From: Escherichia phage KIT06
Sequence record: OQ349392.1
DNA length: 64,000 bases
Direction: 5' to 3' (one strand)
A program made the translations under genes and the position numbers. The notes under the pieces are model-generated. The model saw nothing but the letters and a program-made list of their open reading frames with translations. It had not been told where the DNA came from and ran no database searches. This document shows, one piece after another, positions 1 through 64,000 of the stretch. Positions within the stretch are counted from its first letter, which is position 1; every line of letters begins with the position of its first letter.

Positions 1-25
1 AATCTGTTGATGAAGCAAAAGATGA

Positions 26-487
<462 letters not shown>

Positions 488-500
488 TTTCACAAAGTTG

Positions 501-529
501 TTTACACGCTGATGAGGTAGTGATACTAT
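501..529 (+). promoter_or_regulatory. T4-type early promoter (-35 TTTACA, 17-bp spacer, -10 TACTAT, TG-extended)
   Basis: GTTGTTTACA...TGATACTAT with A/T-rich TTTCACAAAG upstream element; precedes ipI. Confidence 0.7.
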
Positions 530-559
530 TATCTCATCAAAATTAATTAGGAAAATAAA

Positions 560-847
560 ATGAAAACTTTCAAAGAATTTACTTCTACAACTATCCCGGT
601 TTCTACTATTACTGAAGCTACTCTTACTTCTGAAGTTATTAAAGCAAATAAAGGACGAGAAGGTAAACCAATGATTAGTTTGGTTGATGGCGAAGAAATC
701 AAAGGTACTGTTTACCTAGGTGATGGGTGGTCTGCTAAAAAGGATGGTGCTACAATCATTATCTCTCCTGCTGAAGAAACTGCGTTGTTTAAAGCTAAAC
801 ACATTTCTGCGGCACATCTCAAGATTATTGCTAAAAATCTTTTGTAA
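560..847 (+). CDS. ipI: internal protein I (capsid-targeted; anti-type-IV-restriction IPI in T4)
   Basis: 95 aa; N-terminal MKTFKEF capsid-targeting-like sequence with I-T-E site at residue 19; C-terminus ...HISAAHLKIIAKNLL as recalled for T4 IPI. Confidence 0.6.
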   Translation: MKTFKEFTSTTIPVSTITEATLTSEVIKANKGREGKPMISLVDGEEIKGTVYLGDGWSAKKDGATIIISPAEETALFKAKHISAAHLKIIAKNLL

Positions 848-866
848 TAAATATTTCACAAAGTTG

Positions 867-895
867 TTTACATAGGGTTTTAGTTGTGATACTAT
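867..895 (+). promoter_or_regulatory. T4-type early promoter
   Basis: TTTACA-N17-TACTAT with upstream TTTCACAAAG element. Confidence 0.7.
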
Positions 896-923
896 TACCC
901 TATCAACTACTGAGGAGAATAAA

Positions 924-1196
924 ATGAAAACATTTAAAGAATTTATCAATGAAGCTACTTTTAACGAAAAAGTAAAAATTAGCAAAGCTGTCAAGACTAT
1001 GATTGATAACATCAATTACCTATATGGTATTGATTTAACTGACTATGTAACAGTTGGTAACAAACGTAACTATTTCGTGTTTGACATCTCTGAACTTGAC
1101 CAGAATCAAATTAACAACATTGAGCGTTTTGCTAATGATAAGGGTCTTCGTCATGAGTCAGCGGGTTATAAAAAATACGCAATTTATTTAAAATGA
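924..1196 (+). CDS. capsid-targeted internal-protein-like protein (CTS MKTFKEFINE)
   Basis: 90 aa; N-terminal 10 residues match the T4 internal-protein capsid-targeting sequence with I-x-E site; own early promoter and GAGGAGAATAAAATG leader. Confidence 0.55.
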   Translation: MKTFKEFINEATFNEKVKISKAVKTMIDNINYLYGIDLTDYVTVGNKRNYFVFDISELDQNQINNIERFANDKGLRHESAGYKKYAIYLK

Positions 1197-1197
1197 G

Positions 1198-1226
1198 TTT
1201 ACTTTTAAATAGGGTTGTGGTACTAT
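1198..1226 (+). promoter_or_regulatory. T4-type early promoter
   Basis: TTTACT-N17-TACTAT, TG-extended. Confidence 0.65.
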
Positions 1227-1256
1227 TACCTTATCAAAATTAATTAGGAAAATAAA

Positions 1257-1565
1257 ATGAAAACTTACCAAGAATTTATCAATGAAGCGGCTGCACCAAA
1301 GACATTCATTATTTATACTCAAGCGGGTCTTGATGATGAGTATGCGGAAGCAATTCTGAGGTCACTTGCTAAGAACGGCGTTGAAGTAATCGCCTCGGAC
1401 TTTAAGAAAGGGGCTTCCGAGCTGTTTATTTCTATAACTAAAGGATCTAAAGCTAAAATCAAATCATCATTCGGAGTTGCTCGTACCGATCAAATCGACA
1501 ATCATGACTTTAAACAAACTGGTGCTAAACGGCAGAACACAATTGCATCACGCGGAATAAAATAG
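1257..1565 (+). CDS. capsid-targeted internal-protein-like protein (CTS MKTYQEFINE)
   Basis: 102 aa; CTS-type N-terminus; preceded by AGGAAAATAAAATG leader identical to the one before ipI. Confidence 0.55.
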   Translation: MKTYQEFINEAAAPKTFIIYTQAGLDDEYAEAILRSLAKNGVEVIASDFKKGASELFISITKGSKAKIKSSFGVARTDQIDNHDFKQTGAKRQNTIASRGIK

Positions 1566-1576
1566 TTTATAAACCG

Positions 1577-1605
1577 TTTACTTTTAGATAGGGTAGTGAT
1601 ATTAT
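1577..1605 (+). promoter_or_regulatory. T4-type early promoter
   Basis: TTTACT-N17-TATTAT. Confidence 0.65.
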
Positions 1606-1633
1606 TACCCTATCAACTACTGAGGAGAATAAA

Positions 1634-1857
1634 ATGAAAACTTATCAAAAATTTATCGCTGAAGCTAAAAGACATGAAGATGAACTACCAATTGTTACGA
1701 AAACTTTTGATGGTACATTAAGTGATTTTAAAAAATTCCTAGCGATAAACTTTCTAAGTTAACTGGCTCTATTAGTGAAAAGGATGGTAAAGTCACGTTT
1801 TCTGCTCGTGGCACTGCTAATCTTAAAAAGCTTTTGAAAGCTGCTGGAGCGGAATAA
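1634..1857 (+). pseudogene. frameshifted CTS-type internal-protein gene
   Basis: ATG 1634 opens MKTYQKFIAEA... which stops at 1760-1762; the -1 frame continues from the A-run at 1730-1735 to a stop at 1855-1857 (…KLSKLTGSISEKDGKVTFSARGTANLKKLLKAAGAE). Confidence 0.5.
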
Positions 1858-1861
1858 GTTG

Positions 1862-1890
1862 TTTACTTCTGGGTAGTAGTGTGATACTAT
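1862..1890 (+). promoter_or_regulatory. T4-type early promoter
   Basis: TTTACT-N17-TACTAT followed by the conserved leader. Confidence 0.7.
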
Positions 1891-1918
1891 TACCCTATCA
1901 ACTACTGAGGAGAATAAA

Positions 1919-2104
1919 ATGAAACGTTGTGAATTAATTCGAAATGTTGCTATTGCAATTTCTGCTTCCGCTTTTAGTTTTTCAATGTTTGTTGGATTTA
2001 TATGCGGATTATTGACTACAGCAGAAAATGTTTTTTCACTTGTAGTAGCATTTTTAATTGGTTTAATCGCTATTGTTATGGATAAAATTTCTAAAGGTGA
2101 ATAA
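1919..2104 (+). CDS. small membrane protein (two predicted TM helices)
   Basis: 61-aa hydrophobic ORF directly after early promoter and GAGGAGAATAAAATG leader. Confidence 0.45.
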   Translation: MKRCELIRNVAIAISASAFSFSMFVGFICGLLTTAENVFSLVVAFLIGLIAIVMDKISKGE

Positions 2105-2509
2105 ATGAATATTAACGAATATTATGTTTATGCTGGGGATTATGCAAATCCTTCTCATTTTGAAGGTAATTTAATACCTGATAGAGTTTTTAATACTCCT
2201 TTTGAAGCGTGGAGTTGGGTTGAAAGTAAAAATGGATTTTCTTATCGTTATGTTGAAGTAACTGATTGGAAAGGAACTAAATATCCTAAAGAGCATTATT
2301 ATGTAGACCCATCTAAAGTAAATTTTCTTTTGTTCGCAGGCGATAATTACTATCCTTGCGGTGGATATGATGATTTGATTGCGTATGCTGAAACAGAAGA
2401 TGAATTACGCCAAATTATTGAAGACAATAAATCAAAACGATTTGGTGATAGTTTTGACTGGTGGCAAATCGTAAATGCCCATACACATACTATTGTTGAT
2501 AAAGGTTAA
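2105..2509 (+). CDS. hypothetical protein
   Basis: 134-aa ORF, ATGA overlap with upstream stop. Confidence 0.5.
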   Translation: MNINEYYVYAGDYANPSHFEGNLIPDRVFNTPFEAWSWVESKNGFSYRYVEVTDWKGTKYPKEHYYVDPSKVNFLLFAGDNYYPCGGYDDLIAYAETEDELRQIIEDNKSKRFGDSFDWWQIVNAHTHTIVDKG

Positions 2510-2511
2510 TA

Positions 2512-2802
2512 ATGATTCTTTATGCGAAAGTATCATCCATTGAAAATGGATATAAATATGATCAAGATGCGGCTAAAGCCTTGATTGATGATTATGGCAT
2601 TTTAACATGTTTTGAAGTTGAAAAGGTTTACATTGACCGTTCATCTTCTCAAGTTAAATTAGTGAAGGAAGACCGTAAATTTAATACAGTAAATTTTGAT
2701 TTCTTTATTGAAACAGAAAAAGGTCCTCTTGAATATGATATTTTCAAGAATCCTTTGGGTCTTGAATGTATTAAATATACTTACATTAATGCAGCGTGGT
2801 GA
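2512..2802 (+). CDS. hypothetical protein
   Basis: 96-aa ORF tightly packed with neighbours. Confidence 0.45.
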   Translation: MILYAKVSSIENGYKYDQDAAKALIDDYGILTCFEVEKVYIDRSSSQVKLVKEDRKFNTVNFDFFIETEKGPLEYDIFKNPLGLECIKYTYINAAW

Positions 2803-3320
2803 AAATGAATATTTGTTTGGGTACTACAATTCCGCAGGGTTACGTAATTGATGTCACTACCTGGGAAAATGATGGTGACAACTATAAAACCAAAACACTG
2901 TTTGGCGTAGAAGAGCATGAAATCTTACAATTCCAATATCTTTTAAAGAAGTTTAAAAGCCGACATTCTAGTACTAAAATTGAGCACTATTGTGGTAATG
3001 CTTCGTTCAGTGAGCAATCGCTTTTTATCTATGAATACTTGGTTGAAGGACTGTTCTCAGACCAACTTTATCCAGAATTCATTAAAAAGGTCTTTGATAT
3101 AGAAGTTGACCTTGGTAATAAATCTGAAGAAGATGAAGAACGTGTATTTGACTTATTCTTTGTGAATGGTAATAAAGTGCTTGAAGGACTTATTAATATT
3201 TTAGGTAATGCTTCTGAGTATTATGATTATGATTTTTTGCGTGTAGTTGAGAGTGTTAAATACTCTTATATAGAAGAAGAAATTGTTTTGCCGACCGTTA
3301 AAATGTTTAATTTGCTTTAA
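2796..3320 (+). CDS. hypothetical acidic protein
   Basis: 174-aa ORF overlapping upstream stop. Confidence 0.45.
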   Translation: MVKMNICLGTTIPQGYVIDVTTWENDGDNYKTKTLFGVEEHEILQFQYLLKKFKSRHSSTKIEHYCGNASFSEQSLFIYEYLVEGLFSDQLYPEFIKKVFDIEVDLGNKSEEDEERVFDLFFVNGNKVLEGLINILGNASEYYDYDFLRVVESVKYSYIEEEIVLPTVKMFNLL

Positions 3321-3406
3321 GAATTATTTGTTATTATTAACTCATATCGCATTGATTAATACCCTCTATCATCAAGGGTTCTTTCCTGAGAGCCTTTGTT
3401 AATAAT

Positions 3407-3479
3407 TGGGAATTAGCCAAGTTGGTAAGGCATAGCACTTTGACTGCTAGATGCAAAGGTTCGAGTCCTTTATTCCCAG
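3407..3479 (+). tRNA. tRNA-Gln (anticodon TTG)
   Basis: Cloverleaf folded by hand: acceptor TGGGAAT/ATTCCCA, anticodon stem TAGCA/TGCTA, loop CTTTGAC, T-loop GGTTCGAGTCC. Confidence 0.85.
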
Positions 3480-3480
3480 C

Positions 3481-3567
3481 GCGAGAATGGTCAAATTGGT
3501 AAAGGCACAGCACTTAAAATGCTGCGGAATGATTTCCTTGTGGGTTCGAGTCCCACTTCTCGCACCA
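3481..3567 (+). tRNA. tRNA-Leu (anticodon TAA)
   Basis: Acceptor GCGAGAA/TTCTCGC, loop CTTAAAA, long variable arm, encoded CCA. Confidence 0.85.
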
Positions 3568-3572
3568 AATTT

Positions 3573-3647
<75 letters not shown>

Positions 3648-3657
3648 ATTTAATTTA

Positions 3658-3731
3658 CTCCGTGTAGCTCAGTTTGGTAGAGCGTCTGCTTTGGGAGCAG
3701 AATGTCGCAGGTTCAAATCCTGCCGCGGAGA
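3658..3731 (+). tRNA. tRNA-Pro (anticodon TGG)
   Basis: Acceptor CTCCGTG/CGCGGAG, loop TTTGGGA, T-loop GGTTCAAATCC; no encoded CCA. Confidence 0.8.
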
Positions 3732-3733
3732 CT

Positions 3734-3823
3734 GGAGGCGTGGCAGAGTGGTTTAATGCACCGGTCTTGAAAACCGGCAGTCGCTCCGGCGACTCATAGG
3801 TTCAAATCCTATCGCCTCCGCCA
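3734..3823 (+). tRNA. tRNA-Ser (anticodon TGA)
   Basis: Acceptor GGAGGCG/CGCCTCC, loop CTTGAAA, long variable arm, encoded CCA. Confidence 0.85.
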
Positions 3824-3828
3824 GTTTT

Positions 3829-3904
3829 GCTGATTTAGCTCAGTAGGTAGAGCAACTCACTTGTAATGAGAAGGTCGGCGGTTCGATTCCGTCAATCAGC
3901 ACCA
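3829..3904 (+). tRNA. tRNA-Thr (anticodon TGT)
   Basis: Acceptor GCTGATT/AATCAGC, loop CTTGTAA, encoded CCA. Confidence 0.85.
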
Positions 3905-3905
3905 A

Positions 3906-3980
3906 GGCCCTGTAGCTGGAAGGTTCAAGCAAGCGACTCATAATCGCCAGATGGTGGTTCAATTCCACCCAGGGCCACCA
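3906..3980 (+). tRNA. tRNA with CAT anticodon (Ile via lysidine as in T4, or Met)
   Basis: Acceptor GGCCCTG/CAGGGCC, loop CTCATAA, encoded CCA; occupies the tRNA-Ile position of the T4 array. Confidence 0.75.
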
Positions 3981-3989
3981 AATTAATTT

Positions 3990-4076
3990 GGGGAGTTATC
4001 CCGTAGAGGTAGCGGTGTGGACTGTAAATCCATTGTCATTGCGACTCGGGTGGTTCGACTCCATCACTCCCCACCA
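3990..4076 (+). tRNA. tRNA-Tyr (anticodon GTA)
   Basis: Acceptor GGGGAGT/ACTCCCC, loop CTGTAAA, long variable arm, encoded CCA. Confidence 0.75.
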
Positions 4077-4080
4077 ATTT

Positions 4081-4155
4081 GGATGTGTAGCTCAATGGCA
4101 GAGCGATCGCCTGTTAAGCGATTGGTTATAGGTTCGAATCCTATCACGTCCGCCA
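4081..4155 (+). tRNA. tRNA-Asn (anticodon GTT)
   Basis: Acceptor GGATGTG/CACGTCC (one G-U), anticodon stem ATCGC/GCGAT, loop CTGTTAA, encoded CCA. Confidence 0.75.
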
Positions 4156-4159
4156 AATC

Positions 4160-4235
4160 CGAGGCATAGCTCAGAAGGAAGAGCAAGGACCTTCTAAGTC
4201 CTAGGTCGTAGGTTCGATCCCTATTGCCTCGACCA
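4160..4235 (+). tRNA. tRNA-Arg (anticodon TCT)
   Basis: Acceptor CGAGGCA/TGCCTCG, loop CTTCTAA, T-loop TTCGATC, encoded CCA. Confidence 0.8.
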
Positions 4236-4251
4236 ATTAAGTGAGGAAAAT

Positions 4252-4602
4252 ATGAAAGGTAATGTTTATTTAGTAGTTCATGGTTTAACATTCTATTTTA
4301 ATCACAATGACACTGTTATTTCTGAACGTGTAATTAATTTACTTTATCAGCATGCAGATTATGTTTATGTCGAAAACGAATACGGTCATTGGCAATTTCT
4401 CAAAAATCGTTCATTTGGTTTAGATGGTTACGAATACTTTGAACGTAAAGACCTTTTAGATAAAATTCCATTATCTACACAATATCAAAATCACAAGTCT
4501 TTATATAAATGCCGTCCAATTCGAAATGCTGAATCTGCGTATGAAGTAATTGATTTATGGCGTAAACGTCGTGGACAGGTTGATGCTTTAAAAGAATATT
4601 AA
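4252..4602 (+). CDS. hypothetical protein
   Basis: 116-aa ORF with GAGGAAAATATG ribosome-binding site directly after tRNA-Arg. Confidence 0.5.
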   Translation: MKGNVYLVVHGLTFYFNHNDTVISERVINLLYQHADYVYVENEYGHWQFLKNRSFGLDGYEYFERKDLLDKIPLSTQYQNHKSLYKCRPIRNAESAYEVIDLWRKRRGQVDALKEY

Positions 4603-4604
4603 GA

Positions 4605-4915
4605 AACCGGGTCGCTACCGGTAAGTCGTCGGACTGATGTTCCCTGGGTAAGGACTGGCATTAACAAATCTTTACGATCTGTTAATGTCCCCTTACATCA
4701 CAGCAGAAACGGCGCACCGAATTATCGATTCGAGGAAATATCTTTGCCGTAAGCCGAGTAGCGTTTTTGACGGAACGTTCGGATATGGTCGAGATATGGC
4801 CTTTTAAAAATATTGAGTAGCGTCAACTACTCAATAACCGGGTTCGAATCCCGGCGTTTCGTACAAACACTTGCCTTAGCAGGTGGAACCCCGACAAGGT
4901 TGCCGCAAGGCTTAG
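4605..4915 (+). ncRNA. structured non-coding region, probably stable RNA species (T4 rnaC/rnaD-like)
   Basis: ~310 bp without ORF, tRNA-like T-arm CCGGGTTCGAATCCCGG at ~4838-4854, ends at a strong terminator; T4 has two stable RNAs beside its tRNA cluster. Confidence 0.4.
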
Positions 4916-4941
4916 CCCCGACCGAAAGGTCGGGGCTTTTT
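4916..4941 (+). terminator. rho-independent terminator (GAAA tetraloop hairpin plus T-run)
   Basis: CCCCGACC-GAAA-GGTCGGGG followed by CTTTTT. Confidence 0.75.
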
Positions 4942-5075
4942 GGCATCTAGGCCTTTCTGGACCTCTCTAGGCATCATTTAGTTTCTACCCTTTATAATAT
5001 ATTATCCTACATTTTAATTGCCCCTCCCTGCCCTAGAATTCCCTAAAACTTTTTAAAAAATTTTTCACAAAACTG

Positions 5076-5104
5076 TTTACATCCCCGTTCTTCCATGGTA
5101 CTAT
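5076..5104 (+). promoter_or_regulatory. T4-type early promoter
   Basis: TTTACA-N17-TACTAT with TTTTTCACAAAA upstream element. Confidence 0.7.
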
Positions 5105-5148
5105 ACAACTATCAACTACTGATACAGAAAAACAACTTGGAGAATGAA

Positions 5149-5412
5149 ATGGATAATTACGGCGAACTGTTCAACTTCTTTATGAAATGCGTTTCAGAAG
5201 ATTTCGGTCGTACAGTGAATGATATTAAAGTCATCGGTCCTGACCATCCGATGTTTGAAACTTACGCAGTAATGGGTAATGAAGACGGTCAGTGGTATAC
5301 TGTAAAAGTTGTGATTAATATGTTCACTGCTGAAGGTTATGTTAAACTGTCTTCTAAAGTTTACCACGATAACGATGAAATCGCAGAAGAATATTTCAAT
5401 AATATGAAATAA
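5149..5412 (+). CDS. hypothetical protein
   Basis: In-frame ATG 5149 after GGAG; the annotated 5095 start lies inside the promoter. Confidence 0.5.
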   Translation: MDNYGELFNFFMKCVSEDFGRTVNDIKVIGPDHPMFETYAVMGNEDGQWYTVKVVINMFTAEGYVKLSSKVYHDNDEIAEEYFNNMK

Positions 5413-5480
5413 GTGTGTACAAACACCAAGGACGGTGTTATTATAGATTTATCAAAACAATCACAGAAGCGGAGAAATAA

Positions 5481-5657
5481 ATGACTATTTTAACTATTTG
5501 GTTTGACGAAAATGAAGAAACATACTGTGTGAACATTGATGAAAGTCCAATGCCTGACTTTGAATCTTCAGATAAAAACTCGGTTGTATCTTGGGCTGAA
5601 GGTTATAAAGCAGCAAAAGGCGATGTTGAAATAGTTTACAAACTATCCGGAGTATAA
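5481..5657 (+). CDS. hypothetical small protein (58 aa)
   Basis: ORF not in the supplied track; GGAGAAATAAATG ribosome-binding site. Confidence 0.4.
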   Translation: MTILTIWFDENEETYCVNIDESPMPDFESSDKNSVVSWAEGYKAAKGDVEIVYKLSGV

Positions 5658-5700
5658 TACTCTCATGGATTTTAAATCTTAATTAACCTAAGGAAATACT

Positions 5701-6294
5701 ATGAACACACTGAAGAAAATTGTTGATTTTATTCGCACTAAACTTGGTTCTGCAATGGCTAAAAATCTATCTGTTGAAGAACAGTATACTGCTGCAGCAG
5801 CAAAACTGCTTGATAAAATTAAAGACCTAAAAACTGCTTCTGTTAAATCTATTAATGAAGAAAAACGTATTCGTGAACTTATTGTTGAAAAGAATAAACA
5901 GGCTGAATCAAAAGAGCGTGAAATTCGCAAGCTTCTTTCCGAAGGTCAAGATGTAACAATGCATGCTAAACTCGGTTTACTATATCGCCGAACAGCTGAG
6001 CAGTTGACTACTAAAGCTGACGGTTATGCTGAAATGCGAATTGAAATCGCCAAGAAAGTAGTTGAGTTAGATGATGCTCGCCAAGAACTTGCGGTTAAAT
6101 TGGAATATATCCGTGAAACTCGTGCGGCAAATGCCCTTGGAATTAGTACTGCCGATGATGTAGTTGAAATTGCAGCACTGACTAAGGTTGATATTGAAGA
6201 TACCCTTGCTCGAGTTGAAACCTTTAATGGTAATATTTCCGGGGTTGAAACTACCTCTGCCGATGTTCAGGAATACATTAATTCTCTGAAATAA
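5701..6294 (+). CDS. hypothetical coiled-coil protein
   Basis: 197 aa, heptad-rich, AAGGA ribosome-binding site. Confidence 0.5.
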
Positions 6295-6298
6295 TGAT

Positions 6299-6320
6299 AA
6301 GGGGCTTCGGCCCCTATTAC
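6299..6320 (+). terminator. UUCG-tetraloop hairpin (terminator or RNA-stabilising element)
   Basis: GGGGC-TTCG-GCCCC immediately after the stop; weak T-run. Confidence 0.5.
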
Positions 6321-6335
6321 TTGGAGTAAATAGGA

Positions 6336-6944
6336 ATGAAAATGCAAAGTGATTTCAATTCAATGTTTGAAGAGTTCCAAAGACAGGTTGATGTTCCAGA
6401 TCAATTACTAAATGCTCTTAAACGTATGGCAGAAGGACGTAATTACTATTGGGGGTCTTCATATGAAACTGATGAAAGCCTTTCTGGAAGATTTTATAAA
6501 GGTAAAAAGTCTTTAATACGTCCTGGAATACTCATTAAAAGTATTGAATCAATTCATTCATTGACGTGTGATTTTGATGTTGAATTTACTGATTTCATTT
6601 CTCCTGAATGGACAGTTTGTTATTTAAATGACGATTATGATTATCTTGGCGTTTACAGTTTAAGTGACGCATGGTTTAAACGTAATTTACAAAAGTCAAA
6701 TTTATTTTATATTGATACTACGGTAAAATTTCAGGGAAAGAAATATTTCTTTACTCTTATAGTTGATTCTGAAACAAAACATGAAAATAAACGTATTCTT
6801 AGTAAAAAGAATATCTTGACTATTGTTGATGATCTTTTTGATAAATTCGTAGAAAATCCTAATTTTGAAAGCGATTTATTATTAGAAAAATTTGTTAAGG
6901 AATGTAGAGAATATGTCAAAGCCATCACTATACCTTCCAAGTAA
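6336..6944 (+). CDS. hypothetical protein
   Basis: 202-aa ORF. Confidence 0.5.
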   Translation: MKMQSDFNSMFEEFQRQVDVPDQLLNALKRMAEGRNYYWGSSYETDESLSGRFYKGKKSLIRPGILIKSIESIHSLTCDFDVEFTDFISPEWTVCYLNDDYDYLGVYSLSDAWFKRNLQKSNLFYIDTTVKFQGKKYFFTLIVDSETKHENKRILSKKNILTIVDDLFDKFVENPNFESDLLLEKFVKECREYVKAITIPSK

Positions 6945-7305
6945 ACCTGTGAAGTATGAACTAAAGCGTCAGCTAATTCCTACTGACGTATTAATAGGTC
7001 CTGTGACAGCTATATCATTTGTAATTCTATTGATTGTTGGAATGGTTATAGACTTTATGACTGATATTGAATCTGGCGTAATATTTTTGTTAGTATTAAT
7101 TCTTCCATTAGTAGTTCCATTTTTATTGGTACCTGTAAATTGGGTAGGATATTGGTATCAAGGAAGGCATTATCGTAAACGTGTACGTGAATGGAAAGCT
7201 CAGTGTAAAAAGATTAAAAAGGAACACCAGCTTAAACTAAATATGTATGAATTTAATGAAATTATGAAATTTGTTAAGGAATCACGATGCAAAAGCCAAA
7301 ACTAA
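6913..7305 (+). CDS. membrane protein (two TM helices, basic C-terminus)
   Basis: ORF 6892-7305; ATG 6913 preferred as start, uncertain. Confidence 0.4.
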   Translation: MSKPSLYLPSKPVKYELKRQLIPTDVLIGPVTAISFVILLIVGMVIDFMTDIESGVIFLLVLILPLVVPFLLVPVNWVGYWYQGRHYRKRVREWKAQCKKIKKEHQLKLNMYEFNEIMKFVKESRCKSQN

Positions 7306-7661
7306 ATAAAGTCAAATATTCTTTTTCTGAGTCATTTTTAATTTTTGCTGTGGCGTTGGCTGCAGCTCTTGCTGGTAGTCTTATTGGATTAATGATTGAC
7401 TGTATTATTTTAAACATCCGCAGTAACGTCAGCGGTATAGTAGATATAATAGAAGTTTGGAGTGAACTTCATTATACTATAGCGATTTCATTATTTTCAT
7501 TCTTTGGTATTATTTTATATTTTCATTATGATAATTTTAAAATAAATTGGCAAAGAAAAAAGGATTACAAAATACAATTAAAAGAATATAATAACTACAT
7601 GTCTTATATTGAAAATGAATCAATGAAAGAATTCGTGAATGATTGTAGGAAAATCAAATGA
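7287..7661 (+). CDS. membrane protein
   Basis: 124 aa, AAGGA ribosome-binding site, two hydrophobic segments. Confidence 0.45.
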   Translation: MQKPKLNKVKYSFSESFLIFAVALAAALAGSLIGLMIDCIILNIRSNVSGIVDIIEVWSELHYTIAISLFSFFGIILYFHYDNFKINWQRKKDYKIQLKEYNNYMSYIENESMKEFVNDCRKIK

Positions 7662-8146
7662 TTTTAAAAACTCGCTGGTATGATTTAGATGATGGGGACG
7701 ATGGCATTCCAGTTGATAGAGTTGACTGGAATGGCTGTTCCGAAGATATGAAAAATTTGTTAATTAGGGAGTTTAGAATGGGATATCAGCCAGTTAAGCC
7801 ATCTACTGCAACAGATGATAAGTTTGTATGTATTCAAAATGGCCGCGCTAAGTTAACGAACGCTGATTGGTTCACAGATAAAATTATGATTCTGTGGTAT
7901 ATTATTAGTCTTCCTGTGACATCATTCGTATTTTACTTTTTTATAAAAAATCCAATGGACAGAATAGGAGATTGGATTCTTTTAACCATACTTGTTAATA
8001 TTTTTACAGCAGCAATATTATCTGGGATATGGTACACGTTCATTGAAATGCCATGGCGGCTACGCAGACAACAAAAGATTTTTGATGAAAAGAAATATAC
8101 TCAAAATTTAAATAACTTTATCACTGAATGCAGGAAATTAAAATGA
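7658..8146 (+). CDS. membrane protein
   Basis: 162 aa, ATGA overlap, hydrophobic central segments. Confidence 0.45.
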   Translation: MILKTRWYDLDDGDDGIPVDRVDWNGCSEDMKNLLIREFRMGYQPVKPSTATDDKFVCIQNGRAKLTNADWFTDKIMILWYIISLPVTSFVFYFFIKNPMDRIGDWILLTILVNIFTAAILSGIWYTFIEMPWRLRRQQKIFDEKKYTQNLNNFITECRKLK

Positions 8147-8583
8147 AAACATTATCAGCTGGTATTATCTTTATGACAGAAGATAAAGATTTATTCATGG
8201 GACGGGTTACTGGTTCTCGTAAGCCTGGAATGATGGCACATCGCTGGGATATCCCAAAGGGCCGCGTAGAAAATTCTGATTTAAGCGCACTAGATGCAGC
8301 ACGAAGAGAATGTTTAGAAGAGACTGGTTTTAACAATTATAATCCAGACCTTCTAGAAGACCTAGGTGTATTTAAATATTCTAGTAATAAAGACTTACAT
8401 CTGTTTTATTATACGATTCCAGTAGAGCATGAGATGTTTAGAAATTGCCATTGCGAGTCTTATTTTGAAAATAAAGATGGCGTTATGATTCCAGAGATGG
8501 ATGCTTTTGCTCTTATTCCTCGTACTCAGTGGCAATATGTGATGGGTCCTTCACTTTACCGAATAATGAACAACCTCTTTTAA
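8143..8583 (+). CDS. nudE: Nudix hydrolase NudE (T4 e.1)
   Basis: Nudix box ...RRECLEETGF...; ATG 8143 overlaps upstream stop; position immediately upstream of e. Confidence 0.75.
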   Translation: MKTLSAGIIFMTEDKDLFMGRVTGSRKPGMMAHRWDIPKGRVENSDLSALDAARRECLEETGFNNYNPDLLEDLGVFKYSSNKDLHLFYYTIPVEHEMFRNCHCESYFENKDGVMIPEMDAFALIPRTQWQYVMGPSLYRIMNNLF

Positions 8584-9114
<531 letters not shown>

Positions 9115-9119
9115 AGTTG

Positions 9120-9148
9120 TTTACTTTCTCCTAGAACTGTGATAGTAT
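9120..9148 (+). promoter_or_regulatory. T4-type early promoter
   Basis: TTTACT-N17-TAGTAT overlapping the e stop; precedes ipII. Confidence 0.65.
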
Positions 9149-9185
9149 ATTCATAGTTACTAATTAAAATATTTAAAGGAACCAT

Positions 9186-9503
9186 ATGAAAACGTTTAAA
9201 GAATTTATTGCAGAATCTGCCCAAGGACAACGTGTAGAAGGCGGTTATATCTGGATTGAACAAGTTGAGCCGCCAAGTCGCACTTCTACAGGTAAATGGA
9301 AAATTACTGTTGATGGTCCTGGTGGTAAACGTAGGACTCTTAAAGAAATTAATGGGTACTATGAAGAAGCTCTTTCGGATGCAGGAACTTACATGATGCA
9401 AATCATGATTAAAAACCCTGAAAACCGTTTTGCAGCTAGAGTTTTCCGACGCATCGGTAATAAACTTTATGACGCATACTCTAAAAACTTCCCTAAAGAA
9501 TAA
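9186..9503 (+). CDS. ipII: internal protein II
   Basis: 105 aa with CTS MKTFKEFIAE. Confidence 0.8.
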   Translation: MKTFKEFIAESAQGQRVEGGYIWIEQVEPPSRTSTGKWKITVDGPGGKRRTLKEINGYYEEALSDAGTYMMQIMIKNPENRFAARVFRRIGNKLYDAYSKNFPKE

Positions 9504-9529
9504 CATGAATTAAAACAATAGGAACAAAA

Positions 9530-10108
9530 ATGAAAACGTATCAAGAATTTATTGCTGAAGCTTCTGTAGTAAAGGCCAAAGGCATTAATAAGGACGAGTG
9601 GAACTATCGTGGTGGAAACGGCTTTGACCCTAAAACAGCCCCTATTGAACGATACTTAGCTACAAAAGCTTCCGATTTTAAAGCTTTCGCTTGGGAAGGA
9701 CTTCGCTGGCGTACCGATTTAAATATTGAAGTTGACGGACTTAAATTTGGTCATATTCAAGATGTTGTTGCTAGTAACTTGGACGCAGCTTTTGTTAAAG
9801 CTGACGGTGACCTTCGTCGCTGGAATTTAAAACTATTCTCTAAACAGAAAGGCCCGGTGTTTGTGCCTAAAGCTGGTAAATGGGTTATTGATAATAAATT
9901 AGCTAAGGCTGTCAACTACGCTGGCCTTGAATTCGCCAAGCATAAATCATCATGGAAAGGTCTTGATGCAATGGCCTTCCGTAAAGAATTTGCTGATGTT
10001 ATGGCTAAAGGCGGCTTTAAGGCAGAAATAGATACCTCTAAAGGTACGTTTAAGGACGCTAATGTTCAGTACGCTTATGCCGTTGCTAATGCAGCCCGTG
10101 GTAATTAA
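9530..10108 (+). CDS. ipIII: internal protein III
   Basis: 192 aa with CTS MKTYQEFIAE. Confidence 0.85.
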   Translation: MKTYQEFIAEASVVKAKGINKDEWNYRGGNGFDPKTAPIERYLATKASDFKAFAWEGLRWRTDLNIEVDGLKFGHIQDVVASNLDAAFVKADGDLRRWNLKLFSKQKGPVFVPKAGKWVIDNKLAKAVNYAGLEFAKHKSSWKGLDAMAFRKEFADVMAKGGFKAEIDTSKGTFKDANVQYAYAVANAARGN

Positions 10109-10110
10109 TA

Positions 10111-10135
10111 AGGCCGATACTTAGGCCTATTTACA
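10111..10135 (+). terminator. hairpin, possible terminator
   Basis: AGGCC-loop-GGCCT after ipIII; weak T-run. Confidence 0.4.
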
Positions 10136-10285
10136 TTCAAATAACATGGGAACAACCTGGACCTCATGATTCTATGAGGGATTCCCGCCAACCTGTAATA
10201 AGGTCGAGCCCAAGTGCGGTAATGGGTAAATACAGAAATGGACAATTCATGCGCCATGGAATGGCCCAAATTTAGAGAGAATAAA

Positions 10286-10825
10286 ATGAGAACATTTTTA
10301 ACTGGTCCTTATCTATCCCTGATGAATGCTTTTACACACCATTCTGATGCTAGAGTAGAAGAAATTTGTAAAAACGATTATATCCCACCATTTGAAGACT
10401 TACTCAAACAGTATTGTACACTTCGTTTAGATGGTGGCAGACAATCTGGTAAATCAACTGCAGTAACTAATTTTGCCGCTAATTGGTTATATGATGGTGG
10501 AACAGTTATTGTTCTTTCTAATACTTCAGCTTATGCTAAAATTTCTGCGGGCCACATTAAAAAAGAATTTTCTCGTTATTCTAGCGATGATATTCGATTC
10601 CGCTTATTTACCGATTCTGTCCGTAGTTTTATCGGTAATAAAGGAAGCAAGTTCAGAGGTTTATTGCTTTCGCGAATTTTGTATATAATTGATGATCCTG
10701 TTAAAGCTCCTGATATGGATAAAATTTACGATATTCATATTGAAACTGTGCACCACTGTTGCAATAGTAAATGCTGCATTGGTGGTATTACTCGTCCACA
10801 GTTTTTCATAATCGGAATGCAATGA
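10286..10825 (+). CDS. P-loop NTPase-like protein with C-terminal Cys cluster
   Basis: Walker A GGRQSGKST, Walker-B-like LYIIDD, HHCCNSKCC; ATG 10286 after GAGAGAATAAAATG. Confidence 0.45.
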   Translation: MRTFLTGPYLSLMNAFTHHSDARVEEICKNDYIPPFEDLLKQYCTLRLDGGRQSGKSTAVTNFAANWLYDGGTVIVLSNTSAYAKISAGHIKKEFSRYSSDDIRFRLFTDSVRSFIGNKGSKFRGLLLSRILYIIDDPVKAPDMDKIYDIHIETVHHCCNSKCCIGGITRPQFFIIGMQ

Positions 10826-11151
10826 TGACAGACACGCAACTTTTCGAATATCTTTATTTTTCGCCAAAAACTGTTAAAAATAAATTGGTGAATCATTTTG
10901 AAATTTTGGCAAATAACAACGTCTTGAGCGAATTTTATCCTAAGCAATACAAACTACAAAAAGGTGTATTCAAAGGATGCAGAGTTTTGTGCACTGCTCC
11001 TAATGTAAGATTAATGAATAAAATTCCATATTTTACCATGGAATTTATTGATGGGCCTTTTAAAGGACTAATCACGCAGAGTTTAATGGCATATGATTCT
11101 GAGCCATTTTTAATTAAAGAGCAATCTTGGATAAATTTATTTTCTAATTGA
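10822..11151 (+). CDS. hypothetical protein
   Basis: ATG overlapping upstream TGA (ATGATG). Confidence 0.45.
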
Positions 11152-11159
11152 GAGGTTAT

Positions 11160-11522
11160 ATGAAAGCATATCAAATTCTTGAAGGCACGCATAAAGGTAC
11201 TATTTATTTTGAAGACGGTATTCAAGCACGAATTATTGTCTCTAAAACTTTTAAAGAGGACTCTTTTGTAGACCCAGAAATTTTCTATGGTTTGCATGCC
11301 CGTGAAATTGAAATTGAAACACAACCTACAGTTAAAATTGAAGGTGGTCAACACCTGAACGTTAACGTTCTGCGTCGTGAAACTCTGGAAGATGCAGTTA
11401 AGCATCCGGAAAAATATCCGCAGCTGACCATCCGTGTATCCGGTTATGCAGTTCGCTTTAACTCTCTGACTCCGGAACAGCAGCGCGACGTTATCGCTCG
11501 TACCTTTACTGAGAGTCTGTAA
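11160..11522 (+). CDS. autonomous glycyl-radical cofactor (GrcA/YfiD-like; T4 Y06I-type)
   Basis: C-terminus ...[59 protein letters not shown] with glycyl-radical motif RVSGY; 3' ~190 bp uses host-like GC-rich codons. Confidence 0.8.
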
Positions 11523-11743
11523 TGGCAAAGATAATTATTGAAGGTTCTGAAGATGTGTTAAATGCTTTCGCCGAATGGTTTAGTAATTCAGGCGAACAGC
11601 AATTTAATGAAGCGTGGAACATGGGTGATATTAGTGGAATTTATCCTACGACAGAAATTTCTGTTCAGGGATATGGCATTCATGAGCCTATTCGTTTAAT
11701 TGAATATGATTTGGGTACTGGTGAGGAAGTAAAATATGATTGA
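11522..11743 (+). CDS. hypothetical protein
   Basis: 73 aa, TAATG stop-start overlap. Confidence 0.45.
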   Translation: MAKIIIEGSEDVLNAFAEWFSNSGEQQFNEAWNMGDISGIYPTTEISVQGYGIHEPIRLIEYDLGTGEEVKYD

Positions 11744-12002
11744 AGATATTAAGGGTTATAAGCCACATACTGAAGAGAAAATCGGTAAAGTGAATGCTAT
11801 CAAAGATGCTGAAGTTCGTTTAGGACTTATCTTTGATGCTTTATATGATGAATTCTGGGAAGCACTAGATAATTGTGAAGACTGTGAATTCGCGAAGAAT
11901 TATGCTGAAAGCCTTGATCAGTTAACTATTGCTAAAACTAAACTCAAAGAAGCCAGTATGTGGGCTTGTCGTGCTGTGTTCCAACCAGAGGAAAAATATT
12001 AA
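11736..12002 (+). CDS. hypothetical protein (vs-block; Acb2/vs.4 candidate by position only)
   Basis: 88-aa ORF. Confidence 0.45.
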
Positions 12003-12280
12003 TGGCTCAATTAAGCGCAGGGTTTGGTTATGAGTATTATACTGCCCCTCGTCGTGTATCTGTTGCTCCTAAGAAAATTCAAAGTCTTGATGATTTCCAG
12101 GAAGTAATTCGTAACGCTTTCCAGGACTATGCGCGTTATCTTAAAGAAGATTCACAGGACTGTCTCGAAGAAGATGAAATTGCTTACTATGAGCAGCGTC
12201 TTGAACAGCTTAAAAACTTACATGAGGTTCGTGCAGAAGTTTCAAAGTCTATGAATAAATTGATTAGATTTAAAGAATAA
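12002..12280 (+). CDS. hypothetical protein (vs-block)
   Basis: 92 aa [13 protein letters not shown]...; ATG overlaps upstream stop. Confidence 0.5.
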
Positions 12281-12283
12281 CTG

Positions 12284-12312
12284 TTTACTTTTCCTCTTGA
12301 CTGTGGTATAAT
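12284..12312 (+). promoter_or_regulatory. T4-type early promoter
   Basis: TTTACT-N17-TATAAT (perfect -10) upstream of regB. Confidence 0.7.
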
Positions 12313-12339
12313 TTTTCTATCAGTTAAGAGGAGAATAAC

Positions 12340-12801
12340 ATGACTATCAACACAGAAGTTTTTATCCGTCGAAATAAGCTCCGTCGTCACTTTGAGTCGG
12401 AGTTTCGTCAAATTAACAATGAGATTCGTGAGGCATCAAAAGCAGCAGGGGTCTCATCGTTTCATCTAAAATATTCTCAGCATCTTCTTGATCGTGCAAT
12501 TCAACGGGAGATTGATGAGACATATGTTTTTGAATTATTCCATAAAATAAAAGACCATGTTTTAGAAGTTAATGAATTCCTGAATATGCCTCCACGCCCT
12601 GACATTGACGAGGATTTTATTGATGGGATTGAATATCGTCCTGGGCGTTTAGAAATCACAGATGGAAATCTTTGGCTTGGATTTACAGTTTGTAAACCTA
12701 ATGCGAAGTTCAAAGACCCGTCGCTTCAATGCAGGATGGCAATTATCAACAGTCGTCGTTTACCGGGAAAGGCTTCTAAGGCAGTAATTAAAACTCAATG
12801 A
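12340..12801 (+). CDS. regB: RegB endoribonuclease
   Basis: 153 aa MTINTEVFIRRNKLRRHFESEFRQINNEIREASKAAG... as recalled for T4 RegB. Confidence 0.9.
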   Translation: MTINTEVFIRRNKLRRHFESEFRQINNEIREASKAAGVSSFHLKYSQHLLDRAIQREIDETYVFELFHKIKDHVLEVNEFLNMPPRPDIDEDFIDGIEYRPGRLEITDGNLWLGFTVCKPNAKFKDPSLQCRMAIINSRRLPGKASKAVIKTQ

Positions 12802-12808
12802 GGTAAGC

Positions 12809-13354
12809 ATGAGAAAAGCACTACTCGCTGGTCTATTGGCCATTTCTATGATGGCACATAGCTCCGAGCATACTTTCAGTAATGTCCAACTCGATAACAT
12901 GCGTTACGCGTATCAATTCGGGGAACAATTTTCTAAGGATGGAAAATATAAAACACACAAAAATATCCACAAGAGCGGATTAGGTCATATAATGGCTGCT
13001 ATTTTATGGCAAGAAAGCTCTGCCGGAGTTAATTTAAAATCTAAACCAAAGCATCATGCCTACGGAATGTTCCAAAATTATTTGCCGACCATGCGCGCAA
13101 GAGTTAAGGAACTTGGTTATAATATGACCGATGCCGAAATAAAAAGAATGTTGAATAAACGGTCCAATTCAGCTTCCTGGGCGTACATTGAACTTTCTTA
13201 TTGGTTAAATATACATAAGGGCGATATAAGAAAAGCAATATCCTCTTATAATTCGGGATGGAATGTTAAAGCAGGTTCTAAATATGCTTCTGAAGTCCTA
13301 GAAAAGGCTAACTACCTTAAAAATAATAAACTGTTGGAAATAGTAAATGACTAA
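12809..13354 (+). CDS. secreted lytic-transglycosylase-like protein (SLT motifs)
   Basis: Signal peptide MRKALLAGLLAISMMAHS; E-S...GMFQ...SYNSGWN motifs. Confidence 0.5.
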   Translation: MRKALLAGLLAISMMAHSSEHTFSNVQLDNMRYAYQFGEQFSKDGKYKTHKNIHKSGLGHIMAAILWQESSAGVNLKSKPKHHAYGMFQNYLPTMRARVKELGYNMTDAEIKRMLNKRSNSASWAYIELSYWLNIHKGDIRKAISSYNSGWNVKAGSKYASEVLEKANYLKNNKLLEIVND

Positions 13355-13688
13355 AATTTTGGTTTTATGTGTAGGATTAATTTCATTTTCTGCGTTAGCA
13401 GATATATCATATTCTGAAGTTAGAGAGTATGTAAACCGTACTGCCGCGGATTATTGTGGGAAAAATAAAGCATGCCAAGCTGAATTTGCGCAGAAATTAA
13501 TATATGCATATAAAGACGGAGAAAGAGATAAATCAAGTAGATACAAGAACGATACTTTATTAAAACGATATGCTAAAAAGTGGAATACCTTAGAATGTTC
13601 AGTTGCGGAGGAGAAAGATAAAGCCGCTTGTCATTCAATGGTTGACCGTTTAGTAGATTCTTATAATCGAGGATTGAGTACTAGATGA
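13347..13688 (+). CDS. secreted Cys-containing protein
   Basis: 113 aa, signal peptide MTKILVLCVGLISFSALA, four Cys. Confidence 0.45.
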   Translation: MTKILVLCVGLISFSALADISYSEVREYVNRTAADYCGKNKACQAEFAQKLIYAYKDGERDKSSRYKNDTLLKRYAKKWNTLECSVAEEKDKAACHSMVDRLVDSYNRGLSTR

Positions 13689-14164
13689 TTGTAAAATATA
13701 TCAAGGGCGATATTGTCGCCCTATTTCTTCAAGGTAATATTATTGCGCACGGGTGCAATTGTTTTCATACTATGGGTTCAGGTGTAGCAGGTCAATTAGC
13801 AAGGGCCTATCCTAAAATTTTAGAAATAGATAAAACTACTACCGAGTACGGTTCTCGCGATAAATTAGGCGATATGTCTATTGTTTTTAAACATAGTCCT
13901 ACGGGATTTGGTATATGCTATAACCTGTATACGCAATACGAACCGGGTCCTAATCTTGATTATGGTGCTTTAGTAAACTGCATGATAGAATTAAATCTAC
14001 AGGCAGAGACCCTTTTGTTTAAACCAGTAATTTACATTCCACGCATAGGTTGCGGTATTGCTGGCGGTGATTGGGATAAGGTTTCTAAATTAATCGATAT
14101 GTTTACTCCTGATATTGATTTAATAGTGGTGGATTATGAAAGTACATTACCCGCATCCGTTTGA
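13685..14164 (+). CDS. macro-domain-like protein (ADP-ribose binding/hydrolase fold, tentative)
   Basis: N-terminal IKGDI, glycine-rich HGCNCFHTMGSGVAGQL loop, later PRIGCGIAGG, resembling macro-domain signatures. Confidence 0.4.
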   Translation: MIVKYIKGDIVALFLQGNIIAHGCNCFHTMGSGVAGQLARAYPKILEIDKTTTEYGSRDKLGDMSIVFKHSPTGFGICYNLYTQYEPGPNLDYGALVNCMIELNLQAETLLFKPVIYIPRIGCGIAGGDWDKVSKLIDMFTPDIDLIVVDYESTLPASV

Positions 14165-14348
14165 TCCTAAAAACAAAGCGGAAATTATTCGTCAATGGGA
14201 ACGCATTTGCCGTACTAAATGCCCAATTAATAGTTCTCATGATGTAGATAAAGATTATATTGGAACATTCGTTGAATATACCTTTATTGATAGGAAAGGT
14301 CGTAAACAACATGTAGAAGAATATTGCTTAAAGGTTACATGGTTATGA
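14136..14348 (+). CDS. hypothetical protein
   Basis: 70-aa ORF overlapping upstream gene end. Confidence 0.35.
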   Translation: MKVHYPHPFDPKNKAEIIRQWERICRTKCPINSSHDVDKDYIGTFVEYTFIDRKGRKQHVEEYCLKVTWL

Positions 14349-14530
14349 GTCTGAGTAAAGAACAAAAAGATAAATTGTTTGAGCTTATCCATGAACTTCT
14401 AGATGAGCATACAGAAGCAAACACCTTTTATGATGAATACGGCCCGCTATCTCCCGAACAGCAAGAAGAATTTGCTGACCGGTTTGATAAGAAAGAAAAC
14501 GAATTAATAGCTTATGTGAATACGCTTTAA
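14324..14530 (+). CDS. hypothetical protein
   Basis: 68-aa ORF; start may be ATG 14345. Confidence 0.4.
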   Translation: MLKGYMVMSLSKEQKDKLFELIHELLDEHTEANTFYDEYGPLSPEQQEEFADRFDKKENELIAYVNTL

Positions 14531-14539
14531 GAAGGTGAT

Positions 14540-15121
14540 ATGGCGAGTTTAATTTTTACTTATGCAGCAATGAATGCTGGAAAATCTGCTTCTCTTTTGA
14601 CTGCTGCGCATAATTATAAAGAACGCGGAATGGGTGTATTAGTTCTTAAACCTGCTATTGATACTCGCGATTCTGTCTGTGAAGTCGTTTCTCGCATTGG
14701 AATTAAGCAGGAAGCGAATATTATTACGGATGATATGGATATTTTTGAGTTCTATAAATGGGCTGAAGCACAAAAAGATATTCATTGCGTATTTGTAGAT
14801 GAAGCTCAGTTTTTAAAAACTGAACAGGTGCATCAATTAAGCCGAATTGTCGATACATACAATGTTCCTGTTATGGCTTATGGTCTAAGGACTGATTTCG
14901 CTGGAAAATTATTTGAAGGTTCTAAAGAACTTTTGGCGATTGCAGATAAACTTATTGAACTAAAGGCAGTTTGTCATTGCGGTAAAAAAGCGATTATGAC
15001 GGCTCGATTAATGGAAGATGGAACACCAGTTAAAGAAGGTAATCAAATCTGTATTGGTGATGAAATTTATGTTTCTTTGTGCAGAAAACATTGGAATGAA
15101 TTAACTAAAAAGCTCGGTTAG
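14540..15121 (+). CDS. tk: thymidine kinase
   Basis: 193 aa with P-loop NAGKSAS; MASLIFTYAAMNAGKSASLL... as recalled for T4 Tk. Confidence 0.95.
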   Translation: MASLIFTYAAMNAGKSASLLTAAHNYKERGMGVLVLKPAIDTRDSVCEVVSRIGIKQEANIITDDMDIFEFYKWAEAQKDIHCVFVDEAQFLKTEQVHQLSRIVDTYNVPVMAYGLRTDFAGKLFEGSKELLAIADKLIELKAVCHCGKKAIMTARLMEDGTPVKEGNQICIGDEIYVSLCRKHWNELTKKLG

Positions 15122-15130
15122 TGCAAAAGT

Positions 15131-15138
15131 TATAAATA
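15131..15138 (+). promoter_or_regulatory. T4 late promoter (TATAAATA)
   Basis: Exact TATAAATA 26 bp before ATG 15164. Confidence 0.55.
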
Positions 15139-15163
15139 GGTTTATCTAACTAAAGGGGTATAT

Positions 15164-15376
15164 ATGCTACAATTAACTGAAAAGCAACTTCGCAATCTTA
15201 CTGTTCTTCAATTAGATGAAATTCGTAGGGAAGTTGGAAATATCATTTCAGCTTTGCGTCGAGAAGTATCACTCAACCAATCTCCGGCAGACTATACTAG
15301 ATTGCGAAATTTTGAAAAATACCTTGATAAAGTTAAGGCCGTGCATCGGCACAAAGTAAATACAGGACAAAAATGA
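15164..15376 (+). CDS. hypothetical protein (rI-adjacent)
   Basis: 70-aa ORF. Confidence 0.5.
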
Positions 15377-15388
15377 TAGGAGGCCTTT

Positions 15389-15682
15389 ATGGCCTTAAAA
15401 GCAACGGCACTATTTGCCATGCTAGGATTAGCGTTTGCTTTATCTCCACCGATTGAAGCGAATGTCGATCCTCATTTTGATAAATTTATGGAATCTGGCA
15501 TTAGACATGTTTATATGCTTTTTGAAAATAAAAGCGTAGAATCATCTGAACAGTTCTATAGTTTTATGCGAACGACCTATAAAAATGACCCGTGCTCTTC
15601 CGATTTTGAATGTATAGAGCGAGGCGCGGAGATGGCACAATCATACGCTAGAATTATGAACATTAAATTGGAGACTGAATGA
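15389..15682 (+). CDS. rI: RI antiholin (lysis-inhibition regulator)
   Basis: 97 aa MALKATALFAMLGLAFALSPPIEANVDPHFDKFMESGIRH... as recalled for T4 RI. Confidence 0.9.
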   Translation: MALKATALFAMLGLAFALSPPIEANVDPHFDKFMESGIRHVYMLFENKSVESSEQFYSFMRTTYKNDPCSSDFECIERGAEMAQSYARIMNIKLETE

Positions 15683-16065
15683 AATTCAGCGACTTTTCAC
15701 AAAGTGGAAAACCTTCAAAGGCAGATGAATACTTAGGTTTATTAATGGCTGCACAAGCTTATTTTCATTCTGCACATTTTGAAACTAAAAGTTATGCTAG
15801 ACACAAAGCATACGATTTTATTTTCTCTGAGTTGCCAGATTTGATTGATAAATTTGGTGAGCAATATTTGGGGTATTCTGGTAGAAAATACACACCTTCT
15901 ATTCCAGATGCCAGTAAACTTCCTACCGACACAATTAAAATGATTGATCGCATATTAGACCAATCTAACAGCATTTACAAAGAAATGCCTCCAGCCATTC
16001 AAAGCACGATAGATGATATTACTGGAATGTTTTATCAAAGTAAATATCTTCTTTCCCTCGAATAA
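15679..16065 (+). CDS. hypothetical protein
   Basis: 128 aa, ATGA overlap. Confidence 0.5.
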
Positions 16066-16070
16066 CATTA

Positions 16071-16092
16071 GTCTCCTTCGGGAGACTTTTTT
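16071..16092 (+). terminator. rho-independent terminator (UUCG tetraloop)
   Basis: GTCTCC-TTCG-GGAGAC followed by TTTTTT. Confidence 0.8.
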
Positions 16093-16103
16093 CATTTTAC
16101 CGG

Positions 16104-16132
16104 TTTACTTTCCATTTGAGCTGTGATACTAT
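16104..16132 (+). promoter_or_regulatory. T4-type early promoter
   Basis: TTTACT-N17-TACTAT. Confidence 0.7.
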
Positions 16133-16160
16133 ACAACTATCGGATAAAGAGGAGAACATC

Positions 16161-16349
16161 ATGAAAATTGAAGCACTTAATCAAGAAGGAAATATCTACG
16201 TCATCATTAATGGTGATTTTTTCGTCGACATGGATGAAGTTACCAGTGAAGAACTTGAAAAACTTCTTAAGAAACGTTATGATATGTGTGATGAAGCTGC
16301 AACTCATATGGCGTGTGCAATATTCTCTCTTTCATATGTGGTGGAATAA
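16161..16349 (+). CDS. hypothetical small acidic protein
   Basis: ATG 16161 after AGAGGAGAACATC. Confidence 0.5.
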
Positions 16350-16552
16350 TGATTAGTATCGAACAAGCAGATAAAATTAAAGAATTGGTAGCTTTAATTC
16401 GCAAAGCAGACGAGGAACTTAGTGACTTTGCTTGGTTTTCGGCAGGCATTGCAAATAAAGGCGCTGAAGAACTTGAAGCTAAAGTTGATAATGCTGTAGA
16501 AGCTTTAGATATGTTTCTTGATGAAATTATCGATCATAATACGAGAGTTTAA
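16349..16552 (+). CDS. hypothetical small protein
   Basis: ATG 16349 overlapping upstream TAA. Confidence 0.45.
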   Translation: MISIEQADKIKELVALIRKADEELSDFAWFSAGIANKGAEELEAKVDNAVEALDMFLDEIIDHNTRV

Positions 16553-16554
16553 GT

Positions 16555-16749
16555 ATGCTAACACGTGAACAGTTTGAAAAAATCATTAAATTAGCACGTG
16601 ATATTGAAATAGATTCATACCAATTGGCAGTTGAGCATTGTGAAGGATATTCATACGATGGTATAGAAGCAGCTAAAAAGGATTTGGATAAATCCAAAGC
16701 TAAGTTAGTTCAATATCTTGAAATGATTAGGTGGAATAATGAAAACTGA
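16555..16749 (+). CDS. hypothetical small protein
   Basis: 64-aa ORF. Confidence 0.45.
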   Translation: MLTREQFEKIIKLARDIEIDSYQLAVEHCEGYSYDGIEAAKKDLDKSKAKLVQYLEMIRWNNEN

Positions 16750-16912
16750 AAAGCAGATGTTTTTAATGAAGCTAATTGAAGAATATGCTAATGCAGTTTC
16801 TGACTATGAGTATTCTTCTCGTGAAAGAGGTACAGCTTTCGCAAAGGAAGAAATGAAAATCATGGTTGATGCTCACACAAAGCTTCAGAATTTTATTGAA
16901 AACGTCATTTAA
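16739..16912 (+). CDS. hypothetical small protein (57 aa)
   Basis: Not in the track (<60 aa); ATG overlaps upstream stop. Confidence 0.35.
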   Translation: MKTEKQMFLMKLIEEYANAVSDYEYSSRERGTAFAKEEMKIMVDAHTKLQNFIENVI

Positions 16913-16915
16913 TGG

Positions 16916-16944
16916 TTTACAAGTTGGCAAGGTTATGGTATAGT
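16916..16944 (+). promoter_or_regulatory. T4-type early promoter
   Basis: TTTACA-N17-TATAGT. Confidence 0.65.
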
Positions 16945-17137
16945 AATCTTGTCAACTGCCAAGGAGAAGAGAATGAAAATTTTGTTTGTTGTGTATGTGA
17001 TGATTCAATATAATTACCCAATGTTTACTTATAATCTAGTGAACAACATTATTGATATTATTCAAAGGAGTATGTAATGACAAATGAACAAGCTTTTAAG
17101 TTAAGAGAATTAATTGAAACTTTAATTGGTGAATAAT

Positions 17138-17404
17138 GTGAGCTTTCCGAAATTAGAAGTAGGTGATTTAGTCTTAACAAAATTGTGGAATGATGCTCAA
17201 TCAGTAGAAATCTGCCAATATCGTGGAGCAACAGGTAATTTGATGTACACGATTTATAATCCAGAAATTTTATTAGAGTGTCATTTGGAACGCTTTATAA
17301 AAGACACTGATAGTATGCCTTATAGTGTATCGATTGTGCGTAAATCTGATACAAAGGAATACTCTAAAATTTTAGAAAAAATTCATGCCAATAAAAAGGA
17401 TTAA
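17138..17404 (+). CDS. hypothetical protein (non-ATG start)
   Basis: ORF 17126-17404 has no in-frame ATG near its 5' end; GTG 17138 after GGTGA is most plausible. Confidence 0.3.
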   Translation: MSFPKLEVGDLVLTKLWNDAQSVEICQYRGATGNLMYTIYNPEILLECHLERFIKDTDSMPYSVSIVRKSDTKEYSKILEKIHANKKD

Positions 17405-17405
17405 T

Positions 17406-17936
17406 ATGAAACGATTAGTACTAGAAGTTAGTTCACTTTTTGGTGAATTGGCTATAGAAAAAGTAAATAATATGTATCGTTTGACGCAAGAAGACGATAT
17501 GCTGTATTTTACACCTAGTGAAATTATTCATTTAACCCAAATTGAAAAACCTTATACTGATAAAATTGTAAGCATTAATGATGAGCATAAAATTCATTTC
17601 TATTCTTTATGCCCAGGATTTAACATTGAAAGCGAGTCAATATGCTTATCAATTAATAATTGGGATAATTTTATAACTAAAATTAAATATTTTTATTATT
17701 CTAACGAAAGAAAACATGGTTTAAAATGGTTTAAAAATTGCAATGCTATTATTACTAACGCTTGTAATCAAAATTATGAAACTGTTTTAAATGTATCAAA
17801 GTGTTACGAAGAAGGAGATGTCTTAACTATTCGTCAATCGGTAAATGATGTTAATGTTGTTGTATTAAACAAAGAAGAAGCTGTTTTATTAAAGACTTAT
17901 CTTGATTCTGTCATTCCAACTATGATTTCAAAGTGA
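17406..17936 (+). CDS. hypothetical protein (paralogue A of a tandem pair)
   Basis: ATG 17406 after AAAAAGGA; C-terminal motif KTYLDSVIPTM shared with next gene. Confidence 0.5.
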   Translation: MKRLVLEVSSLFGELAIEKVNNMYRLTQEDDMLYFTPSEIIHLTQIEKPYTDKIVSINDEHKIHFYSLCPGFNIESESICLSINNWDNFITKIKYFYYSNERKHGLKWFKNCNAIITNACNQNYETVLNVSKCYEEGDVLTIRQSVNDVNVVVLNKEEAVLLKTYLDSVIPTMISK

Positions 17937-17942
17937 GGAAAT

Positions 17943-18464
17943 ATGTTTATTTCAAGTGAAAGCGGTTTAATTCGTGTTGAATTTAAAAATGACATCTTCC
18001 TTATTCAAGGAGATGATATTATTAAAATGAGTTATGATGAAATTAAGAAAATTTGTAATGCTCTTGAAAATCATGGAAAGGTGAATGCTGTCATTGATAT
18101 TGGCGATTTATGGGTGACACTTTATGAAGTATCCGAAGGATTTAACATTGAAGATGAAAACAACATCTTAGCTATTGATAAAAGAAGTGATTTGTTTGAT
18201 GTGTTAAAAGTTTATGAACAGTCAAACGGTGGAAGAAAAGCTGCATTGATTTATCAAAAACCACATTCATGCGGAACTGCTTCAATCATTTCAGATATTG
18301 AAGATGAAACTGATACTTATATGTGTATTTTAAAAGCTGGTGGTGACCGTCATCCGGATTTTATTTCTATTCGTCAAAACAATGGAGAAATTTCATTATC
18401 AAAATCAGAAGCTGAAGCTATGATTAAGTATTTAACAACTGTTACACCTTCAATGAAAGGATAA
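17943..18464 (+). CDS. hypothetical protein (paralogue B of a tandem pair)
   Basis: 173 aa; C-terminal IKYLTTVTPSM and EGFNIE segment echo the upstream gene. Confidence 0.5.
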   Translation: MFISSESGLIRVEFKNDIFLIQGDDIIKMSYDEIKKICNALENHGKVNAVIDIGDLWVTLYEVSEGFNIEDENNILAIDKRSDLFDVLKVYEQSNGGRKAALIYQKPHSCGTASIISDIEDETDTYMCILKAGGDRHPDFISIRQNNGEISLSKSEAEAMIKYLTTVTPSMKG

Positions 18465-18466
18465 TT

Positions 18467-18928
18467 ATGATTATTAATGAAAGCTCTTGGCACTATAAAT
18501 TATTCAAAATGTTTAACGACGAATGGAAACGACCTAAGACACTGTGTGCATATTTTTGGTCTATTGTTATCCCTACATTTTTCGTTTCTTTTTTCGGATG
18601 TACTATACTCGCAGGTCTAACTATCATCTGCGCAGAAATCATGCAGAAATGGCTTATTTTTGGTAGTTTATGGACTCTTATTCCATCAGCATTTATACTT
18701 GCTATTTTGCTTGTTTTACTTATTATTGGTTCATTTGTTATTCCTGCACAATTGCATGAAAAATATAAAGATTATAAATGGAAAAAGGATTATGCTTTAC
18801 ATGTAGAAAATATTGATAGAGCGTATAAAGGTTTACCTCCTATTCAACCAAAGAAATCTATTATCGTCGAATTTTTAAAAGCGCGTAAAGCTAAAGTATG
18901 TCCTGTTATTGAATATAAGGCTGAATGA
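18467..18928 (+). CDS. integral membrane protein
   Basis: 153 aa with several hydrophobic helices. Confidence 0.5.
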   Translation: MIINESSWHYKLFKMFNDEWKRPKTLCAYFWSIVIPTFFVSFFGCTILAGLTIICAEIMQKWLIFGSLWTLIPSAFILAILLVLLIIGSFVIPAQLHEKYKDYKWKKDYALHVENIDRAYKGLPPIQPKKSIIVEFLKARKAKVCPVIEYKAE

Positions 18929-19938
18929 TGAAAACAGTAATGAAAAGCTATTTTGGTAGTCATCTTTATGGAACTTCTACTCCAGAATCTGATGTAGATT
19001 TTAAAGAAATCTTTGTTCCTCCTGCTCGTGATATTCTTATCGGAAATGTTAAAGAGCATATGAGTAAAAACACTAACAACACATCATCTAAAAACACTAA
19101 AGATGATATTGACCATGAACTATACAGTCTTAAGTATTTCTTTAAATTAGCAGCAGATGGTGAAACTGTAGCATTGGATATGCTCCACACTCCACCTGAA
19201 CTGGTAGTTAAATCTGATTTGCCTGATGTATGGAAGTTTATTCAAGACAATCGTTCTCGTTTTTATACAACTAACATGAAATCTTATTTAGGATATGTCC
19301 GCAAGCAAGCTTCTAAATATGGTGTCAAGGGTTCTCGTTTGGCCGCATTGCGTGATGTATTGAAAGTAGTTAATCAAATCCCTGAGCAATGGGTTGATTA
19401 CCAAGAAGACGGTTCCATTAAGCAGCGTCGAACTAAAGTTGAAGATATTAAGCATCGTCTTCCAGAGAACGAATTCTGTGAATGGGTATTCCATAATCAT
19501 GAGAAAACAGGCCCACAAACGTTCTACACTGTGTTGGGCCGTAAATATCAGACAACGCTTTCTCTTATCGAGCTTAAGCAGTCACTGAACAAATTAGATG
19601 CTGAATATGGCGAGCGCGCTCGTAAGGCTGAAGCTAATGAAGGTATTGACTGGAAAGCTCTGAGTCATGCTTGTCGTGGTGGACTCCAACTATTGGAAAT
19701 TTACAAAACTGGTGACTTAGTCTATCCACTTCAAGACGCTCCTTTTATTCTCGACGTGAAGTTGGGTAAACATCCATTTAAAACTGTTCAAGAGTTTTTG
19801 GAAGATGTGGTCGATCAAGTAGAAGCAGCATCCATTGAAGCTTCTAAGAACGGTATGCAGCAAAAAGTAGATATGAGTTTCTGGGATGACTTCCTTGAGA
19901 GGGTTTATCTTGAAAACCACCGAAGTTATTATAAATGA
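18925..19938 (+). CDS. hypothetical protein with nucleotidyltransferase-like motif
   Basis: 337 aa; N-terminal GSHLYGTSTPESDVDF fits the G-S...D-x-D pattern of pol-beta-type nucleotidyltransferases (tentative). Confidence 0.45.
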   Translation: MMKTVMKSYFGSHLYGTSTPESDVDFKEIFVPPARDILIGNVKEHMSKNTNNTSSKNTKDDIDHELYSLKYFFKLAADGETVALDMLHTPPELVVKSDLPDVWKFIQDNRSRFYTTNMKSYLGYVRKQASKYGVKGSRLAALRDVLKVVNQIPEQWVDYQEDGSIKQRRTKVEDIKHRLPENEFCEWVFHNHEKTGPQTFYTVLGRKYQTTLSLIELKQSLNKLDAEYGERARKAEANEGIDWKALSHACRGGLQLLEIYKTGDLVYPLQDAPFILDVKLGKHPFKTVQEFLEDVVDQVEAASIEASKNGMQQKVDMSFWDDFLERVYLENHRSYYK

Positions 19939-19940
19939 TA

Positions 19941-19964
19941 GGGAGCCTTCGGGCTCCCTTTTTT
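19941..19964 (+). terminator. rho-independent terminator (UUCG tetraloop)
   Basis: GGGAGCC-TTCG-GGCTCCC followed by TTTTTT. Confidence 0.8.
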
Positions 19965-19987
19965 GTTTAAATGACGTCACAAAGTTG

Positions 19988-20016
19988 TTTACAAGCATAA
20001 AGCTTTGTGGTACTAT
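19988..20016 (+). promoter_or_regulatory. T4-type early promoter
   Basis: TTTACA-N17-TACTAT. Confidence 0.7.
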
Positions 20017-20050
20017 ACAACTATCAACTGATGTGGATTTGGGGAATAAA

Positions 20051-20200
20051 ATGAAAACTACGTTAATTGAAGTAAAAAAGTTGATTGACACAGAAGAGAT
20101 TTCAGCTTATTTTGAAAATTTCTTAGAAGATGCAACTGAAGATAACGCGGTTTATCTCGCTCAGAAAATTATAGAAACATATTTGGAGCAGAATCAATGA
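20051..20200 (+). CDS. hypothetical small acidic protein (49 aa)
   Basis: ATG after GGGGAATAAA; upstream part of ORF 19886 overlaps the promoter. Confidence 0.45.
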   Translation: MKTTLIEVKKLIDTEEISAYFENFLEDATEDNAVYLAQKIIETYLEQNQ

Positions 20201-20460
20201 CAGTTTACGTAGATGTTTTAATGAATCATGGATGGAAACTTCGCGGTCATCCAACTAAAAATTGTCATATGTTCACTGATGGAGATATTGAAGAGCTTCA
20301 TGAAATGGCAGAAGCAATAGGAATGAAACGTTCTTGGTTTCAAGATAAACGCATTAAACATTATGACTTACACGCGCGGCGACGCCAAAAAGCCGTAGAA
20401 CTTGGAGCTGTAGAAGTATCTCGTCGCGAAGCAGTAAAAATTTGGCGAACATTAAAATAA
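20197..20460 (+). CDS. hypothetical basic protein
   Basis: 87 aa, ATGA overlap. Confidence 0.5.
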   Translation: MTVYVDVLMNHGWKLRGHPTKNCHMFTDGDIEELHEMAEAIGMKRSWFQDKRIKHYDLHARRRQKAVELGAVEVSRREAVKIWRTLK

Positions 20461-20464
20461 ATTG

Positions 20465-20493
20465 TTTACAGTAGGGTAGTAGTGTGATACTAT
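20465..20493 (+). promoter_or_regulatory. T4-type early promoter
   Basis: TTTACA-N17-TACTAT. Confidence 0.7.
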
Positions 20494-20529
20494 TACCCTA
20501 TCAAAACAAATGTGAAATTGGAGAATAAA

Positions 20530-21498
20530 ATGAAAACTGTAACTATCAATAAGGGTATCTACTTCGGTAAAGAAATCTCTGGAACTTTTGAGCTTTTAGG
20601 CGAATGGTTCCCAGATAATGCTCCGGTAGATGCACAAGGAGATGGTAAAGTTTTTGTTGAAATTGACGGTAAACGTCGCGGTGTTTGGGTTTACAAATCA
20701 GATATTTCATATGATGGTGTAAAAGTTGAAGAAGTTAAAGAATCATATGAAGATATGAAAACCCGCATTAATAAAAGATTTAATGTTATGGGAATGATGA
20801 CGAATGGTATTATTAACGGAAATATTCGTTCATTGATTATCTCTGGCGCAGCAGGTATTGGTAAAACGTATTCTTTAGATAAAGCTTTAAATAAAGCAAA
20901 TGATATTGGATACATTGAATATAAAAGCATTAATGGTAAAATCTCTGGTATTGGTCTTTATGAACAGCTTTGGAATAATCGTGAAGAGAATTCTGTCCTT
21001 TTGATTGATGATGTGGATGTTTTCTCTGATATGGACATTCTTAATCTTCTAAAAGCTGCTCTGGACACTGGAGAGACCCGTAAAGTCTGCTGGAGCACTG
21101 CATCTTCTTACTTAGAAGAAAAAGGCATTGACCGTGAGTTTGAATTTAAAGGAACGATTGTTTTTATCACAAACGTTGACATTGACCGCGAATTAGACCG
21201 TGGTACTAAACTTGCCCCACACTTACAAGCATTAGTGTCCCGCTCAGTTTATTTGGATTTGGGTGTTCACACTAATGAAGAAATTATGGTCAGGGTTGAA
21301 GATGTTATTCTTTCAACTGACATGATGCAAAAGCGCGGTCTTTCTGATGAAGAAACTTATAAAGCATTATCATGGATGAAAGTTAATGTTAATCGTTTAC
21401 GCAATGTTTCACTGCGTACTGCTCTTTATCTTGCTGACTTTATTATGACCGACAAAAACGGTTGGGAAGAAATTGCTGAGGTTACTCTTCTGAAATAA
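20530..21498 (+). CDS. AAA+ ATPase-like protein
   Basis: Walker A GAAGIGKT, Walker B LLIDDVD; ATG 20530 after GGAGAATAAA. Confidence 0.55.
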   Translation: MKTVTINKGIYFGKEISGTFELLGEWFPDNAPVDAQGDGKVFVEIDGKRRGVWVYKSDISYDGVKVEEVKESYEDMKTRINKRFNVMGMMTNGIINGNIRSLIISGAAGIGKTYSLDKALNKANDIGYIEYKSINGKISGIGLYEQLWNNREENSVLLIDDVDVFSDMDILNLLKAALDTGETRKVCWSTASSYLEEKGIDREFEFKGTIVFITNVDIDRELDRGTKLAPHLQALVSRSVYLDLGVHTNEEIMVRVEDVILSTDMMQKRGLSDEETYKALSWMKVNVNRLRNVSLRTALYLADFIMTDKNGWEEIAEVTLLK

Positions 21499-21599
21499 TT
21501 CATAAGAGGACTTCTATGACAAAAAGGCAGTTCAGAAATAGATTATATGGACTGCCATCAAAAAGATGACTAGAATTAAACTGGTGAATGGAGGTAGTG

Positions 21600-21902
21600 A
21601 TGTTATACTCAAAGGCTCGTGAAATTTACGAAACTAAGATTAAAGAAGCTGTATTTCAATTCGCAACGACAATGCGATGGACAAATGATTGGGAATATTC
21701 AAAAAATCATAAGAAGCCCTTGGTGACAAGAAAGGCTCATATGTTAGTGTTAATAGACCGTGAGCAGATTAAAGCCCGAGAAGCCCTCCAGAATCATAAA
21801 AAGGCTGCCTTTGAATGGTTTATGGATAACACTGCTCCTGAGACTAAGAAAGCAGTGAGCGCTTGGTTCAGTGGAAAAAATTGTGAAAGAAGTTTCTTTT
21901 AG
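21600..21902 (+). CDS. hypothetical protein
   Basis: ATG 21600 after GGAGG (alternative ATG 21588). Confidence 0.45.
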   Translation: MLYSKAREIYETKIKEAVFQFATTMRWTNDWEYSKNHKKPLVTRKAHMLVLIDREQIKAREALQNHKKAAFEWFMDNTAPETKKAVSAWFSGKNCERSFF

Positions 21903-21905
21903 TGG

Positions 21906-21934
21906 TTTACAAGACTGTTCCTCTGTGGTACTAT
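21906..21934 (+). promoter_or_regulatory. T4-type early promoter
   Basis: TTTACA-N17-TACTAT. Confidence 0.7.
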
Positions 21935-21962
21935 ACAACTATCAACTACGGAGGAACAGAAA

Positions 21963-22490
21963 ATGAACGCTAAAGATATTTTCAACTTGGTAAATTACAA
22001 TGATGGTAAATTTAAATCTGAAGCACAGAGTAAGTTCTTTAATGACATCTCAATCGGAGGTGAAATCACTGTTGATGGAGGACAAATTTACAAATCCCGT
22101 TGGAATTGGATCGTTATTATTGATGAGATTGGTATTGTAGAAATTTACAAGAATACGAATAAAAATCGTACATTACACTGGTCTCGTGATACTAACGAAC
22201 AGTACAAAAAGGATAAAGCATCTAAATTATCTCGTGTAACTCAAGAAGATATTGAGTTCATCAAGAAAGATATTTTAATGTATGATAACTTAATTGCTGA
22301 AGAGCAAGCTGTTATTGATAAATTTGATGAGATTAAAGCTTCTCGTGAAATTCCTGATTTTATGAAAGAATCAGTAAATGAACGATACACTCTCATTTCA
22401 GAGCGTATTGAAACTTACAAAAAGCAAAGAGCTGAACGCCAAAATACTCTTCGGAAGTTTGAAGAACGGTTAAAGACGGTACTCGCATAA
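21963..22490 (+). CDS. hypothetical protein (coiled-coil C-terminus)
   Basis: 175 aa after GGAGGAACAGAAAATG. Confidence 0.5.
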   Translation: MNAKDIFNLVNYNDGKFKSEAQSKFFNDISIGGEITVDGGQIYKSRWNWIVIIDEIGIVEIYKNTNKNRTLHWSRDTNEQYKKDKASKLSRVTQEDIEFIKKDILMYDNLIAEEQAVIDKFDEIKASREIPDFMKESVNERYTLISERIETYKKQRAERQNTLRKFEERLKTVLA

Positions 22491-22492
22491 CC

Positions 22493-22516
22493 GCTTTATA
22501 CCAAGGATGGTATAAT
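22493..22516 (+). promoter_or_regulatory. possible MotA-dependent middle promoter (imperfect MotA box)
   Basis: CGCTTTA, 12-bp spacer, TATAAT. Confidence 0.35.
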
Positions 22517-22545
22517 GGTTCTAAGCCCTTTTAATTGAGATTATT

Positions 22546-22953
22546 ATGAAACAGTTGATAATTAAAAGATTGAATTTATTGATATGTTGTTTATGTGTAG
22601 TAGTTGCATACGGTTATTATGCTATTAATGATTATATGCATTATAAAGATTATGATGTTACTGTAGTTAATACCATTACAGGAACACAAGGAAAAGGGTC
22701 TAGTTTATCGTTTATTGCCGTATATGAACTTAAAGACGGTTATAGATTTAGTGAATATATTTCCCCAGAGATGTATTCTTCAATAGAAAAAGGTGATAAT
22801 ATTACTGTAAGTTTACGTCCTTTCGACGTAAAACAGACACTGTTTGATAATATTGTTTGGTTCTTTGGGATGGTATTAGTTCAATCTGTGTGCGGTGCTT
22901 ATGTAGTCTGTTCCATCTTATTCTGTATATTTAGTAAAATTGAAATTGAGTGA
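22546..22953 (+). CDS. membrane protein
   Basis: 135 aa with N- and C-terminal hydrophobic helices. Confidence 0.5.
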   Translation: MKQLIIKRLNLLICCLCVVVAYGYYAINDYMHYKDYDVTVVNTITGTQGKGSSLSFIAVYELKDGYRFSEYISPEMYSSIEKGDNITVSLRPFDVKQTLFDNIVWFFGMVLVQSVCGAYVVCSILFCIFSKIEIE

Positions 22954-22960
22954 GGAAAAT

Positions 22961-23851
22961 ATGTCAGTAGTAATTAATAATGTCAATGCAGTAATTAAAT
23001 CTTTAGTTAATAAAAAAATGATGAATGAATGGACTGTATTTCGTCGTGGAGAGCCAGATAAATTTTTTCATAGATTTAACCCAACTTTGGATTTGAATGT
23101 TATCGACAAAGATGTTCATGCAGAAATTTTAGATAAGTTTAAAGTTGATATTGGATTTGGATTAGAAAAACATTTACAGCGAACAACCGGGTCTGGAATG
23201 AGTTTATCTAATCGCATTATGAAAGCCCTTAATAAAATTGGAGCGTTGTCTCGTATTAATGCGAGTGAAATTCTTCGTAATTATAATAAAGGATATGACC
23301 TTTATGGTCGACTAATGCCGAAATTATCATTCGATCAAATGATTGCGGATTTGTGGGAAAATCAACGACGATTATTAGCATTAGGCGCTCGATTAGCTAA
23401 AGGTCTAGATAAACAAATGATTTTTAAGACCAATAATACAGAAGACCTTAAATGCTTTAAATTTAGTATTCGTGGAGATGATTATTACATCAGAGCTCGC
23501 TCTACCGATTATATTAATATGGGACATCATCTCTGTTTAGCTTTTGAAGTTTTAAAAGAAGCTGGAACACTAGAATATTCATCTGGTGCAAAATGCCCTA
23601 TTGGTTCAAGTTGTATTTTAATTTATCGCCCGGATGAATCTAGTTCAACTAAATTGCCTACAAAACCTGTACCGGTTCGTAGTAACGAAAAACATTCTGA
23701 ACAAATTGATTATTTTAATAAGCAGATTGAAGAGCTGAATATTTCTATTCAACAATATGATGATGAAATTTTCAGACTATCTGGATTGAGTAGTAAAGCT
23801 AAATCTGAGCGTGAAAAGTTAATTAAAATTGTTGATTTACTTAAATCTTAA
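22961..23851 (+). CDS. hypothetical protein, C-terminal coiled coil (array member 1)
   Basis: ATG 22961 after GAGGAAAAT; C-terminal ~40 aa heptad-like. Confidence 0.5.
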   Translation: MSVVINNVNAVIKSLVNKKMMNEWTVFRRGEPDKFFHRFNPTLDLNVIDKDVHAEILDKFKVDIGFGLEKHLQRTTGSGMSLSNRIMKALNKIGALSRINASEILRNYNKGYDLYGRLMPKLSFDQMIADLWENQRRLLALGARLAKGLDKQMIFKTNNTEDLKCFKFSIRGDDYYIRARSTDYINMGHHLCLAFEVLKEAGTLEYSSGAKCPIGSSCILIYRPDESSSTKLPTKPVPVRSNEKHSEQIDYFNKQIEELNISIQQYDDEIFRLSGLSSKAKSEREKLIKIVDLLKS

Positions 23852-23859
23852 GGAACACC

Positions 23860-24888
23860 ATGAAAACTCGTTCTCAAATTGAAGATATGGTTCGTACTGC
23901 CAGTGATACTCGTAATGTTATGACATTTTTGTGTGAAAATAATTTAGACCCTGATAAAGTTAATCGTGTTATTCATCACTTTAAGTATACGAATAGCAGT
24001 GAATGGGTGCGTAATTTTAGTAAAGCGGGTTATATTACACAAATGACTGCTCGTGAGCAACTCACCGATTTCTGTAAAACTATTGATTATAAAAATCCTC
24101 TATTTGTTCAAGGCGTTGGTCAAAGTAAGGTCGATTTATCATCTGGATTTTTCAATCCAAATCATTATCGTATTGAATGGAGATTTATTGCTCTGTTCCG
24201 TAGACAATTAAAGCAAATTTTATCAACTGCGAGTCGATTAAAAGGTTCTGATATTAATTTAAAGAATCTGAAATTTGATGGTTATACTCTTCAGATGGAA
24301 GTAAGACCATTAAAAGAAAATAATAGAACTGCACGAATTAGCTTTAAACCTAATACAAAAAATTCTCTTTCAATTTGCGAATGCCTTAAATCGCAGTTGA
24401 CAGAAGCATTTAAGTATATGGATGTTGTTGCCGCTGTTCAGTCTAAGATTTTACCTCGTTTTGAGCGATTTAAATTAGACACAACAACATATGAACTTGA
24501 TATGATCGTTTCATTTAAATACGATTTTTTGAGAAAGGATGAAGTCACGCAAGAGAAAAAGCAAGAAGTGCAAGATAACTTAAATTTAAATTTATCCAAT
24601 TACTCATCAAACGACCCTAAATTTTGGATGTATAGCTCAAGCAATATAGATGCATGTAAACTTAATAAAGTGAGTTTTCTTCCTACTGAAAATTCAAATT
24701 TTAAACCTGTAGAAAAATGGCACGCTGACGCGATTGAGAAGTCTCTTGAGGCAGTAGATGATGAACTCGTTAAAGCGACCAATGAAGTGCTAGAAGCTGA
24801 AAAGGTGTTAGAACAAGCTCAGTCAAGGGTTCAAAATCTGACAAAGCAACGTTCTAAACTGAACAATGCACTAAATGCACTGAACTAG
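23860..24888 (+). CDS. hypothetical protein, C-terminal coiled coil (array member 2)
   Basis: 342 aa; C-terminus ...EAEKVLEQAQSRVQNLTKQRSKLNNALNALN. Confidence 0.5.
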   Translation: MKTRSQIEDMVRTASDTRNVMTFLCENNLDPDKVNRVIHHFKYTNSSEWVRNFSKAGYITQMTAREQLTDFCKTIDYKNPLFVQGVGQSKVDLSSGFFNPNHYRIEWRFIALFRRQLKQILSTASRLKGSDINLKNLKFDGYTLQMEVRPLKENNRTARISFKPNTKNSLSICECLKSQLTEAFKYMDVVAAVQSKILPRFERFKLDTTTYELDMIVSFKYDFLRKDEVTQEKKQEVQDNLNLNLSNYSSNDPKFWMYSSSNIDACKLNKVSFLPTENSNFKPVEKWHADAIEKSLEAVDDELVKATNEVLEAEKVLEQAQSRVQNLTKQRSKLNNALNALN

Positions 24889-24917
24889 TTTACTTTGCCA
24901 CAAGGATGTGGTATAAT
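24889..24917 (+). promoter_or_regulatory. T4-type early promoter
   Basis: TTTACT-N17-TATAAT overlapping upstream stop. Confidence 0.65.
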
Positions 24918-24945
24918 GTTCTTACTTTCTACTGAGGAGATTAAT

Positions 24946-25947
24946 ATGACTCGTAACGAATATATCAAATCATTCAATAGTGTTATTGATGATAAAGCTA
25001 TACCGATGTTTGGCCAAAATAGCGTTCTTTCTATTATCAATCAATGGCTCAATAGTGTTGATGCAGGTATTGTTTCTTCTACTAAATTTATTCATGAAAT
25101 TCGTAAAATTTCTAGTCGTGTAGATAAAGATGTTATCAAGAAAACCTTTAAAGAGTCTCGTCTTCTTTCATATTTGGTTAATCGGGATATTCTTGGTAAT
25201 TTTGGGAAAGAAATTAAACGAACCAAAGATGTAGTAGGATATAATTGGTTCGGTGATGTTAATTCTTATCATCTTAATAATAAAGAAGACCCTGAGAATA
25301 TTTTTACTCGTCGTTGGATTAGTAATTTCAGACTTTTCAAAGGACAGATTCTAAAATCAGCTTCTAAATTATGTTATGGCGATTATCGTCAAATTCATCC
25401 TTTGGCTTCTGATATGATTATCATAAAAGAATATGAACTTGATAAAAATAAAGTATCTATTTTTGTGAATTATGGATTTTTTACACCAGAAACTAACCAA
25501 AAGAATATTAATAAATTTTTCTCAATTGCTAGCACTATAACTCGTCAATTAGAAACCGCATTACTTTGTATGGAAACGGTAGAAAATATTCATACTTATC
25601 CTTTTAAGAATATGTGTGGTTGGGAAGGATATAAAATTATAATTAGCCTTCGTGAAGTGAAATGCGCTTATTCACCGACTGATAAAGAAATTTACCAACA
25701 AAAATGTGATGAAATTGTGAATACTCCTAAAGAAGAAACTACCCTTGAAGAACTAATGGATAATCTTGACGATTCGCCTGAACCGATAGAAATTCGTCCA
25801 GAAGTTATTGCACTAGAAAAAGCTTATAAAGAAGTTCTAGAAATTTCTAATAAAGCGCAGAAAGAATATGAGAAGGCTAAAAGGATTTGGGAAGAATCTG
25901 TTAATCGTCTGGATCGTCTTGAACAAGCTTTACAGCTAATTAAGTAA
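24946..25947 (+). CDS. hypothetical protein, C-terminal coiled coil (array member 3)
   Basis: ATG 24946 after GAGGAGATTAAT; C-terminus ...KAQKEYEKAKRIWEESVNRLDRLEQALQLIK. Confidence 0.5.
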   Translation: MTRNEYIKSFNSVIDDKAIPMFGQNSVLSIINQWLNSVDAGIVSSTKFIHEIRKISSRVDKDVIKKTFKESRLLSYLVNRDILGNFGKEIKRTKDVVGYNWFGDVNSYHLNNKEDPENIFTRRWISNFRLFKGQILKSASKLCYGDYRQIHPLASDMIIIKEYELDKNKVSIFVNYGFFTPETNQKNINKFFSIASTITRQLETALLCMETVENIHTYPFKNMCGWEGYKIIISLREVKCAYSPTDKEIYQQKCDEIVNTPKEETTLEELMDNLDDSPEPIEIRPEVIALEKAYKEVLEISNKAQKEYEKAKRIWEESVNRLDRLEQALQLIK

Positions 25948-25999
25948 TTTAAAGCCAAGGATGGCTCGGAGTATAAATCATTAACCAAATGAGAAGAAC

Positions 26000-26929
26000 A
26001 TGAAAACTCGTAAACATTATATTGATTATTTTGATAGTCTTATTACTAAACACCGTAATTATCAGATCGGACACAGAGCAGTAATCAATAATATTCTTCG
26101 TGATTTCCTTCAATATGTTGGCCAGGAAAATCATATCTGTAAAGATACACAGAACGCTTATTCTCATTCGTTGGGCAATTTGCTTCAATGGTTTAAACGT
26201 TCTCGTATGTTATCTTCTACTGTAGCTCGCGATAACATTAAAAACTTTATGAAGCCGAGTTTTATTAAATCTGCGACATCTATAACTGATTTGGTTGAAT
26301 TTACTATTGTTAACGATGTTAAAAAGACCCATTTGGCTGATTGGCTATCTACCATTCCTGAAACTAAATTTGCTGATAAATTTGCCTGTCAATTTAATGA
26401 CCAAGTGAATATGCTTTTTAAGCATGCTCGTAAACTATTTACCGCAGGCGATGACCGTACAAATACAGTTCATGTTAAGGACTGGGTTATTGCTGATGAA
26501 GTAACACACAAGCCAGGTGGTTCATCAGTATTAATTAATATCCAGGTTCCTTATTATTACTCACGTAATCTCGGCACCATGACAGCTAGAGAAATTAATA
26601 AGCACAACAAAACTATTCGTTCGTTGTCTTATAAACTCCGCATGATGCTAAAAATTATGGACGTAGTGGAAATGTATGACGAAACCGAAGATAACGGTTC
26701 AATGTTATACAGTTCACGCATTCTAATTAAACTGAAGAACCCTAATACATATAAGACAGTTGTAAAAGAGCCTAAAGTAGAAAAGATTGATAACTTGAGC
26801 GAAGAACGTGAATATCTCAATGCTCGCTTAATTGAAGTTGAATCCCAGATTGCCGAACACACCAAATTGTTAAAAGCTCTTAATGCAAAAGCAAATGGTT
26901 TACGCAATGCTATTGAGGTATTGAAATGA
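26000..26929 (+). CDS. hypothetical protein, C-terminal coiled coil (array member 4)
   Basis: 309 aa; C-terminus ...[42 protein letters not shown]. Confidence 0.5.
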   Translation: MKTRKHYIDYFDSLITKHRNYQIGHRAVINNILRDFLQYVGQENHICKDTQNAYSHSLGNLLQWFKRSRMLSSTVARDNIKNFMKPSFIKSATSITDLVEFTIVNDVKKTHLADWLSTIPETKFADKFACQFNDQVNMLFKHARKLFTAGDDRTNTVHVKDWVIADEVTHKPGGSSVLINIQVPYYYSRNLGTMTAREINKHNKTIRSLSYKLRMMLKIMDVVEMYDETEDNGSMLYSSRILIKLKNPNTYKTVVKEPKVEKIDNLSEEREYLNARLIEVESQIAEHTKLLKALNAKANGLRNAIEVLK

Positions 26930-27243
26930 AAAAGCGTCTATTAGAAGATATTGCAGCTTCAAGTAATTCCAGTCTAATTAAAATTATTATGGCTGGTGAA
27001 GAAGACGATCTGGAAATGCGTGGAAAGATTCATGGTTGCGATGATTTAGACTTTAAACCTCCAGCCTGGGATGCCATTATGGTTATGGTTGAACGCCGCG
27101 AAAGGGCTTCTAAGAATGTTCCGAACTGCCCAAAATGTGGTACTGAACAGGTTCAATTAATTCATTGGCAGACTAGTAATCTTCGTTATAAATGTCGTCA
27201 TTGCAAACACCGATTTAACCGAGAAGAAAATGACCAAGCGTAA
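26926..27243 (+). CDS. zinc-ribbon protein
   Basis: CPKCG...CRHCKH four-Cys motif. Confidence 0.5.
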
Positions 27244-27472
27244 AGAATATATGGAGATTGCTGAAAAGGCAGTCCGCGAATTAGCAATAGCTTATTATTA
27301 TGAACATGGTAAATTTCCTGATAGATACAGCGTGCTTAAATCTGCTTTAACTCGTTCATATAAAAATATGCTATCAGAAGTAAGTGATATTATATACAAA
27401 CATAAAGAACAAACAGGTCAAAGTCTTGATTACGACGAGACTTTTAAACAAGTACTAGGAATTAAGGAATAA
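27230..27472 (+). CDS. hypothetical protein
   Basis: 80-aa ORF. Confidence 0.45.
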
Positions 27473-27473
27473 T

Positions 27474-27737
27474 ATGTTTAAAGTATATGGTTATGATAGC
27501 AGCATCCATAAATGTGTGTATTGCGATAATGCAAAACGTCTTTTGACTGTGAAGAAACAGCCGTTTGAATTTATCAACATTATGCCGGAAAAAGGTGTTT
27601 TTGATGATGAGAAAATCGCTGAGCTTCTAACTAAACTGGGTCGTGATACTCAAATTGGTTTGACAATGCCACAAGTATTTGCTCCTGATGGAAGTCATAT
27701 TGGTGGATTTGACCAATTGCGGGAATACTTTAAATGA
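27474..27737 (+). CDS. nrdC: thioredoxin/glutaredoxin NrdC
   Basis: 87 aa MFKVYGYDSSIHKCVYCDNAKRLL... with CVYC redox motif. Confidence 0.92.
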   Translation: MFKVYGYDSSIHKCVYCDNAKRLLTVKKQPFEFINIMPEKGVFDDEKIAELLTKLGRDTQIGLTMPQVFAPDGSHIGGFDQLREYFK

Positions 27738-27949
27738 TGCTCGAAGGAACTGATTATATCCATGACTACCGCGGAAGCTCGGTATATGTAGGTGATGAGG
27801 TTGCAGTTTATTACGGGTATGGAACTTTGATGACAGCAAAGGTTATTCAAATTAAAAATAATCGTGCTAAACTCGAAGTTTATTATTCTAACGGTGAAAA
27901 GTCTATTTCTAAATGGAAATACGGCGATTGCATGGTCAAACTGGGGTAA
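27734..27949 (+). CDS. hypothetical protein
   Basis: 71 aa, ATGA overlap. Confidence 0.45.
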   Translation: MMLEGTDYIHDYRGSSVYVGDEVAVYYGYGTLMTAKVIQIKNNRAKLEVYYSNGEKSISKWKYGDCMVKLG

Positions 27950-27951
27950 AT

Positions 27952-28122
27952 ATGATTTACGATATTAGTGTATCAAGAACTCCGTCAATGGTTACTATTC
28001 CAGCCGAAGAATTAGATCGTCTTCAGAAAATTGAAGAGCTTCTTTGGGAAATTGAATCTGATTTGCCATCAGGATTAGAATCCTGGATTGATTATGAAGA
28101 ACTTAATAAATTGCGAAATTAA
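27952..28122 (+). CDS. hypothetical small protein (56 aa)
   Basis: ATG 27952 right after upstream stop. Confidence 0.4.
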   Translation: MIYDISVSRTPSMVTIPAEELDRLQKIEELLWEIESDLPSGLESWIDYEELNKLRN

Positions 28123-28133
28123 AGTGGTGAAAA

Positions 28134-28454
28134 ATGAATATTGAAAATAAATTAGATGTTGATGCAGTTCTGAGTGAAATCATCGAAGACCATGATGCAT
28201 TTTCAGAAAATTATGATTTCGATTTTTCGGATTATCTTAAACCTGTCGAAATAGAAGATTGGGTACAAGATGGCAAATGCCAATATCGGAAGTGCGTTTA
28301 TTTTAGTCCGAAACATAATGTACATGTTTCCGTAAATGAATCTCGCTCAGGTTCTTACCATTCTGACTGGTATTATGCAGTTCCAACTGTTGAACTAGTC
28401 GAGCCTCGTGAACGCGTAGTAACTCAGACAATACGAGAATGGATTACGCTATAA
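28134..28454 (+). CDS. hypothetical acidic protein
   Basis: 106-aa ORF. Confidence 0.5.
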   Translation: MNIENKLDVDAVLSEIIEDHDAFSENYDFDFSDYLKPVEIEDWVQDGKCQYRKCVYFSPKHNVHVSVNESRSGSYHSDWYYAVPTVELVEPRERVVTQTIREWITL

Positions 28455-28594
28455 AACCTTGGTGGGCGGCTAGATGGGAAACTGTAGAGCCAGAGCCGGA
28501 AGAACCGGTTTACACTGATGAAGAAACAGTATATAATGAACCTACGATAAATGACTTAATTGATATGGAGATGGGACATGATTACAGTAGATAA
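28439..28594 (+). CDS. hypothetical small acidic protein (51 aa)
   Basis: Not in the track; overlaps both neighbours. Confidence 0.3.
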   Translation: MDYAIKPWWAARWETVEPEPEEPVYTDEETVYNEPTINDLIDMEMGHDYSR

Positions 28595-29024
28595 GTGGTT
28601 TAGAATTAATCGTGCTGATACAGGGCTGTGTAATTATTGGCCGGAACTTAGTGCAGGTACTGTCTTTAAAGTTCGTGAACTTACAAAAGAATGCGAAGAT
28701 GATATAGAACCTGATACTGGAATTATTGAAATTGAACTTTCTGATGGAAAGATTATTAACATCTACGATAAGCCAATTACGTATTGGTGCTTATGGAATA
28801 CTGAATCAGTAGAAAATGGCGAAATTGAAGAGGTCGTAGAACGAGTTGATCAAGCTATTCATAAACCTAAAGCCGCTTTTCAAGGTGAACGTATTTCATA
28901 TGCATTAGCTAAATTAGCTGCGCAAGAAAACAACGATGGCTATGAAGGAAATTTGATGCAAGCTGCGGCAGAATATATTGAATGGCTTGAAACTCAAATT
29001 TCTTTTTCTGACCGAGCATTTTAA
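28578..29024 (+). CDS. hypothetical protein
   Basis: ATG 28578 (MITVDKW...); alternative ATG 28560. Confidence 0.45.
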   Translation: MITVDKWFRINRADTGLCNYWPELSAGTVFKVRELTKECEDDIEPDTGIIEIELSDGKIINIYDKPITYWCLWNTESVENGEIEEVVERVDQAIHKPKAAFQGERISYALAKLAAQENNDGYEGNLMQAAAEYIEWLETQISFSDRAF

Positions 29025-29042
29025 TACTTGAAAATAATAAAT

Positions 29043-29067
29043 ACCCTTATCTATTCAAGGTAAGGGT
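29043..29067 (+). promoter_or_regulatory. hairpin sequestering the gene 49 ribosome-binding site
   Basis: ACCCTTA-11 nt loop-TAAGGGT then TTTTATT; the 3' stem contains AAGGG 8 nt before ATG 29074. Confidence 0.5.
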
Positions 29068-29073
29068 TTTATT

Positions 29074-29547
29074 ATGTTATTGACTGGCAAATTATACAAA
29101 GAAGAAAAACAAAAATTTTATGATGCACAAAACGGTAAATGCTTAATTTGCCAACGAGAACTAAATCCTGATGTTCAAGCTAATCACCTTGACCATGACC
29201 ATGAATTAAATGGACCAAAAGCAGGAAAGGTACGTGGGTTGCTATGTAATCTCTGTAATGCTGCAGAAGGTCAAATGAAGCATAAATTCAATCGTTCTGG
29301 CTTAAAGGGACAAGGTGTTGATTATCTTGAATGGCTAGAAAATTTACTTACTTATTTAAAATCCGATTACACCCAAAATAATATTCACCCTAACTTCGTT
29401 GGAGATAAATCAAAGGAATTTTCTCGTTTAGGAAAAGAGGAAATGATGGCTGAGATGCTTCAAAGAGGATTTGAATATAATGAATCTGACACTAAAACAC
29501 AATTAATAGCTTCATTTAAGAAGCAGCTTAGAAAGAGTTTAAAATGA
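29074..29547 (+). CDS. 49: endonuclease VII (Holliday-junction resolvase)
   Basis: 157 aa MLLTGKLYKEEKQKFYDAQNGKCLICQRELNPDVQANHLDHDHELNGPKAGKVRGLLCNLCN... as recalled for T4 gp49. Confidence 0.95.
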   Translation: MLLTGKLYKEEKQKFYDAQNGKCLICQRELNPDVQANHLDHDHELNGPKAGKVRGLLCNLCNAAEGQMKHKFNRSGLKGQGVDYLEWLENLLTYLKSDYTQNNIHPNFVGDKSKEFSRLGKEEMMAEMLQRGFEYNESDTKTQLIASFKKQLRKSLK

Positions 29548-31361
29548 CAATTGAAAAAGAAATTGAAGGATTGATTCATAAAACTAATAAAGACCTTTTA
29601 AACGAGAATGCTAATAAAGATTCTCGTGTTTTTCCAACTCAACGGGACCTTATGGCTGGTATTGTGTCTAAACACATTGCCAAAAATATGGTCCCGTCTT
29701 TTATTATGAAAGCGCATGAAAGCGGAATTATTCATTTCCATGATATTGATTATTCCCCTGCTCTTCCATTTACTAATTGCTGTTTAGTAGATTTAAAAGG
29801 AATGCTTGAGAACGGATTTAAGCTCGGTAATGCACAGATTGAAACTCCTAAATCAATCGGTGTTGCTACTGCAATTATGGCACAAATTACTGCACAGGTT
29901 GCTTCCCATCAATATGGTGGAACGACTTTTGCGAATGTAGATAAAGTACTTTCTCCTTATGTTAAACGCACCTATGCAAAACATATTGAGGACGCAGAAA
30001 AATGGCAAATCGCTGATGCGTTGAATTATGCCCAATCTAAAACAGAAAAAGATGTATACGATGCATTCCAAGCTTATGAATACGAAGTAAATACTCTCTT
30101 TAGTTCAAACGGACAAACGCCTTTTGTAACAATTACATTTGGTACGGGAACTGACTGGACTGAACGAATGATTCAGAAAGCAATTCTGAAAAATCGTATT
30201 AAAGGCCTTGGTCGCGACGGGATAACTCCTATTTTCCCTAAACTTGTTATGTTCGTTGAAGAAGGTGTTAATCTTTATAAAGACGATCCGAACTATGATA
30301 TTAAGCAGCTTGCTCTAGAATGTGCAAGTAAAAGAATGTATCCTGACATCATTTCGGCTAAGAACAATAAAGCTATCACCGGTTCATCTATTCCTGTTTC
30401 TCCAATGGGTTGTCGTAGTTTCTTGGGTGTATGGAAAGATTCGACTGGTAATGAAATTCTTGATGGACGTAATAATCTTGGTGTTGTAACACTGAATCTT
30501 CCTCGCATTGCACTAGATTCTTATATTGGAACACAGTTCAATGAACAGAAATTTGCCGAATTGTTCAATGAGAGAATGGATTTATGTTTTGAAGCATTGA
30601 TGTGTAGAATTAGTTCATTAAAAGGAGTTAAAGCTACTGTTGCTCCTATTCTTTACCAAGAAGGTGCATTCGGGGTTCGTCTTAAACCTGATGACGATAT
30701 AATTGAGTTATTTAAAAACGGTAGAAGTTCAGTGTCTTTGGGATACATTGGTATTCACGAATTGAATATTCTTGTCGGTCGTGATATTGGACAAGAAATT
30801 TTAACTAAAATGAATGCTCATCTTAAGCAGTGGACTGAAAGAACTGGTTTTGCTTTTAGTTTGTATTCGACACCTGCTGAAAACCTGTGCTATCGCTTCT
30901 GTAAACTTGATACCGAAAAATATGGAAGTGTAAAAGATGTTACCGATAAAGGCTGGTACACTAACAGTTTCCACGTTTCAGTAGAAGAAAATATCACTCC
31001 GTTTGAAAAGATTTCTCGTGAAGCACCATATCATTTCATTGCGACAGGTGGTCACATTTCTTATGTTGAACTTCCTGATATGAAAAATAACCTAAAAGGT
31101 CTTGAGGCTGTATGGGATTATGCTGCGCAACATTTAGATTATTTTGGCGTTAACATGCCAGTAGATAAATGTTTTACGTGTGGAAGTACCCATGAAATGA
31201 CTCCTACTGAAAACGGATTTGTTTGTTCTATTTGTGGAGAAACTGATCCTAAAAAGATGAACACAATAAGAAGAACATGCGGATATCTTGGAACTCCTAG
31301 CGTTGTTCCATGGAATTTAGGTAAAATGAAAGAAATGGTAAAACGAGTAAAACATGCATAG
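29544..31361 (+). CDS. nrdD: anaerobic ribonucleoside-triphosphate reductase NrdD
   Basis: 605-aa uninterrupted ORF with C-terminal glycyl-radical motif RRTCGYLG and Cys cluster. Confidence 0.97.
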   Translation: MTIEKEIEGLIHKTNKDLLNENANKDSRVFPTQRDLMAGIVSKHIAKNMVPSFIMKAHESGIIHFHDIDYSPALPFTNCCLVDLKGMLENGFKLGNAQIETPKSIGVATAIMAQITAQVASHQYGGTTFANVDKVLSPYVKRTYAKHIEDAEKWQIADALNYAQSKTEKDVYDAFQAYEYEVNTLFSSNGQTPFVTITFGTGTDWTERMIQKAILKNRIKGLGRDGITPIFPKLVMFVEEGVNLYKDDPNYDIKQLALECASKRMYPDIISAKNNKAITGSSIPVSPMGCRSFLGVWKDSTGNEILDGRNNLGVVTLNLPRIALDSYIGTQFNEQKFAELFNERMDLCFEALMCRISSLKGVKATVAPILYQEGAFGVRLKPDDDIIELFKNGRSSVSLGYIGIHELNILVGRDIGQEILTKMNAHLKQWTERTGFAFSLYSTPAENLCYRFCKLDTEKYGSVKDVTDKGWYTNSFHVSVEENITPFEKISREAPYHFIATGGHISYVELPDMKNNLKGLEAVWDYAAQHLDYFGVNMPVDKCFTCGSTHEMTPTENGFVCSICGETDPKKMNTIRRTCGYLGTPSVVPWNLGKMKEMVKRVKHA

Positions 31362-32184
31362 GTATTATATAATTTATAAAATAACAAATATAATTAATTC
31401 AAAGGAATATATCGGTGCGCATAGCACCGATAACATAAATGACGGTTATATGGGGTCAGGAACATTGATTCGTGCCGCTTTATTAAAATATGGTAGAAAA
31501 AATTTTAATAAAGAAATTTTACATGTTTTTGATAATGAAAAACAAATGTATGATAAAGAAGCTGAACTCGTAACCGAAGAGTATTGTCTAAAAGAAAATA
31601 CATATAATATTAAACCTGGTGGAAAAGGTGGAACTGCCTATGAACAGACACTTGAACATCGCCGCAAAAATAGTTTAGCAAATAAAGGTAAAAAGAGAAC
31701 AGAAGAAACTAAAATAGCTATTTCACGTGCTTTAAAGAAATATAAACGTACGCCAGAGCATCAAGCAAATTTAAATAAAGCCGTAAGCATAGCTATGAAG
31801 CGAAAAGATGTTAGAAGTAAATTAGCTGGAGAGCGGTCTGAGAAAGATAAATTATCTATATCAAACGGTGTTAAAAAATATTACAATTCTTTGAGTGAAG
31901 AAGAACGCGAACTTCATCGCAAGCGAATTATTGAAGGTAAAAAGAATTCTCCCATGTCATTGGAATCTAGACAAAAGCTTTCAAAAGCTTTAAAAGGACT
32001 TCAAGTTGGTTCAAAAAATCCAATGTATGGAAAAATTTCTCCAACTAGCAAAACCGTTTCAGTTGACGGTATTAAATATGATTCAATTAAAAAGTGCTCA
32101 AATGCCATAAAAGTTTCTAGACATCTTATACTAAAACGCTGTAATTCTACTGATGAAGCTTGGAAAAATTGGATATTATTATGA
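31354..32184 (+). CDS. free-standing GIY-YIG homing endonuclease (Seg-like)
   Basis: N-terminal YIIYKITN...EYIGAHS GIY-YIG module; basic C-terminal region with NUMOD3-like GSKNPMYGK; overlaps nrdD stop and nrdG start. Confidence 0.8.
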   Translation: MHRYYIIYKITNIINSKEYIGAHSTDNINDGYMGSGTLIRAALLKYGRKNFNKEILHVFDNEKQMYDKEAELVTEEYCLKENTYNIKPGGKGGTAYEQTLEHRRKNSLANKGKKRTEETKIAISRALKKYKRTPEHQANLNKAVSIAMKRKDVRSKLAGERSEKDKLSISNGVKKYYNSLSEEERELHRKRIIEGKKNSPMSLESRQKLSKALKGLQVGSKNPMYGKISPTSKTVSVDGIKYDSIKKCSNAIKVSRHLILKRCNSTDEAWKNWILL

Positions 32185-32651
32185 ATTATGACAGAATATA
32201 CCCGTGTTGCTTTGTTAACGGTCCTGGGTGCCGAACTGTTCTTTTCGTTACAGGTTGTTTGCATAAATGTGAAGGGTGTTATAATAAATCAACATGGAAT
32301 GCTAGAAATGGCGTTCCATTCACTGGTGAAACACTAGAACAATTAATTAAATGTTTGAATAATGATTATATAGAAGGATTAACTATAACTGGAGGAGACC
32401 CTCTCTATCCAGATAACCGAGATGTTGTTCATTGCATTGTTCAAACAGTAAAAAATCTTTATCCGAATAAAAGCATTTGGTTGTGGACAGGATATAAGTT
32501 TGAAGATATTAAACAACTAGAAATGCTTAAATATGTTGATGTTATTATTGATGGGAAGTATGAGAAAAATCTTCCGACCAAAAAGCTGTGGCGAGGTTCA
32601 GATAATCAGCGACTTTGGTCAAATACCGATGGGGTGTGGAAACATGATTAA
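32181..32651 (+). CDS. nrdG: anaerobic RNR activating enzyme NrdG (radical SAM)
   Basis: MNYDRIYPCCFVNGPGCRTVLFVTGCLHKCEGCYN...; ATG 32181 overlaps the endonuclease stop. Confidence 0.9.
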   Translation: MNYDRIYPCCFVNGPGCRTVLFVTGCLHKCEGCYNKSTWNARNGVPFTGETLEQLIKCLNNDYIEGLTITGGDPLYPDNRDVVHCIVQTVKNLYPNKSIWLWTGYKFEDIKQLEMLKYVDVIIDGKYEKNLPTKKLWRGSDNQRLWSNTDGVWKHD

Positions 32652-32765
32652 ACTGAATTATATTATTGATACTATAAATGATATGATTTTTCATTTTGGT
32701 CCAGAATTTTATTCGCAGTATAGTTTAGTACTTATCAATGCTTGGTTAATCAATTAAGGGTAAAT

Positions 32766-32981
32766 ATGTATAAATTTCGTAAAGGTTTAGCTGATTTTCT
32801 TACAACTGTAACATTCTTTTTGTTTATGGCAGTTGGTGCTATTTTTCTTATTCCTTTTATTGCTATATTTTTCGTGATTAGCTTAATTTCTCCAGAAAAA
32901 GGACTATCTTCTAGCGAGTTCAATGAGCGTCTGGATAAAATTACTAACAAACTGAATGCTGTTCTTGATAAAAAGGCTTAA
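32766..32981 (+). CDS. small membrane protein
   Basis: ATG 32766 after AAGGG; hydrophobic core. Confidence 0.45.
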   Translation: MYKFRKGLADFLTTVTFFLFMAVGAIFLIPFIAIFFVISLISPEKGLSSSEFNERLDKITNKLNAVLDKKA

Positions 32982-32983
32982 TT

Positions 32984-33295
32984 ATGATTAGTTTTGAGCG
33001 GTATGTGGTAGAGAGTTGGAAGGGTTTTGATATGTTCGGTAATGACTATTATTTCTATGAATGTAGTCTAAATCCTAGTTTTTGGGCTGGACGAGAACGA
33101 GAACTTGAAGAAATTAATAACCGCGCTGAATTGTTAGGTGAATTACCTACGGTTTATTTTACCTTTGATGCATCTGGATTTGTTATCCAGGTTTATTTTC
33201 CTGAAGAAAATTCTGGCGATGATTCTGTTAACCCGCCATACTGGGCTTATCAAGGAATTATTTCTCGTGGAACAAAACTCGAACTTAAAGAATAA
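32984..33295 (+). CDS. hypothetical protein
   Basis: 103-aa ORF. Confidence 0.5.
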   Translation: MISFERYVVESWKGFDMFGNDYYFYECSLNPSFWAGRERELEEINNRAELLGELPTVYFTFDASGFVIQVYFPEENSGDDSVNPPYWAYQGIISRGTKLELKE

Positions 33296-33296
33296 G

Positions 33297-33590
33297 ATTG
33301 AAGTCTATGGAATTCCAGATGAAGTAGGTCGTTGTCCTGGATGTCAATCAGTTACAAAACTTCTAAAGGAGCTCAATGCTCCTTTTACTTTCTATAAAGT
33401 TCTTACAAATAATGGTAAGATTGAGTATGATCGCCCACTGATTGTATCTCTTGCTAAACGTGCTGGATTCACATCTCTTAACATTCGTTATCCAGTCATT
33501 TTCATCAATGATTCTAGACAAAAGAACATTAAACACTTCAAAGAAACTCTCATTTCACTTGGATATGATAGAGATATCATAGAAGATTAA
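33297..33590 (+). CDS. nrdH: glutaredoxin-like protein (NrdH-like) without canonical start codon
   Basis: KIEVYGIPDEVGRCPGCQ... with CPGC redox motif; reading frame opens right after upstream TAA; first sense codon ATT, no in-frame ATG. Confidence 0.4.
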   Translation: MEVYGIPDEVGRCPGCQSVTKLLKELNAPFTFYKVLTNNGKIEYDRPLIVSLAKRAGFTSLNIRYPVIFINDSRQKNIKHFKETLISLGYDRDIIED

Positions 33591-33593
33591 GAC

Positions 33594-33613
33594 GGGCCCT
33601 CTGGGCCTTTCTT
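33594..33613 (+). terminator. hairpin plus T-rich tract (possible terminator)
   Basis: GGCCC-TCT-GGGCC followed by TTTCTTTCTC. Confidence 0.45.
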
Positions 33614-33689
33614 TCTCGCATTCTGTATATTACCATTCTAAGCTATCGTTCCCTTCTTATCATTCCCTAAAATAATTTTCACAAAGTTG

Positions 33690-33718
33690 TTTACAAGAAG
33701 TTCAAACTGTGGTATTAT
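33690..33718 (+). promoter_or_regulatory. T4-type early promoter
   Basis: TTTACA-N17-TATTAT. Confidence 0.65.
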
Positions 33719-33748
33719 TAACATATGAATTGCCTTTGAGGATTTGAT

Positions 33749-33925
33749 ATGGTTGATAAAGAGATTAAAAGGGATCAGTATTATCGTGTTAACGGACATA
33801 TTGTTATTGTTACAGCAGTAGATGATCTAGATGTTCATTATACTGTACTTAAATGGAACAAACACATGATTTGTGACCGTGCTGTATTTAGTTCAGTTGC
33901 TAAGGAAATTAAACTCCATGGGTAA
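33749..33925 (+). CDS. hypothetical small protein (58 aa)
   Basis: Not in the track; ATG 33749. Confidence 0.35.
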   Translation: MVDKEIKRDQYYRVNGHIVIVTAVDDLDVHYTVLKWNKHMICDRAVFSSVAKEIKLHG

Positions 33926-34211
33926 AACGTATCGTCGTAAAGATTTAAAAGTACGTGATTATGACTATTTCGGAAAGCGTAAAGCTCCTGATGGTGTAAG
34001 TCATAAAGATATGGTTGAAAACATTTTTCGCTCTGATAAATGGCGTAGAATGAAAGGCATTGATTCAGAAGTTAAAGATGAGCTAAATCGTCAATTACGT
34101 AGTGAAGTAAGAAAGTTGAAAAAATCAGTTTACATTGATGACGATTTTGATTATAATACTTCTCAACGAGTTGCTAAACGTAAATCAAACGAGTGCTATC
34201 GTTACAGCTGA
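33918..34211 (+). CDS. hypothetical basic protein
   Basis: ATG 33918 overlapping upstream stop; Lys/Arg-rich. Confidence 0.45.
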   Translation: MGKTYRRKDLKVRDYDYFGKRKAPDGVSHKDMVENIFRSDKWRRMKGIDSEVKDELNRQLRSEVRKLKKSVYIDDDFDYNTSQRVAKRKSNECYRYS

Positions 34212-34218
34212 GGAAAAT

Positions 34219-34350
34219 ATGAATATCAAACGTATGCTTTTTAAACAAGGATTATACACTTTAAATGTTGCTCCAAAAGGCGATACGACCAAGTGGTCAG
34301 TAAATGACTGGATTAAATTCATTGATGAAAATGGCAATTGGAAAATTTAA
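34219..34350 (+). CDS. hypothetical small protein (43 aa)
   Basis: ATG after GAGGAAAAT. Confidence 0.4.
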   Translation: MNIKRMLFKQGLYTLNVAPKGDTTKWSVNDWIKFIDENGNWKI

Positions 34351-34551
34351 ATGAATCCTGAATCTAAATTATCACAACGAATTGCCGAAGCTCGTCGTCA
34401 GTTCTTTGAAAATATGATAGCCCAAGGTATTGATGACGAAGTTTTTCTGAACTGGTTTTGGAATCACAAATATTCAAGTTGTTCAGGGGCAATATTAATA
34501 TCAGCCGCAATGATGTATGAAGGCTGGAAGGGTGCCAAACAGTTTAGCTAA
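34351..34551 (+). CDS. hypothetical small protein
   Basis: 66 aa, TAAATG junction. Confidence 0.45.
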   Translation: MNPESKLSQRIAEARRQFFENMIAQGIDDEVFLNWFWNHKYSSCSGAILISAAMMYEGWKGAKQFS

Positions 34552-34569
34552 GGGCTTCGGCCCTTTTTG
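34551..34569 (+). terminator. rho-independent terminator (UUCG tetraloop)
   Basis: AGGGC-TTCG-GCCCT followed by TTTTT. Confidence 0.8.
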
Positions 34570-34603
34570 GATAATAAAATTTTAACGCAATTGAGGATAA
34601 TGT

Positions 34604-34930
34604 ATGACTATTCAAATTAAAAACGCCATCAATTCTTATGCATATGATAAAGTAGTTTCTCTGCTAGAAAAAGGCGATATTGTAACTCCTCAAATTTTGG
34701 ATAAATGGGAAAAAGAGCTTCATCAGATGATGAAACAGAATGATCAGAAAATTGGACGAAATACTATTCGTGAATTGTTGGTTCAATATATCTTGTCAGA
34801 ATTTGATGTTAAAGCTTTTGGTGTAGAATCTAAAGCTTATCAAAAGCATGAAATTTCTGATAAAACTATTCGTCGTATGAAAAATCAACGCAAGAAAAAA
34901 TTTGCTGATCTGAAAATTACTAAGGTATAA
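34604..34930 (+). CDS. hypothetical protein
   Basis: 108 aa after GAGGATAATGTATG. Confidence 0.5.
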   Translation: MTIQIKNAINSYAYDKVVSLLEKGDIVTPQILDKWEKELHQMMKQNDQKIGRNTIRELLVQYILSEFDVKAFGVESKAYQKHEISDKTIRRMKNQRKKKFADLKITKV

Positions 34931-34932
34931 TT

Positions 34933-35148
34933 ATGAATGAATCTCTTATCAATGATTTGCGTCTTGCCGGATATGAAGTAAATACAAATGGCATTGGTTT
35001 AACTCAAATTGAAGGAAATGGATTTATCCTTGAGTATGAATTTAGCCAATGGTGGTTATATGCTAATTACGGCGAATTGATTGAATATGCCGATCAATTT
35101 GATTCACTAGATGCAGCTCTTGAAGCGGCTAAGTTGATGAATGCATGA
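34933..35148 (+). CDS. hypothetical small acidic protein
   Basis: 71-aa ORF. Confidence 0.45.
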   Translation: MNESLINDLRLAGYEVNTNGIGLTQIEGNGFILEYEFSQWWLYANYGELIEYADQFDSLDAALEAAKLMNA

Positions 35149-35414
35149 AATTTATTAATATTTCTATTACTATTGAAAATTATGGAATTTTCTATGTTGA
35201 CCAATATATGAAAATTTCATTTTTCCCAAATAAGACTGGTGTTGGATATTGGGAAAGCCATGTTTCTGAATTAAATGAAAGCGAATATGTTAGCACACAT
35301 GAAAAGTTTTTAGACTTTTTATATCATGCTGATTTAACTAGTCATTATATAGATATTCATGAATTTAAAAAGATGATGGAGAAAGTATTCCAAGCATACT
35401 GTTTACTTAGATAG
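35145..35414 (+). CDS. hypothetical protein
   Basis: 89 aa, ATGA overlap. Confidence 0.45.
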   Translation: MKFINISITIENYGIFYVDQYMKISFFPNKTGVGYWESHVSELNESEYVSTHEKFLDFLYHADLTSHYIDIHEFKKMMEKVFQAYCLLR

Positions 35415-35494
35415 CTGATTTATCCTCTATGCTTTAAGATAGATCTTCAAATATTATGATATAATAGATCTATGAATTGAGCTAAGAGGTGAAA

Positions 35495-36052
35495 ATGTCA
35501 GAAACTAAGCCTAAATATAATTACGTAAACAATAAAGAGCTTTTACAAGCTATTATTGATTGGAAAACAGAATTAGCAAATAATAAAGACCCAAATAAAG
35601 TAGTTCGTCAGAATGATACTATCGGATTAGCCATTATGCTTATTGCAGAAGGCTTATCTAAACGTTTCAACTTTTCAGGATACACCCAATCCTGGAAACA
35701 AGAAATGATTGCAGATGGTATAGAAGCTTCTATTAAGGGGCTTCATAATTTTGATGAAACGAAATATAAAAACCCACATGCATATATAACTCAAGCTTGT
35801 TTTAATGCATTCGTCCAACGTATTAAAAAAGAACGTAAGGAAGTTGCAAAGAAATATAGTTACTTCGTTCACAATGTCTATGACAGTCGTGACGACGATA
35901 TGGTTGCGTTAGTAGATGAAACTTTTATTCAAGACATCTACGATAAAATGACGCATTACGAAGAATCAACCTATAGAACACCGGGGGCTGAAAAGAAAAG
36001 TGTTGTAGACGATTCTCCTAGTTTGGATTTTTTATATGAGGCTAACGATTAA
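35495..36052 (+). CDS. 55: late-transcription sigma factor gp55
   Basis: 185 aa [20 protein letters not shown]... after AAGAGG. Confidence 0.92.
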
Positions 36053-36254
36053 CCTCTCCGGATTCTTGGAAGAAATACCTGAAGTTGAAGCTATTCCCTA
36101 TTTACTTAAAATGTATCTCAGGGAAGTTTTAGCTCTTGACATTGATATTGATCCAGAAAATCCGTATGATACCGCTTTTAAATCTAATGGTGTAGAATTA
36201 AACTATCGGTATCATTTAACAGATGATGATTTTTATTTTATATTAGAGAAATAA
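36036..36254 (+). CDS. hypothetical small protein
   Basis: 72-aa ORF overlapping the end of gene 55; start uncertain. Confidence 0.35.
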
Positions 36255-36255
36255 T

Positions 36256-36573
36256 ATGACTGATAAACCCGAAATTAATGATGAAGTGGAAAAGCTTATT
36301 TCTTCTATTGAAGAAAAGAACCGTCTTGAAGCAGAAAGAAAAGCAAATAAGTTATTGTCTAAAAACAAACGCGAACTGAACCGTCTTTATAAGCACGCTC
36401 AGATTGCAGCTGAAAACAATAATTTTGCTCAATACGAATATGCTATCAAGAAAAGTCGGGATATTCTAAAACAGCCATATAACGATGAACTTATTAGTAT
36501 TCTTTGGAAGACTACTAGATCGCAGATTGAGGATATGATTGATGCTTACACACGTAAAATTCAAGCGTCTTAA
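36256..36573 (+). CDS. hypothetical protein
   Basis: 105-aa ORF. Confidence 0.5.
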   Translation: MTDKPEINDEVEKLISSIEEKNRLEAERKANKLLSKNKRELNRLYKHAQIAAENNNFAQYEYAIKKSRDILKQPYNDELISILWKTTRSQIEDMIDAYTRKIQAS

Positions 36574-36745
36574 AATTAACGCAGGATTTACTGAATCTTT
36601 GAATGGTCATCTTTGTGTGAAAATTTCTGAAAAAGAATACCATGATAGTTCAATTAAAGAAGTTAATCCTCCTATTGTAAGAGCAGACCCTAATATGAAA
36701 GTGTGGGTTGATTCTTATCAAGTCAAAAAATGGTGGCAACTGTGA
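36542..36745 (+). CDS. hypothetical small protein
   Basis: ATG 36542 overlaps upstream gene by 32 nt; start uncertain. Confidence 0.3.
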   Translation: MLTHVKFKRLKINAGFTESLNGHLCVKISEKEYHDSSIKEVNPPIVRADPNMKVWVDSYQVKKWWQL

Positions 36746-36921
36746 AAGATGAACACCAGACTTCTGAAATAGATTATAATAAAATTCGTTCCTCTAAAGT
36801 AGAAATGATGAGACGCTTTAAAGAGGCTCATGATAAAGCTAAAGCAGAAGGAACTATAACGTATAAGCGTATTAAATTTAGAAGCTCTAATGAGCCTCTG
36901 TACGGTGTATTATGCGGATAG
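36730..36921 (+). CDS. hypothetical small protein
   Basis: 63-aa ORF. Confidence 0.4.
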   Translation: MVATVKDEHQTSEIDYNKIRSSKVEMMRRFKEAHDKAKAEGTITYKRIKFRSSNEPLYGVLCG

Positions 36922-36936
36922 GAGCTTCGGCTCCTA
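36919..36936 (+). terminator. UUCG-tetraloop hairpin (terminator or stabiliser)
   Basis: TAGGAGC-TTCG-GCTCCTA. Confidence 0.5.
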
Positions 36937-36939
36937 TAT

Positions 36940-36963
36940 TGCTTTATAAATTTTTGGTAAAAT
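36940..36963 (+). promoter_or_regulatory. MotA-dependent middle promoter
   Basis: MotA box TTGCTTTA, 11-bp spacer, -10 TAAAAT; 25 bp before the alpha-gt start. Confidence 0.5.
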
Positions 36964-36987
36964 AAACCAAAACAATGAGGATATTAA

Positions 36988-38190
36988 ATGAAAGTATGTA
37001 TTTTTATGGCTCGAGGTCTTGAAGGTTGCGGTGTAACTAAATTTTCTCTTGAGCAGCGTGATTGGTTTATTAAAAATGGTCATGAAGTAACTTTGGTTTA
37101 TGCTAAAGATAAATCATTTACTCGTAATTGCGCGCATGATTATAAATCATTTTCAATTCCGGTTTTATTGGCAAAAGAATACGATAAAACGCTTAAGCTG
37201 GTAAATGATTGTGATATTCTAGTTATCAATTCAGTTCCTGCTACTTCAGTCGAAGAAGACACAATTAATAACTATAAAAAAATTATTGATAACATTAAAC
37301 CTTCGGTTCGTGTTGTAGTTTATCAGCATGACCATTCTTCTCTTTCTTTGCGTCGAAATTTGGGATTAGAAGAAACTGTTCGTCGAGCTGATGTTATTTT
37401 TAGCCATTCTGATAATGGCGATTTTAATAAAGTTTTAATGAAAGAATGGTATCCAGAAACTGTTTCACTGTTTGATGATATTGAAGAAGCACCGACTGTA
37501 TATAACTTTCAGCCTCCTATGGATATTGCGAAGGTTCGATCAACTTACTGGAAAGATGTTTCTGAAATTAACATGAATATCAACCGTTGGATTGGTCGTA
37601 CTACTACATGGAAAGGCTTTTATCAGATGTTTGATTTTCACGAAAAACATCTTAAACCTGCAGGACTAAGTACTATTATGGAAGGTCTGGAACGTTCTCC
37701 AGCGTTCATTCCTATTAAAGAAAAAGGAATTCCATACGAGTATTATCGTCTTCATCAAGTAGACCAAATTAAAATTGCTCCTAATTTGCCGACGCAAATT
37801 CTCGACCGTTATGTAAATAGCGAAATGCTTGAACGCATGAGTAAATCCGGATTTGGTTATCAGCTGAGTAAATTAGATAAAAAATATCTACAGCGTTCTT
37901 TAGAATATACTCATCTCGAGCTTGGTGCGTGTGGAACAATTCCGGTATTTTGGAAATCTACTGGCGAAAATTTAAAATTCCGTGTTGATAATACTCCGTT
38001 AATTTCACATGATAGTGGTATCGTTTGGTTTGATGAAAATGACATGGAATCAACATTTGAACGTATTAAAGAACTGTCATCTGATCGAGCTCTTTATGAC
38101 CGTGAACGTGAAAAAGCTTATGAATTTTTGTATCAGCATCAAGATTCAAGCTTCTGCTTTAAAGAACAGTTTGACATTATTACAAAATAA
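36988..38190 (+). CDS. agt: DNA alpha-glucosyltransferase
   Basis: 400 aa M(K)VCIFMARGLEGCGVTKFSLEQRDWFIKNGHEVTLVYAKDKSF... as recalled for T4 alpha-gt. Confidence 0.93.
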   Translation: MKVCIFMARGLEGCGVTKFSLEQRDWFIKNGHEVTLVYAKDKSFTRNCAHDYKSFSIPVLLAKEYDKTLKLVNDCDILVINSVPATSVEEDTINNYKKIIDNIKPSVRVVVYQHDHSSLSLRRNLGLEETVRRADVIFSHSDNGDFNKVLMKEWYPETVSLFDDIEEAPTVYNFQPPMDIAKVRSTYWKDVSEINMNINRWIGRTTTWKGFYQMFDFHEKHLKPAGLSTIMEGLERSPAFIPIKEKGIPYEYYRLHQVDQIKIAPNLPTQILDRYVNSEMLERMSKSGFGYQLSKLDKKYLQRSLEYTHLELGACGTIPVFWKSTGENLKFRVDNTPLISHDSGIVWFDENDMESTFERIKELSSDRALYDREREKAYEFLYQHQDSSFCFKEQFDIITK

Positions 38191-38212
38191 AGGGCTTCGG
38201 CCCTTTAGCTTT
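38191..38212 (+). terminator. UUCG-tetraloop hairpin terminator
   Basis: AGGGC-TTCG-GCCCT then TTAGCTTTA. Confidence 0.6.
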
Positions 38213-38229
38213 ATACGGAGTTTGATATA

Positions 38230-38370
38230 ATGATATTTCTTGGATATGTGATACTTTTTCTTGCATTTTATCTATTTGCTAGAGCATGTTGGATTGGGTT
38301 CTTTAGCACTCCAGATGGATTTATTTCAATAATTTTATTTTGCATTTCAATGACGGTTCTTGATATATGA
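38230..38370 (+). CDS. small hydrophobic peptide (46 aa)
   Basis: Not in the track; ends ATATGA overlapping gene 47 start. Confidence 0.35.
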   Translation: MIFLGYVILFLAFYLFARACWIGFFSTPDGFISIILFCISMTVLDI

Positions 38371-39386
38371 AAATTTTAAATTTAGGTGATTGGCATTTAG
38401 GCGTTAAAGCTGATGATGAGTGGATTCAATCAATCCAGTTGGATGGAATTAAGCAAGCGATAGAATATTCTAAGAAAAACGGAATTACTACATGGATTCA
38501 ATACGGCGATATTTTTGATGTGCGAAAAGCAATCACACATAAAACTATGGAGTTCGCCCGTGAAATAGTTCAAATGCTTGATGATGCTGGTATTACCCTG
38601 CATACTGTTGTAGGAAACCATGATATGCACTTTAAAAATACTTTAACTCCAAATGCTTCTACTGAGCTTTTGGCTAAATATTCTAATGTTAAAGTATATG
38701 ATAAGCCTACTACAGTAGATTTTGACGGATGTTTGATTGATTTAATTCCTTGGATGTGTGAAGAAAATACTGGTGAAATTCTTGAACACATCAAAACTTC
38801 ATCTGCTTCTTTTTGTGTCGGTCACTGGGAACTGAATGGATTTTATTTTTATAAAGGAATGAAATCTCACGGTCTTGAACCTGATTTCCTTAAGACTTAT
38901 AAAGAGGTGTGGTCTGGTCACTTCCATACTATCTCTGAGGCTGCTAACGTCAGATATATTGGGACACCATGGACACTAACTGCAGGTGACGAGAATGACC
39001 CTCGTGGGTTCTGGATGTTTGATACAGAAACAGAACGAATGGAATTTATTCCAAACAACACTACCTGGCATCGTCGAATTCAATATCCATTTAAGGGAAA
39101 AATTGACTATAAAGATTTTACAAATCTATCAGTACGTGTTATAGTAACTGAGGTAGACAAAAATCTGACGAAGTTCGAATCTGAACTAGAAAAAGTTGTG
39201 CATTCATTACGAGTTGTGTCAAAGATTGATAACTCTGTCGAGTCAGATGATAGTGAAGAAGTTGAAGTTCAATCTCTTCAGACGTTAATGGAAGAATACA
39301 TTAATGCAATTCCAGACATCACTGATTCTGACCGCGAAGCACTTATTCAATATGCAAATCAGTTATATGTAGAGGCAACACAATGA
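38367..39386 (+). CDS. 47: recombination nuclease subunit gp47 (Mre11-like)
   Basis: 339 aa with phosphoesterase motifs LGDWHLG, GDIFD, GNHD. Confidence 0.93.
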   Translation: MKILNLGDWHLGVKADDEWIQSIQLDGIKQAIEYSKKNGITTWIQYGDIFDVRKAITHKTMEFAREIVQMLDDAGITLHTVVGNHDMHFKNTLTPNASTELLAKYSNVKVYDKPTTVDFDGCLIDLIPWMCEENTGEILEHIKTSSASFCVGHWELNGFYFYKGMKSHGLEPDFLKTYKEVWSGHFHTISEAANVRYIGTPWTLTAGDENDPRGFWMFDTETERMEFIPNNTTWHRRIQYPFKGKIDYKDFTNLSVRVIVTEVDKNLTKFESELEKVVHSLRVVSKIDNSVESDDSEEVEVQSLQTLMEEYINAIPDITDSDREALIQYANQLYVEATQ

Positions 39387-39646
39387 CTTTTGATGAATTT
39401 AAAAATGTTATGATGAGTCAGCATTTTGAATGCGAAGTAAAAGATGATATTGGGCATAAAGAAATTATTGAATATTGGTTTGAACCGCTAGAGGTTGAAG
39501 ATAATTGTATTAAAAAGGTCACGGTCTGCACTGACTGGGCTGTATCTTTTAACTTCAACATTTTAGATAATGACACACCTAAATCATTACAAGATATGGC
39601 TGTATCTTGTATTAAGGATGCATACTGTGAAGTTTTCGACATTTGA
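39383..39646 (+). CDS. hypothetical protein
   Basis: 87 aa, ATGA overlap with gene 47 stop. Confidence 0.45.
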   Translation: MTFDEFKNVMMSQHFECEVKDDIGHKEIIEYWFEPLEVEDNCIKKVTVCTDWAVSFNFNILDNDTPKSLQDMAVSCIKDAYCEVFDI

Positions 39647-39833
39647 CATTAATGATGAATTCATAGCAAATATTGATTACACCGAAGAAGATTCTAGATA
39701 TGTTGGAATAATTTATATCACATCAAAAGCAGCACAAGGTGTTGTTTGCATGGCTGAATTTGATGAATACTTTTTAGATTATGACGATATGATAGAATGG
39801 TCTAAAAGATACATTAAAAGGAATCTTTTGTGA
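39618..39833 (+). CDS. hypothetical protein (start uncertain)
   Basis: ORF 39570-39833 overlaps upstream gene; ATG 39618 or GTG 39627 after AAGGA. Confidence 0.35.
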   Translation: MHTVKFSTFDINDEFIANIDYTEEDSRYVGIIYITSKAAQGVVCMAEFDEYFLDYDDMIEWSKRYIKRNLL

Positions 39834-41512
39834 AGAATTTTAAACTAAACCGAGTTAGGTATCAAAATATAATGTCAGTAGGTGGAAATCCTATTGACAT
39901 TCAACTAGATAAGGTTCAAAAAACTCTTATTACTGGACGAAATGGCGGTGGTAAGTCTACTATGTTAGAAGCCATCACATTTGGGCTTTTCGGCAAGCCA
40001 TTCCGTGATGTAAAGAAAGGTCAATTAATAAACAGCACAAATAAGAAAGAACTTTTAGTTGAACTGTGGATGGAATATGATGAGAAAAAGTACTATATCA
40101 AAAGAGGACAAAAACCAAACGTTTTCGAAATCACCGTTAACGGTACACGTCTTAATGAATCTGCCAGCAGTAAAGATTTCCAAGCAGAATTTGAACAGCT
40201 TATCGGAATGTCATATGCCAGTTTCAAGCAGATTGTTGTCCTTGGTACAGCAGGGTATACCCCTTTCATGGGTTTGTCGACCCCTGCGCGAAGAAAGCTT
40301 GTGGAAGACCTGCTTGAGGTAGGAACATTAGCTGAAATGGATAAGCTTAATAAAGCACTAATACGTGAATTAAATTCACAAAACCAAGTGCTTGATGTTA
40401 AAAAAGATAGTATTATCCAACAAATTAAAATATATAATGATAACGTTGAACGCCAGAAAAAATTAACTGGTGATAATCTTACTCGTCTGCAGAATATGTA
40501 TGATGATTTAGCAAAAGAAGCTAGAACGTTAAAATCGGAAATAGAAGAAGCTAATGAAAGATTAGTTAATATTGTTTTGGATGAAGACCCGACTGATGCA
40601 TTTAATAAAATCGGTCAAGAAGCATTTTTAATTAAATCAAAAATTGACTCGTATAATAAAGTTATTAATATGTATCACGAAGGTGGATTATGTCCAACCT
40701 GTTTGTCACAATTAAGTTCCGGTGATAAAGTTGTTTCTAAAATTAAAGATAAAGTTTCTGAATGCACGCATTCATTTGAACAGCTTTCAACACATCGTGA
40801 TAATTTAAAAGTTCTTGTTGATGAATACCGAGATAATATTAAAACCCAACAGACGTTGGCAAATGATATTCGCAATAAAAAGCAATCTCTAATCACGACT
40901 GTAGATAAAGCTAAAAAGGTTAAAGCGGCTATAGAAAAAGCATCATCTGAGTTTATTGACCATGCTGATGAAATAGCACTGCTTCAAGAAGAACTTGATA
41001 AAATTGTTAAGACAAAAACTAATTTAGTAATGGAAAAATACCACAGAGGAATTTTGACTGACATGCTCAAAGATTCTGGTATTAAAGGTGCTATTATTAA
41101 AAAGTACATTCCATTATTTAATAAGCAAATTAACCATTATCTTAAAATAATGGAAGCGGATTATGTGTTTACATTAGATGAAGAATTTAATGAGACAATT
41201 AAATCCCGTGGTCGTGAAGATTTTAGTTATGCTTCATTTAGTCAAGGTGAAAAAGCACGAATTGATATTGCTCTTTTATTTACTTGGCGTGATATTGCTG
41301 AAAAAGTTTCAGGTGTTAAAATAAACACACTAATTCTTGATGAAGTTTTTGATTCAGCAACTGATGTTGAAGGCGTAAAAGCTATTTCAACTATTTTAGA
41401 TAGTTTAAAAAATACTAATGTTTTTGTTATTTCGCATAGAGACCATGACCCACAAGCATATGGTCAGCATCTTCAAATGAAGAAAGTTGGTCGATTTACT
41501 GTAATGGTTTAA
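39830..41512 (+). CDS. 46: recombination ATPase gp46 (Rad50/SbcC-like)
   Basis: 560 aa; Walker A GRNGGGKST; GTG start M(V)KNFKLNRV... Confidence 0.93.
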   Translation: MKNFKLNRVRYQNIMSVGGNPIDIQLDKVQKTLITGRNGGGKSTMLEAITFGLFGKPFRDVKKGQLINSTNKKELLVELWMEYDEKKYYIKRGQKPNVFEITVNGTRLNESASSKDFQAEFEQLIGMSYASFKQIVVLGTAGYTPFMGLSTPARRKLVEDLLEVGTLAEMDKLNKALIRELNSQNQVLDVKKDSIIQQIKIYNDNVERQKKLTGDNLTRLQNMYDDLAKEARTLKSEIEEANERLVNIVLDEDPTDAFNKIGQEAFLIKSKIDSYNKVINMYHEGGLCPTCLSQLSSGDKVVSKIKDKVSECTHSFEQLSTHRDNLKVLVDEYRDNIKTQQTLANDIRNKKQSLITTVDKAKKVKAAIEKASSEFIDHADEIALLQEELDKIVKTKTNLVMEKYHRGILTDMLKDSGIKGAIIKKYIPLFNKQINHYLKIMEADYVFTLDEEFNETIKSRGREDFSYASFSQGEKARIDIALLFTWRDIAEKVSGVKINTLILDEVFDSATDVEGVKAISTILDSLKNTNVFVISHRDHDPQAYGQHLQMKKVGRFTVMV

Positions 41513-41567
41513 TTTATAAGAGATTATGCTTTAATTTATTAGAGTATAATCTCTATGGAGGAAAAAC

Positions 41568-41756
41568 ATGGAATATTCAACTGGACAGCATCTATTAACT
41601 ATTCCTGAAATAAAACGATATATTCTGAGAAATAATTTTTCTAATGAAGAGCATATAGTTACTGAATCTATGCTTAAGAATGCATTTAAATCAGAATATA
41701 CGAAAATAATGTCCAACAGAAATGAAGCTTGGACTGTTACTGATTATTATGACTAA
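41568..41756 (+). CDS. hypothetical small protein
   Basis: 62 aa after GGAGGAAAAACATG. Confidence 0.5.
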   Translation: MEYSTGQHLLTIPEIKRYILRNNFSNEEHIVTESMLKNAFKSEYTKIMSNRNEAWTVTDYYD

Positions 41757-41765
41757 AGGTGTATT

Positions 41766-42155
41766 ATGACTAAAATTACCGTGAATTATACTGTTGATGT
41801 AAAAGATATTCAGCCAAAACACGTGCGTTCTGAATCAAATCCACAAAACCAAAATAAAATTCGTCGAGCATGGGTTTTGTCTCTTTCTGATAACGCGATG
41901 GAAGTTATTCAGAACAAAATTAAATCTGCACCTGCTCGTCATGCGTATTATGAAGCTATCGATCGTGAAGTTAGTGATAAATGGATTGAACTGATGCGCA
42001 AACATACGGCAGAATCTCTAAATGCTGGTGCTAAATTTATTATGACTTCATGCGGTGAACGCCTTGAAGATGATTATTGCGGTAATGCAGATGAACGTCT
42101 AATTGTTGCTGCTCAAATTGTTGCGGAAACAATTGCTGCTGATTTTAATCGTTAA
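41766..42155 (+). CDS. rpbA: RNA polymerase binding protein RpbA
   Basis: 129 aa immediately upstream of gene 45, as in T4. Confidence 0.75.
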
Positions 42156-42156
42156 T

Positions 42157-42181
42157 TGCTTTATTAAATTAGTTATAAAAT
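42157..42181 (+). promoter_or_regulatory. MotA-dependent middle promoter
   Basis: MotA box TTGCTTTA then TATAAAAT; 30 bp before the gene 45 start. Confidence 0.55.
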
Positions 42182-42210
42182 TAAATCTCATTTGAATTGA
42201 AGGAAATTAC

Positions 42211-42897
42211 ATGAAACTGTCTAAAGATACTACTGCTCTGCTTAAAAATTTCGCTACTATTAACTCTGGTATTATGCTTAAATCCGGTCAATTTATTATG
42301 ACTCGCGCGGTTAATGGTACCACTTATGCGGAAGCAAATATTTCTGACACTATTGATTTTGATGTAGCAATTTACGATTTGAACGGTTTTCTCGGTATTC
42401 TGTCTCTAGTTAATGACGATGCAGAAATTTCCCAGTCAGAAGATGGAAATATTAAAATTGCTGATGCCCGTTCAACAATTTTTTGGCCAGCAGCCGATCC
42501 GAGTACAGTAGTTGCTCCTAATAAACCAATTCCATTCCCGGTAGCATCTGTTGTTACTGAAATTAAAGCTGAAGACCTTCAACAGCTGTTGCGTGTATCT
42601 CGTGGTCTGCAGATTGATACAATTGCTATCACAGTAAAAGAAGGTAAAATCGTAATTAACGGTTTTAATAAAGTAGAAGATTCTGCTTTGACTCGTGTTA
42701 AATATTCTTTGACTCTTGGTGATTATGATGGTGAAAATACATTTAATTTCATTATCAATATGGCAAATATGAAAATGCAACCAGGAAATTATAAACTTCT
42801 TCTCTGGGCAAAAGGTAAACAAGGCGCTGCTAAATTTGAAGGTGAACACGCGAATTATGTAGTAGCTCTTGAAGCTGATTCTACCCACGATTTTTAA
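42211..42897 (+). CDS. 45: sliding clamp gp45
   Basis: 228 aa MKLSKDTTALLKNFATINSGIMLKSGQFIMTRAVNGTTYAEANISD... Confidence 0.95.
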   Translation: MKLSKDTTALLKNFATINSGIMLKSGQFIMTRAVNGTTYAEANISDTIDFDVAIYDLNGFLGILSLVNDDAEISQSEDGNIKIADARSTIFWPAADPSTVVAPNKPIPFPVASVVTEIKAEDLQQLLRVSRGLQIDTIAITVKEGKIVINGFNKVEDSALTRVKYSLTLGDYDGENTFNFIINMANMKMQPGNYKLLLWAKGKQGAAKFEGEHANYVVALEADSTHDF

Positions 42898-42898
42898 T

Positions 42899-42922
42899 AG
42901 AGGGCTTCGGCCCTTTATAATT
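42899..42922 (+). terminator. UUCG-tetraloop hairpin terminator
   Basis: GAGGGC-TTCG-GCCCTT then TATAATTT. Confidence 0.6.
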
Positions 42923-42948
42923 TACACTAAAACTTGAATGAGGAAATT

Positions 42949-43908
42949 ATGATTACTGTAAATGAAAAAGAACACATTCTTGAACAGAAATATCGTCCAT
43001 CTACTATCGATGAATGTATTCTTCCCGCCTTTGATAAAGAAACCTTTAAATCTATTACAAGTAAAGGTAAGATTCCACATATTATTCTTCATTCTCCTTC
43101 TCCAGGAACAGGTAAAACAACTGTAGCAAAAGCATTGTGTCATGATGTAAATGCTGATATGATGTTTGTGAATGGATCAGATTGTAAAATTGATTTCGTT
43201 CGTGGTCCTTTGACTAATTTTGCCAGTGCAGCTTCATTTGATGGTCGTCAAAAAGTAATCGTTATTGATGAATTTGACCGTTCAGGGTTAGCAGAGTCTC
43301 AGCGACATCTTCGTTCCTTTATGGAAGCTTATAGTTCAAACTGTAGTATTATTATTACTGCTAACAATATTGATGGTATTATTAAACCGCTTCAGTCACG
43401 CTGCCGAGTTATTACGTTCGGTCAACCGACCGATGAAGATAAAATTGAAATGATGAAGCAGATGATTCGTCGATTGACTGAAATCTGTAAGCATGAAGGA
43501 ATTGCTATAGCTGATATGAAAGTTGTAGCAGCTTTGGTTAAAAAGAATTTTCCTGATTTTCGTAAAACTATTGGCGAGCTCGATAGTTATTCATCTAAAG
43601 GTGTTTTGGATGCTGGTATTTTATCACTGGTTACTAACGATCGTGGTGCTATTGATGATGTTCTTGAGTCTCTCAAAAATAAAGATGTTAAACAACTCAG
43701 AGCTTTAGCACCAAAATATGCGGCTGATTATTCGTGGTTCGTTGGTAAACTTGCCGAAGAAATTTATACACGCGTAACTCCGCAAAGTATTATTCGTATG
43801 TATGAAATTGTTGGTGAAAATAACCAGTATCATGGAATTGCGGCTAATACGGAATTACATTTAGCATATCTTTTCATTCAATTGGCATGTGAAATGCAGT
43901 GGAAGTGA
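42949..43908 (+). CDS. 44: clamp loader large subunit gp44
   Basis: 319 aa [17 protein letters not shown]... with Walker [11 protein letters not shown]. Confidence 0.95.
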
Positions 43909-43909
43909 T

Positions 43910-44473
43910 ATGAGCTTATTTGAAGATGATATTCAATTAAACGAGCATCAAGTTGCTTGGTATTCAAAAGATTGGACAGCTGTCCAATCTGCTGCTGATT
44001 CTTTTAAAGAAAAAGCTGAAAATGAATTTTTTGAAATAATTGGAGCTATTAATAATAAAACTAAATGCTCTATTGCTCAAAAAGATTATTCAAAATACAT
44101 GGTTGAGAATGCATTATCACAATTTCCTGAATGTATGCCAGCTGTATATGCTATGAATTTAATTGGATCAGGTTTAAGCGATGAAGCCCATTTTAATTAT
44201 CTAATGGCTGCTGTTCCTCGGGGTAAAAGATATGGTAAATGGGCAAAACTGGTAGAAGATTCTACCGAAGTATTGATTATTAAGTTACTTGCTAAGCGGT
44301 ATCAAGTTAATACAAATGATGCAATTAACTATAAATCAATTCTTACTAAAAATGGAAAACTCCCTTTAGTATTAAAAGAACTAAAAGGTTTAGTCACGGA
44401 TGATTTTTTGAAAGAAGTGACTAAGAACGTAAAAGAACAGAAACAACTCAAAAAACTAGCATTGGAATGGTAA
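43910..44473 (+). CDS. 62: clamp loader small subunit gp62
   Basis: 187 aa [22 protein letters not shown]...; ATG overlaps gene 44 stop. Confidence 0.92.
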
Positions 44474-44474
44474 A

Positions 44475-44843
44475 ATGATTGAAATTACTCTTAAAAAACC
44501 TGAAGATTTTCTGAAAGTTAAAGAAACTCTGACTCGTATGGGAATTGCTAATAATAAAGATAAAGTTCTATATCAGTCCTGTCATATTCTTCAGAAAAAA
44601 GGACTATACTATATCGTTCATTTTAAAGAAATGCTTCGTATGGATGGTCGCCAGGTTGAAATGACAGAAGAAGATGAAGTTCGTCGTGATTCGATTGCAT
44701 GGCTGTTAGAAGATTGGGGACTGATTGAAATCGTTCCTGGTCAAAGAACTTTTATGAAAGATTTAACCAATAACTTCCGAGTTATTTCTTTTAAACAAAA
44801 ACATGAATGGAAACTCGTTCCAAAATATACGATTGGTAATTAA
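44475..44843 (+). CDS. regA: translational repressor RegA
   Basis: 122 aa MIEITLKKPEDFLKVKETLTRMGIANNKDKVLYQSCHILQKKG... Confidence 0.92.
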   Translation: MIEITLKKPEDFLKVKETLTRMGIANNKDKVLYQSCHILQKKGLYYIVHFKEMLRMDGRQVEMTEEDEVRRDSIAWLLEDWGLIEIVPGQRTFMKDLTNNFRVISFKQKHEWKLVPKYTIGN

Positions 44844-44844
44844 T

Positions 44845-45066
44845 ATGACTGCTATAACCCCACAAGAATACATGGCGTCTCTTAAAGAAAAATATAATCT
44901 TTCTGCAACAGAAACACTTTTTGATTTACCAGAAAATCTCCAACTAAAATTTCAGGTAGAATTTCAAAAATTAGTTCACCCAGAACAAAAACACTTTACC
45001 GCAGTGGTTAAGTCAATTAATGCAGATGGATTGACAATTTTTCACCGACAAATGGTATTAATTTAA
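44845..45066 (+). CDS. hypothetical small protein
   Basis: 73 aa, ATG right after regA stop. Confidence 0.45.
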   Translation: MTAITPQEYMASLKEKYNLSATETLFDLPENLQLKFQVEFQKLVHPEQKHFTAVVKSINADGLTIFHRQMVLI

Positions 45067-45068
45067 GC

Positions 45069-45090
45069 AAGGGGCTTCGGCCCCTTATTT
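45069..45090 (+). terminator. UUCG-tetraloop hairpin terminator
   Basis: GGGGC-TTCG-GCCCC then TTATTT. Confidence 0.65.
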
Positions 45091-45144
45091 GGAGTATAAT
45101 ATATCAAGAGCCTAATAACTCGGGCTATAAACTAAGGAATATCT

Positions 45145-47841
45145 ATGAAAGAATTTTATATCTCTATCGAAACAGTCGGAAATAATATTGTTGAGCGTTA
45201 TATTGATGAAAACGGAAAGGAACGTACTCGTGAAGTAGAATATCTTCCGACTATGTTTAGGCATTGTAAGGAAGAGTCAAAGTACAAAGACATTTACGGT
45301 AAAAATTGCGCTCCTCAAAAATTTCCATCAATGAAAGATGCACGAGACTGGATGAAGCGAATGGAAGACATCGGTCTCGAAGCTCTTGGTATGAACGATT
45401 TTAAACTCGCTTATATCAGTGATACATATGGTTCAGAAATTGTTTATGACCGAAAATTTGTTCGTGTAGCTAACTGTGACATTGAGGTTACTGGTGATAA
45501 ATTTCCTGACCCAATGAAAGCAGAATATGAAATTGATGCTATCACTCATTATGATTCAATTGACGACCGTTTTTACGTCTTTGATTTGTTGAATTCAATG
45601 TACGGTTCAGTATCAAAATGGGATGCAAAGTTAGCTGCTAAGCTTGACTGTGAAGGTGGTGATGAAGTTCCTCAAGAAATTCTTGACCGAGTAATTTATA
45701 TGCCATTTGATAATGAGCGCGATATGCTCATGGAATATATTAATCTCTGGGAACAGAAACGACCTGCTATTTTTACTGGTTGGAATATTGAGGGATTTGA
45801 CGTTCCGTATATCATGAATCGTGTTAAAATGGTTCTCGGTGAACGTAGTATGAAACGTTTCTCTCCAATCGGTCGAGTAAAATCTAAACTAATTCAAAAT
45901 ATGTACGGTAGCAAAGAAATTTATTCTATTGATGGCGTATCTATTCTTGATTATTTAGATTTGTACAAGAAGTTCGCATTTACTAATTTGCCATCGTTCT
46001 CTTTGGAATCAGTTGCTCAACACGAAACCAAAAAAGGTAAATTGCCGTACGATGGTCCTATTAATAAACTTCGTGAGACTAATCATCAACGATACATTAG
46101 TTATAACATCATTGACGTAGAATCAGTTCAAGCAATTGATAAAATTCGTGGGTTTATCGATCTAGTTTTAAGTATGTCTTATTACGCTAAAATGCCTTTT
46201 TCTGGTGTAATGAGTCCTATTAAAACTTGGGATGCTATTATTTTTAACTCATTGAAAGGTGAACATAAGGTTATTCCTCAACAAGGTTCGCACGTTAAAC
46301 AGAGTTTTCCAGGTGCATTTGTATTTGAACCTAAACCGATTGCTCGTCGATACATTATGAGTTTTGACTTGACGTCTCTGTATCCTAGCATTATTCGTCA
46401 GGTTAACATTAGTCCTGAGACTATTCGTGGACAGTTTAAAGTTCATCCAATTCATGAATATATCGCAGGAACAGCTCCTAAGCCAAGTGATGAATATTCT
46501 TGTTCTCCGAATGGATGGATGTATGATAAGCATCAAGAAGGTATCATTCCAAAGGAAATCGCTAAAGTATTTTTCCAACGTAAAGATTGGAAAAAGAAAA
46601 TGTTCGCTGAAGAAATGAATGCCGAAGCTATTAAAAAGATTATTATGAAAGGTGCAGGGTCTTGTTCAACTAAACCAGAAGTTGAACGATATGTTAAGTT
46701 CAATGATGATTTCTTAAACGAATTATCGAATTACACTGAATCTGTTCTTAATAGTCTGATCGAAGAATGTGAAAAAGCAGCTACACTTGCTAACACAAAT
46801 CAGCTGAACCGTAAAATTCTTATTAACAGTCTTTATGGTGCTCTTGGTAATATTCATTTCCGTTACTATGATTTGCGAAATGCTACTGCTATCACAATTT
46901 TTGGTCAAGTTGGTATTCAGTGGATTGCTCGTAAAATTAATGAATACCTAAATAAAGTATGTGGAACTGATGGTGAAGATTTCATCGCGGCGGGTGATAC
47001 TGATTCGGTATATGTTTGTGTAGATAAAGTTATTGAAAAAGTAGGTCTTGACCGCTTTAAAGAACAAAATGATTTAGTTGAATTCATGAATCAGTTTGGT
47101 AAGAAAAAGATGGAACCTATGATTGATGTTGCATATCGTGAGTTATGTGATTATATGAATAACCGCGAGCATCTGATGCATATGGACCGTGAAGCTATTT
47201 CTTGCCCTCCACTTGGTTCAAAGGGTGTTGGTGGATTTTGGAAAGCGAAAAAACGTTATGCTCTGAACGTTTATGATATGGAAGATAAACGATTTGCTGA
47301 ACCGCATCTAAAAATCATGGGTATGGAAACTCAACAAAGTTCAACACCAAAAGCAGTACAAGAAGCTCTCGAAGAAAGTATTCGTCGTATTCTTCAGGAA
47401 GGTGAAGAGTCTGTCCAAGAATACTATAAGAACTTTGAGAAAGAATACCGTCAACTTGACTATAAAGTTATTGCTGAAGTAAAAACCGCGAACGATATAG
47501 CGAAATATGATGATAAAGGTTGGCCAGGGTTTAAATGCCCGTTCCATATTCGTGGTGTACTAACTTATCGTCGAGCTGTTAGTGGTTTAGGTGTAGCTCC
47601 AATTTTGGATGGAAATAAGGTAATGGTTCTTCCATTACGTGAGGGAAATCCATTTGGTGACAAGTGCATTGCTTGGCCGTCGGGTACGGAACTTCCAAAA
47701 GAAATTCGTTCTGATGTACTGTCTTGGATTGACTACTCAACTTTGTTCCAAAAATCGTTTGTTAAACCGCTTGCGGGCATGTGTGAATCGGCAGGTATGG
47801 ACTATGAGGAAAAAGCTTCGTTAGACTTCTTGTTTGGCTGA
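45145..47841 (+). CDS. 43: DNA polymerase gp43 (family B)
   Basis: 898 aa MKEFYISIETVGNNIVERYIDENGKERTRE...; polymerase motifs DTDS and KxxxNSLYG. Confidence 0.97.
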   Translation: MKEFYISIETVGNNIVERYIDENGKERTREVEYLPTMFRHCKEESKYKDIYGKNCAPQKFPSMKDARDWMKRMEDIGLEALGMNDFKLAYISDTYGSEIVYDRKFVRVANCDIEVTGDKFPDPMKAEYEIDAITHYDSIDDRFYVFDLLNSMYGSVSKWDAKLAAKLDCEGGDEVPQEILDRVIYMPFDNERDMLMEYINLWEQKRPAIFTGWNIEGFDVPYIMNRVKMVLGERSMKRFSPIGRVKSKLIQNMYGSKEIYSIDGVSILDYLDLYKKFAFTNLPSFSLESVAQHETKKGKLPYDGPINKLRETNHQRYISYNIIDVESVQAIDKIRGFIDLVLSMSYYAKMPFSGVMSPIKTWDAIIFNSLKGEHKVIPQQGSHVKQSFPGAFVFEPKPIARRYIMSFDLTSLYPSIIRQVNISPETIRGQFKVHPIHEYIAGTAPKPSDEYSCSPNGWMYDKHQEGIIPKEIAKVFFQRKDWKKKMFAEEMNAEAIKKIIMKGAGSCSTKPEVERYVKFNDDFLNELSNYTESVLNSLIEECEKAATLANTNQLNRKILINSLYGALGNIHFRYYDLRNATAITIFGQVGIQWIARKINEYLNKVCGTDGEDFIAAGDTDSVYVCVDKVIEKVGLDRFKEQNDLVEFMNQFGKKKMEPMIDVAYRELCDYMNNREHLMHMDREAISCPPLGSKGVGGFWKAKKRYALNVYDMEDKRFAEPHLKIMGMETQQSSTPKAVQEALEESIRRILQEGEESVQEYYKNFEKEYRQLDYKVIAEVKTANDIAKYDDKGWPGFKCPFHIRGVLTYRRAVSGLGVAPILDGNKVMVLPLREGNPFGDKCIAWPSGTELPKEIRSDVLSWIDYSTLFQKSFVKPLAGMCESAGMDYEEKASLDFLFG

Positions 47842-47854
47842 TAGAATAAATCTA

Positions 47855-47876
47855 GGGACCTCCGGGTCCCTTTTTC
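47855..47876 (+). terminator. rho-independent terminator
   Basis: GGGACC-TCCG-GGTCCC followed by TTTTT. Confidence 0.8.
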
Positions 47877-47959
47877 ATACAAGTAATATAAATCTATACT
47901 TAGGAAAAATAGATGATTCTGGGCCCTTTGAATTCATTAAAAATTTTTTCACAAAATGG

Positions 47960-47988
47960 TTTACATCCCGGTTCCTTTATGGTACTAT
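47960..47988 (+). promoter_or_regulatory. T4-type early promoter
   Basis: TTTACA-N17-TACTAT with TTTTTTCACAAAA upstream element. Confidence 0.7.
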
Positions 47989-48022
47989 ACAACTATCAAC
48001 TGATGCGGATTTGGAGAATGAA

Positions 48023-48403
48023 ATGAAAATCGCTATTTTGGTTATTGCATTGGGTCTTACTGGTTGTGTAGCTCAAGGACCAGTAGTAAATCAGTCTGAT
48101 GTAGGAAAAATTGTAAACTGTTCAAGCAAATTTTATAATCCTAATGTTAAGTGTTATAAAGAAGCTCCAAAACAGACAGTAGAACAAATGCAGGCGAATT
48201 TTGACGAAGCTATTCGTCCAGATGAATCTGCCCAAGCATATCGTAATTCAGATGTAATTACACGCGAAGAAAAAATTGAAAGCTACTGCGCTGAACTTTG
48301 GGCAAATTGGGCTAATAATTACCAATGGCGTACTGGTAAAAATGCTCCGATGGAGTATGTAGTAAATTCTTATAATTCATGTGTAAAAAATTTAACTAAG
48401 TGA
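48023..48403 (+). CDS. predicted lipoprotein
   Basis: ATG 48023 after GGAGAATGAA; signal peptide with lipobox LTGC. Confidence 0.55.
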   Translation: MKIAILVIALGLTGCVAQGPVVNQSDVGKIVNCSSKFYNPNVKCYKEAPKQTVEQMQANFDEAIRPDESAQAYRNSDVITREEKIESYCAELWANWANNYQWRTGKNAPMEYVVNSYNSCVKNLTK

Positions 48404-48410
48404 GGAAAAC

Positions 48411-48662
48411 ATGGAAACTTTAGTAGCAGGTTCAATTTTTATGGTTTTAGTTTCAGGCGTGTTGGCTATTATTATATACATGCTTCCATGGTTCATCGCC
48501 TTGATGCGTGGGTCAAAATCTACAGTAGGAATCTTTTTCACATCTTTACTGTTTAACTGGTCAATTATTGGTTGGTTTATTACATTTATTTGGTCAATTG
48601 CCGGTGAAACTAAAAAATCTGCACAGCAAAACCAAGTAATTATCATCAGAGAGAAGGAATGA
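48411..48662 (+). CDS. imm: immunity protein Imm (superinfection exclusion)
   Basis: 83-aa two-TM protein METLVAGSIFMVLVSGVLAIIIYMLPWFIALMRGSKSTVG... Confidence 0.9.
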   Translation: METLVAGSIFMVLVSGVLAIIIYMLPWFIALMRGSKSTVGIFFTSLLFNWSIIGWFITFIWSIAGETKKSAQQNQVIIIREKE

Positions 48663-48808
48663 AAAGCAAAATTATAGCAGTGCTGCTTTTAATCTTGATG
48701 ATTATAATAAGTATATACTATAGTGTAACGGTTCCTCTTATGATTCCAACGCTTATTATAGGGTGGAGTTTATTACTGTTACAAGTTAAATATGAATGTA
48801 TCAATTGA
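48659..48808 (+). CDS. small membrane peptide (49 aa)
   Basis: Not in the track; ATGA overlap with imm stop. Confidence 0.35.
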   Translation: MKSKIIAVLLLILMIIISIYYSVTVPLMIPTLIIGWSLLLLQVKYECIN

Positions 48809-48815
48809 GGTTTAA

Positions 48816-49556
48816 ATGATTAATGACTCTATGACAGTTGAAGAAATTCGTCTTCATTTGGGAATTGCATTAAAGGAAAAAGATTTTGTAATTGACAAAA
48901 CCGGGGTTAAAACTATTGAAATTATTGGTGCATCATTTGTAGCAGATGAACCTTTTATTTTTGGTGCTCTTAATGACGAATACATTCAGCGTGAACTTGA
49001 ATGGTATAAATCTAAAAGCTTGTTTGTTAAAGATATTCCAGGTGAAACACCGAAGATTTGGCAACAAGTAGCATCTTCTAAAGGTGAAATTAACTCGAAT
49101 TATGGTTGGGCTATCTGGTCAGAAGATAACTATGCTCAGTATGATATGTGTTTAGCTGAACTTTGTCAAAATCCTGATTCTCGACGTGGTATCATGATTT
49201 ATACTCGTCCATCCATGCAATTTGACTACAATAAAGATGGTATGTCAGATTTCATGTGTACTAATACAGTACAGTACCTGATTCGTGATAAGAAAGTCAA
49301 TGCAGTCGTTAACATGAGAAGCAATGATTGCTGGGCAGGCTATCGTAATGATTATGCATGGCAAAAATACGTATTAGATAAATTAGTATCTGATTTGAAT
49401 GCAGGCGACCCATCGCGGCAATATAAAGCAGGTTCTATTATATGGAACGTTGGAAGTCTTCATGTGTACGAAAATCAGTTTTATTTAGTTGACCATTGGT
49501 GGAACACTGGTGAAACTCATATTGCTAAAAAGGATTATACTGGAAAATGGAAGTAA
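48816..49556 (+). CDS. 42: dCMP hydroxymethylase gp42
   Basis: 246 aa MINDSMTVEEIRLHLGIALKEKDFVIDKTGVKTIEIIGASFVADEPF... Confidence 0.95.
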   Translation: MINDSMTVEEIRLHLGIALKEKDFVIDKTGVKTIEIIGASFVADEPFIFGALNDEYIQRELEWYKSKSLFVKDIPGETPKIWQQVASSKGEINSNYGWAIWSEDNYAQYDMCLAELCQNPDSRRGIMIYTRPSMQFDYNKDGMSDFMCTNTVQYLIRDKKVNAVVNMRSNDCWAGYRNDYAWQKYVLDKLVSDLNAGDPSRQYKAGSIIWNVGSLHVYENQFYLVDHWWNTGETHIAKKDYTGKWK

Positions 49557-50188
49557 ATGTGCCACATGTTTATAAGTATAAACATCCTAAAACTAAAAAG
49601 TGGTATATAGGAAGTCATGATGGTCACAACCCGAATTATGATGGTTCGGGTGTAGTTTGGCAACATGCTAAAAAGAAATATGGAATAAAATCCTTTAATA
49701 AAGAAATATTATATGAAGGACCAATGTTTAGACAAGTTGAAGAAATTATTTTAACTTGTTTAGATGCTGCTAATTGTCCGGATTCATATAATTTAAAGAA
49801 TGAAGCATGGGGAGGAAGTTTTCCAGGCAAATTAAATGGAATGTACGGTAAAAAACTATCTCCAGAAGAAAGATATAAGTGCGGAAATGCCTTTCGTGGA
49901 ATCAAGCGTCCTGATCATTCTAAAAGAATGAAAGGCGAAGGTAATCCAATGTATGGTAAAAATGAGCAGGCATATGGAATTATAAATCGAGCAAAGGAAA
50001 ATTCTGGTAAAACTTATGAAGAAATTTTTGGCGCAGAAAAAGCTAAAATAATTAAAGAAACGATGTCTAAAAATCGTAAAGGAAAACCTCATAATTTGAT
50101 AGAAAAAATATGTCCGCATTGCGGACTAAAAGGACGTGGGCCAAATATGACAAGATACCATTTTGACAAATGTAAGGCACTTAAATGA
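49547..50188 (+). CDS. free-standing GIY-YIG homing endonuclease (Seg-like)
   Basis: HVYKYKH...KKWYIGSHDG GIY-YIG module; repeated NUMOD3-like GKKLSPEE / NPMYGK motifs; overlaps gene 42 stop. Confidence 0.75.
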   Translation: MEVNVPHVYKYKHPKTKKWYIGSHDGHNPNYDGSGVVWQHAKKKYGIKSFNKEILYEGPMFRQVEEIILTCLDAANCPDSYNLKNEAWGGSFPGKLNGMYGKKLSPEERYKCGNAFRGIKRPDHSKRMKGEGNPMYGKNEQAYGIINRAKENSGKTYEEIFGAEKAKIIKETMSKNRKGKPHNLIEKICPHCGLKGRGPNMTRYHFDKCKALK

Positions 50189-51027
50189 TTCAATTTGTAA
50201 TTCCAAGTTATCAACGCGTAGGGGCAGTTTCTGCCCTTGATATGTTTCCGACTGATTATGAACCTCATATTGTAGTACGTGAACACGAAGAAAAAGCTTA
50301 TTTTGACGCTTACGGGTCTAGAGCTAAAATTATAACTATTCCTGATGATGTTAATGGAATTGCTGGAACTCGTAAAGCAATTACTGATATGTATGCAGGT
50401 CAACGAATTTGGATGATCGATGATGATACTACTATTCGTATGAGTTCAATGCGAAAGAAAGATGATCGTCGCTGCGTAGATAAAATTAATCAGTTAACTC
50501 GTGAACAGTTCTATGAATTGATTCAATATGTTGAAGATGCCATGGATTGCGGATATTATCATGGCCATGCTCGTTTACCAATTTTTAAAATTACTTCATC
50601 TTGGGGTAATTATCGTGAAAATTCATATGGATTCACGAATACATGGTATGACCTTGGAAAACTTACGACAGAACAAATTGGGTATGGAAAAATTGATTTA
50701 TGCGAAGATATGTATGCATTTCTCAATTTAATTAATCAAGGTTATCCGCATTTGGCCTTGTTCAAATATCTGGTTGTGTCTGGAAAAGCACAAGCTCCAG
50801 GTGGATGTAGTTCAATTCGTAGTAATTCAAAACATAATAGAGCTCTTGAGCAAATCAATAGAGAGTTTCCAGAGCAAGCTCGTTGGAAAACATCGAATAT
50901 TGAAAAGAGAAAATCGTTGGGTGAAGAAGACGAGCCATTAAAGGTTCTTCGCATGTGTGTTTCGCGCAAAGAAAAATCAGAAGCGTTTCATAAGTTTAAT
51001 GCTATTCATCCAATAGCAGTCGATTAA
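50185..51027 (+). CDS. GT-A-type glycosyltransferase in the beta-gt slot (possibly T2/T6 beta-glucosyl-HMC-alpha-glucosyltransferase)
   Basis: 280 aa with DxD-type motif WMIDDDTTI; unlike T4 beta-gt as recalled. Confidence 0.5.
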   Translation: MIQFVIPSYQRVGAVSALDMFPTDYEPHIVVREHEEKAYFDAYGSRAKIITIPDDVNGIAGTRKAITDMYAGQRIWMIDDDTTIRMSSMRKKDDRRCVDKINQLTREQFYELIQYVEDAMDCGYYHGHARLPIFKITSSWGNYRENSYGFTNTWYDLGKLTTEQIGYGKIDLCEDMYAFLNLINQGYPHLALFKYLVVSGKAQAPGGCSSIRSNSKHNRALEQINREFPEQARWKTSNIEKRKSLGEEDEPLKVLRMCVSRKEKSEAFHKFNAIHPIAVD

Positions 51028-51104
51028 TGCCTAAATTTATTGTGTTATAATTACTTTATCTTTAACCAGTGAGGAAAATATAATGATGCCTATGGAAAAA
51101 ATGA

Positions 51105-52286
51105 ATGTCTATTGCAGATTTAAAATCCCGTTTGATTAAAGCTTCCACTTCTAAAATGACTGCTGAACTGACTACATCTAAATTCTTTAATGAAAAGGAT
51201 GTAATCCGTACAAAAATCCCAATGCTTAATATCGCTATTTCTGGTGCGATTGATGGTGGTATGCAGTCTGGTTTAACCATTTTTGCAGGTCCTTCTAAAC
51301 ACTTTAAATCAAATATGTCTTTGACTATGGTTGCGGCGTATTTGAACAAATATCCTGATGCGGTTTGTTTATTTTATGATAGCGAATTTGGTATTACTCC
51401 AGCTTATTTGCGATCCATGGGAGTTGACCCGGAACGAGTAATTCATACACCAATTCAGTCAGTTGAACAGCTGAAAATTGATATGGTGAATCAGCTTGAA
51501 GCTATTGAGCGCGGTGAAAAAGTTATTGTATTCATCGACTCAATCGGTAATATGGCTTCTAAGAAAGAAACGGAAGATGCCTTGAATGAAAAATCTGTGG
51601 CAGATATGACTCGTGCTAAATCACTGAAGTCATTATTCCGTATTGTTACTCCTTATTTTAGTATTAAAAACATTCCGTGTGTTGCGGTTAACCACACAAT
51701 TGAAACAATTGAAATGTTTAGTAAAACCGTGATGACAGGTGGTACAGGCGTAATGTATTCGGCTGATACTGTATTCATTATCGGTAAGCGCCAGATTAAA
51801 GATGGTTCTGATCTTCAGGGGTATCAATTTGTTCTAAATGTAGAAAAATCTCGTACCGTTAAAGAAAAAAGTAAATTCTTTATTGATGTTAAATTTGACG
51901 GTGGTATCGATCCTTATTCTGGATTGTTAGATATGGCTCTTGAATTAGGATTTGTAGTAAAACCTAAAAATGGTTGGTATGCTCGTGAATTTCTTGACGA
52001 AGAAACCGGCGAGATGATTCGCGAAGAAAAATCTTGGCGTGCAAAAGATACCAATTGCACTACATTCTGGGGTCCTTTATTTAAGCATCAACCATTCCGA
52101 GATGCTATTAAACGTGCTTATCAGTTAGGTGCTATTGATAGTAATGAAATTGTTGAAGCTGAAGTTGATGAATTGATTAACTCAAAGGTTGAAAAATTTA
52201 AATCTCCAGAAAGTAAAAGTAAATCAGCCGCTGATTTAGAAACTGACCTAGATCAGTTAAGTGATATGGAAGAATTTAATGAATAA
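51105..52286 (+). CDS. uvsX: recombinase UvsX (RecA-like)
   Basis: 393 aa MSIADLKSRLIKASTSKMTAELT... Confidence 0.95.
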   Translation: MSIADLKSRLIKASTSKMTAELTTSKFFNEKDVIRTKIPMLNIAISGAIDGGMQSGLTIFAGPSKHFKSNMSLTMVAAYLNKYPDAVCLFYDSEFGITPAYLRSMGVDPERVIHTPIQSVEQLKIDMVNQLEAIERGEKVIVFIDSIGNMASKKETEDALNEKSVADMTRAKSLKSLFRIVTPYFSIKNIPCVAVNHTIETIEMFSKTVMTGGTGVMYSADTVFIIGKRQIKDGSDLQGYQFVLNVEKSRTVKEKSKFFIDVKFDGGIDPYSGLLDMALELGFVVKPKNGWYAREFLDEETGEMIREEKSWRAKDTNCTTFWGPLFKHQPFRDAIKRAYQLGAIDSNEIVEAEVDELINSKVEKFKSPESKSKSAADLETDLDQLSDMEEFNE

Positions 52287-52623
52287 AGATGATTTAGATT
52301 TAGATCTAGAAATTATCGATGAATCCCCCTCTTCGGAGGGGGAAGAAGAAAGAAAAGAACGTCTTTTTAATGAATCTCTTAAGATAATTAAATCTGCCAT
52401 GGAAAATGTTATCCAGGAGATTGTCATTAAACTAGAAGACGGTTCTACACACATTGTGTATGTGACAAAATTAGATTGGGTTGATGGAAAAGTCGTAATG
52501 GACTTTGCTGTTCTTGACCAAGAAAGAGGAGCTGAGTTAGCTCCTCATGTAGAAAAATGTATTACAATGCAACTACAAGATGCATTTAATAAAAGGTCAA
52601 AGAAAAAATTTAAATTCTTTTAA
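52279..52623 (+). CDS. 40: gp40 (head-vertex assembly factor)
   Basis: MNKDDLDLDLEIIDESPSSEGEEERKERLF...; ATG 52279 overlaps uvsX stop. Confidence 0.75.
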   Translation: MNKDDLDLDLEIIDESPSSEGEEERKERLFNESLKIIKSAMENVIQEIVIKLEDGSTHIVYVTKLDWVDGKVVMDFAVLDQERGAELAPHVEKCITMQLQDAFNKRSKKKFKFF

Positions 52624-52632
52624 GGAGTAAGT

Positions 52633-54060
52633 GTGGTAGAAATTATTCTTTCTCATCTCATATTTGATCAAGCTTATTTTTCAAAAGTTTGGCCATATAT
52701 GGATTCAGAATATTTTGAAAGTGGTCCGGCTAAAAATACGTTCAAATTAATTAAATCTCATGTTAATGAGTATCATAGCGTTCCATCCATTAATGCGTTA
52801 AATGTTGCATTAGAAAATAGTTCATTTACTGAAACAGAATATTCTGGTGTAAAAACACTTATTTCAAAACTAGCCGATTCTCCGGAAGACCACAGCTGGT
52901 TAGTAAAAGAAACAGAAAAATATGTTCAGCAAAGGGCAATGTTTAATGCCACGTCTAAAATAATTGAAATTCAAACTAATGCTGAGCTTCCTCCGGAAAA
53001 ACGAAATAAGAAAATGCCAGATGTAGGTGCTATTCCTGACATCATGCGCCAAGCATTATCAATTTCATTTGATAGTTACGTTGGTCATGATTGGATGGAT
53101 GACTACGAAGCACGTTGGCTATCTTATATGAATAAAGCTCGTAAGGTTCCATTTAAACTCAAAATTCTAAATAAAATTACTAAAGGCGGAGCTGAGACTG
53201 GAACACTGAACGTTTTAATGGCTGGTGTTAACGTTGGTAAGTCATTAGGTCTGTGTTCATTGGCAGCAGATTATTTACAGCTTGGACATAATGTTCTTTA
53301 CATTTCCATGGAAATGGCAGAAGAAGTCTGTGCTAAGCGTATTGACGCTAATATGCTTGATGTTTCTCTTGATGACATTGATGATGGGCATATTTCTTAC
53401 GCTGAGTATAAAGGAAAAATGGAAAAATGGCGTGAGAAATCTACTCTCGGTCGTTTAATCGTTAAACAGTATCCTACTGGTGGAGCAGACGCTAATACAT
53501 TTCGATCGCTTTTAAACGAATTAAAGCTCAAGAAGAATTTTGTTCCAACAATCATTATTGTTGACTATCTAGGTATTTGTAAATCTTGCCGCATCAGAGT
53601 TTACTCAGAAAATAGTTACACAACTGTTAAAGCTATCGCAGAGGAATTGCGTGCTCTGGCTGTTGAAACCGAAACTGTTCTTTGGACTGCAGCACAGGTT
53701 GGTAAGCAAGCTTGGGATTCTTCTGATGTTAACATGAGCGATATTGCAGAATCTGCCGGTCTTCCAGCAACAGCCGATTTTATGCTTGCGGTCATTGAAA
53801 CCGAGGAGTTAGCAGCTGCTGAACAACAACTCATTAAGCAAATCAAATCACGATATGGTGATAAGAATAAATGGAATAAGTTTTTGATGGGTGTTCAAAA
53901 AGGAAATCAGAAATGGGTAGAAATTGAACAAGATTCTACTCCAACTGAAGTGAACGAAGTAGCAGGTTCACAGCAGATTCAGGCTGAGCAGAATCGCTAT
54001 CAAAGAAACGAATCTACTCGAGCCCAGTTAGATGCTTTGGCAAATGAATTAAAATTTTAG
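52633..54060 (+). CDS. 41: replicative DNA helicase gp41
   Basis: 475 aa, GTG start after AAGGAG; Walker A GVNVGKS. Confidence 0.95.
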   Translation: MVEIILSHLIFDQAYFSKVWPYMDSEYFESGPAKNTFKLIKSHVNEYHSVPSINALNVALENSSFTETEYSGVKTLISKLADSPEDHSWLVKETEKYVQQRAMFNATSKIIEIQTNAELPPEKRNKKMPDVGAIPDIMRQALSISFDSYVGHDWMDDYEARWLSYMNKARKVPFKLKILNKITKGGAETGTLNVLMAGVNVGKSLGLCSLAADYLQLGHNVLYISMEMAEEVCAKRIDANMLDVSLDDIDDGHISYAEYKGKMEKWREKSTLGRLIVKQYPTGGADANTFRSLLNELKLKKNFVPTIIIVDYLGICKSCRIRVYSENSYTTVKAIAEELRALAVETETVLWTAAQVGKQAWDSSDVNMSDIAESAGLPATADFMLAVIETEELAAAEQQLIKQIKSRYGDKNKWNKFLMGVQKGNQKWVEIEQDSTPTEVNEVAGSQQIQAEQNRYQRNESTRAQLDALANELKF

Positions 54061-54089
54061 TTTACAAGCTGACAGGACTATGGTATAGT
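54061..54089 (+). promoter_or_regulatory. T4-type early promoter
   Basis: TTTACA-N17-TATAGT abutting gene 41 stop. Confidence 0.65.
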
Positions 54090-54118
54090 AGTCTTGTTGG
54101 TTAAATGAGGAGATTGTT

Positions 54119-54301
54119 ATGGAATTGGTAAAGGTAGTTTTTATGGGGTGGTTTAAGAATGAAAGCATGTTTACTAAAGAAATCACAATGATGAAAGACG
54201 ACGTTCAATGGGCTACTACTCAATATGCTGAAGTTAATAAAGCATTAGTTAAAGCTTTCATTGATGACAAGAAAGTATGCGAAGTGGATTGCCGAGGGTA
54301 A
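54119..54301 (+). CDS. dmd: Dmd, inhibitor of host RnlA/LsoA RNase toxins (T4 61.5)
   Basis: 60 aa MELVKVVFMGWFKNESMFTKEITMMKDDVQWATTQYAEVNKALVKAFIDDKKVCEVDCRG; first gene after 41 as in T4. Confidence 0.8.
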   Translation: MELVKVVFMGWFKNESMFTKEITMMKDDVQWATTQYAEVNKALVKAFIDDKKVCEVDCRG

Positions 54302-54302
54302 T

Positions 54303-54545
54303 ATGCATATCGTTTTATTTAAACCTACTCCGTATAATGTCAGGAAAAATACTCAATTCAAAGCACTTATTGCAGATACGTGGGAATTGGTGTTAGATAT
54401 TCCAGCAGAAGAAAGTCCTCCATTTGGTCGAGTGGAATTTATTAAGTTTGCTGTGCGCCCTACGAAGCGGCAGATTCGCCAATGCAAAAGATACTTTCGT
54501 AAAATCGTCAAGTTAAAGAAACAGTTATTGATGCTAGTAAAATAG
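54303..54545 (+). CDS. hypothetical small basic protein
   Basis: ATG 54303 after GAGGGTAAT. Confidence 0.45.
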   Translation: MHIVLFKPTPYNVRKNTQFKALIADTWELVLDIPAEESPPFGRVEFIKFAVRPTKRQIRQCKRYFRKIVKLKKQLLMLVK

Positions 54546-54548
54546 TAG

Positions 54549-54577
54549 TTTACAAGCTGATAGAGTTGTGTTATAGT
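54549..54577 (+). promoter_or_regulatory. T4-type early promoter
   Basis: TTTACA-N17-TATAGT. Confidence 0.65.
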
Positions 54578-54608
54578 AATTCTATCAGCTAATCGCGGAG
54601 AAAAGAAA

Positions 54609-54863
54609 ATGATGCTAGTTAATAGAGAATATCAGTTTAAATCAGAAGAAGATTTGGAAAAATTCGCAAGTGGTTGTGAACTGAATAGACGCACAGCTAA
54701 AGTCATAGGATTAAAACCCTTTACAGTTCTAGATTGTGAAGTTTCTAAATTCCGCAGAGGGTGTTCTATTAGCGGTCATGCTCTGGTTGATGGGAACACA
54801 TTTTTCTTTGTTTTTAGCGTCAGAGAACTTTTATTGATTAACGAACTTGAGGAAATAAAATAG
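54609..54863 (+). CDS. hypothetical small protein
   Basis: 84 aa after GCGGAGAAAAGAAAATG. Confidence 0.5.
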   Translation: MMLVNREYQFKSEEDLEKFASGCELNRRTAKVIGLKPFTVLDCEVSKFRRGCSISGHALVDGNTFFFVFSVRELLLINELEEIK

Positions 54864-54892
54864 TTTACTTTTGTTAGAAATTGAGATACTAT
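54864..54892 (+). promoter_or_regulatory. T4-type early promoter
   Basis: TTTACT-N17-TACTAT. Confidence 0.65.
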
Positions 54893-54921
54893 TATAAACA
54901 TAAACTACTGAGGAGATTATC

Positions 54922-55215
54922 ATGAAAAAATTTGTTTTTGCTGCAATTTTTGCTTTGGCTTCTTGTGCTGCTCAGCCTGCTATGGCGGGTTATGATAAAG
55001 ATTTGTGCGAATGGTCTATGACTGCAGATCAGACTGAGGTTGAAACTCAGATTGAAGCAGATATTATGAATATCGTTGAGCGTGATCGCCCTGAAATGAA
55101 AGCTGAAGTACAAAAACAGCTTAAGTCTGGTGGTGTAATGCAGTATAATTACGTTCTGTATTGTGATAAAAACTTCAATAATAAAAATATCATCGCTGAA
55201 GTAGTAGGTGAATAA
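54922..55215 (+). CDS. sp: Spackle periplasmic protein (superinfection exclusion)
   Basis: 97 aa with signal peptide MKKFVFAAIFALASCAAQPAMA... Confidence 0.85.
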   Translation: MKKFVFAAIFALASCAAQPAMAGYDKDLCEWSMTADQTEVETQIEADIMNIVERDRPEMKAEVQKQLKSGGVMQYNYVLYCDKNFNNKNIIAEVVGE

Positions 55216-55841
55216 TGCTCTATCAAATGCACAAGTGTAAAGACACGTACAATTATAAAGGTGCCCAGTGTTATATCATCAATCGTGAAAACGTGGGTCC
55301 AGGTCATTCGCATCAATCACGGTTTGTATTCGTTAAAAATAATGAAATTATAGCAGTTGCTAATTACATGCTTGTGACTAATGATGTTAATCCGGTGCCT
55401 TTTACGTATTATAATCTAATGGATTTGGCGTACGATTATAATTGGTTTAATCATGATAATTTGGCTCATATTGAAGGCGTAGGATTTGACATCTCTTATT
55501 CTAGTTACTCGTTGTGTCCTATGAGCCGAGCTCATAAAGAGCCTGAATATTTTTCATTTCGTCGGCGTGTAGACTTTGAACGCAGCACAGAGTATATCGG
55601 TGGAATTTTTGTTAAAGATAATCGAATTACTCGCATTATTTATCCTTTGGGCTGTGGTCAAAAAGATATTGATGTTGATTTAGACTTTACTGAAAACATC
55701 ATTAATCATATTGCTTCTGTGTATTTTGATATTGATCATAAAATTGTAATATGTGGATATGAATTACCATCAGAAAAACAGTCTAAAGTGAATGTTTCTA
55801 TTGATGACCAAATTTTTAATGCTTTTATGAATAGAGGTTAA
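55215..55841 (+). CDS. hypothetical protein in the T4 61.2 position (AdfA-like anti-DarT candidate by synteny)
   Basis: 208-aa ORF between sp and primase; assignment is positional only. Confidence 0.4.
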   Translation: MLYQMHKCKDTYNYKGAQCYIINRENVGPGHSHQSRFVFVKNNEIIAVANYMLVTNDVNPVPFTYYNLMDLAYDYNWFNHDNLAHIEGVGFDISYSSYSLCPMSRAHKEPEYFSFRRRVDFERSTEYIGGIFVKDNRITRIIYPLGCGQKDIDVDLDFTENIINHIASVYFDIDHKIVICGYELPSEKQSKVNVSIDDQIFNAFMNRG

Positions 55842-55842
55842 T

Positions 55843-56007
55843 ATGAAAACGTTTAAAGAATTTATCAAAGAAGATATGGTCGCTGGAGATTCAGGTGGTA
55901 ATCCTGAAAATATCTCTACTGGAACAACGTCAGGCGCTGTAGTAAATAAAGGTCCTGAACAGATTCCTAAAAAGAAAAAAGAGGAATCTAAAGAAAAAGA
56001 AGAGTAA
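55843..56007 (+). CDS. small CTS-bearing protein (54 aa)
   Basis: Not in the track; MKTFKEFIKE N-terminus identical in type to internal-protein CTS; Lys/Glu-rich tail. Confidence 0.4.
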   Translation: MKTFKEFIKEDMVAGDSGGNPENISTGTTSGAVVNKGPEQIPKKKKEESKEKEE

Positions 56008-56009
56008 AA

Positions 56010-57038
56010 ATGTCATCAATACCTTGGATTGATAATGAGTTTGCATACCGTGCGCTAGCTCATTTACCTAAATTCACACAAGTAAATAATAGTTCAACTT
56101 TTAAATTACGGTTTAGATGCCCTGTTTGTGGAGATTCAAAAACCGACCAAAATAAAGCCCGTGGATGGTATTATGGTGATAATAATGAAGGAAATATTCA
56201 TTGTTATAACTGTAACTATCATGCACCAATCGGAATATATTTAAAGGAGTTTGAACCTGATTTATATCGTGAGTATATCTTTGAAATAAGAAAAGAAAAA
56301 GGTAAAAGTCGTCCAGTAGAAAAACCTAAAGAACTTCCTAAACAACCTGAGAAGAAAATAATTAAATCTCTTCCGTCATGTATTAGATTAGATAAACTGG
56401 CGGAAGACCATCCAATTATAAAATACGTAAAAGCTCGCTGTATTCCAAAGGATAAATGGAAATATCTTTGGTTTACAACCGAATGGCCTAAATTAGTTAA
56501 TAGTATAGCACCAGGAACATACAAAAAGGAAATACCTGAGCCCCGTCTTGTTATTCCAATTTATAATGCTAATGGAAAAGCTGAGTCTTTTCAAGGACGT
56601 GCATTAAAGAAAGATGCTCCCCAAAAATATATCACAATCAAAGCTTATCCTGAGGCAACAAAAATCTATGGAGTCGAACGAGTCAAAGATGGTGATGTAT
56701 ATGTTCTAGAAGGACCTATAGATTCACTTTTTATTGAAAACGGTATAGCTATTACGGGTGGTCAATTAGACCTAGAAATTGTTCCATTTAAAGATAGACG
56801 TGTATGGGTTTTAGATAATGAACCTCGTCACCCTGACACTATTAAACGAATGACTAAATTAGTTGATGCAGGAGAAAGGGTTATGTTTTGGGACAAATCT
56901 CCCTGGAAATCAAAAGATGTTAATGATATGATTAGAAAGGAAGGTGCAACCCCTGAACAAATTATGGAATATATGAAAAATAATATTGCACAGGGGTTGA
57001 TGGCTAAAATGCGGCTATCTAAATATGCTAAGATTTAA
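56010..57038 (+). CDS. 61: DNA primase gp61
   Basis: 342 aa with zinc-binding CPVCGDS...CYNCNYH and TOPRIM-like core. Confidence 0.93.
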   Translation: MSSIPWIDNEFAYRALAHLPKFTQVNNSSTFKLRFRCPVCGDSKTDQNKARGWYYGDNNEGNIHCYNCNYHAPIGIYLKEFEPDLYREYIFEIRKEKGKSRPVEKPKELPKQPEKKIIKSLPSCIRLDKLAEDHPIIKYVKARCIPKDKWKYLWFTTEWPKLVNSIAPGTYKKEIPEPRLVIPIYNANGKAESFQGRALKKDAPQKYITIKAYPEATKIYGVERVKDGDVYVLEGPIDSLFIENGIAITGGQLDLEIVPFKDRRVWVLDNEPRHPDTIKRMTKLVDAGERVMFWDKSPWKSKDVNDMIRKEGATPEQIMEYMKNNIAQGLMAKMRLSKYAKI

Positions 57039-57235
57039 ATTAACCCAACTAAAGCAAATGCTAAATCTACGAATGTATCAAGAGTAATTACTGGAATACT
57101 AACGCCATGAGCAATAGCAACTGGCGATAAAACAAAATTCCAAAGTAAAATTCCTATCATAGCAGAAATAGTAAAAGCTATACGTTTTTTATTACCTTTG
57201 ATGGCATTAACAAGTGCCATTAATTTTTGTACCAT
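57035..57235 (-). CDS. small membrane protein on the opposite strand
   Basis: 66 aa, two hydrophobic helices; strong minus-strand AAGGAGG 5 nt before ATG. Confidence 0.55.
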   Translation of the reverse strand: MVQKLMALVNAIKGNKKRIAFTISAMIGILLWNFVLSPVAIAHGVSIPVITLDTFVDLAFALVGLI

Positions 57236-57248
57236 ATGTCCTCCTTAT

Positions 57249-57272
57249 TGCTTTATATATTTATTGTATAAT
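57249..57272 (+). promoter_or_regulatory. MotA-dependent middle promoter
   Basis: MotA box TTGCTTTA, 11-bp spacer, -10 TATAAT; upstream of gene 56. Confidence 0.55.
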
Positions 57273-57308
57273 TAATCTACTAACCCATGAATTGAAAGGA
57301 AAAATAAC

Positions 57309-57827
57309 ATGCCACATTTTAACGAATGTAGTCATCTGATCGAAGGCGCTGATAAAGCTCAAAATGAATACTGGGATATTCTCGGTGATGAAAAAGACCC
57401 GCTGCAGGTTATGCTTGATATGCAGAAATCTTTGCAGGTTCGTTTAGCTAAAGATAAACCTGAATATAACCGTCATCCTGATGATTTGGCTACTGCTGGT
57501 GAAGTTGTTGATTGGCTGCGTAATCAGAAAGATTATATTGATGATGAATTCCGCGAACTTCTGACTTCTCTTGGCGGTATGAGCAATGGCGAAAAAGATG
57601 CATCTGCTGTATGGAAACCTTGGAAGTCACAGCACGGTGAACGCCGTGAAACTCTAATTACTGATTTGTCTCCACAAGACCAGTTAGAAATTAAATTCGA
57701 AATGATTGATATTCTTCATTTCGTTCTGAATATGTTCCAAGGTCTCGGTCTTACGGCTGAAGAAATCTTTAAACTTTATTATCTGAAAAATGCTGAAAAC
57801 TTCGCTCGTCAAGATCGAGGTTATTAA
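57309..57827 (+). CDS. 56: dCTP pyrophosphatase gp56
   Basis: 172 aa M(P)HFNEC(S)HLIEG...NEYWDILGDEKDPLQVMLDMQ...LYYLKNAENFARQDRGY. Confidence 0.92.
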   Translation: MPHFNECSHLIEGADKAQNEYWDILGDEKDPLQVMLDMQKSLQVRLAKDKPEYNRHPDDLATAGEVVDWLRNQKDYIDDEFRELLTSLGGMSNGEKDASAVWKPWKSQHGERRETLITDLSPQDQLEIKFEMIDILHFVLNMFQGLGLTAEEIFKLYYLKNAENFARQDRGY

Positions 57828-58036
57828 TGGCTCGTTTAAATAAACGCCAGCTTAAGAAAGCCCGCAAGAAACGTATTGACCAGCTATTTAAAAATTATGA
57901 CAAAGAGCTCGTATGTGAGCTCTTATCTAATCAGCTTCGTGTGGTTGATTGGGTTGATTGGGTTGTAGAAGAAGGTCCTGATGAAATTTTTGTCAGCGAA
58001 GAAGCCTTAAAATTAATTATAGAACATTCAAAATGA
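57827..58036 (+). CDS. hypothetical small protein (occupies the T4 segF position)
   Basis: 69 aa; contains 9-bp tandem repeat encoding VDWVDWV. Confidence 0.45.
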   Translation: MARLNKRQLKKARKKRIDQLFKNYDKELVCELLSNQLRVVDWVDWVVEEGPDEIFVSEEALKLIIEHSK

Positions 58037-58242
58037 AATTTGATTTTTATGCATGGCAAAAAGCCGGGAGACCGGCTAGTCGAGCATTTGGTTCTGATGG
58101 ATATAATATTAGAGCCCATTGGAAATTTAATGCTCCAGAAGATTATTCTCCGGTAATTATTAACGGCGATGTTGTTATATTAACTAAAATCGGGTATTTT
58201 AACGTTCCGCGAGAATTTATTATAAATAATCATGTAATTTAA
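58033..58242 (+). CDS. hypothetical small protein
   Basis: 69 aa, ATGA overlap. Confidence 0.45.
   Translation: MKFDFYAWQKAGRPASRAFGSDGYNIRAHWKFNAPEDYSPVIINGDVVILTKIGYFNVPREFIINNHVI
58231..58238 (+). promoter_or_regulatory. T4 late promoter (TATAAATA)
   Basis: Exact TATAAATA 21 bp before soc ATG. Confidence 0.65.
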
Positions 58243-58258
58243 ATAAAAGGAGAATTAC

Positions 58259-58516
58259 ATGGCTAGTACTCGCGGTTATGTTAATATCAAAACATTTGAC
58301 CAAGCAGTTGATGGTGGTACAATTCAGGGTAAAGAAATTTCTGTAGCTTTCCCTCTTTATTCTGATGTTCACAAAATTTCTGGTGCTCATTATCAGACAT
58401 TCCCTTCTGAAAAAGCAGCATATTCTACAGTATATGAAGAAAATCAGCGTACTGAATGGATCACTGCTAATGAAGGTCTTTGGACTGTTACACCTACACC
58501 AGGTGTAGGTGGTTAA
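58259..58516 (+). CDS. soc: small outer capsid protein Soc
   Basis: 85 aa MASTRGYVNIKTFDQ...ISVAFPLYSDVHKISGAHYQTFPSEKAAYSTVYEENQRTEW... Confidence 0.9.
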   Translation: MASTRGYVNIKTFDQAVDGGTIQGKEISVAFPLYSDVHKISGAHYQTFPSEKAAYSTVYEENQRTEWITANEGLWTVTPTPGVGG

Positions 58517-58525
58517 ATAATTTAA

Positions 58526-58548
58526 GGAATCCTTCGGGGTTCCTTTTT
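58526..58548 (+). terminator. rho-independent terminator (UUCG tetraloop)
   Basis: GGAATCC-TTCG-GGGTTCC followed by TTTTT. Confidence 0.8.
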
Positions 58549-58559
58549 CGTTTTTGCAG

Positions 58560-58588
58560 TTTACATATCAAAATGAGTGTGGTATAAT
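58560..58588 (+). promoter_or_regulatory. T4-type early promoter
   Basis: TTTACA-N17-TATAAT. Confidence 0.7.
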
Positions 58589-58614
58589 AGAATTATCTTA
58601 TAGAGGAGAACACT

Positions 58615-58827
58615 ATGTTAAATCGTTGGATTAAACCAAATGAAGACCTCCAGAAGGTTCTTGATAAAGCTATCGCTGATAAATGGGGTATGAAAAGCTG
58701 GGATTGTGATGTCGTCACGCATTCATTCATGATGCATGCAGATGGTTCAGTCGAGTTCAATGCTGAAATGCGATACACTGACTGGGGTGGATTTCAAAGA
58801 GTCGAATTTCAAAGAGGCTTTTTGTAA
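58615..58827 (+). CDS. hypothetical small protein
   Basis: 70 aa after AGAGGAGAACACTATG. Confidence 0.5.
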   Translation: MLNRWIKPNEDLQKVLDKAIADKWGMKSWDCDVVTHSFMMHADGSVEFNAEMRYTDWGGFQRVEFQRGFL

Positions 58828-59168
58828 TGTTTATCTTTAATTGGTTTAAAAGTTTCTTTACGGATTTTTTCTCTACAACTCCCGGAGAAGGTGTAGTTCC
58901 TATTTCAAACGACTACCTTCCTTTAACTGTAGTTGAATATGTTTATATGGGAGATGGAACAGTAGAAGCAGTTACTATGACTTATGAAGAAGCCCAAGAA
59001 TATTATAAAAATCCTTGGCGCTGGTCAACACCTACTACATCATCTAATACACAGAATACGCAGTCTAGTTCTGATTCATATGATACTAATGTTCCTGTTC
59101 ATGTATGGACGGGCGATTCATGTGGAAGTTCTTGTGATTCTAGTTGTTCATCTACATCTTGTGATTGA
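58827..59168 (+). CDS. hypothetical protein with Ser/Cys-rich C-terminus
   Basis: 113 aa ending [18 protein letters not shown]. Confidence 0.45.
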
Positions 59169-59176
59169 GGAAAATT

Positions 59177-59662
59177 ATGGAAGCGATTTTGTTTGAAATG
59201 TATATTAGCAGTAATAGTATGTCGTTTGCTAAAGACGTTCCAATTACTGTAGCAGTAATGATTGATAAAAGATATGATAATAGCATGTATCTAGTAGAAG
59301 ATTTTATTTCAATGCCAGTTCCAGAAGATGCTGAAATAAAACTTAAAAAGATTGGTATTATTGAAACTGTACGAAATTCTCCATTTATGTCAATTCAAGC
59401 ATTTACTAAATCTAACTATATTGATGTTGCTGAAGCATATTATAACAATAAACCGTTGCCATTATATTCATATGATTCAATATATGACTGGAAAGTAGAT
59501 AAGGGAAATAAATTTATAATTACGGAAGAAAATGCGCTATCATATTTTATTACCTCTTTATGGAATAATTTAAATCCAAATTTGCTAAAAATTCATAAAT
59601 TCGATGATGCTCCTACTGTTGTTTTAGGTAAAATAAATGAAAGTTCTGAAGAAAATGTTTGA
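59177..59662 (+). CDS. hypothetical protein
   Basis: ATG 59177 after GAGG (track start 59165 is TTG). Confidence 0.45.
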
Positions 59663-59840
59663 ATGGTTCAATAGACCAAACTCAATGTACATTGATGATG
59701 GTTGGGTTGAACAAGCAAATAAAGAAATACAGAATGAATCAGAAGAATGGATGAAATCAATGATTAGTGCTGAGAAAGAAAAGAAATTAGAACGCTCAGC
59801 GCTTAAATTGATGAGAGACATCTATGGGGATAAATCATGA
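59637..59840 (+). CDS. hypothetical small protein
   Basis: 67-aa ORF overlapping upstream gene end. Confidence 0.35.
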
Positions 59841-60001
59841 ACAGAGATATGACGCTAGAAGAGGCCAAGGCTAAAGCAAATGAAGCATTGGATTTGCTTC
59901 TTAAAATCGGTAGTAAAATGATGAAAGAAAATGAGAAATATATCCAGGAAAACAAAATTCCTGACGGCCCGTTAGTAGGCAAGAGGAAATCACATGATTG
60001 A
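59837..60001 (+). CDS. hypothetical small protein (54 aa)
   Basis: Not in the track; overlaps both neighbours. Confidence 0.35.
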
Positions 60002-60464
60002 AGTAGCAAAACATTATTCAATAGAATTTATGTCTAAAGAAGGTAAATCGGTAAATACACTTGATAAAGAGTGCTCATTAATTATTCCTTTAGCAGAAAA
60101 TCCGGATATTTTAATTAAAGATATAAAAGAAAGAAAATATCCAGAAAATGTTATTCTAATTATAAAGCATACTGAAGATATTTTGCAGAATACTGATTCA
60201 CCGTTTTCTTCTTCCGAAGCTTTAACTATTAAAGGCTATAAAAGAGCCCATGAATATGGTCTTTTTGACCTGTTTGAAGACGATAAAGTTAAATTAGCGA
60301 GTCAACCTTCTAAAAGTAAAACATTCATTATTGAAGATATTAAAGATATAAATGCATTTGTTAAGATGGTCTGGGCTCATTTTGATGTTGGACTACGCTG
60401 GAGAATGTCCGAAGAAGAAAGAAAAATTATTGAAGCTAATCGTTATTTTGGTTTTTATCGCTAG
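59994..60464 (+). CDS. hypothetical protein (possibly mrh-like by position)
   Basis: 156-aa ORF upstream of the mod genes. Confidence 0.45.
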
Positions 60465-60472
60465 GAATTAAT

Positions 60473-60655
60473 ATGGATTTATTTGAGATGTTAGAAGATA
60501 ATCATTCTACGAATATCCAGAATGATTCTAGTGATTATAAGAAAGAGTACCGTATAGTATTACAGAATTATGGAATTGAAGCCCCAGATGCTCTTCTAGA
60601 AGAACTAGCTTCATACCATCTTGACCCTCCGCCCTGGGCTCCCTGGGCAAAATAA
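60473..60655 (+). CDS. hypothetical small acidic protein
   Basis: 60-aa ORF. Confidence 0.4.
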   Translation: MDLFEMLEDNHSTNIQNDSSDYKKEYRIVLQNYGIEAPDALLEELASYHLDPPPWAPWAK

Positions 60656-60667
60656 TTCAAAAAGTTG

Positions 60668-60696
60668 TTTACTTTCCTTCCTAACAATGATATGAT
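60668..60696 (+). promoter_or_regulatory. T4-type early promoter
   Basis: TTTACT-N17-TATGAT. Confidence 0.6.
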
Positions 60697-60722
60697 AGCT
60701 TCTGAAGTATATGGAGGCTATC

Positions 60723-61346
60723 ATGATTATTAATCTTGCAGATGTTGAACAGTTATCTATAAAAGCTGAAAGCGTTGATTTTCAATATGATATGTATAAA
60801 AAGGTCTGTGAAAAATTTACTGACTTTGAACAATCAGTTCTTTGGCAATGTATGGAAGCCAAAAAGAATGAATCTCTTCATCGGCAGTTGAATAAAATCA
60901 TTAAAAAGCATTTAACTAAATCACCTTATCAGCTATATCGTGGTATATCAAAATCGACAAAAGAACTCATTAAAGATTTACAAGTTGGAGAAGTGTTTTC
61001 AACGAATAGAGTAGATTCATTTACTACTAGTTTGCACACAGCATGTGGTTTTTCTTATGTTGAGTATTTCACTGAAATAATATTTCGCTTAAAAACTGAT
61101 AAAGCTTTTAATTATTCTGACCATATCAGCGATATTATACTTTCTTCTCCTAATACTGAGTTTAAGTATACATATGAAGATACTGATGGATTAGATTCAG
61201 AACGTACTGATAACTTAATGATGATTGTGCGTGAACAAGAATGGATGATTCCAATTGGAAAGTATAAAATAACTTCTATTTCAAAAGAAAAATTACACGA
61301 TTCGTTTGGAACATTTAAAGTGTATGATATTGAGGTAGTTGAATGA
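60723..61346 (+). CDS. modB: mono-ADP-ribosyltransferase ModB-like
   Basis: ATG 60723 after GGAGG; R-S-E type motifs LYRG, STN, REQEWMIP. Confidence 0.7.
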   Translation: MIINLADVEQLSIKAESVDFQYDMYKKVCEKFTDFEQSVLWQCMEAKKNESLHRQLNKIIKKHLTKSPYQLYRGISKSTKELIKDLQVGEVFSTNRVDSFTTSLHTACGFSYVEYFTEIIFRLKTDKAFNYSDHISDIILSSPNTEFKYTYEDTDGLDSERTDNLMMIVREQEWMIPIGKYKITSISKEKLHDSFGTFKVYDIEVVE

Positions 61347-61945
61347 AATATTCAGCAATGCAATTAAAAGATTTTAAAATCAAATCAATGGATGCATCGG
61401 TGCGTGCTTCTATTCGTGAAGAATTACTTTCTGAAGGATTTAATTTATCCGAAATTGAACTTTTAATTCATTGTATTACTAATAAGCCAGACGATCATTC
61501 TTGGTTAAATGAAATAATCAAATCTCGTTTGGTTCCAAACGATAAACCTCTTTGGAGAGGTGTTCCAGTTGAGACTAAGCAGGCGTTAAATCAAGGAATT
61601 GATATTATTACATTTGATAAAGTAGTATCAGCTTCATATGATAAAAATATAGCTTTACATTTTGCTTCTGGATTAGAATACAATACACAAGTTATTTTTG
61701 AATTCAAAGCTCCTATGGTATTTAATTTCCAGGAGTATGCTATAAAAGCTTTACGTTGTAAAGAATATAGTCCGAGTTTTAAATTTCCAGATAGCCATCG
61801 CTATCGTAATATGGAATTAGTTTCAGATGAACAAGAAGTAATGATACCAGCTGGAAGTGTATTTAGAATTGCGGATAGATATGAATATAAAAAGTATTCA
61901 ACATACACTATCTATACTCTTGATTTTGAAGGATTTAATCTATAA
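61343..61945 (+). CDS. modA: mono-ADP-ribosyltransferase ModA-like
   Basis: 200 aa; LWRG, SAS, DEQEVMIP motifs; paralogue of upstream gene. Confidence 0.75.
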   Translation: MKYSAMQLKDFKIKSMDASVRASIREELLSEGFNLSEIELLIHCITNKPDDHSWLNEIIKSRLVPNDKPLWRGVPVETKQALNQGIDIITFDKVVSASYDKNIALHFASGLEYNTQVIFEFKAPMVFNFQEYAIKALRCKEYSPSFKFPDSHRYRNMELVSDEQEVMIPAGSVFRIADRYEYKKYSTYTIYTLDFEGFNL

Positions 61946-62002
61946 TGGAAGGACTTAGATTCATTATACCATGAAAGTTTTAAAGCATTTTTCATAAAGT
62001 TG

Positions 62003-62031
62003 TTTACAAGCTGAAGTAAAAATGTTATAGT
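62003..62031 (+). promoter_or_regulatory. T4-type early promoter
   Basis: TTTACA-N17-TATAGT. Confidence 0.65.
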
Positions 62032-62061
62032 ATAAGTAGTTAACCCGTCCGTGAGAAAAAT

Positions 62062-62808
62062 ATGAAACTGTCTAAAAATCAAATTCGTAAAATTACACGT
62101 CGTTTAGAGCATACTCAGGCATCTGCCAAAAGACGTTCTAAAGATTTTAACTTAGACTTCAATTACATTAAGAACATTTTAGATCAGAAAGTTTGCGCTT
62201 ACTCGGGAGAACCTTTTGATAATCGTATTGAAGGAGAGAAATTATCGTTAGAACGTTTTGATAATAACGTTGGATACATTAAAGGGAATGTTATTGCAGT
62301 AAAGAAAAAGTATAATACATTTCGTTCTGATTATACTTTAGAAGAGTTGATTGAAAAGCGTGATTTATTTGCTTTGCGAATTGGTCGTTCATCTGCGAAA
62401 AAAGTTCATAAACTAAATTTAGATGAAAAGAAATGGGCTAAAATCAAAAAGACTTATAATCAAATTAAAGCTATACAGAAAAAACGTGAAAACCGAATTG
62501 AGCACATTTCTCAGCTTTCTAAATCAAAACAAACTTCTGACGTTAAGCTAACGATTATAGCACTCAAAGCTCGTATTGATGGTTCTCGTATAGCAGAAGG
62601 CGCTGAAGTTGTTAAATTGAACGTTCTTCTTAAAGGCTCGGATTGGAAAACTGTGAAAAAGTTGTCAGAAGCAGAAATGCAATATGATATGTGTGATAAA
62701 ATTATTCAAGGTGTAGAGCGGTATCAAAACTTGTCTTTTATTGATAAACTTAAACTGAAAAGAGGATACCCGCTAAATTGTTCAATTTTTAAACTTATCC
62801 GAGGATAA
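62062..62808 (+). CDS. srd: Srd (sigma-like protein)
   Basis: 248-aa basic protein between modA and dda as in T4. Confidence 0.65.
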   Translation: MKLSKNQIRKITRRLEHTQASAKRRSKDFNLDFNYIKNILDQKVCAYSGEPFDNRIEGEKLSLERFDNNVGYIKGNVIAVKKKYNTFRSDYTLEELIEKRDLFALRIGRSSAKKVHKLNLDEKKWAKIKKTYNQIKAIQKKRENRIEHISQLSKSKQTSDVKLTIIALKARIDGSRIAEGAEVVKLNVLLKGSDWKTVKKLSEAEMQYDMCDKIIQGVERYQNLSFIDKLKLKRGYPLNCSIFKLIRG

Positions 62809-62809
62809 T

Positions 62810-63121
62810 ATGTTTTATGTATATGCGATAGTGTATAGAGATAAAGATGGATTTGCGGTGCCTGTTCCTCTTGATGAACATCGTCCTGCTGTATTTTTTG
62901 AAAGGGAGATTGCTGATAAAGTATTTACTACTCTTAAAGAGCAGTATCGACTAGCTTTAGGTATGGGAATTCCGAGATTAGTTGAGACTCCACGCAAGTT
63001 TTGGTTTAATAAAATAGAAGTTAAACATGTTAAGCCTGATGTAGACACACAAAGATTATATCGGCGAATTTTAGATACTGGGCGTATTGTTAGTATACCA
63101 ATTGCAGGGAATTTACGATGA
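62810..63121 (+). CDS. hypothetical protein (dda.1 position)
   Basis: 103 aa; stop overlaps dda ATG. Confidence 0.5.
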   Translation: MFYVYAIVYRDKDGFAVPVPLDEHRPAVFFEREIADKVFTTLKEQYRLALGMGIPRLVETPRKFWFNKIEVKHVKPDVDTQRLYRRILDTGRIVSIPIAGNLR

Positions 63122-64000
63122 CATTTGATGATTTGACAGAAGGCCAGAAAAATGCCTTTAACATCGTTATGAGGGCTATTAAAGAAAAGAAACATCATGT
63201 AACTATTAATGGACCTGCTGGTACTGGTAAGACTACTCTTACTAAGTTCATCATTGAAGCCTTAATATCTACAGGCGAAACTGGCATTATTTTAGCAGCT
63301 CCTACTCATGCAGCTAAAAAGATTCTTTCAAAACTGTCAGGGAAAGAAGCGAGTACTATTCACAGTATTCTTAAAATTAACCCAGTAACATACGAAGAAA
63401 ACGTTCTTTTTGAGCAAAAAGAAGTACCGGATTTGGCTAAATGCAGAGTACTAATCTGCGACGAAGTGTCAATGTATGATAGAAAGCTATTTAAAATTCT
63501 GCTTTCAACTATTCCACCTTGGTGTACTATAATTGGAATAGGCGATAATAAGCAAATTAGACCTGTTGACCCAGGAGAAAATACTGCTTATATCAGTCCA
63601 TTCTTTACGCACAAAGACTTTTATCAGTGTGAACTCACTGAAGTTAAACGCAGTAATGCTCCTATTATTGATGTAGCTACTGATGTTCGTAACGGTAAGT
63701 GGATTTATGATAAAATTGTTGACGGACATGGAGTACGTGGATTTACTGGTGATACCGCTTTACGCGATTTTATGGTAAATTATTTTTCAATCGTCAAATC
63801 ACTAGATGATTTGTTTGAAAATCGCGTAATGGCATTTACGAATAAATCTGTTGATAAGTTAAATAGCATTATTCGCAAAAAGATTTTTGAAACCGATAAA
63901 GATTTTATCGTTGGTGAAATTATTGTAATGCAGGAACCATTAATTAAAACATATAAAATTGATGGAAAGCCTGTGTCAGAAATTATTTTTAATAACGGGC
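63118..64000 (+). CDS. dda: Dda DNA helicase (5' part; continues beyond window)
   Basis: MTFDDLTEGQKNAFNIVMRAIKEKKHHVTINGPAGTGKTTLTKF... Walker A GPAGTGKTT; no stop before window end. Confidence 0.9.
   Translation, partial: MTFDDLTEGQKNAFNIVMRAIKEKKHHVTINGPAGTGKTTLTKFIIEALISTGETGIILAAPTHAAKKILSKLSGKEASTIHSILKINPVTYEENVLFEQKEVPDLAKCRVLICDEVSMYDRKLFKILLSTIPPWCTIIGIGDNKQIRPVDPGENTAYISPFFTHKDFYQCELTEVKRSNAPIIDVATDVRNGKWIYDKIVDGHGVRGFTGDTALRDFMVNYFSIVKSLDDLFENRVMAFTNKSVDKLNSIIRKKIFETDKDFIVGEIIVMQEPLIKTYKIDGKPVSEIIFNNG

Follow-up and report, generated by a model that had tools for sequence, protein, structure and literature searches.

How are ribosomes brought to the gene of a RecA-like recombinase when its start codon is preceded by a minimal Shine-Dalgarno (SD) sequence, while a stronger ribosome-binding site lies just upstream, in front of another AUG that opens a different frame? 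This is the question raised by uvsX in Escherichia phage KIT06 (OQ349392.1), of which a stretch of 64,000 nucleotides was analysed (hereafter the window; the features of the uvsX region located below lie on its + strand). Recombination-dependent replication in T4-like phages is driven by UvsX, a RecA-like recombinase whose abundance in relation to gp32 and UvsY is important. To our knowledge, nearly everything known about the expression of its gene comes from T4.

The KIT06 gene (51105..52286) encodes 393 amino acids, contains the Pfam domains RecA and T4_UVSX_C, and matches PDB 3io5 with E = 3e-203; since that structure spans only residues 31-360 of KIT06 UvsX, it is silent on the N-terminus. 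A TGA adjoining the ATG (51102..51104) closes the uvsX frame, so that neither an N-terminal extension nor an upstream UvsX start is possible. This stop, together with an N-terminus (MS(IA)DLKSRLIKAS) that is conserved among relatives with silent changes, rules out a wrongly placed start, and the annotated one is correct. A programmed frameshift leading to an extended protein was rejected as well, stops blocking the path both in the uvsX frame (TGA at 51084-86 and 51102-04) and in the -1 frame (51121-23).

This start appears weak by itself, as would be expected of the downstream gene of a coupled pair. Its SD is reduced to a GGA core (51094..51096, within UGGAA) located 8 nt 5' of the ATG, with a calculated pairing of -3.3 kcal/mol, which places it in the weakest third of the window: 33% of the 94 long-ORF starts are as weak or weaker. 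Nevertheless, the preliminary description overstated the case in denying uvsX any SD. Among relatives the GG of this core shows 90% conservation or more, the more distant ones having AGGA or GAGGT; gene 40, in the same window, bears an identical tggaa site; and three independent records (phage 132, Melville and Metamorpho) annotate precisely this GGA as the ribosome-binding site.

Further upstream, direct reading of the sequence bears out the strong site and the overlapping 18-codon frame that had first drawn attention to the locus. GAGGAAAA, at 51071-51078, is followed by TATA and then, 4 nt on, by ATG 51083, which opens a mini-ORF with the peptide MMPMEKMNVYCRFKIPFD (51083..51139, stop TAA at 51137-51139). 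The ribosome-binding site as a whole, GTGAGGAAAA (51069..51078), has a GAGG core (51071-51074) 8 nt 5' of this ATG and a calculated pairing of -6.5 kcal/mol with the 16S 3' end; the same string is the ribosome-binding site of long ORFs at 4252, 22961, 48411 and 62062 in the window. A canonical T-even site plus AUG (GUGAGGAAAAUAUA-AUG) is thereby found 22 nt 5' of the uvsX AUG, and the upstream frame would have both the binding site and the start codon of a coupled ORF. The mini-ORF runs out of frame with uvsX (-1 register), includes additional in-frame ATGs at 51086, 51092 and 51101, and overlaps the gene for 35 nt, stop counted, ending about 30 nt 3' of the uvsX AUG (stop end at +35).

Taken alone, such a mini-ORF is not remarkable. 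The + strand of the window has 23 short ORFs with a strong SD and an ATG and the - strand 13; about one leader of this kind is expected per window, and a search for recurrences of the leader motif elsewhere in the window found ordinary ribosome-binding sites only. It exceeds chance because of its conservation across relatives, and on that ground alone.

The transcript that carries this region would arise from a middle promoter. An extended -10 element, TGtTATAAT (51043..51051), contains a TATAAT (51046-51051) that conforms to the sigma-70 hexamer and recurs in almost every relative with the leader. A MotA-box-like element, TAATGCCTAA (51025..51034), lies 11 bp 5' of it and shares bases with the stop codon (TAA) of the beta-alpha-glucosyltransferase gene. 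MotA boxes follow (a/t)(a/t)(a/t)TGCTTtA at a distance of 12 +/- 1 bp from the -10, and MotA tolerates deviations from this consensus (PMC2988021); TAATGCCTAA agrees at the TGC-T-A positions and has two core mismatches and an 11-bp spacer. In relatives the box found at the equivalent place is better (GCTTTA) and forms part of a conserved GCTTTA-N11-13-TATAAT (the spacer is of 13 bp in the sb3 variant), and in the Lutter record a promoter is annotated over the stretch that corresponds to 51020-51051. A putative promoter of the MotA type is the best explanation of these elements. Given that the -10 occupies positions -12..-7 in T4 middle promoters (PMC2988021), the uvsX transcript would start near 51058, with an A/U-rich 5' untranslated leader of 47 nt (51058..51104).

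Another TATAAT is found within this putative leader, at 51079-51084, its last two bases opening the upstream ATG. It could be the -10 of a second promoter, the SD and ATG being a by-product: T4 has tandem middle promoters, a perfect TATAAT or TATTAT is present in all leaders, including the two that lack the ATG (L029 and L031), and at 22515 in the window a TATAATG in a middle-promoter-like site does give a spurious SD plus ATG. We consider this highly improbable, however. There is no TGn motif at the hexamer, and the sole CTT-containing box (CTTTAA) lies 14 bp away, outside 12 +/- 1, and lacks the TG; the consensus scan found no promoter there, and the Lutter annotation shows the upstream one alone. 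Furthermore, the invariant TGAG of the leader would fall in the promoter spacer, where conservation is unexpected.

In the relatives, 5' regions were collected by anchoring solely in the uvsX coding sequence, which gave 47 distinct ones. The same layout (MotA-type promoter, TGAGnAAAATATwATG, GGA, uvsX ATG) is present in at least 880 phage records belonging to at least 10 genera, in the Tevenvirinae and their allies. Leader identity reaches 0.78. Shuffling gives 0.52 +/- 0.04 (maximum 0.61), the flank 0.48 and the fourfold silent sites of uvsX 0.49, values that together indicate purifying selection on the leader. Its most conserved block is TGAGnAAAATATwATG, in which TGAG is invariant (alignment A1); the block is found in 44 of the 47 distinct 5' regions, 42 of these having the ATG at the conserved position. 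Homogenisation by gene conversion near a homing site found no support as the cause of this conservation, adjacent silent sites not being elevated: identity at silent sites of uvsX codons 1-30 (0.57-0.58) is similar to that of the remainder of the gene, and the excess ends at the uvsX ATG, which argues against such a process.

No leader with a weak uvsX SD lacks the upstream ATG; L029 and L031, where it is absent, have a better one (AGGA), and in relatives devoid of the leader the uvsX SD ranges from -4.0 to -7.1 kcal/mol, T4, at -4.0, being only slightly stronger than KIT06. The upstream SD is GAGG in the KIT06 lineage and GAGA in most genera; the latter (-2.7 kcal/mol) is no better than the uvsX GGA, so that the upstream site would not be a strong loading site in every genus.

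The leader shows no sign of structure. The single-sequence fold gave z = 0.04, consensus folds placed 0 pairs in the leader with no covariation, an alternative consensus fold had 4 invariant pairs, all inside the coding region and again without covariation, and an Rfam search with the leader found no family or riboswitch at E <= 10 besides noise. On the other hand, the spacer AAAATATA is more conserved than the distance between an SD and its AUG requires, which hints at another ligand. Such conservation would be understood if the A/U-rich AUG block were the operator of a translational repressor, most plausibly RegA, the short ORF being either incidental or the handle of the repressor. RegA is encoded by all T4 relatives (PMC2993671), and its sites, A+U-rich and free of structure, comprise an AUG and a poly(A) tract 5' of it, as exemplified by dexA (AAAAUUUAAUGUUU) and gene 44 (AAAUUAUGAUU) (PMC3014915); the leader carries AAAAUAUAAUGAUG and agrees with every one of these descriptors. 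Nevertheless, scoring against the SELEX consensus does not discriminate: 35 of the 94 gene starts in the window fit it equally well or better, and the uvsX start itself scores the same. Moreover, RegA sites overlap the AUG they regulate or stand immediately before it, whereas the block is located 22 nt 5' of that of uvsX, and uvsX has 0 occurrences in a review of post-transcriptional control (PMC3014915). We regard RegA control as the main role of the block as unlikely, if worth keeping in mind.

The product of the upstream frame behaves very differently from its start. Among distinct leaders this frame takes all three values relative to uvsX (17, 14 and 11 leaders) and its length goes from 6 to 32 codons; peptides as diverse as METYGI, MVTNGKY, MMPMEKYNV and METYGKNECLI are found besides that of KIT06, one extra A is enough to alter the peptide in L005, and in L026, which has lost the stop, the mini-ORF continues in frame into uvsX. 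No silent-site constraint beyond background was found in the part of the mini-ORF that overlaps uvsX. A small-protein gene was rejected on these grounds, neither peptide nor reading frame being conserved, and the 18-codon frame should not be annotated as coding for a protein. With peptide, frame and length all variable, selection would act on initiation at the upstream site and not on what is made there.

The position of the stop is another matter. In most genera the mini-ORF has 6-7 codons, with a stop that adjoins the uvsX AUG or shares bases with it (UAAUG, UGAAUG, UAAUGAAUG); the Marfavirus leader has UAAUG, and in that of Jiaodavirus and Karamvirus the stop is at -3. At the genus level, the stop falls in the interval -3..+1 relative to the uvsX ATG in 6 of 10 types, where composition-preserving shuffles predict 1.1, an excess whose P value is overstated because the distinct leaders are phylogenetically related. 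Three different arrangements of the stop, distributed over two frames, produce this adjacency. In other genera, where an out-of-frame TGA (+6..+8) remains, the stop is at +8. In KIT06, where it ends at +35, no stop of the mini-ORF falls within a few nucleotides of the downstream start.

These observations bear on the simplest alternative, namely that the mini-ORF is a functionless chance ORF of an AT-rich intergenic region, the leader being conserved for non-translational reasons. The abundance of similar short ORFs in the window and the lack of peptide conservation are what this would predict, but the ATG has persisted in nearly all block-bearing leaders despite saturated silent sites, the part of the leader conserved most is the binding site plus ATG, and the stop adjacency is in excess. 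We find chance very unlikely as a full account.

The preliminary description had also entertained a small insertion relative to T4, which turns the direction of the change around: it is T4 that bears the insertion. The refutation proposed there, an identical leader in T4, does not apply, T4 having no such leader. In T4 and PD112 a segA homing-endonuclease cassette stands in place of the uvsX promoter and leader. The T4 order in this region is segA - PuvsX - uvsX (PMC2988021, PMC2988022); PuvsX lies inside segA (start at 23752), unlike the leader promoter of KIT06, and its start and that of PsegA belong to a sequence other than that of KIT06. The cassette, of 666 bp, provides TAAGGT as the uvsX SD, 6 nt before an ATG that comes 8 nt after the segA stop, and of the ancestral leader T4 retains just the ~25 nt at the 5' end, behind beta-gt. 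The two phages are otherwise alike in the order glucosyltransferase, uvsX, 40, 41, in the N-terminus of UvsX and in the type of promoter, uvsX having a MotA-dependent middle promoter in T4. The T4-type arrangement occurs in 27 records versus at least 880 with the leader. The leader is the ancestral arrangement and was lost in T4 through replacement by segA. Since uvsX is expressed without it in the segA phages, the leader is dispensable if replaced. The one real small insertion is on the KIT06 side, an in-frame ATTGCA (51111..51116; Ile-Ala, uvsX codons 3-4) that is absent from the types of T4, Mosigvirus and Jiaodavirus (alignments A1 and A3); it removes the out-of-frame TGA that is the mini-ORF stop in other genera.

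Taking these data together, the leader might be seen as carrying a mini-ORF that loads ribosomes and is coupled to the weak start of uvsX, an ancestral device lost in T4; we hold this reading tentatively, a little short of an even chance. The mini-ORF would constitute a second entry point for ribosomes, which would be handed over to the uvsX start by termination and reinitiation. Of the coupled or regulated translation suggested at the outset, what stands is its agreement with the comparative evidence (the conserved block of binding site and ATG, and the placement of the stop), which does not amount to a demonstration. In the KIT06 lineage, two 1-nt changes of leader length plus the 6-nt insertion in uvsX would have moved the mini-ORF out of frame, lengthening it to 18 codons. 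With its stop beyond the uvsX AUG, coupling would need back-scanning over ~30 nt, and this geometry is a poor one for reinitiation. Alternatively, the upstream start of KIT06 would partly compete with that of uvsX, because starts 22 nt apart cannot both hold 30S subunits.

Carried further, this competition would make the KIT06 upstream start chiefly a decoy: ribosomes taken up at the GAGG would translate beyond the uvsX start and be lost to it, so that less UvsX would be made. The upstream SD is indeed 3.2 kcal/mol stronger than that of uvsX, the 30S footprints of the two starts would overlap, and the mini-ORF terminates well inside the gene. However, a decoy leaves unexplained both the placement of the stop at the uvsX AUG in most genera and the ~490 near-identical Tequatrovirus leaders that keep the arrangement in front of the gene of an abundant recombination protein, and we judge it quite unlikely as the main effect.

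Returning to the coupled mini-ORF, a more ambitious version of it is possible but doubtful: throughout the enterobacterial T4-like phages the leader mini-ORF would govern UvsX synthesis via reinitiation, possibly under the control of RegA, with T2/T6 shifted towards competition. The control would have been lost at the invasion by segA, making T4 atypical in how recombinase levels are set. A literature search for uvsX in connection with an upstream ORF, a Shine-Dalgarno sequence or RegA, and for ribosome profiling of T4 phages, retrieved nothing relevant in the collection searched.

For the arrangement of the uvsX region, T4 is in any case an outlier. If the mini-ORF does set the translation of UvsX, a control element present clade-wide would have been invisible to work on T4. 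Furthermore, the relatives would offer a natural series for the geometry of bacterial reinitiation, with stops at -3, 0, +1, +8, +13, +19 and +35 relative to the start, and the segA phages would illustrate how a homing endonuclease can overwrite a regulatory element of its host.

Three known systems help to situate this leader. In T4 genes 38 and 25 the ribosome-binding site is split, and a hairpin brings a distant SD beside the AUG. The uvsX leader is similar in having a good SD ~30 nt 5' of an AUG that lacks one; an assembly of this type was nonetheless rejected, no hairpin being found (z = 0.04, no covariation). With the RegA operators of rIIB, 44 and dexA (PMC3014915), the leader shares its A+U-rich and unstructured character and the poly(A) 5' of an AUG, and 11 of 14 positions agree with the dexA operator, a match that is not specific. 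Unlike in these operators, the candidate site is at the upstream AUG and not at that of uvsX. Translational coupling by termination-reinitiation takes place at overlapping or abutting stops and starts, as in the coat-lysis pair of MS2 and in many operons. The uvsX leader departs from such pairs in that its upstream ORF is not a real gene but a leader ORF, of 6-18 codons and with no conserved product, and in that the KIT06 stop lies 30 nt 3' of the uvsX AUG. It resembles them in its short upstream frame with a ribosome-binding site of its own, in the weak SD downstream and, in most genera, in a stop that abuts or overlaps the AUG.

In the window, the string GAGGAAAA (51071-51078, + strand) is followed by TATA and by an ATG at 51083, which opens an 18-codon frame (ATG ATG CCT ATG GAA AAA ATG AAT GTC TAT TGC AGA TTT AAA ATC CCG TTT GAT TAA; peptide MMPMEKMNVYCRFKIPFD) ending with the TAA at 51137-51139. 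Direct reading of 50700-51400 and the ORF list bear out this frame and its coordinates as given in the preliminary description, whose observation as a whole was largely right. The mini-ORF overlaps the start of uvsX, whose ATG at 51105 (+) begins a 393-aa protein (Pfam RecA and T4_UVSX_C; PDB 3io5, E = 3e-203). Since a TGA at 51102-51104 shuts the uvsX frame right before its ATG, and the N-terminal codons (MS-IA-DLKSRLIKAS) are kept among relatives with silent changes, the start position is secure, and the window sequence leaves no frameshift path by which translation begun at the upstream ATG could enter uvsX.

The statement that uvsX has no Shine-Dalgarno (SD) sequence of its own was too strong. 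A GGA (51094-51096, inside UGGAA) lies 8 nt 5' of the uvsX ATG; its GG is kept at 90% or above, more distant relatives show AGGA or GAGGT, and exactly this GGA is marked as the ribosome-binding site (RBS) in three independently annotated records (phage 132, Melville and Metamorpho). What stands is its weakness, the calculated pairing with the 16S 3' end being -3.3 kcal/mol, versus -6.5 for the GAGG further 5'. Sites that do not exceed it in strength occur at 33% of the 94 long ORFs in the window (starts chosen by a first-ATG rule), and the neighbouring gene 40 has an identical tggaa site. GTGAG(G/A)AAAAT-ATG is a standard RBS of this genome, also found before long ORFs at 4252, 22961, 48411 and 62062. 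A strong SD with an ATG opens 23 short ORFs on the + strand of the window and 13 on the - strand, so that about one such leader is expected per window and, judged within the window alone, the upstream SD and ATG are no more than chance. At 22490-22546 (+), within a middle-promoter-like GCTTTA-N12-TATAAT, TATAATG and an upstream AAGGA mimic an SD and start; the mimic at 22515 opens a 7-codon ORF just 5' of a 135-aa ORF with a weak SD, and shows how mini-ORFs can arise as promoter by-products. Five near-identical RBS strings at 546-1921 (+; ATTAGGAAAATAAAATG and CTGAGGAGAATAAAATG), about 300-370 nt apart, point to small paralogous genes arranged in tandem.

A pure chance ORF, however, does not fit the conservation of the leader. 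Among 47 distinct uvsX 5' regions, gathered through UvsX protein similarity, annotated phage records and a pattern anchored solely in the uvsX coding sequence, 44 share a common layout: a MotA-box-like GCTTTA, 11-13 bp, TATAAT, about 20 nt, TGAGnAAAATATwATG, 6-7 variable nt, (T/A)ATGGAA, 8-9 A/T-rich nt and the uvsX ATG. Ten genera are represented (Tequatrovirus, Gaprivervirus, Dhakavirus, Mosigvirus, Gelderlandvirus, Karamvirus, Winklervirus, Jiaodavirus, Kanagawavirus and Marfavirus). Over the 48 nt before the uvsX ATG the mean pairwise identity is 0.78, compared with 0.52 ± 0.04 for shuffled leaders (maximum 0.61), 0.48 for the 48 nt further upstream and, for the same pairs of genomes, 0.49 at uvsX fourfold-degenerate sites. 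Past the uvsX ATG this excess is gone: codons 1-30 show a silent-site identity of 0.57-0.58, inside the 0.44-0.64 seen over the remainder of the gene, which argues both against homogenisation by gene conversion and against the overlapping part of the mini-ORF being constrained.

The best-conserved block is the upstream RBS and ATG, with TGA, A, AT and AT invariant and conservation of at least 90% at the G of the start codon. In a less favoured reading, this block may be a RegA-type operator: it matches the RegA descriptors (A+U-rich, an AUG, a 5' poly(A), no structure) and agrees with the dexA operator at 11 of 14 positions (PMC3014915), but the fit is unspecific, since an equally good match to the SELEX consensus is seen at 35 of 94 gene starts and the score of the uvsX start is equal. 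A second, internal promoter built on the conserved TATAAT at 51079-51084 is unlikely, given that it has no TGn motif and only a CTT box 14 bp away, that the invariant TGAG would sit in its spacer, and that the consensus scan returned none, the promoter annotated in Lutter being the upstream one. From the position of the -10 of that upstream promoter, the uvsX transcript would start at about 51058. In Shigella phage sb3 (L096, 105-125), two extra T between the MotA-box-like element and the -10 lengthen the spacer from 11 to 13 bp, still inside the 12 ± 1 rule, and the leader is unchanged. Two IMG/VR loci, L029 and L031, carry a GC-rich hairpin (GACCCTTGTAATGAGGGTC, then TTTCAT) about 60-40 nt 5' of uvsX, after a TGCTTAA-N-TATAAA promoter and ahead of the conserved block; absent in the other genera, it may stabilise the 5' end or act like a terminator.

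The upstream ATG is kept in 42 of the 44 distinct leaders, the exceptions being L029 and L031, which have ATT then TTG at its site and a better uvsX SD. Relative to uvsX, the mini-ORF is in frame 2 in 17 leaders, 0 in 14 and 1 in 11. The shortest has 6 codons and the longest 32; L026 has lost the stop, so that its mini-ORF continues in frame into uvsX. Counting the A of the uvsX ATG as +1, the stop ends at -3 in Jiaodavirus, Winklervirus and Karamvirus (6 codons, METYGI or METYGK), at 0 in the L008 type (7 codons, MEINGKY; UGA-AUG), at +1 in Kanagawavirus and Marfavirus (7 codons, MVTNGKI or MVTNGKY; UAAUG overlap), at +8 in Dhakavirus, Mosigvirus and G3G6 (9 codons, MMPMEKYNV, in G3G6 MLPMEKYNV), at +13 in Gelderlandvirus (11 codons, METYGKNECLI) and at +35 in Gaprivervirus and the window type (18 codons, MVPMEKMNVYCRFEIPFD and MMPMEKMNVYCRFKIPFD). 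One extra A in an A-run gives L005, a near-identical Tequatrovirus, a different 13-codon peptide ending at +19. Since sequence, frame and length differ between leader types, and even in L005, the peptide is not the conserved feature. Its 18-codon length is a by-product of two changes in the window lineage, a leader 2 nt shorter than that of Jiaodavirus and an in-frame ATTGCA insertion (51111-51116, +) that destroys the out-of-frame TGA ending the mini-ORF at +8 elsewhere. The insertion, which adds Ile-Ala after uvsX codon 2, is also present in Gaprivervirus and absent from T4, Mosigvirus and Jiaodavirus; Winklervirus has a different 6-nt insertion (MALADLK). Most genera, as seen in Gelderlandvirus, Jiaodavirus, Karamvirus, Winklervirus and L008-type leaders (e.g. 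L010 1478-1500), contain GGAG in AUGGAGAC, 4-5 nt before the second upstream ATG (ATGGAA). It would serve a further mini-ORF, nested in the first, as a strong SD (-6.4 kcal/mol), and RegB might cleave at this GGAG. The window lineage has GAUGCC where most genera have GGAG.

The mini-ORF stop falls within -3 to +1 of the uvsX ATG in six of ten genus-level leader types, where composition-preserving shuffles predict 1.1 (the nominal P, 2e-4, is overstated, as it presupposes independence), and this adjacency is reached by three different stop solutions in two frames, which suggests coupling in most genera. Furthermore, all leaders with the weak GGA retain the upstream ATG, and in relatives without the leader or without that ATG the uvsX SDs range from -4.0 to -7.1 kcal/mol. 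Because the RBS and AUG are conserved, the stop is adjacent and the weak GGA always comes with the upstream ATG, we favour a ribosome-loading mini-ORF: ribosomes would load at the upstream RBS and AUG and translate the mini-ORF, and its termination would allow reinitiation at the weakly equipped uvsX start. The coupled or regulated translation proposed earlier finds support in this adjacency among the genera, but the geometry of the window itself is degraded, the stop lying 30 nt beyond the uvsX AUG, while the upstream SD is stronger (GAGG). There, either ribosomes would have to scan back for coupling to occur, or the upstream start may now compete with uvsX, since the two starts, 22 nt apart, are not both occupiable. 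An inhibitory decoy is possible in the window lineage, but it leaves the other genera unexplained.

The window phage is a T2/T6-type Tequatrovirus (best matches at 99.8% identity), with the beta-alpha-glucosyltransferase gene (50185-51027) upstream of uvsX. In T4, the free-standing homing-endonuclease gene segA lies directly 5' of uvsX, its stop being followed by 8 nt and the uvsX ATG, and the uvsX SD is TAAGGT. The ATTGCA insertion in the uvsX of the window lies beside the segA insertion point. Of the leader, T4 preserves no more than the first ~25 nt (tatctttaaccggtgg), behind beta-gt. The remnant ATG (NC_000866, ~2852-2778, minus strand) opens an unannotated 24-codon hydrophobic ORF, MLGPLLLIIGLGLFAFWDFFCYID, and a beta-alpha-gt 3'-end remnant and then segA come after it. 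PuvsX of T4 has been mapped to 23752, inside segA, and PsegA to 24460, in the 3' end of beta-gt (PMC2988021); according to a review, mobile-element insertions in T4 displaced existing transcription starts, and downstream-gene promoters are embedded in its endonuclease genes, segA among them (PMC2988022). Phage PD112 presents a clean replacement without leader (beta-alpha-gt stop, 4 nt, segA, 8 nt, uvsX). From this evidence, together with the T4-type arrangement in only 27 phage records versus at least 880 with at least 80% of the window's 118-nt leader region, it follows that the T4 arrangement is derived; in supposing a small insertion relative to T4, the preliminary description had the direction reversed. 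Gene 42 of the window (48816-49556) and its beta-alpha-glucosyltransferase gene have between them a 213-aa ORF (49547-50188, +) that overlaps both. With a match to PHROG 314/655 'homing endonuclease' (E = 1.8e-31) and none in Pfam, this ORF is a free-standing seg-like endonuclease at a site different from that of T4 segA.

Folded as a single sequence, the window leader does not outdo its shuffled versions (z = 0.04), a consensus of 20 leaders folds with 0 pairs, the extended alignment yields only 4 invariant pairs (within the coding region, -0.84 kcal/mol, no covariation) and the Rfam search of the leader returned noise only. Given these folds, the leader is best described as unstructured, and a hairpin-assembled split RBS is unsupported. 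As T4 lacks the leader, it was hidden from T4-based work, and searches of a limited collection of literature gave no description of this leader; the case is new. Unlike T4 gene 38/25, whose split RBS is assembled by a hairpin, the uvsX leader has no such hairpin; leader mini-ORFs with translational coupling are a well-known kind of element, and that of uvsX is real, conserved and ordinary in kind.

What the first reader, a model, noticed from the sequence alone, without database searches (positions are those of the whole stretch)
54061..56007. Promoter-dense island of small genes downstream of gene 41
Within 2 kb there are three strong early promoters and six small genes: Dmd (60 aa), two unknowns (80 and 84 aa), Spackle, a 208-aa protein in the 61.2 position, and a 54-aa CTS-bearing peptide. 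In T4 this neighbourhood holds known counter-defence and exclusion functions, so the unknowns here are good candidates for further inhibitors of host toxins or defence systems.
Basis: partly seen in the sequence, partly recalled or inferred. Interest (0 to 1): 0.6.

Follow-up and report, generated by a model that had tools for sequence, protein, structure and literature searches.

The report
Known T4 anti-toxin gene island
This stretch is the already described counter-defence ("anti-toxin") gene island of T4-like phages; four of its six small genes have known jobs, and only an extra 84-residue GoF-like gene and the 54-residue gp61.1 remain open.

Summary
Window 54061-56007 carries six small + strand genes and three T4-type early promoters. 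The window is a Tequatrovirus, 98.5% identical to phage G4498.

The content is mostly known:
- Dmd is 100% identical to T4 Dmd.
- The "80-aa unknown" is TifA (T4 gp61.4), a proven inhibitor of the ToxN toxin.
- Spackle is present.
- The "208-aa protein" is AdfA (gp61.2), the anti-DarT factor.
- Srikant et al. 2022 already called this region an "anti-TA island" and named its other genes as antitoxin candidates.

What is left:
1. The 84-aa gene is absent from T4. It is a promoter-bounded cassette present in about 70 of 539 related records. It encodes a stand-alone copy of the N-terminal SH3/LSm-like barrel of T4 GoF. It is under strong purifying selection, and its function is unknown.
2. gp61.1 has a capsid-targeting-like N-terminus. 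The rest copies residues 57-93 of the major capsid protein gp23, including gp23's maturation cleavage site.

Verdict: a real feature, already known in kind, of low to moderate interest.

The parts
54050..54113 (+). PeSL-type early promoter P1. It holds the gene 41 stop codon in an A/T-rich stretch, -35 GTTTACA at 54060-54066, TGn, -10 TATAGT at 54084-54089, and a 15-bp hairpin at 54067-54102 across the spacer and -10. The Shine-Dalgarno GAGGAG follows. The predicted start is about 54096.
   Evidence: motif. (hairpin -19.9 kcal/mol, z -4.2, 0 of 200 shuffles as good). (near-identical in T4). PMC9391042 states that dmd-tifA is driven by an early T4 promoter.
54119..54301 (+). dmd, 60 aa: antitoxin against the RnlA and LsoA RNases.
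   Evidence: Pfam PF17587 E=1.6e-46. 100% identical to T4 Dmd.
54303..54545 (+). tifA (T4 61.4), 80 aa: ToxN inhibitor and RNA-binding protein. The last residues read KKQLLMLVK, against T4's EKQFVTCDYAEILK.
   Evidence: 96% identity over 76 aa to T4 gp61.4. Pfam DUF7279 E=1.8e-20. R52, P53, T54, K55, R56 and R59 are retained (read from the sequence against PMC10853763). The start is 1 nt after the dmd stop.
54538..54601 (+). PeSL-type early promoter P2, a 64-nt paralogue of P1 (72% identical). -35 GTTTACA at 54548-54554, -10 TATAGT at 54572-54577, hairpin 54555-54590, Shine-Dalgarno GGAG. The predicted start is about 54584.
   Evidence: repeat D1, inverted repeat I19. (-18.0 kcal/mol, z -3.9)..
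54609..54863 (+). orf84: a stand-alone GoF-N-terminal-domain-like protein with a predicted SH3/LSm-like small barrel. It is an accessory gene absent from T4.
54864..54892 (+). Early-type promoter P3 (GTTTACT-17-TACTAT), upstream of sp. It has no TGn and no hairpin. The predicted start is about 54899.
   Evidence: motif. (no structure, z +0.7). Conserved in T4.
54922..55215 (+). sp (Spackle), 97 aa: periplasmic inhibitor of the gp5 tail lysozyme, acting in superinfection exclusion. The signal peptide ends ...PAMA|G.
   Evidence: Pfam PF25676 E=4.8e-45. 96.9% identical to T4 Sp.
55215..55841 (+). adfA (T4 61.2), 208 aa: anti-DarT factor A. Its start overlaps the sp stop (TAATG).
   Evidence: Pfam PF23813 AdfA E=5e-134. 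95.7% identical to T4 gp61.2. Annotated as adfA in phage P8.
55817..55851 (+). MotA-dependent middle promoter P61: MotA box aaTGCTTTta, -10 TAATAT at 55839-55844, start about 55851, inside codon 3 of 61.1.
   Evidence: The T4 start site 19122 in Table 1 of PMC2988021, mapped through the collinear T4 alignment. The sequence was read.
55843..56007 (+). 61.1, 54 aa. It has a CTS-like N-terminus MKTFKEFIKE, then a module that copies gp23 residues 66-93, then a Lys/Glu-rich tail.
   Evidence: 98% identical to T4 gp61.1. CTS motif shared with ORFs at 924, 1257, 9186 and 9530. 46% identical to gp23 residues 57-93, E=1e-9. gp23 is the only PDB sequence hit.
56010..57038 (+). Gene 61 (primase). It marks the downstream boundary of the island and is the last gene of the sp-adfA-61.1-61 run.
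   Evidence: 98.5% identical to T4 gp61.

Best explanation
This is the hyperplastic 'anti-TA island' that lies between the helicase gene 41 and the primase gene 61 in T-even phages.

It is read as three early transcription units:
- P1 drives dmd-tifA.
- P2 drives orf84.
- P3 drives sp-adfA-61.1(-61). The middle promoter P61 feeds gene 61 from inside 61.1.

Shown by others for T4 proteins that are 96-100% identical:
- Dmd binds and blocks the RnlA and LsoA RNases.
- TifA binds ToxN and RNA.
- AdfA appears to block the DarT ADP-ribosyltransferase by interacting with the toxin (PMC11257639).
- Spackle blocks the tail lysozyme of superinfecting phages in the periplasm.

Shown here:
- orf84 is an extra promoter-plus-gene cassette.
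- Its edges are the repeated AAAATAG..GTTTAC (-35) sequence, as expected for gain or loss by recombination between PeSL promoters.
- It encodes only the N-terminal SH3/LSm-like barrel of the GoF/MotB.1/Frd.2 family.

Inferred, not shown: orf84 is most likely an RNA- or RNase-directed accessory factor. I put about 0.3 on it being a counter-defence inhibitor and about 0.3 on it being a general modulator of phage mRNA. The P1 and P2 hairpins lie upstream of their own start sites, so they can form only in read-through RNA from upstream. They probably attenuate or end such RNA.
For: Identity of the region:
- 98.5% DNA identity to Tequatrovirus G4498 and 539 matching phage records.
- Collinear with T4. 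Protein identities to T4 are 96-100%.
- Pfam matches to Dmd, DUF7279, T4_Spackle and AdfA.
- Literature: tifA, adfA.

The orf84 cassette:
- T4 lacks it. GEP001 and Shfl2 have it, and GEP001 carries a further 59-aa cassette bounded by GTTTACTTTTGTT repeats.
- orf84 is present in 70 close records plus 13 at 57% identity.
- It always lies between gene 41 and sp, in three different gene orders: the window, SP18 and L011.
- Phages G28 and JoYop carry both a true goF and orf84.

PeSL anatomy: compared with PMC2839356.

GoF homology and fold.

Real gene: pN/pS 0.125/0.735.

Motif statistics.
Against: - No experiment exists for orf84 or gp61.1.
- Wild-type GoF and MotB.1 had little effect in the only functional assay of the family (PMC12152347). 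'RNA-directed' therefore rests on the fold and on one gain-of-function mutant.
- The hairpins have no T-run and were not called as intrinsic terminators. Their terminator role is carried over from RB49/phi1.
- P3 is a weak consensus match, and none of the three start sites was mapped in this phage.
Confidence: 0.85

Rival explanations
1. orf84 is not a counter-defence gene. It is a phage-internal modulator of mRNA fate: a spare copy of the GoF barrel that tunes the stability or processing of early and middle phage transcripts, such as the gene 41 region. On this view its place in the island only reflects where PeSL cassettes can land.
For: - The GoF(D25Y) mutant stabilises RNA carrying the gene 41 5' region (PMC12152347).
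- orf84-like genes sit directly after, or one gene after, gene 41 in SP18 and L011.
- PeSL cassettes insert wherever promoter repeats exist.
Against: - Wild-type GoF and MotB.1 showed little effect in the reporter assay.
- orf84 is patchy, in about 13% of related records. That pattern fits a host-specific accessory role better than a housekeeping one.
- It co-localises in three lineages with dmd and/or tifA, both of which are anti-RNase genes.
Confidence: 0.3
2. orf84 and gp61.1 are passengers with no present function for the phage. On this view they are ORFans carried along by promoter-mediated shuffling.
For: orf84 shows presence/absence polymorphism, with clean cassette boundaries at promoter repeats. 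T4 grows without orf84.
Against: - orf84 is under strong purifying selection (pN 0.125 against pS 0.735).
- It is conserved at 55-57% identity, with the same length, in another genus.
- The gp61.1 module is found in 1438 phage records across Escherichia, Klebsiella, Aeromonas, Acinetobacter and Vibrio phages.
Confidence: 0.08
3. The 54-aa gp61.1 is a packaged internal peptide. Its CTS-like N-terminus would take it into the prohead. The gp21 protease would cut after Glu10, and the 44-residue remainder would be injected with the DNA, like the internal proteins.
For: - Its N-terminal decapeptide matches the MKT[YF]xEFIxE start of four other ORFs in the window, including the IPII- and IPIII-like ones. 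It is 9 of 10 identical to two of them.
- I-K-E|D fits the gp21 site, and it aligns exactly with gp23's L-T-E65|A66 site.
Against: - In RB43, CC31, PMBT1 and PS2 the same module sits at the C-terminal end of a 154-177 aa protein with no MKT start. Targeting is therefore not the conserved feature.
- The middle promoter P61 starts inside the gene, so the protein can come only from early transcripts.
- No report of gp61.1 in heads was found.
Confidence: 0.3

Closest known systems
T4 'anti-TA island': dmd - tifA(61.4) - sp - adfA(61.2) - 61.1 (Srikant, Guegler & Laub 2022, eLife, PMC9391042)
   Same: Same position between genes 41 and 61. Same order and strand. Same P1 promoter and dmd-tifA operon. 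Proteins 96-100% identical.
   Different: An extra promoter-plus-orf84 cassette lies between tifA and sp. TifA is 80 aa rather than 85, with a different C-terminal tail.
GoF / MotB.1 / Frd.2 family of 'LSm-like fold' early proteins of Tevenvirinae (Kim et al. 2025, PMC12152347)
   Same: orf84 aligns with the GoF N-terminal domain over almost its whole length at ~30% identity. Its model matches T4 MotB.1 and SH3-like barrels, including FeoA, KOW and Mind-bomb repeats. It is an early gene with its own sigma-70 promoter.
   Different: It has one domain only, with no acidic linker and no C-terminal domain. C23, C43, C52 and H57 are conserved in the orf84 subfamily but absent from GoF. It lies in the 41-61 island rather than next to gene 39. 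It occurs in addition to a true goF in the same genomes.
PeSL (promoter-early stem-loop) mobile regulatory cassettes of RB49/phi1 and other T4-like phages (Arbiol et al. 2010, PMC2839356; Comeau et al. 2014, PMC4122927)
   Same: P1 and P2 show, in order, an upstream stop codon in an A/T-rich stretch, a -35, a stem-loop over the spacer and -10, a Shine-Dalgarno and an ATG. They flank small accessory ORFs. The indels between related phages end at the repeated promoter sequence.
   Different: The stems are not the GGGG...CCCC type. No T-run follows them. P3 has no stem. Terminator activity and mini-circle formation were not tested here.
T4 internal proteins with capsid targeting sequence (IPI, IPII, IPIII; Mullaney & Black 1996, as reviewed in PMC9026906)
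   Same: gp61.1 starts MKTFKEFIKE, the same decapeptide pattern with a Glu at position 10.
   Different: The rest of gp61.1 resembles gp23 residues 66-93, not any internal protein. Orthologues outside Tequatrovirus lack the targeting sequence. Packaging is unproven.

Membership tests
Dmd (Pfam PF17587) | Full-length match to the 60-aa Dmd profile above the curated cut-off | tested here: met
   156.9 bits against a cut-off of 27. 100% identical to T4 Dmd.
Dmd (Pfam PF17587) | Neutralises the RnlA and LsoA toxins | not testable with these tools
   Carried over from T4 Dmd, which has the same sequence.
TifA / DUF7279 | Match to Pfam PF23945 and high identity to T4 gp61.4 | tested here: met
   73 bits against a cut-off of 24.5. 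96% identity over 76 aa.
TifA / DUF7279 | Pro-Thr helix cap followed by the basic residues R52, K55, R56 and R59, which were mutated in PMC10853763 | tested here: met
   The sequence reads ...AVR52-P-T-K55-R56-QI-R59... (paper).
TifA / DUF7279 | Adjacent to and co-transcribed with dmd | tested here: met
   The ATG is 1 nt after the dmd stop, and there is no promoter motif between them.
TifA / DUF7279 | Inhibits ToxN | not testable with these tools
   The altered C-terminal tail (9 residues in place of T4's 14, 80 aa against 85) has not been assayed. RB69 TifA, which also lacks the T4-type C-terminal extension, is active.
Spackle (Pfam PF25676) | Full-length profile match and an N-terminal signal peptide | tested here: met
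   152.5 bits against a cut-off of 27. MKKFVFAAIFALASCAAQPAMA|G was read from the sequence; no signal-peptide predictor was run.
AdfA (Pfam PF23813) | Full-length profile match | tested here: met
   444.7 bits against a cut-off of 27, covering residues 1-208. 95.7% identical to T4 gp61.2.
AdfA (Pfam PF23813) | Neutralises a DarT toxin | not testable with these tools
   Activity depends on the allele in T4 and RB69 (PMC11257639).
GoF/MotB.1/Frd.2 LSm-like fold family | Sequence homology to the N-terminal domain of a family member | tested here: met
   E=2e-8 to T4 GoF. phrog_2980 E=3e-20. 29-31% identity over 93% of orf84 to many GoF homologues.
GoF/MotB.1/Frd.2 LSm-like fold family | Bent five-stranded antiparallel beta-sheet (SH3/LSm-like barrel) | tested here: inconclusive
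GoF/MotB.1/Frd.2 LSm-like fold family | Two-domain build: N-terminal barrel, flexible linker, C-terminal domain | tested here: not met
   orf84 ends at the end of the barrel, at residue 84. GoF continues for about 50 more residues.
GoF/MotB.1/Frd.2 LSm-like fold family | Binds RNA or alters RNA stability | not testable with these tools
   Shown only for the GoF(D25Y) mutant. The equivalent orf84 residue is G22.
PeSL regulatory cassette | Early sigma-70 promoter with an A/T-rich upstream stretch that holds the upstream stop codon, followed by a Shine-Dalgarno and an ATG | tested here: met
   True of P1, P2 and P3.
PeSL regulatory cassette | Stable stem-loop within or overlapping the promoter | tested here: met
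   P1: -19.9 kcal/mol, z -4.2. P2: -18.0 kcal/mol, z -3.9. Not met for P3 (z +0.7).
PeSL regulatory cassette | Insertions and deletions between related phages bounded by the motif | tested here: met
   The alignment of T4, the window, Shfl2 and GEP001 shows it.
PeSL regulatory cassette | Promoter and terminator activity; mini-circle formation | not testable with these tools
   No T-run follows the stems, and the terminator scan does not call them.
CTS-bearing internal head proteins | N-terminal decapeptide of the type MKTYQEFIAE, ending in a gp21 site (I/L-x-E) | tested here: met
   MKTFKEFIKE is 9 of 10 identical to the ORFs at 924 and 9186.
CTS-bearing internal head proteins | Packaged in the head and cleaved by gp21 | not testable with these tools
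   No report was found.

The most novel reading that the evidence does not exclude
The two uncharacterised genes are working parts of the island.

- orf84 would be the first member of the GoF LSm-like family with a natural role, protecting phage RNA from a host RNase toxin or directly blocking such a toxin.
- gp61.1 would be a mimic of the maturation-site and N-arm segment of the major capsid protein gp23. It could act as a decoy for a host sensor of gp23, or as a regulator of the prohead protease or of gp23 folding.

The gp61.1 module tracks its own phage's gp23 slightly better than other phages' gp23. Only 2 of 120 pairings do as well across five phages, with no sign of gene conversion.
Probability: 0.15. 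Interest if true: 0.6.

Novelty: already known. Interest (0 to 1): 0.28.

Why it matters
The island itself adds nothing new. It is the T-even anti-toxin island, with Dmd, TifA, Spackle and AdfA almost unchanged from T4.

Its practical value is as a short, well-defined candidate list for counter-defence screens. It offers one accessory gene (orf84) that T4 lacks and that comes as a ready-made promoter-plus-gene cassette. It also offers one very widely conserved mini-gene (61.1) with an odd resemblance to the major capsid protein.

If orf84 had an antitoxin role, it would give the GoF/MotB.1/Frd.2 family its first natural function.

Tried and rejected
- **orf84 as T4 61.4.** Rejected. There is no similarity (E=12); the 80-aa ORF is 61.4.
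- **Single-sequence structure of orf84.** Useless (pLDDT 52), so it was redone with an alignment.
- **Exhaustive HMMER search with orf84.** Only 3 representatives were found. One is a eukaryote-type C2H2 zinc-finger protein, which I take as spurious. One is a five-repeat metagenomic protein on a 1.3-kb contig with no context.
- **Other libraries.** NCBIfam gave no hit for any of the six proteins. PDB sequences gave none for the GoF-family profile.
- **Generic sigma-70 scan.** Not above shuffles, so it was replaced by the T4-specific motif.
- **Zinc site in orf84 (C23, C43, C52, H57).** In the model's strand register C52 and H57 lie five residues apart on one strand. No coordinates were available to test this further, so it is left open.
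- **Recent gene conversion between 61.1 and gene 23.** Third-base identity at shared residues is only 33-47%, so it is not supported.
- **Long gp61.1 N-terminal domain related to AdfA or the ORF33c-like protein.** No similarity, and no Pfam match.
- **T4 GenBank records.** They carry no promoter features.
- **Miller et al. 2003 T4 genome review.** Not held in the library.
- **Possible link between gp61.1 and the Gol peptide of gp23.** The residue numbers of Gol could not be verified, so no claim is made.
Full report
**What the window is.** The 2.1 kb around the finding is 98.5% identical to Escherichia phage vB_EcoM_G4498 and matches 539 phage records, almost all Tequatrovirus. It is collinear with T4 positions ~20.6-18.9 kb, read on the T4 minus strand. 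The flanking genes are uvsX, 40 and 41 upstream and the primase gene 61 downstream.

**Checking the observation.** All six small + strand ORFs exist at the stated sizes. The 80-aa ORF starts at the ATG at 54303, one base after the dmd stop. The ORF listing shows its TTG-extended form, and relatives annotate the ATG.

Two promoters, P1 at 54061-54089 and P2 at 54549-54577, are TTTACA-17-TATAGT with TGn. The third, P3 at 54864-54892, is GTTTACT-17-TACTAT with no TGn, and it falls below the generic scan's threshold.

The generic sigma-70 scan is no better than chance: 40 sites against 42.4 in shuffles. The T4-type motif GTTTAC-N16-18-TAnnnT is far above chance. It occurs 25 times on the + strand and once on the - strand, against 1.4 in dinucleotide shuffles. 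Three such sites in 2 kb is in the top ~6% of 2-kb windows. It is not the densest cluster, since 501-1890 holds five.

The mapped T4 middle promoter P61 starts at T4 19122 (Table 1 of PMC2988021). That corresponds to window ~55851. A MotA box TGCTTT lies at 55820-55825 and a -10 TAATAT at 55839-55844 (sequence).

**What the genes are.**
- Dmd is 100% identical to T4 Dmd.
- The 80-aa 'unknown' is T4 gp61.4. It shows 96% identity over 76 residues and matches Pfam DUF7279.
  - Srikant et al. renamed that gene tifA and showed that it encodes a protein inhibitor of the ToxN toxin (PMC9391042).
  - Guegler et al. showed that TifA binds ToxN and RNA through a Pro-Thr-capped basic helix (PMC10853763).
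  - The residues they mutated (R52, K55, R56, R59) and the PT cap are all present here.
  - Only the tail differs: KKQLLMLVK here against EKQFVTCDYAEILK in T4.
- Spackle is 96.9% identical to T4 Sp.
- The 208-aa protein matches Pfam AdfA at E=5e-134 and is 95.7% identical to T4 gp61.2. AdfA is the anti-DarT factor.
- The 54-aa protein is T4 gp61.1 (98% identity).

The stop and start codons abut or overlap for dmd/tifA and for sp/adfA/61.1/61. The region therefore reads as three early transcription units.

Two of its 'unknowns' are solved.

**The 84-aa gene.** It has no counterpart in T4.

*The cassette.* An alignment of T4, the window, Shfl2 and GEP001 shows a clean cassette made of the P2 promoter plus orf84. 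It is bounded on both sides by the repeated AAAATAG..GTTTAC sequence, that is, the A/T-rich stretch plus the -35 box. GEP001 carries one more 59-aa cassette, inserted inside P3 and bounded by GTTTACTTTTGTT repeats.

*The promoters.* P1 and P2 are 64-nt paralogues, 72% identical. Each holds a 14-15 bp hairpin across the spacer and the -10, with z-scores of -4.2 and -3.9. Seven other early promoters in the window have similar hairpins. This is the anatomy of the PeSL cassettes described for RB49/phi1, in which stem-loops most often lie between the -35 and -10 or overlap the -10 (PMC2839356). The hairpins lie upstream of the predicted start sites. They can therefore form only in RNA read through from upstream. 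Their attenuator role is inferred from RB49/phi1, not shown here, and no T-run follows them.

*Distribution.* orf84 is in 70 close records and 13 more at 57% identity, out of 539 records with this locus. It always lies between gene 41 and sp, but the gene order differs:
- dmd-tifA-orf84-sp in the window;
- 41-orf84-x-x-dmd-sp in SP18;
- 41-(253-aa ORFan)-orf84-tifA-sp in a metagenomic contig.

*Is it a real gene?* Against a 78%-identical homologue, pN is 0.125 and pS is 0.735. This is strong purifying selection.

*What it encodes.*
- orf84 matches phrog_2980, labelled goF.
- It aligns with T4 GoF residues 7-47 at 37% identity, E=2e-8.
- Many GoF homologues align over 93% of its length at ~30% identity.
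- GoF is 141 aa. orf84 corresponds only to its N-terminal domain.
- Kim et al. [quoted passage not shown] Its function is unknown. Only the GoF(D25Y) mutant stabilises RNA (PMC12152347).
- My alignment-based model has pLDDT 70.
- It matches T4 MotB.1 in BFVD with prob 1.0 and TM 0.60.

orf84 is therefore a single-domain member of that superfamily. It fails the family's two-domain build. Phages G28 and JoYop carry it in addition to a true goF.

*What it probably does.* I consider an RNA- or RNase-directed role most likely. The grounds are the fold, the GoF(D25Y) result, and its steady company with the anti-RNase genes dmd and tifA. This is inference. I give about 0.3 to counter-defence and about 0.3 to a phage-internal mRNA role.

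**gp61.1.**

*The CTS-like N-terminus.* Its N-terminus MKTFKEFIKE matches four other ORFs in the window that begin MKT[YF]xEFIxE. These include the IPII-like and IPIII-like ORFs at 9186 and 9530. The 'CTS-bearing' label therefore holds at motif level.

*The copy of gp23.*
- Residues 2-38 align with T4 gp23 residues 57-93 at 46% identity, E=1e-9.
- gp23 is the only hit in all PDB sequences (E=0.004).
- The alignment places I-K-E10|D11 of gp61.1 on the L-T-E65|A66 maturation cleavage site of gp23.
- In RB43, CC31, PMBT1 and PS2, gp61.1 is 154-177 aa. There the gp23-like module is at the C-terminal end, followed by a basic tail, and there is no MKT start.
- The T4-type protein is therefore the bare module behind a targeting-like peptide.

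*Co-variation with gp23.*
- Over 35 aligned residues, cognate 61.1/gp23 pairs share slightly more identities than non-cognate pairs (17.4 against 16.45).
- Only 2 of 120 permutations of the pairing reach the observed total.
- There are lineage-specific matched residues in CC31, PMBT1, PS2 and RB43.
- Third-base identity at shared residues is only 33-47%, so recent gene conversion is not the cause.
- With five phages and no correction for shared ancestry, this is a hint only.

*Context.* The module is in 1438 phage records. I found no paper on gp61.1. The middle promoter P61 starts inside the gene, so the protein can be made only from early transcripts.

**Verdict.** It is the known T-even anti-TA island, so the novelty class is 'already known'. 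The residual interest lies in orf84 and gp61.1, which are good but unproven candidates.

Noticed in passing
window 55843-56007; compared with L010 (T4 gene 23), L014/L015 (RB43), L016/L019 (CC31), L017/L022 (PMBT1), L018/L021 (PS2): gp61.1 copies gp23 residues 57-93, including the maturation cleavage site (E=1e-9). Outside Tequatrovirus the module is the C-terminal end of a 154-177 aa protein. Cognate 61.1/gp23 pairs match slightly better than non-cognate ones (only 2 of 120 permutations do as well), with no sign of gene conversion.
   Followed up: partly
window 55817-55851: The mapped T4 middle promoter P61 (T4 start 19122) lies at the adfA/61.1 junction and starts inside codon 3 of 61.1. Middle transcripts for the primase therefore cannot encode gp61.1.
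   Followed up: partly
window 57035-57827: The dam methyltransferase gene that follows gene 61 in T4 is absent from the whole window. In its place is a 66-aa hydrophobic ORF on the minus strand (57035-57235). The next gene, 56 (dCTPase), is only 74% identical to T4, while gene 61 is 98.5% identical.
   Followed up: partly
window 501-1890: This is the densest promoter cluster of the window: five T4-type early promoters, four of them with strong hairpins. Among them are two small ORFs with capsid-targeting-like N-termini (924-1196 and 1257-1565). It looks like a polymorphic internal-protein locus.
   Followed up: no
window 16916-16944 and 62003-62031: Two more promoters share the GTTTACAAG(C/T)TG...TG(G/T)TATAGTA subtype of P1 and P2. 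The one at 16916 has a -19 kcal/mol hairpin very like P1's.
   Followed up: no
L005 2143-2499 (Shfl2) and L006 2456-2812 (GEP001): Some relatives carry a 118-aa gene (RB51 ORF33c-like, phrog_4122) between adfA and 61.1. [quoted passage not shown]
   Followed up: partly
L006 1180-1500 (GEP001): A further 59-aa cassette (phrog_37915, unknown function) is inserted inside the sp promoter. It is bounded by direct GTTTACTTTTGTT repeats.
   Followed up: partly
window 54609-54863 (orf84 residues 23, 43, 52, 57): C23, C43, C52 and H57 are invariant in all six orf84-type proteins, down to 55% identity, but absent from GoF. A metal site or disulfides could not be tested.
   Followed up: no
L012 (JGI metagenome 3300010974, 1.3-kb contig), protein P0007: A 395-aa protein is made of five tandem ~80-residue repeats that resemble orf84 residues 34-80 (GC...GN..FVFRVRDL). 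It has weak Pfam hints to the Mind-bomb SH3 repeat and KOW. Its origin is unknown.
   Followed up: partly
L011 2679-3440: In a Logan contig, a 253-aa ORF with no Pfam or PHROG match sits between gene 41 and the orf84 homologue, where dmd lies in T4.
   Followed up: no
L001 1765-2025 and 3343-3507 (phage P8 record PV390659.2): There are annotation errors in public records. tifA is labelled 'DNA polymerase' with a wrong start, and 61.1 is labelled 'major capsid domain-containing protein'. The second label probably reflects the gp23-like module.
   Followed up: no

What the first reader, a model, noticed from the sequence alone, without database searches (positions are those of the whole stretch)
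55843..56007. CTS-type N-terminus on a 54-aa Lys/Glu-rich peptide far from the ip cassette
MKTFKEFIKE followed by a low-complexity, highly charged tail. The N-terminus alone would target the peptide to the prohead and gp21 cleavage would leave a ~44-aa charged peptide inside the capsid, possibly a DNA-associated injected factor.
Basis: inference. Interest (0 to 1): 0.5.

Follow-up and report, generated by a model that had tools for sequence, protein, structure and literature searches.

The report
Free-standing copy of capsid N-fist
This 54-residue open reading frame (ORF) is phage T4 gene 61.1, whose start matches the signal that loads internal proteins into the T4 head and whose body copies the piece of the major capsid protein next to its maturation cut, so it is a plausible but unproven overlooked head component.

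Summary
The ORF at 55843-56007 (+) is real. It is the ortholog of T4 gene 61.1, a hypothetical protein lying between adfA/61.2 and primase gene 61, in a Tequatrovirus window.

**Observation.** The N-terminus MKTFKEFIKE matches the IPII capsid targeting sequence (CTS) of the same genome at 8 of 10 residues and at the first 23 nucleotides. It keeps all four published CTS determinants (positions 4, 7, 8 and 10).

Residues 11-38 are not low complexity. Residues 2-38 align without gaps to gp23 residues 57-93 (46% identity). That stretch covers the gp21 maturation site (FLTE|A in gp23, FIKE|D here) and the whole 26-residue N-fist of mature gp23.

**Family.**
- The ancestral form is about 155 aa: an N-terminal helical domain, a [L/I/M]-x-E site, the N-fist copy, then a basic patch.
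- In the Straboviridae examined the gene sits zero to two genes upstream of primase.
- T4 carries a truncated form.
- The hydrophobic-x-Glu site is kept in 152 of 154 members.
- Five lineages have a late-promoter core just upstream.

**Best reading (about 0.4).** The peptide is recruited to the prohead and cut by gp21, and it acts at the shell/scaffold interface rather than as a DNA-bound injected factor. No protein-level evidence exists.

The parts
55843..56007 (+). ORF = ortholog of T4 gene 61.1 (54 aa plus stop)
   Evidence: One residue differs from T4 NP_049649. PHROG 1823, E 6.8e-34. More than 450 phage records carry a copy at 95% identity or more.
55843..55872 (+). Residues 1-10, MKTFKEFIKE: CTS-type leader ending in the predicted gp21 site IKE|D
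   Evidence: 8/10 residues and 23/23 nt identical to the IPII-like ORF at 9186. Determinant positions 4, 7, 8 and 10 are satisfied. Aligns with gp23 AFGSFLTE|A. AF2 gives a helix at residues 4-11 with pLDDT about 71.
55873..55956 (+). Residues 11-38, DMVAGDSGGNPENISTGTTSGAVVNKGP: paralogue of the gp23* N-terminus. Residues 11-36 correspond to the N-fist (gp23 66-91), followed by Gly-Pro.
   Evidence: BLASTP 46% identity, ungapped, E 2e-9. In a PDB-wide phmmer search the only hits are gp23 chains, E 0.0039. N-fist limits are from PMC7136217. Purifying selection. This is the only such motif in six frames of the window.
55957..56004 (+). Residues 39-54, EQIPKKKKEESKEKEE: charged tail. The basic patch K43-K46 (55969-55980) is conserved; the acidic end is variable.
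   Evidence: Alignment of short forms. Long forms carry KKRKR-type patches. The T6-type variant has a different tail.
55834..55837 (+). GAGG Shine-Dalgarno, 5 nt before the ATG. The 61.2 stop (55839-55841) abuts the start, so the two genes are translationally coupled.
   Evidence: Read directly.
55826..55833 (+). TATGAATA: a one-mismatch relative of the late-promoter box TATAAATA, at the position where five other lineages have ATAAATA. Probably not a functional late promoter here.
54061..54089 (+). Sigma-70-type early promoter (TTTACA-17-TATAGT, TG-extended) before dmd. A second one lies at 54549-54577. These are the likely sources of the transcript that reads through 61.1.
   Evidence: An early promoter for dmd-tifA in T4 is stated. 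T4 61.1 RNA is classed early.
56010..57038 (+). Gene 61 DNA primase, starting 2 nt after the 61.1 stop. It is the conserved downstream partner of 61.1 across the T4 superfamily.

Best explanation
The ORF is T4 gene 61.1. It is a small peptide, disordered on its own, built from three parts.

1. A 10-residue T-even capsid targeting sequence that ends in a prohead-protease site (IKE|D).
2. A complete copy of the 26-residue N-fist, which forms the N-terminus of mature major capsid protein gp23*.
3. A basic patch followed by a variable charged end.

In effect it is a free-standing paralogue of the gp23 junction between propeptide and N-fist.

Proposed mechanism, all steps inferred. Early transcripts read through from the dmd/tifA promoters and the ORF is translated by coupling to 61.2. 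Its leader binds the scaffolding core as the internal-protein CTS does, and as the gp23 N-terminal region probably does. gp21 then cuts after Glu10. The 44-residue product behaves like an N-fist: it binds scaffold or shell surfaces normally contacted by the gp23 N-terminus. This is different from coating DNA as an injected effector.

Shown here: the orthology, the CTS identity, the gp23 homology, conservation of the cleavage motif, purifying selection, the ancestral long form and its synteny with primase, and late-promoter cores in other lineages. Not shown: packaging, cleavage, or any phenotype.
For: - CTS: 8/10 residues and 23/23 nt identical to the IPII-like ORF of the same genome. No other ORF outside the ip cassettes scores above 4/10.
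- The published CTS determinants at positions 4, 7, 8 and 10 are all satisfied.
- gp23 homology: residues 2-38 against gp23 57-93, 46% identity, no gaps, E 2e-9. gp23 chains are the only PDB hits (E 0.0039). In a whole-genome tblastn of RB49 with the first 159 residues of T4 gp23 as query, the RB49 61.1 ORF scores E 1.4e-5. FIKE|D aligns with the gp23 maturation site FLTE|A.
- The gp23 segment concerned lies inside the shell and probably contacts the scaffold before expansion, and forms the N-fist afterwards.
- [LIVFM]-x-E sits immediately before the N-fist-like core in 152 of 154 family members. Some long forms read YLTEAEVAGD, almost the same as gp23.
- ATAAATA or TATAAATA lies 19-34 nt upstream of the gene in 5 of 13 loci, where that heptamer is otherwise rare (P about 9e-8). 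In JK45 the same box sits before soc, which acts as a positive control.
- Diverged short forms keep MK(T/S)(Y/F)xE(F/V)(I/L/M)xE.
- The early RNA class is shared with ipI, ipII and ipIII in T4, so it does not argue against packaging.
Against: - No late promoter lies upstream in this window. The nearest + strand TATAAATA boxes are at 15131 and 58221, and the local box is TATGAATA.
- 61.1 has no protein-level class in the T4 time-course proteome. I found no report of it in heads or virions. T4 cryo-EM papers describe no N-fist-like extra density; they mention only unassigned helical density under gp24.
- The gene's conserved position is next to primase among replication genes, not in the head module.
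- The residue after the predicted cut (P1') is Asp rather than the Ala or Ser of known sites. This is untested.
- Part of the 'CTS' may simply be inherited from the ancestral linker: JK45 has ...EIFKELPLFE|DMVAGD.
Confidence: 0.4

Rival explanations
1. Cytoplasmic mimic or decoy of nascent, uncleaved gp23. The peptide is never packaged. Its copy of the gp23 junction competes for something that recognises that segment. Candidates are the gp21 zymogen (as a pseudo-substrate), the gp22 scaffold, the gp31/GroEL folding route, Soc, or a host immune sensor that reads a short capsid-protein motif as Lit and CapRel do.
For: The segment copied includes the uncleaved site as well as the N-fist. In T-even phages the gene borders an anti-toxin island of dmd, tifA and adfA, whose other genes have been proposed as antitoxin candidates. 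T4 RNA for 61.1 is early, before gp23 appears. Defence systems that sense short motifs of major capsid proteins are documented.
Against: The 61.1-61 pair is ancestral and the island was inserted beside it: Aeromonas avDM12 has 41-61.1-61 directly adjacent. So the neighbourhood argument is weak. 61.1 orthologs resemble each other (GGNPE) more than their own gp23 (HGY[N/D]A). This means there is no tracking of the cognate capsid protein. Late-promoter cores in five lineages fit a morphogenetic role better. From my memory only, the Gol peptide sensed by Lit lies downstream (about residues 100-128) of the copied stretch; I could not retrieve the source.
Confidence: 0.25
2. Replication-linked role: either an accessory or regulator of the gp41-gp61 primosome, or simply an upstream ORF whose translation sets the expression of primase gene 61.
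For: The gene lies zero to two genes upstream of primase in the Tequatrovirus, Krischvirus, Jiaodavirus, Marfavirus, Tegunavirus, Pseudotevenvirus, Lazarusvirus, Chrysonvirus, Schizotequatrovirus and Emdodecavirus genomes examined, and in the unclassified Straboviridae phage Phynn. In a Kyanoviridae pelagiphage it lies within 3.3 kb. In the window the 61.1 stop is 2 nt from the gene 61 ATG, and the purine-rich tail codons lie where a ribosome-binding site would. The basic patch could bind nucleic acid.
Confidence: 0.1
3. Vestigial remnant. The T4-type short form is what was left when the ancestral gene of about 155 aa lost its N-terminal domain, and it no longer has a function of its own.
For: T4, Jiaodavirus, Marfavirus and RB49 have short forms of 54-58 aa, while most of the superfamily has forms of 141-166 aa. 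61.1 has no protein-level class in the T4 proteome dataset.
Against: There is strong purifying selection on the retained core (pN 0.10 with saturated pS; dN/dS 0.1-0.35). The ORF is intact with a good ribosome-binding site in hundreds of genomes. Short forms with different leaders in separate genera all keep hydrophobic-x-Glu plus the core.
Confidence: 0.07

Closest known systems
T4 internal proteins IPI, IPII, IPIII (and Alt), which carry the capsid targeting sequence
   Same: An N-terminal 10-mer of the MKT(Y/F)xEFIxE type with the same determinant residues, ending in an L/I-x-E gp21 site. At the DNA level it is identical to the ipII start for 23 nt. Both are small proteins, and their RNA is classed early in T4.
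   Different: It lies outside the ip cassettes (46 kb away) and has no late promoter. The mature part is not a basic globular anti-restriction protein; it is a slightly acidic 44-mer that copies a capsid-protein segment. It has deep orthologs across the T4 superfamily, whereas the internal proteins are poorly conserved. Packaging has never been shown.
T4 major capsid protein gp23, residues 57-93 (end of the propeptide, the Glu65|Ala66 maturation site, and the N-fist 66-91)
   Same: 46% identity over 37 residues with no gaps. The shared positions include the hydrophobic-x-Glu site and the Gly/Pro/Thr positions (G70, D71, I79, G82, T84, G86, A87, G92, P93).
   Different: It has no HK97-fold body and gives no Pfam Gp23 hit. 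It is an old paralogue with its own conserved signature (GGNPxNI against HGY[N/D]A[T/S]xI). It is followed by a basic patch instead of the N-arm.
Long-form gp61.1 family (PHROG 2086; annotated 'gp61.1 conserved hypothetical' or 'major capsid protein' in KVP40-like, Acinetobacter, Aeromonas and RB69-like phages)
   Same: The C-terminal 45-50 residues (site, N-fist copy, basic patch) are orthologous to the whole mature part of the window's ORF, and the position upstream of primase is the same.
   Different: The window's ORF lacks the N-terminal domain of about 100 residues (AF2 pLDDT 83-91 over residues 11-70 of the long-form model; no significant match to a solved fold). In its place is a 10-residue CTS.
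Dmd, TifA and AdfA, the anti-toxin proteins of the T4 41-61 interval
   Same: They are neighbours on the same early transcription unit and are small proteins.
   Different: There is no sequence relationship. 61.1 is ancestral to the locus rather than part of the inserted island, and no defence system is known to be affected by it.

Membership tests
T4 gp61.1 orthologs (PHROG 1823) | Full-length sequence match | tested here: met
   PHROG 1823, E 6.8e-34, residues 1-54 of 54. 53/54 identical to T4 NP_049649.
T4 gp61.1 orthologs (PHROG 1823) | Position immediately upstream of primase gene 61, same strand | tested here: met
CTS-bearing internal head proteins of T-even phages | N-terminal 10-residue CTS with targeting determinants at positions 4 and 7 and processing determinants at 8 and 10 | tested here: met
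   F4, F7, I8 and E10 are present. 8/10 identical to the IPII-like ORF and 7/10 to IPIII.
CTS-bearing internal head proteins of T-even phages | Presence in proheads and virions, with removal of the propeptide by gp21 | not testable with these tools
   No protein class in T4 omics. The T4 virion mass-spectrometry supplements that are held show only IPII, IPIII and Alt figures.
CTS-bearing internal head proteins of T-even phages | Location in an ip cassette served by a late promoter | tested here: not met
   The ORF is 46 kb from the nearest cassette. No TATAAATA lies on the + strand between 15131 and 58221. The ipII/ipIII cassette has two such boxes, at 8586 and 8599.
CTS-bearing internal head proteins of T-even phages | Basic mature protein that travels with the DNA | tested here: not met
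   By direct count the predicted mature 44-mer has 7 Lys against 9 Asp/Glu (net about -2). Only the KKKK patch is conserved.
Major capsid protein gp23 (HK97 fold, Pfam Gp23) | HK97-fold body, or a Pfam Gp23 domain hit | tested here: not met
   The protein has 54 residues and gives no Pfam hit at E<=1. The 'major capsid protein' labels on this ORF in some GenBank records are therefore misleading.
Major capsid protein gp23 (HK97 fold, Pfam Gp23) | Propeptide junction with an L/I-x-E gp21 site followed by the N-fist sequence | tested here: met
Long-form gp61.1 (PHROG 2086) | N-terminal helical domain of about 100 residues | tested here: not met
   The window ORF matches only profile positions 108-154 of 156. 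tblastn with the N-domain finds no copy in T4-type records among the rows shown.
Anti-defence (anti-toxin) island proteins of the T4 41-61 interval | Demonstrated neutralisation of a host toxin or defence system | not testable with these tools
   Only adjacency to dmd, tifA and adfA is established.

The most novel reading that the evidence does not exclude
61.1 is an unrecognised structural or assembly component of the T4 head. On this reading it is a free N-fist peptide that is loaded by a CTS and released by gp21. It would then occupy N-fist docking sites that lack a gp23 donor (around the gp24 or portal vertices), or it would time the release of the shell from the scaffold. As a corollary, the internal-protein CTS would itself be a mimic of the gp23 propeptide junction, with 61.1 as the evolutionary link between the two.
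Probability: 0.15. Interest if true: 0.75.

Novelty: new variant of a known kind. Interest (0 to 1): 0.5.

Why it matters
T4 head assembly is one of the best-studied morphogenetic pathways, and its CTS is used to load foreign proteins into capsids. A conserved small gene that combines a CTS, a protease site and a full copy of the capsid protein's N-fist would, if packaged, add a component to that pathway. It would also suggest how the CTS works: by imitating the capsid protein's own scaffold-binding junction.

The predictions are directly testable by targeted mass spectrometry, CTS-reporter fusions and a deletion mutant.

Even if the peptide is not packaged, the family is worth attention. It has about 1,850 sequence clusters and is nearly universal next to primase in T4-like phages. 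It has no assigned function, and databases currently mislabel it as 'major capsid protein'.

Tried and rejected
- **Pfam** scans of the short and long forms gave no hits.
- **AF2** of the short form was low-confidence, which fits disorder but gives no other information.
- **Co-variation** between each phage's 61.1 and its own gp23 was rejected. T4 and RB49 61.1 resemble each other more than they resemble their cognate gp23.
- **Overlap with the Gol/Lit region** of gp23 could not be checked. The primary papers were not retrievable. From memory, the Gol peptide lies downstream of the copied stretch.
- **Literature searches** for gp61.1 returned only gene tables. The T4 genome review was not held.
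- **Virion or time-course proteomics** gave no protein-level record for 61.1.
- **Codon-level identity with ipII** (23 of 23 nt) is only suggestive of recombination. The JK45 linker (TTTAAAGAG...) shows that part of the motif may be ancestral.
- **The early RNA class** as an argument against packaging was rejected, because ipI, ipII and ipIII have the same RNA class in that dataset.

Full report
**What is there**

The window is a Tequatrovirus, about 97.8% identical to several E. coli T4-like phages over this stretch. The + strand carries this gene order:

| Gene | Coordinates |
|---|---|
| Helicase 41 | 52633-54060 |
| dmd | 54119-54301 |
| 61.4/tifA | 54609-54863 |
| sp | 54922-55215 |
| 61.2/AdfA (Pfam PF23813, E 5e-134) | 55215-55841 |
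| The flagged ORF | 55843-56007 |
| Primase 61 | 56010-57038 |

The ORF is T4 gene 61.1. It is 53/54 identical to NP_049649 and matches PHROG 1823 at E 6.8e-34. It has a GAGG ribosome-binding site 5 nt upstream. Its ATG lies 1 nt after the 61.2 stop, and its own stop lies 2 nt before the gene 61 ATG.

**The observation**

The N-terminus MKTFKEFIKE is a genuine match to the T-even capsid targeting sequence (CTS).
- The same window holds six ORFs with CTS-type starts in two ip cassettes (560-1762 and 9186-10108).
- Among 816 ATG-ORFs of at least 30 aa, nothing outside those cassettes and 61.1 scores above 4/10 against MKTYQEFIAE.
- 61.1 shares its first eight residues and its first 23 nucleotides with the IPII-like ORF at 9186.
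- Published mutagenesis places targeting at CTS positions 4 and 7 and processing at positions 8 and 10 (PMC9026906). 61.1 has Phe4, Phe7, Ile8 and Glu10.

Only residues 43-54 are a charged run.

**What the body of the peptide is**

Residues 2-38 align without gaps to T4 gp23 residues 57-93, with 17 of 37 identical and E 2e-9. In a search of all PDB sequences the only hits are gp23 chains (E 0.0039). In a whole-genome tblastn of RB49 with the first 159 residues of T4 gp23 as query, the RB49 61.1 ORF is found at E 1.4e-5.

FIKE|D lines up with FLTE|A, the Glu65/Ala66 site where gp21 matures gp23. Residues 11-36 correspond to gp23 66-91, which is the N-fist (PMC7136217). The following comes from PMC9546572 and PMC9958956:
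- The N-fist is a 25-residue structure that contacts four subunits and helps form the Soc binding site.
- Before expansion this region lies inside the shell and probably touches the gp22 scaffold.
- Head-length mutations A66D, A94V and G97S lie in this N-terminal region.

Some GenBank and UniRef entries call the ORF 'major capsid (domain) protein'. That label is misleading, because there is no Pfam Gp23 hit and no HK97 body.

**The family**

In most of the T4 superfamily the gene encodes 141-166 aa. It consists of an N-terminal domain of about 100 residues, a hydrophobic-x-Glu site, the N-fist-like core MVAGDxGGxxxNIAxGxTTGAVxNxGP, and a basic patch.

I read long forms in these phages:
- Vibrio R11Z
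- Acinetobacter AB-Navy1
- Aeromonas avDM12
- Shigella JK45
- Yersinia TG1
- Citrobacter Miller
- Klebsiella GWPR59
- Pantoea Phynn
- Sinorhizobium phiM19

In all of these the gene sits zero to two genes upstream of primase, and Aeromonas avDM12 has 41-61.1-61 directly adjacent. A pelagiphage of the Kyanoviridae has an N-domain homolog 3.3 kb upstream of primase. A profile search found 1,854 clusters (at 50% identity) at E of 1e-3 or better.

Short forms of 54-58 aa occur in several genera with different leaders:

| Lineage | Leader and junction |
|---|---|
| T4-type | MKTFKEFIKE\|D |
| Jiaodavirus | MKTYKEFVTE\|M |
| Marfavirus | MTLLEKYKQSLSE\|M |
| RB49 | MIGFKQFVEENKLKE\|D |

The JK45 linker reads ...EIFKELPLFE|DMVAGD. 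Part of the T4 'CTS' may therefore be inherited from the ancestral linker rather than acquired from an ip gene.

**Constraint**
- Of 154 family members containing the core, 152 have [LIVFM]-x-E directly before it (P3: L 105, I 25, M 15, V 4, F 3). This is the gp21 consensus.
- Some long forms read YLTEAEVAGD, nearly the same as gp23.
- The core is under purifying selection. Against Mineola, pS is 0.945 (saturated) and pN is 0.10; against P545, dN/dS is 0.125.
- 61.1 orthologs share their own signature (GGNPE), distinct from gp23 (HGY[N/D]A). This is therefore an old paralogy, not continual copying of the cognate capsid gene.

**Expression**

In the window there is no TATAAATA on the + strand between 15131 and 58221. 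The local sequence is TATGAATA. The likely promoters are the early ones at 54061 and 54549.

In T4, 61.1 RNA is classed early and the protein has no class. ipI, ipII and ipIII also have 'early' RNA in that dataset (PMC9697503 supplements). Timing therefore does not exclude packaging.

In 5 of 13 related loci the late-promoter core ATAAATA lies 19-34 nt before the 61.1 ATG, and it is a perfect TATAAATA in Yersinia TG1 and Klebsiella P545. Only 11 such heptamers occur in 58 kb, giving a binomial P of about 9e-8. In JK45 the same box marks soc. A late promoter embedded among replication genes points to a morphogenetic role for the family.

**Interpretation**

The sequence evidence converges on a peptide that carries the two features which take a protein into the T4 prohead core and release it there: a CTS and a gp21 site. 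These are followed by a copy of the capsid protein's own scaffold- and shell-contacting N-terminus.

I therefore rank 'prohead-recruited, gp21-processed, acting at the shell/scaffold interface' first, at about 0.4. It disagrees on the product. By direct count the 44-mer would be slightly acidic. Its conserved part is an N-fist rather than a DNA-binding tail, and only the KKKK patch of the tail is conserved.

The rivals are:
- A cytoplasmic mimic or decoy of uncleaved gp23 (0.25). This is favoured by the anti-toxin neighbourhood. It is weakened because the 61.1-61 pair is ancestral and the island was inserted beside it.
- A primosome or translational-coupling role (0.1). The synteny supports it, but it explains none of the capsid-like features.
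- A vestigial remnant (0.07). This is contradicted by the evidence of selection.

Nothing at the protein level has been shown by anyone, as far as I could find.

**Novelty**

The gene is annotated in T4, and automated pipelines have noticed a capsid-protein resemblance. I found no paper that discusses either the CTS or the N-fist copy.

Relative to known CTS-bearing internal proteins it is a new variant. It lies outside the cassettes, has deep orthologs, and its mature part copies a capsid segment. It also has ancestral forms in which the protease site is internal.

Noticed in passing
window 54119-55841: Anti-toxin island dmd / 61.4 (tifA) / sp / 61.2 (AdfA, PF23813, E 5e-134), inserted between helicase 41 and the ancestral 61.1-61 pair. 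Aeromonas phage avDM12 (L007) has 41-61.1-61 with nothing in between.
   Followed up: partly
window 560-1762 and 9186-10108: Two ip cassettes hold six CTS-type ORFs. The one at 560-847 (MKTFKEFTST...) has the first seven CTS residues but lacks the I-x-E processing site. TATAAATA boxes at 8586 and 8599 precede the second cassette.
   Followed up: partly
window 57035-57309: There is no dam-sized ORF between primase 61 and dCTPase 56, unlike T4 where dam sits there. Instead there is a 66-aa ORF on the minus strand (57035-57235, hydrophobic) and a terminator-like hairpin at 57198-57223.
   Followed up: no
RB49 genome OZ035808.1 18383-18619 (+), L016: A 78-aa ORF starting MISFKRFLVEAAIDG... is the only other RB49 ORF whose N-terminus resembles that of RB49 61.1 (MIGFKQFVEE). 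It is a candidate CTS-bearing internal protein in a phage without T4-type ip genes.
   Followed up: no
L020 (Pelagibacter phage HTVC008M) 3989-6044: The N-domain homolog (201 aa) carries a different, beta-rich C-terminal domain. Two genes downstream, a 359-aa ORF starts MKTFTDF... and contains EDIANVAGDGAV...KKKK. The CTS-like and N-fist-like module is therefore attached to a different protein here.
   Followed up: no
proteins P0129, P0133, P0143, P0144, P0259 (metagenomic long forms): Several long forms end in a second CTS-like motif after the basic patch (KTLKEFIED, IKSFLEFDSK, GFKEWIEKD). Two others run on into a further module that begins (M)VDFKQFVE or NFKQFVE.
   Followed up: no
L009 2454, L013 663, L006 2139, L007 2133, L012 682: Late-promoter cores (TATAAATA or ATAAATA) lie 19-34 nt upstream of 61.1 homologs in Yersinia TG1, Klebsiella P545, Acinetobacter AB-Navy1, Aeromonas avDM12 and Klebsiella Mineola. 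This implies late transcription of a gene embedded in the replication module.
   Followed up: yes
protein P0003 (T6-type 61.1, 62 aa): After KKKK the tail switches to RNLKKKKSKNVINTLD instead of EESKEKEE. This looks like a frameshift-type variant and shows that the acidic end of the T4 tail is dispensable.
   Followed up: no
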